From contig CP154954.1 in the NCBI GenBank assembly GCA_039621445.1, positions 18,276,642 through 18,340,641 on the forward strand: a DNA stretch of 64,000 nucleotides, in the 5' to 3' direction. The DNA is from Euglena gracilis. Taxonomy: Eukaryota. The first letter of the stretch is position 1, and each line of letters begins with the position of its first letter. The notes under the pieces were generated by a model. It ran no database searches, was not told the origin of the DNA, and worked only from the letters and a program-made list of their open reading frames with translations. The translations under genes were made by a program, and so were the position numbers. Positions 1 to 64,000 of this stretch are shown here, in pieces.

Positions 1-367
1 CAGAGTCCCGGGGAGACGTGAATTATGGGTGGGCAAGCCCCCCCCCCCCCAACAGACAGACGAATATCAGTCGCACAGGGACCAATATGTCTGTTTGCTT
101 TTGCTTTATCTGTTCCAGCGTTCATTGTTTCCCGAACCAAATTCAAAAAACCTCCGCCACGCGCCACAGGGTCTCAGAAAGCAAGCCAATGGGTGGACCT
201 GCCCCCCTCCAAAGCACCACTGGGTGCTGGCAGTTGTCACGCAGGAAAGGGGGGTTTAAATACCGGGGGTTTCGTACGTTTTTGGTGAATTTCTCACTTT
301 GGGGAGGGCAGTCTCGGGGTTTGCACAGCTCGGCGACATGCCTCGGAGGGTTTAAAAAAACACCAAA

Positions 368-421
368 CTTGCATCGTTCCCCCAGGTGCCTCCACTGCAC
401 AATCATGAAAATCAACCAGTG
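368..421 (-). CDS. Possible further gene B exon (WLIFMIVQWRHLGERCK); other candidates near 200-240 and 645-668
   Basis: Coding-like translation only. Junctions not resolved. Confidence 0.25.
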
Positions 422-1657
422 GAGGGACGACGTGTCAAAAGCAATTCAAAAACCCGACCCTCCAAGTTAAAAACAATATGCCGGTGTGCCCACATGCACA
501 CAGCGACACAAAGAAACGTAAATGCGAGATTGGCCGCCTAATTTAATCAAGAATAAATAATAAAAGTGATTGTTGGAAATGTTTCTGCGCTTGGGGAAAT
601 GGATGGGTTTTAATCACTGTTACCGCGTGATCAATTGGCACCCTGGGTCACTGTGTGATGGGTCGTCTGGTAACACAACCCATTAAAGACCCATAATTCC
701 ATCAACAATTAGAACTAAGGGTATGGCCGTCACCTGGGGTTGTTCCGGAACATTACCCCCCCCCCCCAAATAAGCCCCCCCAAAAATAAGCCCCCCCCCC
801 CCCCCCGGGGCCGATCGAGCAAAAATCCAAAAATAAGACCCCCCCATAAATCAGACCCCCCTTGACGGCGCGAAGCGCCGGGGACGGTGAAATTTTTCTC
901 TGAAAAATTACCAAAAATCCAATTTCATACACGAAAATGATGAAATTTTACAAATTTTCAGATTTTTGAAGTGCAAAAAACATGGTAAATGTCAATTTAC
1001 ACCAATTTACACATGGCGCGAAGCGCCCAAGGAAAAATTTTAGTGCTCTTGGGAACCTGAAAAATGGTGCTTTTTAGGGCCCGGGTCGGTCAAGGAAAAA
1101 TCCAAAAAAAAAAGACCGCCCCCCCAAAATAAGCCCCCCCCCCCCCCCTGGAGGCTTCCAGCAACAGACCCAAAAAATAAGACCCGGGTCTTATTGGGGA
1201 GTTAGGGCCCTCACAATCACCTCCCACTCCCCGTTTTGTCGTCCGACCACTGACCCACATTCTACGTCCAAAGACCACTGGGGGGTCGCTCGCCAAGGGG
1301 GCACAATTATTCCGTCAAACCCCGCAGACAGTCAGAGGCGGGGATCGCCCAACCTCCCTACGTATGGTCAACAACAGGGGTCAGACATAGAGCGGAGACA
1401 CAAAGCCGGTTGGTGGAGGCCAAAGAAGAGCGGGTATATCCCTCCCTCTCTGGCTGGTTTTAATTGAACAAATATGGGTCGGATGTGGTTTAAATGGGTT
1501 AAAAATGGGTCAACAATTAATTTTAGTCAATGAATACGTTTTTGTTGACGTTGCAAAATGGCAGAAAAAAACCACGTCCCATTCTCAGCCCTCCTGGGAA
1601 ACCAGGGAATGGGATACGTTTACCACCCTCACCGGTGACAATCCCTGACGGACGCAC

Positions 1658-1786
1658 CTGGATGTAGGGGGGCACTCCGGTCTGCCACGGGAAGGTGGAC
1701 TCCCCCAGGTAGCCCAGCTTGCAGAAGAAGACCGGAATGACCTGCCGGAGGACGGATGGGAACCCCGGACACGTCCATTGTGTCAA
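1658..1786 (-). CDS. Gene B exon (LTQWTCPGFPSVLRQVIPVFFCKLGYLGESTFPWQTGVPPYIQ)
   Basis: GC3-rich. Ends at a possible conventional donor, CAG|GTGCGT. Confidence 0.7.
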
Positions 1787-4700
1787 CCGGCTGGACAAAA
1801 TCAGAGCTTCGAAACAATAACAACAACAACAACAACAACAATTTGGGCTGGGCCGGGGGGGGGGGGACTTGCAGGAAACCACTCACCCCAAAATTTCCTC
1901 ATGACACACCCAAAAGGCTCCCCGGCAGGCAGATAAATGCTACGCCTGTATTACCATATCTCATCATATCACCATATCTCATCCCCAAGTCCATTCAATA
2001 TCCGGAGCATACAATTGCTTACCGACCCCCCGGGGGGGGGGGAGGGGGGTCACTCCACTTTTTTTAAAAACCAGTCAGTCACTCATTTTCAAAAAACCAG
2101 CCAGTCACTACCCCCCCGGGGGGGGGGTCGGCCACTCAGAAAAACGGCCACTTTCCAGTCACTTTAGGTCATTTTAGGCCCAAAAAATTTTTCCGGCGCC
2201 TTCGGCGCCAGGGTTACTCAAGCCACTTTTGCCCACTCCTGGCCGACCCCCCCCCCCCTGGGGGGGAGGGGGTCCGGGCCAAAAACCAGTCAGTCACTCT
2301 GAAAAAAACCAGTCACCCATCCCCCCCGGGGGGGGGGGGGTCGGTCAGTGCTTAAGCAATTGCCTGATCCGGAGCAGGCTGAATTCGACCAACCCCAGGG
2401 CAAGGGGGGTCTCGGGTGCCCCGGAGTGCCTGGGCAGGCAAGAACTACCCCCCCCCCCCCACCCGCCTGGAGGGCCCACCCGGTCGCAGGTCAAAAGGAG
2501 CGAAAAATGGCTTTTCTTATCTTCCGGCGCCTTGGGCACCGAAATGCAAGGCACTTTTGGCCATGTCCCCCATGGGGGGGGGGTGTCGGATCTGGTTATC
2601 TTGGAGTGCCTGCCCGGGGGGGGGGGGTTCGGCATCAGCTTAAAATTCAGCCTAATGGATAATAAAAATCTTTATAAACGCACGCGTTTTTGTGACTTTC
2701 CTGAGTAATGTCGACAATAAACCCAAAGACGGAGTATTCTGCACCTGCAATATGTGGTAAAAGCATCACTACCGCCGTGAAAAACACCCTAAACCCACAA
2801 TCGTACTTGCTTCGCAAAAGGTTGCAAAAAGGCAAAAAAAAAAACGCGATCAATTGTGAAACAAAATATGGGATTGTCTTTATTATGCCTATGTATTTTG
2901 AATATTTGAATCTTGGAAAAACACAAAAAGGGGTTTTTAGATGTTCAAAAAATGTTCATTTGTCGTTGGGATGAACAACTGCTGACAATTTTGTGCCGTC
3001 CAATTTTTAATCCCCCCGACGATGGCAAAAAAGACAACCTTCCTATGATCACATGAATTGGAGGTGACAAGCAGGCACCCATGGTCACTTCCCATTTTGG
3101 TGCTCTGGTCGGCCCTGGTCGGCCCTGGTCGGCCCTGGTCGGCCTTGGTCGGCCCTGGCCATAGGTGGGGGTATCCTTCACAGAAAAAATGTGAAGGGAT
3201 GCAATGATTTTCTGAATTGTCTCGCCAAGATCAAAAGAAAGTGACCCATAAAACCACCATTGGCTCCCCAAAAGCAACCAAAATGACCTAAAATGGTTTG
3301 AAATAACCAAAAATTACCCAAAAACGCCAACAAAATCCACAAAAGATTGTGAAAAATGACCCAAAATTACCAAAAGGGCGCAAAATGGCCAAAATGCCAT
3401 AAAAATGCTCAGATTGACCCAAATTAGCCAATATTTGCCAAATCAGTGACAAATAGCCCCCAAATTAGCAAAAAACTGGTCCATAATGGCCAAAATGGGT
3501 GTAAAACTGGAGATTTGTGAGAAAATTATACAAAAATTGGTTTAGTTCTTCAAAATATACAAAAAAAATGCCAGCATCACCCAGCATCGCCCAACAACAC
3601 CCTGCATCGCCCAGCATCGCTCAGCATCGGAACCCTATGGTCTCCAAAAATCCAGCATCACCCAGCATCGCCCAGCATCGCCCTGCATCGCCCAGCATCA
3701 TCAGAGGTGCTTGTTCCAGAGGGAAAGCTGCCGAAATCCTTCATCCATTCCCCTTCGGTCGGCCACCCACATGCAAGTCGGCCCTGGTCGGCCCTGGTCG
3801 GCCCTGGTCGGAACCCCCACCTACGGGGGTCCTGAAAATCATAGTCGGCCCTGGTCGGCCCTGGTCAGCCCTGGTCGGCCGTGGTCGGCCGTAGGTGCCT
3901 GGTGACAAGTTGGCTGGTAAGAGGGAAACAACAATCTTGAAGGCTACAATTGCATTGCAATTGTGTAAGAGGGGTGACAATCTGTCCGGAGATAAGAATT
4001 ACCTGGGGTGAGTAAGCATCCCTATGTGTGTGGTAATGCATTGGAAAATTAAAAAAAATCACAAGCTGAACACTGAAAAAATACTTGAAACGCCTTTCCT
4101 CATAATTTCATACAAATAAGCCATACAAAATTGCACAAAAGGACAAAACCTTCAGCCCTTGATTTTCATCGAACGTAGCGTACTTCTGCAACGTCTTCGT
4201 TTTGAAGACCTGTGAACAGGCTGAATTCGCCCCGCCGTGGGGGGGGACAGAGTGCTCTGGAGTTCTTGCAGGCAGGCAGCCCCCCCCCCCAGAAAGTCGG
4301 TGCCTGCCAGGTCGTGGGCCGGGGGCGCAGGGGTGCCTTGGCCAACTGCCGAGGCACTGGCCACTGGCCATGTGCCCAACCCCCCCCCCCCCTGCTGGTT
4401 GGATCTGGGTGCCTTGGAGTGCCTGCGAGACACTCCCGGGGGCAGGGTCGGCCGCGGCTTGTATGGGAATCTTGGAGGAGGGGGGACCCCCTTTCAAAAC
4501 TGGGGGGGGGTGAGGGGACCCCCCTCCTACCTCCAGTTTTCGGTCGCCGGAACTTCTCGCCGTTGAATGCAAGGTTTCATAGCGAGCCCCAAGAGGATTT
4601 TAAAATACATACCCGGCGCGAAGCGCCGGAAGATTCACACCCGGCGCGAAGCGCCGGAAGATTCTTTTTGTCCCTGCAGAGGAGGAGGGGGGTGGGGGGA

Positions 4701-7700
4701 CCCCCCTTCCGAAACTGGGGGGGGGTGACCCCCCCTACCACCTACCTCATGTTTGCGGAGGTTCCCATACAACCCTGGGGTCGGCCTCGGCTCAAAATCC
4801 AGCCTGCCTGTGACTGGTCCACGTCGCAATTGTTGGCAAGGTCGTCGTTTCGGACCTCGAGGACCTCCCACTTCACGAAATAGAAGGACGTGCTGGACAG
4901 AAGCGAGCAGCGGTAAACGTCAATGGTGCAACAGGAGTGATACCCACCCCCTCCCCTGGCTGCGGTGAAATCCAGACACCCGAGCTTATAACTGTGTGTC
5001 CTTCAGACTGAATATGCTTGAACTACATCAACAAGCTTTTGCAATAAAAGACATTAATTTGGGATCGGGCACTCTACGTCGAAAGCAACAAAATGTGTTG
5101 CTTTGCCACTGAATTCTTTCAAATTAAAATAAACCAAATATAAATCCAAATATTCAAAACTTCAGAATTGAAATGTTTCCCATGGCAATCTTAACACATT
5201 TGGGGATTTTCAAAAACCAGTCCTCCCTGCCTCCAATGTCAATTTAGCTACCGTTGAAAATGACATTGAAAAAATGCGAAATTTAATTGAATTTTTCACT
5301 GACTGCATTATGCATCCATGAAAGTTTTCTTGTTTTCATTCTGCTTTGAATAGCTGACAGCCGCCGTGGAAAGGCCATTAAAAGTAGGGGGATAGGTGCA
5401 GGTCTTGGCGATTTGGCCTAAAACGAGGCCCGAATTAGGCCAAACTTTGGAACCTTTGAAACCAATGCACTGCCCAAATTACTAAAACCCTTCGCACTAT
5501 TGCAAAAAAAATAGAATTAAGCAAAAACTGAAAAAAAAACTTCTCCAAATTCGCATTCAGGCGCGTTAAAAGCGCACTCCTCTGTGCTGCAGAAAAAATG
5601 GAAAACTTTTGTTGTGTCAAATTCTTGCCTGAAATGATTTTTGGATACCTGCCCCGGGAAACTACCTCCAGACAAATCAGCACAAAACTGCAAATAGCTA
5701 CGAAATTTCCCAAATTACACATTAAAACAAAAGGGACCCGGGGGTGTGGGATTCTGGGCCAGAAAAAAAGGCTGCTGGCTGGCTGGACCTTTTTGGGGCT
5801 GGCTGAAAAGATGACCAGTAGTCACAAAAAGCGTCCTCCTTCAAAATAGAAAAATCGTCCTTTGGTTGGTTGAACACAGGGAGAAGGTGGGGGCTTGCTG
5901 GCGTCGTCAGATGCCAAACTTCCCAACATGACAAGTTGGAGAATTACAAGTCAAATTCTGGGATCCAACATTGCACACCGTAAACTGCTATCAAGATTCA
6001 AAAATGATTGTTCTTCTGTCTGGCAAAAAAAATGTGGCGAAAAAGCCGTAATTTTTCCAGACAAACAACCCAAATTTCGACAACCTGTTGTTTTGTCTAT
6101 ACAGCTACCAACTGCACGCCCCAAAATTCGCTGAGGTGGGTTGGCCTCCAGGCCAGCATTCAAATTAAACAATTGTCGCAAAGACAATTTCTAATTTTTT
6201 TTTTTACAATTCGGTGTGGACTTTTCACTGTGGCACACGTGCTGAAACACTCGTTGAGGACGCGGTGCTGCTCCTCGATGACGGCGGGGTCGAACACCTG
6301 CTGGCTGGTCAGCAGCACAACGCAGCCAGGGCCGTACAGGGAGTCCAGGCGATGGGGGGGGGGAAGGCAGGGCCTGTCATAAGGGCGGGCAAGGTGGGGG
6401 GTCGGAACCTCCCTCCGGTCAAGGGGGGTGGGGACCCCCCCCCCCACCTAAACAGTGGTGCGGTCTGGTGACCGATTTTCTGCCTGGCCCACAGCGCTGG
6501 GCTGAACAAAATTACCCCACAGCGGCCAAAATTGACATTTTGGGCACTTTTTTGGGCAAACTTTGGTAAAGAAAAAGCAAGAAATGTTCGGCGCAAAGTG
6601 CAAAAAAGGAAATAAGTGACTTTTGGGGGGGGGTCCCGGGTACCCCCCTCTCCCCGAGGTCGGGCCGGTATCCCCCTTGGAAGGTGGGGGGATGGTCTGG
6701 ACCCCGCTGGTCGAGGAGGGAGGGGGGCACTCTCCTTATGTCGAACCCAGGGGGGTCGAACCCCGTTCCCCCTTCCCTGCAGGTGGGGGGGGGACCCCTA
6801 CCCACCACCTCCGGGGTTTCCGGGTTCTCCTTCGGCCCTGCGCGTAGCGGACGGGCAGGATGAGGGTGTGGGGCCCGTCGGTGGGGAAGGTGGGCCACCC
6901 GTGGGAGTTGGGGACGTCCTCCTGCGGTGGAGGCGTTATGGAGAGGCAACCGTTCTTTTTTAAAAAAAAGCCGCACACTGCGAATGGGAAGACCTCTGTG
7001 GAAAAAAAATAAAGCCAAAACGTTCTTCTGCTGGCGTCATTGCTGGAAGGTGCGGCCCAAACATTTCCCCCGATGCCAAACAATCGCCCTATGTCTGTGT
7101 GATGTCAAAAGGTACATTTTTTGGAGGTTTCTTCATTTGTTCTCTCTGAAACCTCCATCCATCAGAGGACAAAAACGTTGTCCAACGATCACATCCCCTT
7201 ATGCGGGGACTGGAAAGCTATGCGAGCTGGGCATAGGCAGATTAGAGGGAAATGGGCCCGTTCTCGCATCCCCCGGTTGCCCAATCCTCCCGAAAATGCC
7301 CCTTGCAGTTGAACTCCCTCACTCATGGTGTGTGAACCATTTCTGATAAAAGGCAACACTTTAAGACACAATGAATCATTTGAACAATGGATTATTGAAT
7401 GAATGATTTCCGGCCCCGGCCTCCCTGTAACCTGCCAGGGATAAAATACATTTGAGAGCTACACCCTTTTACACACAGCTACACACCGAAAATGGGATGT
7501 ACCCACCAGCCCCTACCCCCACCCCCCTGGTGGTCCATTGGGACCCACCACCCTCCCCCTCCCCCTCCCCCCCGGGAGGGGGTCCAAGACAAAAAAACCC
7601 CCTGCTTGACAAGAAATTCCCATGGTCTTTGGTGCTGCCTAATCTGTCTCTACTGGAAGTTTGGGTGCCGAAAAAATCGTCTGTCAGAAACTGTTTTCCA

Positions 7701-10700
7701 GAGGTGGGCGTTGGTGGAGTTTGAGAAGCCTGCGCTTCTCAAACTCTTTACAGTTTACAGGTAAGGTGTTTACAGGTAAGTTTACAGGACAGTTTACAGG
7801 TAAGGTGACCTGTAAACTGTCACCTTACAGGTCGGCTGGTACCTCATCCCATTGGGGGCCCATGATTCCATCAACAATAGAATTATGGGTATGGGCGTCA
7901 CATGGGGTTTTTCTGGAACTTGGCTGGGCACTCGGGGAGGCACTGGCGTCGTGCTCCCCCCATTTGTTTCCACACGGCGCACAGCCACACACGTCTGCCA
8001 CACCACCCGCAGCCCGGCGCGGCCCACACCAGCAGGCGGAACCGGGACCGGGACTCGCGGCAGCGGGGGAGGCGGGGGAGGTCCATCCCCGCCGGCGCCG
8101 CGGCCAGGGACTTGTTTAAAGATCAGAGGAGGGGGAGGGGGGTCGCCCCCCCCCCCCCACCCAGATGGACCGGGGTACCCACTTTTTGGGGTCAATTTTG
8201 GAAGTTCCCAAACTTTTTTGGGTGAGAAAAATTTCTTCAAAAATTCTTTCCGCGCGCGAAAAATGGAGGAAAAATTCCCACCCACATGACCCCCCATGGG
8301 AGAGGGGGGGAGGTCTGGCGGATCCACCCATCCTACCCCTCCCCTTCCCCCCTGTGTGCACCGTGGCTGTTTTTTTGGGTAAATTTTATCCCTTCTGGCC
8401 TGGCGCTGTGTTCGCCTCTGGCCCTTTTTGTCTGTGTGCGTGGAGGTGGCCGGAGCCTGGAGGTGGCCCCTCCCCTTCCCCCCCTCCTGGGGGTCCAACC
8501 GTTAAAAGAATCCCTGGGCGTGGCCCCCAGGAAGAGGAGGGGGAGGAGGAGGAGGACGAGATGCGAGGGAAGCATCGAAGCACGGGGCTGCTTCACGCCA
8601 TTCGTCTGGACGCGGGGGTGCAAGGTGGCAGCGGAACCCATTTCCCGGGTGCTGAACAGACCTGTCCAGGTTGGGCGTCTGGCGTTGGGCTGGACTTGGG
8701 GTTGGCCCAGAACGAAATTGAGCCTTCGAGGGATCCGAAAGCGGCTGAATGAATCCCTCCCCCATCCCACAAATAAACCAGGGTTTGAATGGTGCTGAGC
8801 TCTTAATGAGATTTGGGATTTACACGCTATTTGCACGCCCCAAATAAACGGCCCGAAATGGGCCAAAATATGGCTGTTTCTTGGGCCGGACAGGGATTTG
8901 AAAAAAATGACCATGCAAGCATATGGAGCGCTCCTGGGGCTTTATTATAGGTCGCGGACATTCATTTTGATTCCCCACCATTTTTGAGAAATTTCGGGAA
9001 CATCGATTTTTGGACCCGAAAATGGCTGAAAACAGCAGAGTCGGAAGCCCACCGCGTTGTTTTGGGCCGAAAATTGGCCATATCTTGGGCTAGGCGGGGA
9101 GTTATATGCACCTCGACAAAGACACCTCACAGGCACATTGGACGGGAAATTGGGTAATAGTGACCTGTTGAGAGCACAACGTTTTGCACAGAAATGGTTC
9201 TCCAAACCAATTACGACAGAAAAGATTATCTGAAAAATGCAAACGCAAAAAAGCCACAAAACTCTGTGAGGGGGGGGGATCTGCCCCCCCCCTTTTTGAA
9301 AAATTGGCCAAAACACATGACAAAGTTTTCTTCCCTCCGGCAGCCTTTTTGTTGTATGTTCTGGCCATTTTCAAAAAAAAATTGCAAAAAACATATTTTT
9401 TTGGGCCTTCACAGGGGGAGGGTTTGCGAAAGAATCCCACCTGGAAAAAACCTCAAAACCACATTGTTTCATCATTTTGGCTGTGTCAGAAAAACATTCA
9501 GCATTTTATGCAGGAAATTTTGGATGACCCCTCGCCCCCTGGTAGGACCCAGCGCAGGGTATTAAATGAGCAGGGGGGGGGTTGGTCTGGATGCCCCCCG
9601 GGGGGGGGGGGGGCTCGTCGGACCTCCCGCCTGTTTTCCGTAAAAAAAAAAGTGCACACCAACCTTCTGGTGTGTGTGTGTGTATCTGTGTGTGTGTGTG
9701 TGTGTGTGTGTGCCCGGGGGGGGGGGGGAAGGGTTGTAAAAAGAAAGTTCACCCACTCCCCCACTCCAGTAGGTCCCTCCAAAAATTCTGCACCTTTTCA
9801 CCTGAATTTTTGTCCTGATCCCCCCACCGCCGGGTGCGCTGCCTGAGAACAGTTCCTGAAAGGCCATTTATGCCCTGCCTACCCCTGGCTGTAAAAGTTC
9901 TTTTAATTCCACAATTCCAAAATTTGATCCTTTACCCCCTGGGAAATGGTTGGGGGGTTGCCCCGACCCCACTTGGGGTGCAGCTCCACCATTTAGCCAC
10001 ATTCTCAGACCGACGGCCCCAAACCAGGCCCCGCTGCCGGAGCTACTGGAGGTCAACACCGCCCAGCCTTTCCTTGGCCGGTGGCGCTTCGTCAACGTCT
10101 CAAAGGCAGTGGACTGGGATCCGGAAGAGGCGGCTTAGATTACAATTAAAATTCACCAAAACTTAGGCCTGAATCCTATTTCAACTCACGCAGCATCATA
10201 ACCCCCCCCCAAAAGCAGGTGGTTTTTCGGGATATCCCCTCCAGACCCGAGAACCAGAACCTGTCATGCTTCCAAAGAAAAGTGTCATGCTAGTGGGCCA
10301 TCACGGGGAGGCACTACATGAGGCTTCCATATAATATTGATTGGGAAATGGTTCAACCAGAATTAATTATTATGAAATACCCCCAGGACTGGTGTCAAAC
10401 CCAGCAACGTATTCTTGGCTTTTGACTCAGGTAGAAAATCAAGAGAGAACTTCCCAAATATTGAAAGAACTGAGAAAAAAAGAGTTTGAGAGTGCAAACA
10501 AAGGGAGGGTTGAAGCAAAAAATTGAACAAGATGATTATGTTTTGATGCACAGCAAAATATGGCCAAATAAATCATGGCCAAAGCTTCCCCTCTTATGGC
10601 AAGACGCTTTCCGAGTTCTCAAATTGAGAACACTAGAGTGTGGGGCTGGCATCCAGGGGTTTTCTTAAGGACCGGGGGTCCCGAGGGCTGGATGGAAAAA

Positions 10701-12573
10701 GGTGCTGGCTGGAAAAAAGGTGCTGGCCGGCTGGGCCCCAGGTCCCCTCCGGCTTTAAAAAAACCCCTGCTGGCACTCTATTCCAACAGTGACTTGTTCG
10801 GTGGGGTCATCGTCGATCAAGGCACTTCAAGCCTCCTATGATGCAAAAGCAAGCAAAAAAAAGGTCGGTTCCTAATACCAGTCATACCCTGTTGCACCAC
10901 GTCACAAGAGCACCTCCAATGGCTTGCAGCACAAGACACCATCATCTGACAAGCGGTATCAAATGAGAGGGAGGGGTGGTCCTGGACCCTCCCCATTGGG
11001 GGGGGGGTCGACCCCCCCATTTCCCTTGTGGAAAACACAGGGCGAAGCGCTGAAAAACTTTTTTTGAGGGGGTTTAAAAAATTACTTCAAATCGCATTTT
11101 CAGGAGGTTTTTTTTGACAATTTGACAAAACAGGTGATGGAAACATAAACCTCCAGCATATGGCCTGACCCCTCCCCCCCTCCTCTCCCCTGTACAAAAC
11201 CAACTGAATTCCCTGAGCCCGAGGAGGTAGACTTATGGGTGAGGGAAACCGTGGGATGCGTGGCACACTGTCCAAGAGCAGCAAAAGGCTGGCAATGCAT
11301 TCATCCCCTTCGATACGATGACACAATATCAAACGGCAATCGGCGCATGTGAGGTAGTTTGGGAGGGCAGCGGAAGACAGGCTGAAAGAGACGGCGATTC
11401 TTTTGGGTGGGATGTGGAATGTTTGGAAGCCAACGTCGCGGGGGTTGACAGAGGTATGTCAGGGGTGAATGTCAGGCATGACAGGGGTAAATGCTGGCGT
11501 TGTGTTGAAGTCGTGGTGGGAAACGCCGCTTGCATTCACGTGCCTGGACCAAAGACATCATCGGTGTTTGACGCTTGAAACTTGAAAATATCTTTTCAAA
11601 GTCATTTAACCGGGGTCATTTGGGGGGGGGGGGCGGATTATGCAGGGGGGAATGAGTGGGCCCGAACTCGGAAAATGCGCAAAATTGTGCAAATTCTGAA
11701 AGAAAAAGCACAAGAATTGCGAACACGCAAAGCCAACCATTTTAAAGGAATCATATGAAAAAAATGCACAAAATCTGATCTTGAAGAAAATTGAAAATCT
11801 TAAATAAAAATGGAAAATTACAAAATTGTTCAAAAATGCCAAAAATTGGACAATCAGAAAAAATGCACAAAATATGCGAAAAACCCAAAAATGCGAGATT
11901 GGAAAAAGCAAAAATGTGCGTTTTTGGAAAACTGAAAAATGGACGAAAAAGCGCGGAAAATGTGCTGCAGCCCCTGGATTTTGACTGACAATTCCTTCTG
12001 ACTACCCCGCCTCCTTTGGTAAAAGCAAACCCAGAGTTTACCAACTCCCGAGCTTCATAAATCAGGTAACTTACACAGGGAGAGAAGAGCTGGACAAATG
12101 ATGCCAGTTGTCGGGGGACATTTGGAGAAAAAAGCATAAATCCAATGTTGGTTGTGAGATGGGAATTAACTGCTTTCCTAAGTCTTGACTCTCGGCTAAT
12201 GGCCTGCCAGATCCGCAATCAGTCAAATTGGCTGGGTGCAATGCTCTCTCCCCTTTGGACATTTGTAATTTTTTTTTCAAATGCTTTTCATTGTTCCCAC
12301 AACCACATTAAATCAATGAGTAAAATTGGCAACGGAGCAGAAAAAATGCTTGAATTGGATAACGTAAATTAATTCCATGCGAAACCGCAAATTCGATGCC
12401 TGAAAAAGACCAAACCAAGGATTGGCTAATGATGGTATCTCTTCCGTGGAAAGAAAGGCAGAAAGAAGGAAACTGGGAACAGAAAAAAGACAAATACGGA
12501 TGACGCTGAGACGTCTGGCGAAATCGAACTCAGGCGAAAGAGGCGGGCGGTCAACAAGCAGAGGGGTGGCCAT
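1658..12573 (-). CDS. Gene B (spliced, at least 10 exons, 3' end unresolved and may run off the left edge): hypothetical protein with one N-terminal hydrophobic helix
   Basis: Mostly GC3-rich exons join in frame across paired nonconventional introns. No family recognised. Confidence 0.65.
2008..2366. mobile_element. MITE (CATACAATTGCTT...AAGCAATTGCCTG family with AAAACCAGTCAGTCAC repeats), hAT-like
   Basis: TIR plus perfect 8-bp TSD ATCCGGAG. Relatives at 17320-17852 and 44604-44957. Confidence 0.85.
2375..2653. mobile_element. MITE, CAGGCTGAATT family
   Basis: Termini CAGGCTGAATT / AATTCAGCCTA. Same family as the intron-forming copy at 4217-4806. Confidence 0.7.
2707..2820 (-). CDS. Gene B exon (LLRSKYDCGFRVFFTAVVMLLPHIAGAEYSVFGFIVDI)
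   Basis: In frame. ACT-CAG after. Confidence 0.6.
3072..3901. mobile_element. MITE with GGTCGGCCCT and CAGCATCGCC decamer arrays, hAT-like
   Basis: TIR CAGGCACC / GGTGCCTG. Perfect 8-bp TSD GTGACAAG. Confidence 0.88.
4165..4211 (-). CDS. Gene B exon (QVFKTKTLQKYATFDE)
   Basis: CTG-TTCAC before. In frame. Confidence 0.7.
4217..4806. mobile_element. MITE (CAGGCTGAATT family) forming a whole intron of gene B
   Basis: TIR CAGGCTGAATT / AATCCAGCCTG. TSD CCTGTGAA / CCTGTGAC. Exons directly on both sides. Confidence 0.85.
4810..4902 (-). CDS. Gene B exon (LSSTSFYFVKWEVLEVRNDDLANNCDVDQS)
   Basis: CTG-CTCGC before, AGG-CAG after. In frame. Confidence 0.75.
6234..6363 (-). CDS. Gene B exon (PPPHRLDSLYGPGCVVLLTSQQVFDPAVIEEQHRVLNECFSTC)
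   Basis: GC3-rich. CCA-CAG after. Confidence 0.75.
6844..6919 (-). CDS. Gene B exon (DVPNSHGWPTFPTDGPHTLILPVRY)
   Basis: GC3-rich. GCG-CAGGGCC after pairs with GGCCCTG-CCTT. Confidence 0.7.
7233..7267 (-). CDS. Gene B possible exon (ARTGPFPSNLP)
   Basis: Frame-compatible with both neighbours, but the stems are weak. Confidence 0.3.
8021..8099 (-). CDS. Gene B exon (APAGMDLPRLPRCRESRSRFRLLVWA)
   Basis: In frame with the previous exon. GC3-rich. Confidence 0.65.
8520..8624 (-). CDS. Gene B exon (LHPRVQTNGVKQPRASMLPSHLVLLLLPLLFLGA), TM or signal-like
   Basis: Followed by GCC-CAGGGATTCTTTTAA, which pairs with TTAAACAAGTCCCTG-GCCGC. Confidence 0.65.
10341..10645 (+). pseudogene. Frameshifted relic of an LTR-retrotransposon (Ty3/Gypsy-like) integrase C-terminus
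   Basis: LRKKEFESANKGR followed, in another frame, by IEQDDYVLMH...PKLPLLWQDAFRVL. Resembles the GD.V...KL.P.W.GPF.V (GPY/F) region. Confidence 0.5.
10654..10769. mobile_element. Short MITE, CAGGGGTTTTCTTAAG family
   Basis: TIR plus TSD CTGGCATC / CTGGCACT (6/8). Confidence 0.75.
11643..11976. mobile_element. MITE, CAGGGGGG / AAAATGC-rich family, apparent 7-bp TSD
   Basis: Termini CAGGGG / CCCCTG. Flanks GATTATG / GATTTTG. Confidence 0.5.
12512..12573 (-). CDS. Gene B putative first coding exon (MATPLLVDRPPLSPEFDFAR); may extend to about 12652
   Basis: The following arm CAGCG pairs with CGCTG before the 8624 exon. In frame. Confidence 0.4.
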
Positions 12574-14865
12574 TCTTCCTCCAATCACCGCTGGTTCCCT
12601 GACCGAGGGGGTGGTGGTGGCCACGGTGCAAAAAAACTGGTCCTCCACGGTTCTGTTCGGGAGGGCGGTTCCTACATGTGATTCTGCAACTTCTTTCTTA
12701 CGGTTTTCTTAAGGACCCTGGGGGGGTCCTGTGGCCAGCTGGAAAGCTGGACCCCCCCCCCCCCGGGTCCGGCTGGCTGGCAGCTGGACCTGGCAGGGAC
12801 CCGAAAACAGGCAAAACAGCACAAATCCAGCTGGGTTGGAATCTTTTGACCAAAATTAGGAGGTAAAAAGGAAACGAAGGACCCCTCCAAAATGCCATTT
12901 TCCGGCCATTTTACCTCTTTTCAAAAAAATTTCTTTATCTCGGCGTATCCCGGCTAGCGCAGCCCGGCTGGGAGGTGTTGGCGATTACCAATCTGCCAGA
13001 AATTCTGGTTGCTAGAATAGAATTAAAAAAGATGGTCAAAATAGTCTTCCGGGTGTCTTTTTTGAACTTTTCCATTGTTTCCCGTCATCGGACTGTGTAT
13101 GCATTCTGGATCAAATCTTTCCAAATGATGTGCACCCACGCCCAGTGTTCAACCCCGACAAATCCCCACGAAACCTGACACAGCAAAATAAAAAAAATCA
13201 AAATTTTCCCCGGATGCTGTCATGTCCAAAAGATCTGTCACCCAGAAGACCCCTTGGACCATGCGACTTATAAAATGACCGTTTCCTCATGTTGTTTACC
13301 TCTCATATGCCCAATGCGCGCATACTGACATGCAGTGTCAGCAGCCTTTTGTATTTGTGTTCTCAACTCCTCGCCCCGAAAATTGTCATGCCTGGGAACC
13401 AGGGAGTAGGGGCCAAAATATGGGAATCAACCCCAAAACTGTCTAAGGCACTTTTGTGAAAGATGCAATGGTGCCATAATACTGTGGACCAGGCGGCAAT
13501 GGTGCCATGGGACCGGATACAGGGTACGGCCTAGTTTACGGCTACGGCCAGGACGTGGACAGTGCTATGTGAAAGCTTAGGCCAAATGGCGAAGCCAGGA
13601 ACCTCGCGATCTCTCAGAGAGCTGAGTTAAGACATCTGGTTTCCTAATTTCCCCTTAAAGAGTTTGGTTGCTTTCGTTAGTAATTGCATGAGTCTCCCAT
13701 CCAAAAGCCAACAGCATTTTCCAGCCTCGAACTTCCAAAAAAGTTTAATGATGTCTAACCGCCCAAAGGGCAATATTGATGGCAGCAGTCCCTATCAAGC
13801 TACCCCAATTTTCCAATTCCCACAGTGAGATGGGATGCCTGCCCTCCCAGCATCCACCCTCCCAGCATCAAAGCCATTTTACGGCACAATTCGACCCCGG
13901 GCTCCGGACCCCCCAAATCTCCCCGGGGTTGGTCAAACTCAGCCTGCCAAAACTGCTCATCCCCACATAGCCAAAGACAAACGATTCGCTTGAGGATTCT
14001 GTTGATTCTGTTCCGGGGTTCCGGCGCGGAGTGCATCGGCCGAGTGTGACCCCGCCCCCCCCCCCGGGTCGGACCTGAGTGCGTTCGAGTGCCTTCCCAG
14101 GCAGGCAAACCCCCGTCGGGTCAGTTCACCTTAAGCTTTGCCTGCTTTATGGGAAACTGAGAAAGTGGAGAAAATAACAGCAATCGTTTTGAGGCAGAGC
14201 CTCACCTCCCACAAGAGAGCACGGGCACGGCGAAAGAAGTCCGGCGGTGAATGAAGCGGTGCGGCTGGAAGCAATGTGTTGGAGGCGGAGAAGAAAAGCA
14301 TGTGGACCAGGTGCACCACGACCCCAGCCTCCAAACGCCAAAACCATTGAAGAGGAGGGGACAACGCCGGAGCAGGCTTGTGCTTACCGGGGTGCTATAG
14401 GGTGCCTCCCCCGGGGGGGGGGTCCGTGGGAGGACCCAGAAAATTTTCATTGAAAATGGCCTTTTTCCCGTTACCGCAAGCATATTTGCGCTTTAGAGCT
14501 TTAGAGTGCTTTAGATTTCCGCCAACACTGTTCGTCAAGCAGTTGCGGTTCCATATCTCCTACGCCAAAACCACCACCCCAAAAACCCTCACAACTACAA
14601 TCACAACTACAATTGCAGAAGTGCAAAAGCAGTGGCGATTTGCACATCAGTTGTGAGGTCTTTGAGTTATCACTCTCTGCCGAGGATGAAAACAGAGTGC
14701 ACAATGAACACAGCGCCTTGCAATCCTTCATAGACAACGAACAGACTGTGCACCGTGACAGCGTCAACGGGGATGGAGTGCAAATGGGGCAGAGTACTCA
14801 CGGCCTTTTATGTGTTTTGTGCATTGCGTTGTGTGTGTGTAGCTGTGTGTGTTTGCGCGAGCGTG

Positions 14866-14867
<2 letters not shown>

Positions 14868-14922
<55 letters not shown>
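14868..14922. repeat. (GT)n microsatellite
   Basis: Seen directly. Confidence 0.95.
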
Positions 14923-14924
<2 letters not shown>

Positions 14925-16449
14925 CGCGCACGAGGAGCGGCGGATTCATTCGGATGTGCCCACCAGTGGAAAGCCATTCACAAAACCACATTATGTACGA
15001 GGCGGCATTGCTCCGAACGACTCTTGAAGAAAGCCTAAAGCAGTCCTAAACGGCTGTCTCCAAGCCACTACCCCCACAGCACGTGCTCCCAGCATGGGCT
15101 GCCTGGCCAGTGCTTTGAGCTGGGCTTGGATTGGCATACGGGAGGGCTTGGGATTCAGAATTGGAAAATGTTTGATCCTGTTGCTGGACGAAGGCGGGGG
15201 AGCTTCGCCTATTTTTTTTGCCGATTTTCGGTGCACTGGAAGTTTTATCTGGCCCCCCAAAGTGGTTCCCCCTCCCCCTCCCCCCTCCTCGCTGGGAGGC
15301 AAGGGCCACTCCCTGTTGTGGGGGGGGGGGCTTGATCGTAAAAAAAAAAAGGCAGCTATGCCCCATTGCACTGTGCGAAACCGGTGGGGTGACCCACTGA
15401 GCCGGACCCCCTAACTCCGATGGGGGGGTCCAGTTGACCCACCCATCCAACCCCCACCAAACCCCAGCCTGAACACTGCTGCATGTGGCAGGGCCGAACC
15501 AGTGTGCTCACACGACGATTTGACCAAAAGGAACCCGTCAACTAAGACACGGATTTGTTAGGAAAATAAACATTTGTCCTTAAAATGAGACTTTGCCAAA
15601 AAATGCAGAAATTAAGGATTCAACACATAATATCAGTAGTTTTCCACCCAAAACGGTGTACAAACCTTCCTCTGTCGCACAAGTCAGGGAATACGCAGGA
15701 AAAGACAGGTCCCCATGAAGACAGGATCAGCAAATAGGGGACCAGAGGGCAATTTCCCATATTTGTCTTCTTTCACAAAGAGAAAGAAGACAAATGTGGA
15801 AAAAAAAATTGTTCTTTCAGTTTTTTTTTGTCGAATGGGGGTTTAAAAGAATAGGGACAGGTAAAAAAAAAAGCTTGCAATTCCTTTCAAAGCGCAAATT
15901 GTGCGTTTCCAACAAAAAAATTAGTGAGGCAGGTTATTGGGTAAAAGGGCGGGAGACTGACATGGGAGATCTCATTGGAGACAAAGGAAGATCCTGTGGC
16001 AGAAGATAAACAGAGAGGACACTAACACCAAACGGGTAACGTTTATTACCGGAGACAAATTATTAATTTCTCGACAGATTTGTTTTAATTCAATACAGCC
16101 CACATCAATCTTCAGGATAATATATATAATATATATAATACAATATATATAATATAATATAATTTGATTTCAGAGTACAAATTGAAGATTTGGTGTGAAC
16201 ACCTTGGTATCAAATGTGCAAATAACCCTTGTGGCCAAATTTTACTCTTGGTGGCTTCCTACTGCCGAAAGAACGTTTTCCCCAGCGCTGCAAAGTTAGG
16301 AGGTTGCGATGAATTTTGGATTTTCCCTTGAAGAGTATTTCACTATTGAAGGTGTATTTCTCATTTTTCTTCTTCATCCCATGCACAGGGAGCGGCACAG
16401 CACGAATGGTGCGACACATGGGGTGCCGTCTGTATTGTTTGAATTTCTA

Positions 16450-16481
<32 letters not shown>

Positions 16482-16485
16482 GTGT

Positions 16486-16520
<35 letters not shown>

Positions 16521-17319
16521 GTTTGTGTGCAAATCAAAGTGGGGGAGCTGAGGAGTTCATGTTCATACAGTTCTCGTCACAGACGGATGGTGCCACAGAG
16601 TGTGGTGACGTGCGAGGAGGCAGAGAGGGCATCATGCCAGAGAGTCGACGTGGGGGACTGCCATTGGTTTGATGCAACAACAAACACACCAGACAGCTTT
16701 GTGGAACTTGTTTAGCAGAACACATCGTGCCTTATGCCAGGTGTTGGGTTGCGGGATGCAGGGCAGAGTTGGTTACTGTATATATTTACATATACAGTGA
16801 TACACTGTATACTGTACATGTACAGTGGTGGGCCAGTATATATGCATGTACATGTACACATAGTCACAATATAACATTTACACACAGCCATAAAGTTAAG
16901 GCCCCCCCGGGGGGCCCTTGACCCATACGACCCAGGGGAGGGTCGTATGGTGGGACCCGGGTCCGACCTTTCGGAAAGTTGGGGTTATTGATTGGGATAG
17001 GGTTAGGGTTCCGACCAGCCTCCCGCCGGGCTCCAATTATTGGAAAGTTAGGGAGCAGTTAGGCTGCATTCCGGATGAATTCCGGCCGAATTTAGGCCGA
17101 ATTCGGGCGATTCAAAAAACCTTCCCAAAATGGGACCTAACCTCCGGCCCAACCTGGTCCCTAAAAAGGGCCAATTTTTGGTGGGCCAACCCTAACCCTA
17201 ACCGTATTCCTAAAATGAAGCGCCAACCCTCCCCGGATCCGCCGCCGATGGCCCGGAAACTGCGCACTTCCCCCGCGCTGCGGGACCGAAAAGCCAAAAG
17301 ATCGGGCCCGCATCCCACC

Positions 17320-17852
17320 CATACAATTTTTTACTGACCCGGAAGGACTCTTCGAAAAACCAGTCTGTCACTTTTCCGCGAAACCAGTCAGTCACTACCC
17401 CCCCCCCCTCCCGAGGGGTCGGCCACAGGGGTTTTCTTAAGGACCCGGGGGGGGGGGGTCCAGCCAGCAGCCCATTTGGCTGGCCAACCTGCGGCCGGCG
17501 GCGGGGCTGGACCCAACTTTATTTCACTCGACCCCCGGGGGGGGGGGGCTACCACTCCGAATTTGGGCTGCTGGCTGGATTTGAGCTGCTGGCTGGCTGG
17601 ACCCCCCCCCCCCCCCGGGGGATAGGGTCCCCTCCGGCTTAAGAAAACCCCTGGTCGGCCAATCAGGAAACCGGCTACTTTCCAGCCAGTTTAGTCCATT
17701 TTAAGCCGAAAAAAATTTCTCCCCGGCACCTTCCGGGGTCACTCAAGCCACTTTTCCTCACCCCTGGCAGACGGCCAAAAACCAATCAGTCACTCTGAAG
17801 AACCAGTCAACCTTCGGGGGGGGGGGCAGGCCAGTGCGTAAGCAATTGACTG
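17320..17852. mobile_element. MITE (CATACAATT...AATTGACTG family) carrying a nested MITE
   Basis: Perfect 8-bp TSD ATCCCACC. Confidence 0.85.
17426..17653. mobile_element. Nested MITE, CAGGGGTTTTCTTAAG family
   Basis: Perfect 16-bp TIR and perfect 8-bp TSD GTCGGCCA. Empty site in the host-family copy near 2127. Confidence 0.92.
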
Positions 17853-18011
17853 ATCCCACCATATGACTCCCCGCTGGGTGAAGTAAAGGGCCACGTCAGG
17901 GGGGGGGCTTTACTTTGTAGCTGCCATTGCCATGTATATGTTATATATATGACAGCCATTGGTTATACGGCTCCCCATGGGGGTGGTCATATAATCCAGG
18001 GAGTCAAAATT

Positions 18012-18155
18012 TTTTGGGGGTTATTGATGAAATAGGGTTAGGGTTAGGAGTTCGGCCTCACTTTAGGCCTTTGTGCACCTAATACTAATCTATAACTTAG
18101 GCCTAAATTTAGGCCTGACTCCTAACCCTAACCCCATTCCATCAACAACCCAAAA
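18012..18155. mobile_element. Fold-back element with TTAGGG repeats in its arms
   Basis: About 45-bp imperfect inverted repeat GGGTTATTGATGAAATAGGGTTAGGGTTAGGAGT... Related copy at about 16981-17210. Confidence 0.6.
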
Positions 18156-19067
18156 CCAATGGCTGCCATATATTTGTATGTGTGTGTGGTAGAATACTCA
18201 TGCCCCCTCACCCAAAATGACAAATATACATGTATACACACACACAGCTTAAACAAAGGAGAGGGAGTATATATAATTGTTTAACAATAGCAGGAAGTCA
18301 TTCCTTTCATCATAAACACCAAAAAGGTCAAAAATATTGCCCTTATGTGTTACCCAATGATCCACAGAGACCGTCAGAGATTGTCTTTGGGGTCGCCCAA
18401 CCGGAGAGCAAATCCTTCCCCCTGCCATCGACTGATATTGTCCCGTGGGTGTGCCACGGAATGGCATTTACAAACATCCGGTGGCTGTCAGCAAAGCTCG
18501 GCAGCGAAGGGGGCAGACCTCTCTTCTTCATCCATCCGAGTGTTCTTTGCTGCAGGGCTATGTCATCGGTGTCTTATGATCCAAAAATGGTGATGGTCCG
18601 AACCCATTTGGCAAAAAAAGTGGAAATAGCTAGCAAATCTAAGCTGGTTTGGGACACGCTGAAAAGCTGCAGGTTCGCCGACGAAAACTGGCCCAAAACA
18701 GTAATTGTTCCGGAACTGAAAACAATGACTGGTCCATTGACCACATGCCTATCAATGAGAATATCAAATAGCGATAAACAATGATTCAAAAGATTGGGTC
18801 CGTTGCAAAAATGGTGACTTTGCTCACTGGTGGTTATGTCTGTCTGTACGTGTGAGGGAAGCCTGAGTGAAGCACATACACAAAAATAGAGTGGATGGGT
18901 GATTGGCAAGTGGCAGAAATTGAAAATTGTGTGGTGGTGCGGCAGGAGAGTGATTTCTGATGGGTAACCTGGGCAGATTAGTTGGTGAGAGAAAAGTAAC
19001 TCACATTCCTGGCAGATGCTCAAATTACAACATTTACAGGACACACACTTTCAGGCGCAAACACACC

Positions 19068-19102
<35 letters not shown>

Positions 19103-20163
19103 CCGATTGATAAATAGAGGCCGGAGGAGACATGTGCCTGTTTCAGGGAAACAAAAAAAGGCCATTCCAGCGGAAACTGCCAACTTTTGCCAGGAATGTG
19201 TCAGGGCAAGGTTGCATCACATGGGTATTATACTCAAACCCAGAGGGTGAAAGCAAGCAACTGAGGAGGGAATCGACCAGAAAACTGTTTCTTTTTGTTG
19301 AACTGAACCCTTTGAGGGATTCAATTCCACTCTTTCAAAACCAGTCAGTCACCCCACCGGGGGGGGGGGGAGGTTGAGCCCCTCGGTCCTGATGATCCGA
19401 ACAGCGCGTTCTGGAGGCTGTTGGTTTTGTGTTCAGCGGCTTTCACTCGATGAACAGCAATCTACGGGCCAATCCAGGCAATCCAGGACACTCATTTCGA
19501 CTTTCTTATTTTTTTTTGAATTTTCGACCCCGTTCGATCCCCAGACCAGCCTCAGGGCGGGATCAGGGGAAACAACCAAATGTGAAGAAAACGGCCTTCA
19601 GCGCCGGAAAACTTTGGTGGTTCTTTTGTCAACCTCCTGCAGGGGGTTGGGTCAAAAACGATGCAGTCGCTCTGAAAATGCCCATCAATCACACCAAACA
19701 GTGCAGTCACACCTTTTCTCCGGGGGGGGGGACTAAATGATTGAGTAGAACGCCACTACTGACCGCCTCAGGCAGTCATTTCGCCCGAACAGCCTCAGGC
19801 CAACAACACCGTCCCCCTTCCTGTTTGTGGCTTATCCGGTATCAGGTAAGTCTTGGCAATGGCACCACCTGACCGCCCTTTAATTCGTCCATTGAGGGGC
19901 TGTGGTAATTGGAAAAGGGGAGCAGAGGGTGATTGGAGGGGGGGGGGGAGGCAGAAAACCTCCAGTGGAAAAAAAAACAAGGAGAAAGAAGAGGTTCGTT
20001 GAAAGCAACCACGTCTTTTATATTATTATTATATATATTATATATATATTTGTTGCTGTGGATACTCTGGACGAGAAAATGCCTTGTGACGCGGCGTTGC
20101 CTCGCATCGCAAAACGACGAGGCAATTCCCCATCGACTGCGTTGCAGCACGCTCCCCTCCAGC

Positions 20164-62813
<42,650 letters not shown>

Positions 62814-62844
62814 CCGATGATTATTTTTCAGGAAAGTACAATCG

Positions 62845-62858
62845 CTGAAAATAAAAGG
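62845..62858 (-). promoter_or_regulatory. Possible spliced-leader trans-splicing acceptor (ccttttattttcAG)
   Basis: Polypyrimidine tract plus AG just upstream of the putative start ATG. Euglenozoan mRNAs are SL trans-spliced. Inference. Confidence 0.3.
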
Positions 62859-63428
62859 TCTGTGGAGCGTGGCTGAATGTGGGGGCCCATGGCACCCAAG
62901 CAAAAAAACCCAAAACCTTGGGTCTTTCTGCTTGATAACACGTTTTTGTCGATGCACAGAAATGATGATTTGTTGCACGTGAAAACCCAGAAAAAGGACC
63001 TTATTCATTCATGCCCAGTTACAATTTGGTTTCCTAATTGCCACTTCCTTCTTGTGAGTGAGGAGGGCCGGTGGCAGAAAAGAGACGAGCAGCAAGAAAG
63101 AAAGGTAAATACTCGGATGAGCTTCACAGCGGAAGCAGGGGAAGGGGTGTGTGCCAATGACGCGGTGTGTGAACAAAACGGTGTTATGAGTGGGTAGTAC
63201 AAGGAAGCTCCAAAAACATACAGACACAGCGTGGGAGAGGAAAAACACGAACAGGCGGCAAACATGGGGCGCCGAACCGTTGGACAAACATACCTCCAGA
63301 AGCACAATCTGATTTCAAAAGACTATTTCCAGGAATTTCCAGCATGATGCAATTGTGAAGAAGGAAAACACAACACCAAAATTAATTGCCCTCAAAATAA
63401 ACTCAACATGATTTATCATTTCAACTTA

Positions 63429-63856
63429 CCCCCCCCCCTATGTCCAATGACCGGTAACCTCTGTCCTCTGACCGGGGGGGGGGTGGTCGTTGGACATAGG
63501 GTAGTGACCAAAAAGGTGTCCTCTGACCGGGGGGGGGGGGTGGTCGTTGGACATGGGGTCAAAAGAAAGTTGGTGGGTACCCGGGTCCCTACCCACCCAA
63601 AAATGCCCAAATTTTCCCTTCTGGCGCTTTGCGCCGAAAATTTTGGGCAATTTTGACAATTTTTTGTCCAAAAAGTGTCAAAAATGGAAGTTTGGCCAAA
63701 TTTTTGGCCATTTTTTGGCCATTTTTTGGTCAAAATTTTTCGTCCCGGCGCTTCACGCTGGGACCAAAAATTTGGTAAAACCTCCGAAAAGGTGTCCTCT
63801 GACCGGGGGGGGGGTGGTCATTGGACATAGGGGGGTCGTTGGACATAGGGGGGGGG
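63429..63856. mobile_element. TA-flanked MITE, near-identical to 25652-26064
   Basis: TIR, TA flanks and high similarity to the other copy. Confidence 0.8.
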
Positions 63857-64000
63857 TAGTTCATTATTTGGGCATCCGAAACCAGCAGCCAGAGTTTACC
63901 ATTCTGCAGGGTATAATTGAACCAAAAAAGGGGCCAATAAGCTCTTCTACAGCTCTTAGACAGAAAACCAATATTAGCGGAAACGGAAATTTCAGCAAAT

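Follow-up and report, generated by a model that had tools for sequence, protein, structure and literature searches.

A window of 64,000 nucleotides of Euglena gracilis DNA (contig CP154954.1, positions 18,276,642 to 18,340,641) was analysed. Near its start, an element of 590 bp with inverted ends (4217-4806; start CAGGCTGAATT, end AATCCAGCCTG, read from the window) lies between two putative minus-strand exons of a putative gene ('gene B'), and further along stands a class III adenylate/guanylate cyclase gene of 29 exons (20167-60212, minus strand), supported by a transcript-derived protein. From CAG to CTG, the element, a composite MITE, is the core of a candidate nonconventional intron of 598 nt on the minus strand (4212-4809; register N3-CAG...CTG-N5|A). 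The putative upstream exon (4810-4921, minus strand, ...FYFVKWEVLEVRNDDLANNCDVDQS..) carries a coding signature, the putative downstream exon (4151-4211, minus strand, ..QVFKTKTLQKYATFDENQGLK; GC3 0.70) is in frame with it, and a possible GT-AG intron (4011-4150, minus strand) comes next.

A composite element between putative exons

Both inverted ends and a flanking target duplication (TSD), two hallmarks of MITEs, are present in 4217-4806, as an earlier note on this DNA had claimed. The ends (CAGGCTG) agree at 10 of 12 positions, 7 of them contiguous, and the plus-strand flanks CCTGTGAA (4209-4216) and CCTGTGAC (4807-4814) are 7/8 identical. On the gene strand, the 8-bp duplication reads KTCACAGG: the left copy contains TTCAC, the 5-nt 3' spacer, and AGG, with which the exon begins, and the right copy contains GTCAC, with which the preceding exon ends, and AGG, the 3-nt 5' spacer. 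We scanned the window for elements with CAG...CTG ends, a TSD of at least 7/8 and inverted repeats (TIRs) of at least 9/12; 4217-4806 was among the five that passed, against 0-2 in block-shuffle controls and 0 in the reversed sequence.

The element had been described as one copy of a MITE family. It is in fact composite, with an inner element (4461-4773) nested in an outer MITE. The inner element has perfect 11-bp inverted ends (TTGTATGGGAA, a motif that the window contains nowhere else) and lies between duplicated copies of GGGTCGGCC(G/T)CGGCT, a sequence that belongs to the outer MITE. At the DNA level, the outer part is a non-autonomous cut-and-paste transposon that inserted into a minus-strand ORF of E. 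gracilis nuclear DNA, duplicating 8 bp, and that subsequently gained a small second element inside.

The upstream flank of the candidate intron has a strong coding signature. GC1/2/3 of 4810-4921 was.56/.31/.83 versus.61/.43/.86 for the cyclase CDS, a signature that just 15 of 12730 stop-free windows of 36 codons reached within the 37.6 kb of verified introns. These 15 imply that a false locus would turn up about once in every few tens of kb. In two further putative exons downstream, GC3 counted by hand was about 0.36 (3905-4010) and 0.50 (2940-3066), the lowest cyclase exon being at 0.5. The coding signal thus fades downstream of the candidate intron, which makes the gene model uncertain there. 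A protein search with the flanking putative exon among entries of 91-2000 aa, in a collection that includes Euglena transcript proteins, returned none covering it; a search at all lengths among 1.84 billion representatives gave no usable match, and metagenome scans with an exon word and the exon ORF of the flank gave no matches. The sole hit of the all-length search, at E = 7.6e-4, was a repetitive protein of bacterial type with no aligned stretch, and it was rejected as due to chance. The neighbouring candidate exon 6226-6348 was without match in the protein search. No Rfam family reached its gathering score anywhere in the window, the spliced-leader motif had 0 matches, and Pfam on 10 long frames gave a sub-threshold cyclase match alone, with no transposase domain.

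Relatives of the element in the window

The terminus CAGGCTGRATT, with at most one mismatch, occurred 12 times in the window versus 3.15 expected, and none of 100 shuffles reached 12. Among these occurrences are 2375+/2654-, 4217+/4806-, 13946- and 23623+, in agreement with the claim that the same terminus recurs at 2375-2653, near 13945 (reverse) and at 23623; a further family accounts for four of the 12, through a motif in its interior. The family unit is about 275 bp, and 4217-4806 is a diverged copy. Compared with the window by plain blastn, the element gave short weak matches alone, and membership was assigned by MAFFT and by scored local alignment with controls. MAFFT aligned 4217-4806 with 2375-2654 and 23623-23897 over its whole outer part, leaving over an insert of ~310 bp. 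Local scores against 2375-2654 and 23623-23896 were 43 and 47, respectively; unrelated CAG...CTG elements of the window scored 24-28, and shuffles no higher than 32. At 13936-13946 (minus strand, CAGGCTGAGTT) stands a solitary family terminus, where about the last 25 nt alone align.

The copy at 2375-2654 (280 bp) has kept no intact TSD (3/8). The copy at 23623-23896 (TSD 1/8) lies within cyclase intron 25 (22880-24256), which is verified by a transcript-derived protein; it is flush with no exon, its distances to the two intron ends being 359 and 743 nt. As had been stated, it is away from exon borders, which makes it an ordinary nested insertion. With these two copies and the terminus at 13946, the family occurs at multiple unrelated sites, as MITEs do, the count being that of the window; among its diverged copies there, 4217-4806 is the only one flush with a putative exon.

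The earlier note had regarded the insertion as recent and had arranged 4217-4806, 8100-8519 and 20234-20506 into an age series running from MITE to decayed intron. A recent insertion is not supported: 4217-4806 has diverged strongly from its relatives and contains a nested element. An intact TSD is absent from the other family copies. At 8100-8519 (minus strand), a candidate intron that has CAG...CTG ends and fits the splice code with N3 GCC and N5 GCCGC followed by G, a recount gave the TSD of 6/8 that had been reported. Likewise, 20234-20506 (minus strand) is an intron with a TSD of 5/8, as claimed: it is cyclase intron 28, which fits the splice code and has its borders placed by the transcript-derived protein. 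Neither could be upheld as a decayed member of the CAGGCTGRATT family: their local scores against it (24-36) overlapped those of unrelated controls, and at its ends 20234-20506 is similar to a different family. Since these two share structure but not sequence family, the single-family series is only partly supported.

A second family is represented by a young MITE of 228 bp at 17426-17653 (TIR CAGGGGTTTTCT, 12/12; perfect 8-bp TSD) and by a copy at 26891-27378 that lies within verified cyclase intron 22 and likewise has a perfect 8-bp TSD. Perfect TSDs round the CAG...CTG elements of the window occurred at length 8 only (4 versus 0.0 in controls), with 0 at lengths 7, 9, 10 and 11.

Fit to the splice code and comparison with the cyclase gene

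Knock-in genetics in E. gracilis, using an EgGSL2 exon, yielded the nonconventional splice code 5'-N3-CDG...CH'G-N5-6|R, with CAG at +4..+6 paired with CTG at -8..-6 (Nomura et al. 2025, PMC12501133). Genome-wide, the consensus in this species has CCAGG spanning +3..+7 and CCTG spanning -9..-6 (PMC11170887). On the minus strand, candidate intron 4212-4809 reads AGG (N3), CAG, CTG, TTCAC (N5) and then exon A. It therefore has C-D-G at +4 to +6 after a 3-nt spacer, a complementary C-H'-G, a second spacer within 5-6 nt and a purine as first exon base. Set against the genome-wide consensus, the element carries CAGG and CCTG. Pairing of the ends extends beyond the motif (7 contiguous, 10/12 complementary), and the RNA fold pairs both ends (MFE -316 kcal/mol, z = -4.1), with the terminal helix in both MFE and centroid folds. 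The flanks join on the minus strand as GAC CAG TCA CAG GTC TTC AAA, that is, D-Q-S-Q-V-F-K, and the predicted exon junction is ...GACCAGTCAC|AGGTCTTC or equivalent registers. The in-frame joining announced by the earlier note was confirmed for the sequence, and its 3+5 register is that of the published code (PMC12501133). Any of 8 registers would give the identical mRNA, and in one case (4210-4807) the register is GC-AG.

The cyclase gene provided a yardstick supported by RNA. Protein EG_transcript_2311, which by its name we take to derive from a Euglena gracilis transcript, maps to the 29 minus-strand exons with 791/798 identity and no stop; intron borders were placed by protein identity, not by cDNA letters. 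CDG and CHG stood at the code positions, followed by a purine, in 18 of the 28 introns, 16 of them with a complementary middle base. A GC-AG reading was possible in 1/28, and 0/28 needed a conventional reading. A C-rich 3' spacer was present in 7/18 code-fitting introns, the two youngest-looking being without it. Verified introns reach 4.9 kb, in a window rich in repeats; no whole-intron similarity was found among the cyclase introns, and the pieces they have in common are nested repeats. Intron 14 (42078-43253, minus strand), with transcript-protein support, has the register N3-CAG...CTG-N5|A and a perfect 8/8 TSD (GATGGAGC), and one of its termini is 24/30 identical to the CAGGGGTTTTCT family, which has perfect-TSD copies elsewhere. 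Over 18 verified introns, the flanking 8-mers matched at 57/144 positions versus 43.3 for permuted pairs (p = 0.0065; p = 0.064 without intron 14), the flank similarity of most being weak (mode 2-4 of 8). Verified cyclase introns thus display the same architecture as candidate intron 4212-4809.

Origin of the candidate intron

We consider it likely, with a probability of roughly 60%, that 4212-4809 represents a transposon insertion that is cleared from the RNA by Euglena nonconventional splicing, restoring D-Q-S-Q-V-F-K. The CAGGCTGRATT-family transposon landed in the minus-strand ORF, duplicating 8 bp. Its tips are the CAG and the CTG themselves, and its inverted repeats would supply the pairing; nonconventional splicing would read CAG (+4 to +6) paired with CTG (-8 to -6), and place its cuts 3 nt upstream of the CAG and 5 nt downstream of the CTG, ahead of the purine. 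Because 3 + 5 equals the 8-bp duplication, such a cut would take out the element and exactly one copy of the duplication, bringing the original frame back. With this exact geometry, an insertion of this kind into a transcribed exon would be an intron from landing. The same flanks allow the GC-AG register, so that conventional splicing may offer a second route.

The most serious competitor, which we hold to be rather unlikely, is that the MITE sits in non-expressed DNA (a defunct gene copy, or a frame open by chance in a long intron or intergenic region) and is a transposon but no intron. It would account for flanks that have neither a transcript-derived protein nor a relative in protein and metagenome searches, and for the fading of the coding signal downstream. 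In-frame joining is automatic when an element and its TSD are removed from any open frame. Moreover, given the repeats and the long verified introns of the window, most insertions land in non-exon DNA, and all four perfect-TSD elements, possibly save 3072-3901, do sit there. Against this, the upstream flank shows GC3-rich exon periodicity in the right frame and on the right strand, which few intron windows match, and nearly all long (at least 90 nt) minus-strand segments flagged by the coding scan in the cyclase gene are true exons. The frame is also open across the junction, and the purine rule is satisfied.

Were the flanks expressed, the ordinary spliceosome might remove 4210-4807 as a GC-AG intron, 'intermediate' sensu Milanowski et al., the fit to CAG/CTG being incidental. 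The register CAG|GCAGGC...TTCACAG|G does exist, and in E. gracilis a tubA intron has been described that combines direct CAG repeats with a GC-AG register (PMC3935182). We nevertheless judge this improbable, as no cyclase intron needs a conventional reading and a single one permits it, as the 3' end is without the C-rich pyrimidine tract reported for conventional introns of E. gracilis, and as the strong end pairing is typical of nonconventional ones (PMC11170887). Still less credible is an origin in place, in which splicing selected the CAG/CTG pairing and short border repeats with no transposition. CAG/CTG and pairing are indeed functional requirements (PMC12501133), and the weak flank similarity of most verified introns would be compatible with it. 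Yet the same termini and interior blocks recur in non-intron copies, of which one lies inside a verified intron, perfect duplications are found at 8 bp only, and the nested second TIR element indicates that the region accepts insertions.

A MITE origin of nonconventional introns was proposed by Milanowski et al. in 2014 (PMC3935182), before any euglenid transposon was known, and in a 2024 Mob DNA review (PMC11282704); for transposon-made introns, PMC3935182 cites Giroux et al. 1994, and the origin of the euglenid introns was called unclear in 2025 (PMC12501133). As this hypothesis is already published, 4217-4806 adds an informative new member to a known kind, and lends concrete support to a transposon-insertion origin of nonconventional introns. 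The candidate resembles those of E. gracilis and E. agilis in CAG at +4..+6, CTG at -8..-6, the 3-nt and 5-nt spacers and the purine exon start, as well as in paired ends and border direct repeats that make the border 'slidable'. It differs from those described in that its core belongs to a repeat family with non-intron copies, that the 8-bp duplication is near-intact, and that its splicing is predicted from the DNA. For nonconventional tubA introns, intron RNA in the form of full-length circles is reported in work that PMC11282704 cites.

Introners in the sense of Huff et al. 2016 and Gozashti 2022 are reported to be DNA transposons that make introns on insertion, every one of many near-identical copies giving rise to a spliceosomal intron. 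Those of Micromonas and Aureococcus share with our proposal the instant intron, a target duplication that forms part of the border, and exact removal; however, they rely on GT-AG and the spliceosome, whereas both cut sites of the candidate would be set by distance from the transposon tips, and no burst of near-identical intron copies was seen in the window. In the account of PMC7789003, the introners of these two genera combine direct repeats and constant-length TIRs with canonical splice motifs. Amoebophrya introner elements are like the candidate in their non-canonical borders, 8-20-nt inverted repeats joining the ends and short border direct repeats, but these repeats are of 3-5 nt and the ends are not family-specific, whereas the candidate has 8 bp and family-specific CAGG termini (PMC7789003).

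The 8-bp TSD of the window elements is also that of the hAT superfamily. This superfamily has 8-bp TSDs and CAG-type tips, and hAT MITEs such as Ds of maize share with the window elements the 8-bp duplication and short inverted ends starting with CAG; the fifth terminal base matches the hAT motif in some families only. We take a hAT assignment as a lead to follow. Our literature search found no paper connecting Euglena with 'hAT superfamily', and, in the text available, no statement of an 8-bp duplication at euglenid nonconventional introns, a point on which figures and supplements may bear.

A wider reading, to which we give somewhat less than an even chance, is that the geometry of the code is itself the footprint of CAGG-tipped, 8-bp-duplicating, possibly hAT-like transposons. 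Splicing would then act as an eraser at the RNA level, each new insertion into an exon would be precisely removable as an intron from the start, and the majority of the nonconventional introns, which number tens of thousands, would be decayed copies whose spacers drifted later. If this were true, a bolder corollary would be that the excision machinery recognises transposon ends through descent from, or co-evolution with, the transposase. The window yields CAGG-tipped families, a duplication length equal to the summed spacers, and copies within as well as beyond intron borders, and these together make the MITE hypothesis countable genome-wide.

A composite MITE at 4217-4806 and its relatives

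Direct reading of the sequence 3900-5100 revealed an element of 590 bp at 4217-4806, which starts with CAGGCTGAATT, ends with AATCCAGCCTG and is flanked by CCTGTGAA (4209-4216) and CCTGTGAC (4807-4814), identical at 7/8 positions. Its inverted ends are complementary at 10/12 positions, 7 of them contiguous. The observation made here by the earlier note was thus confirmed. Five elements in the window, this one among them, passed a scan for CAG...CTG elements with a target-site duplication (TSD) of at least 7/8 and terminal inverted repeats of at least 9/12, as compared with 0-2 in 20 block-shuffles and none in the reversed sequence. The CAGGCTGRATT terminus of the family, with at most one mismatch, occurred at 12 sites in the window against 3.15 expected, a number reached by 0/100 shuffles. 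We regard the transposon reading of 4217-4806 as secure.

The element is composite. An inner element, 4461-4773, sits after GGTCGGCCGCGGCT of the outer MITE, which continues past it as GGTCGGCCTCGGCT...CCAGCCTG; it has perfect 11-bp inverted ends, TTGTATGGGAA, a motif found nowhere else in the window. A near-repeat of the outer MITE (14-15 bp, GGGTCGGCCGCGGCT / GGGTCGGCCTCGGCT) flanks these putative borders at 4445-4460 and 4776-4790. Because it is much longer than 8 bp, the insertion mechanism or the true borders of the inner element are doubtful.

The family was also said to occur as ordinary insertions, and this held. In a MAFFT alignment, the outer part of 4217-4806 matched 2375-2654 and 23623-23897 block by block, the single gap being the nested insert. 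Local scores of 4217-4460 against these copies were 43 and 47, and the two copies scored 110 when compared with one another (24-28 for unrelated CAG...CTG elements elsewhere in the window; at most 32 for shuffles). Both termini of 4217-4806 matched the corresponding termini of 2375-2654 with scores of 33 and 28 (24/30 and 21/30 ungapped); among 924 pairs of 60-nt termini, the 95th percentile was 20 and the 99th 31. The 23623 copy lies inside verified cyclase intron 25 (22880-24256), distant from both borders, and is an ordinary nested insertion. Neither copy has kept its duplication (3/8 for 2375-2654, 1/8 for 23623). As for a reverse copy reported near 13945, a family terminus is indeed present at 13946, but it is solitary.

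Transposon signatures at verified introns

Minus-strand exons bearing cyclase motifs emerged from a GC3 scan of the window. Among these, 39814-39972 matched 15 proteins named EG_transcript_* (best 97% identity), names that we take to denote the Euglena gracilis transcriptome. The best match, P0001 (798 aa), mapped by tblastn to 29 minus-strand exons from 60212 to 20167. The spliced frame has 798 residues, 791 identical to P0001, and is stop-free up to a TGA. This class III cyclase gene (20167-60212, minus strand, 798 aa) spans 40 kb, with exons of 37-160 nt and 28 introns of 273-4860 nt, all backed by a transcript-derived protein.

Knock-ins in E. gracilis gave the nonconventional code 5'-N3-CDG...CH'G-N5-6|R in the available text of Nomura et al. 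2025 (PMC12501133), and that of Gao et al. 2024 gives a consensus of CCAGG at +3..+7 and CCTG at -9..-6 (PMC11170887). Eighteen of the 28 cyclase introns carried CDG and CHG within the allowed register, followed by a purine, and in 16 of these 18 the middle bases were complementary. At least two equivalent registers existed for 27/28, a count that may be too high because borders were set from protein identity. A GC-AG reading was also possible only for intron 27, and no intron (0/28) needed a GT/GC-AG reading.

A perfect 8/8 duplication, GATGGAGC, surrounds the CAG...CTG core of intron 14 (42078-43253), and one terminus of this intron shares 24/30 positions with the CAGGGGTTTTCT family (rank 4 among the 924 comparisons). 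Two copies of that family, 17426-17653 and 26891-27378, the latter nested in verified intron 22, both show inverted ends that agree at 12/12 positions and 8-bp duplications without a mismatch, and they align at 89.5% identity over 153 bp. Verified intron 4 harbours a nested element of 1187 bp, 54346-55532, whose inverted ends agree at 11/12 positions (CAGGGCGGTCC) and whose 8-bp duplication is perfect (GTTCTTCA). Around CAG...CTG elements, perfect duplications occurred at length 8 only (four cases versus 0.0 in controls); within the window, none was found at 7, 9, 10 or 11, and 5-6 was at chance level. The flanking 8-mers of the 18 code-fitting introns agreed at 57/144 positions, as compared with 43.3 for permuted pairs (p = 0.0065; p = 0.064 minus intron 14). 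Collectively, the idea that nonconventional introns derive from transposons is well supported by these verified introns. A MITE origin was proposed in 2014, before any euglenid transposon was known (PMC3935182); a 2024 review describes terminal repeats with CAG/CTG and "TSD-like" repeats (PMC11282704), while the 2025 paper, in its available text, still terms the origin unclear (PMC12501133). In the portions of main text covered, figures and supplements aside, the Euglena literature yielded no report of named MITE families common to intron and non-intron sites, and a search for "Euglena" with "hAT superfamily" returned no paper.

The earlier note had arranged 4217-4806, 8100-8519 and 20234-20506 as an age series from recent insertion to decayed intron. 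The last is exactly verified cyclase intron 28, which fits the code with a TSD of 5/8; putative intron 8100-8519 also fits (GCC-CAG...CTG-GCCGC|G), and our own count agreed with the TSD of 6/8. As CAGGCTGRATT relatives both failed, their scores (24-36) overlapping controls; the intron 28 terminus, CAGGGCGTCGCCTAAGGACC, resembles the ...CTTAAGGACC termini of other families. The series is not supported within this family, whose 4217-4806 copy is not recent either, but it is plausible over nonconventional introns in general.

A subterminal CTTAAGGACC-like block, ~10 nt inside the tip, is common to different CAG...CTG families (17426, 26891, 54346, 20239, 42083), a likeness which hints that the families share an ancestor or a site for transposase binding. 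Intron 24 and the 5' part of intron 25 show 85.7% identity over 434 bp (segmental duplication 22880-25113), and the protein repeats a 19-residue stretch across exons 24/25; exon plus intron were therefore duplicated in tandem. Introns also contain long (CA)n, (CATA)n-like and (TG)n microsatellites (21500-22100, 30050-30780, 16440-16700) and very numerous G or C runs of 8-13. A spliced-leader search of the window, prompted by an initial suspicion of dinoflagellate DNA, gave no match.

The element as a candidate intron of gene B

On the minus strand, the element reads ...GACCAGTCAC | AGG CAG GCTGG ... CAGC CTG TTCAC | AGGTCTTC, that is, N3, CAG, CTG, N5 and then A, which matches the code. Since 3 + 5 = 8 is the duplication length, the code would remove the element plus exactly one duplication copy, and the predicted join keeps the frame (D-Q-S-Q-V-F-K). 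The mRNA would be identical for eight registers, including a GC-AG register at 4210-4807. A predicted RNA fold pairs both ends of the candidate intron (MFE -316 kcal/mol versus -284 +/- 7.8 for shuffles). Judged from sequence, 4217-4806 is likely an intron.

The weak point of this reading is the reality of gene B, the putative minus-strand gene around the element; were it not real, the element would lie outside any expressed gene. The upstream flank, 4814-4921, has a GC1/2/3 of.56/.31/.83, similar to that of the cyclase coding sequence (.61/.43/.86). Verified introns, 37.6 kb in all, contain 12730 stop-free windows of 36 codons, and only 15 of them reach this signature. The frame also remains open through 4151-4211 and, via a plausible GT-AG intron (4011-4150) and a further CAG...CTG element, 3072-3901, to a stop near 2937. 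Against gene B, however, GC3 in its downstream pieces falls to 0.70, then ~0.36 and ~0.50 by hand counts; element 3072-3901, taken as an intron in a 3+5 register, would leave an exon whose first base is C, at odds with the purine preferred by the published code; and the exon is covered by none of the proteins in the collections searched, which do include Euglena transcript proteins. The sole match, P0018, is a repetitive bacterial-type protein (E = 7.6e-4), taken as chance.

Element 3072-3901 (830 bp, CAGGCACC...) has a perfect 8-bp duplication, GTGACAAG, is full of GGCCGACCAG repeats and lies flush with the gene B open frame; the candidate intron is 300 bp upstream of it. C makes up 55% of the 5-6-nt spacers that follow CTG in the 18 verified introns, and 7/18 spacers hold at least four C, often CCCCC. 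The youngest-looking introns have no C-rich spacer (intron 14, GATGG; candidate 4212-4809, TTCAC), and the 3' spacer may be optimised after insertion.
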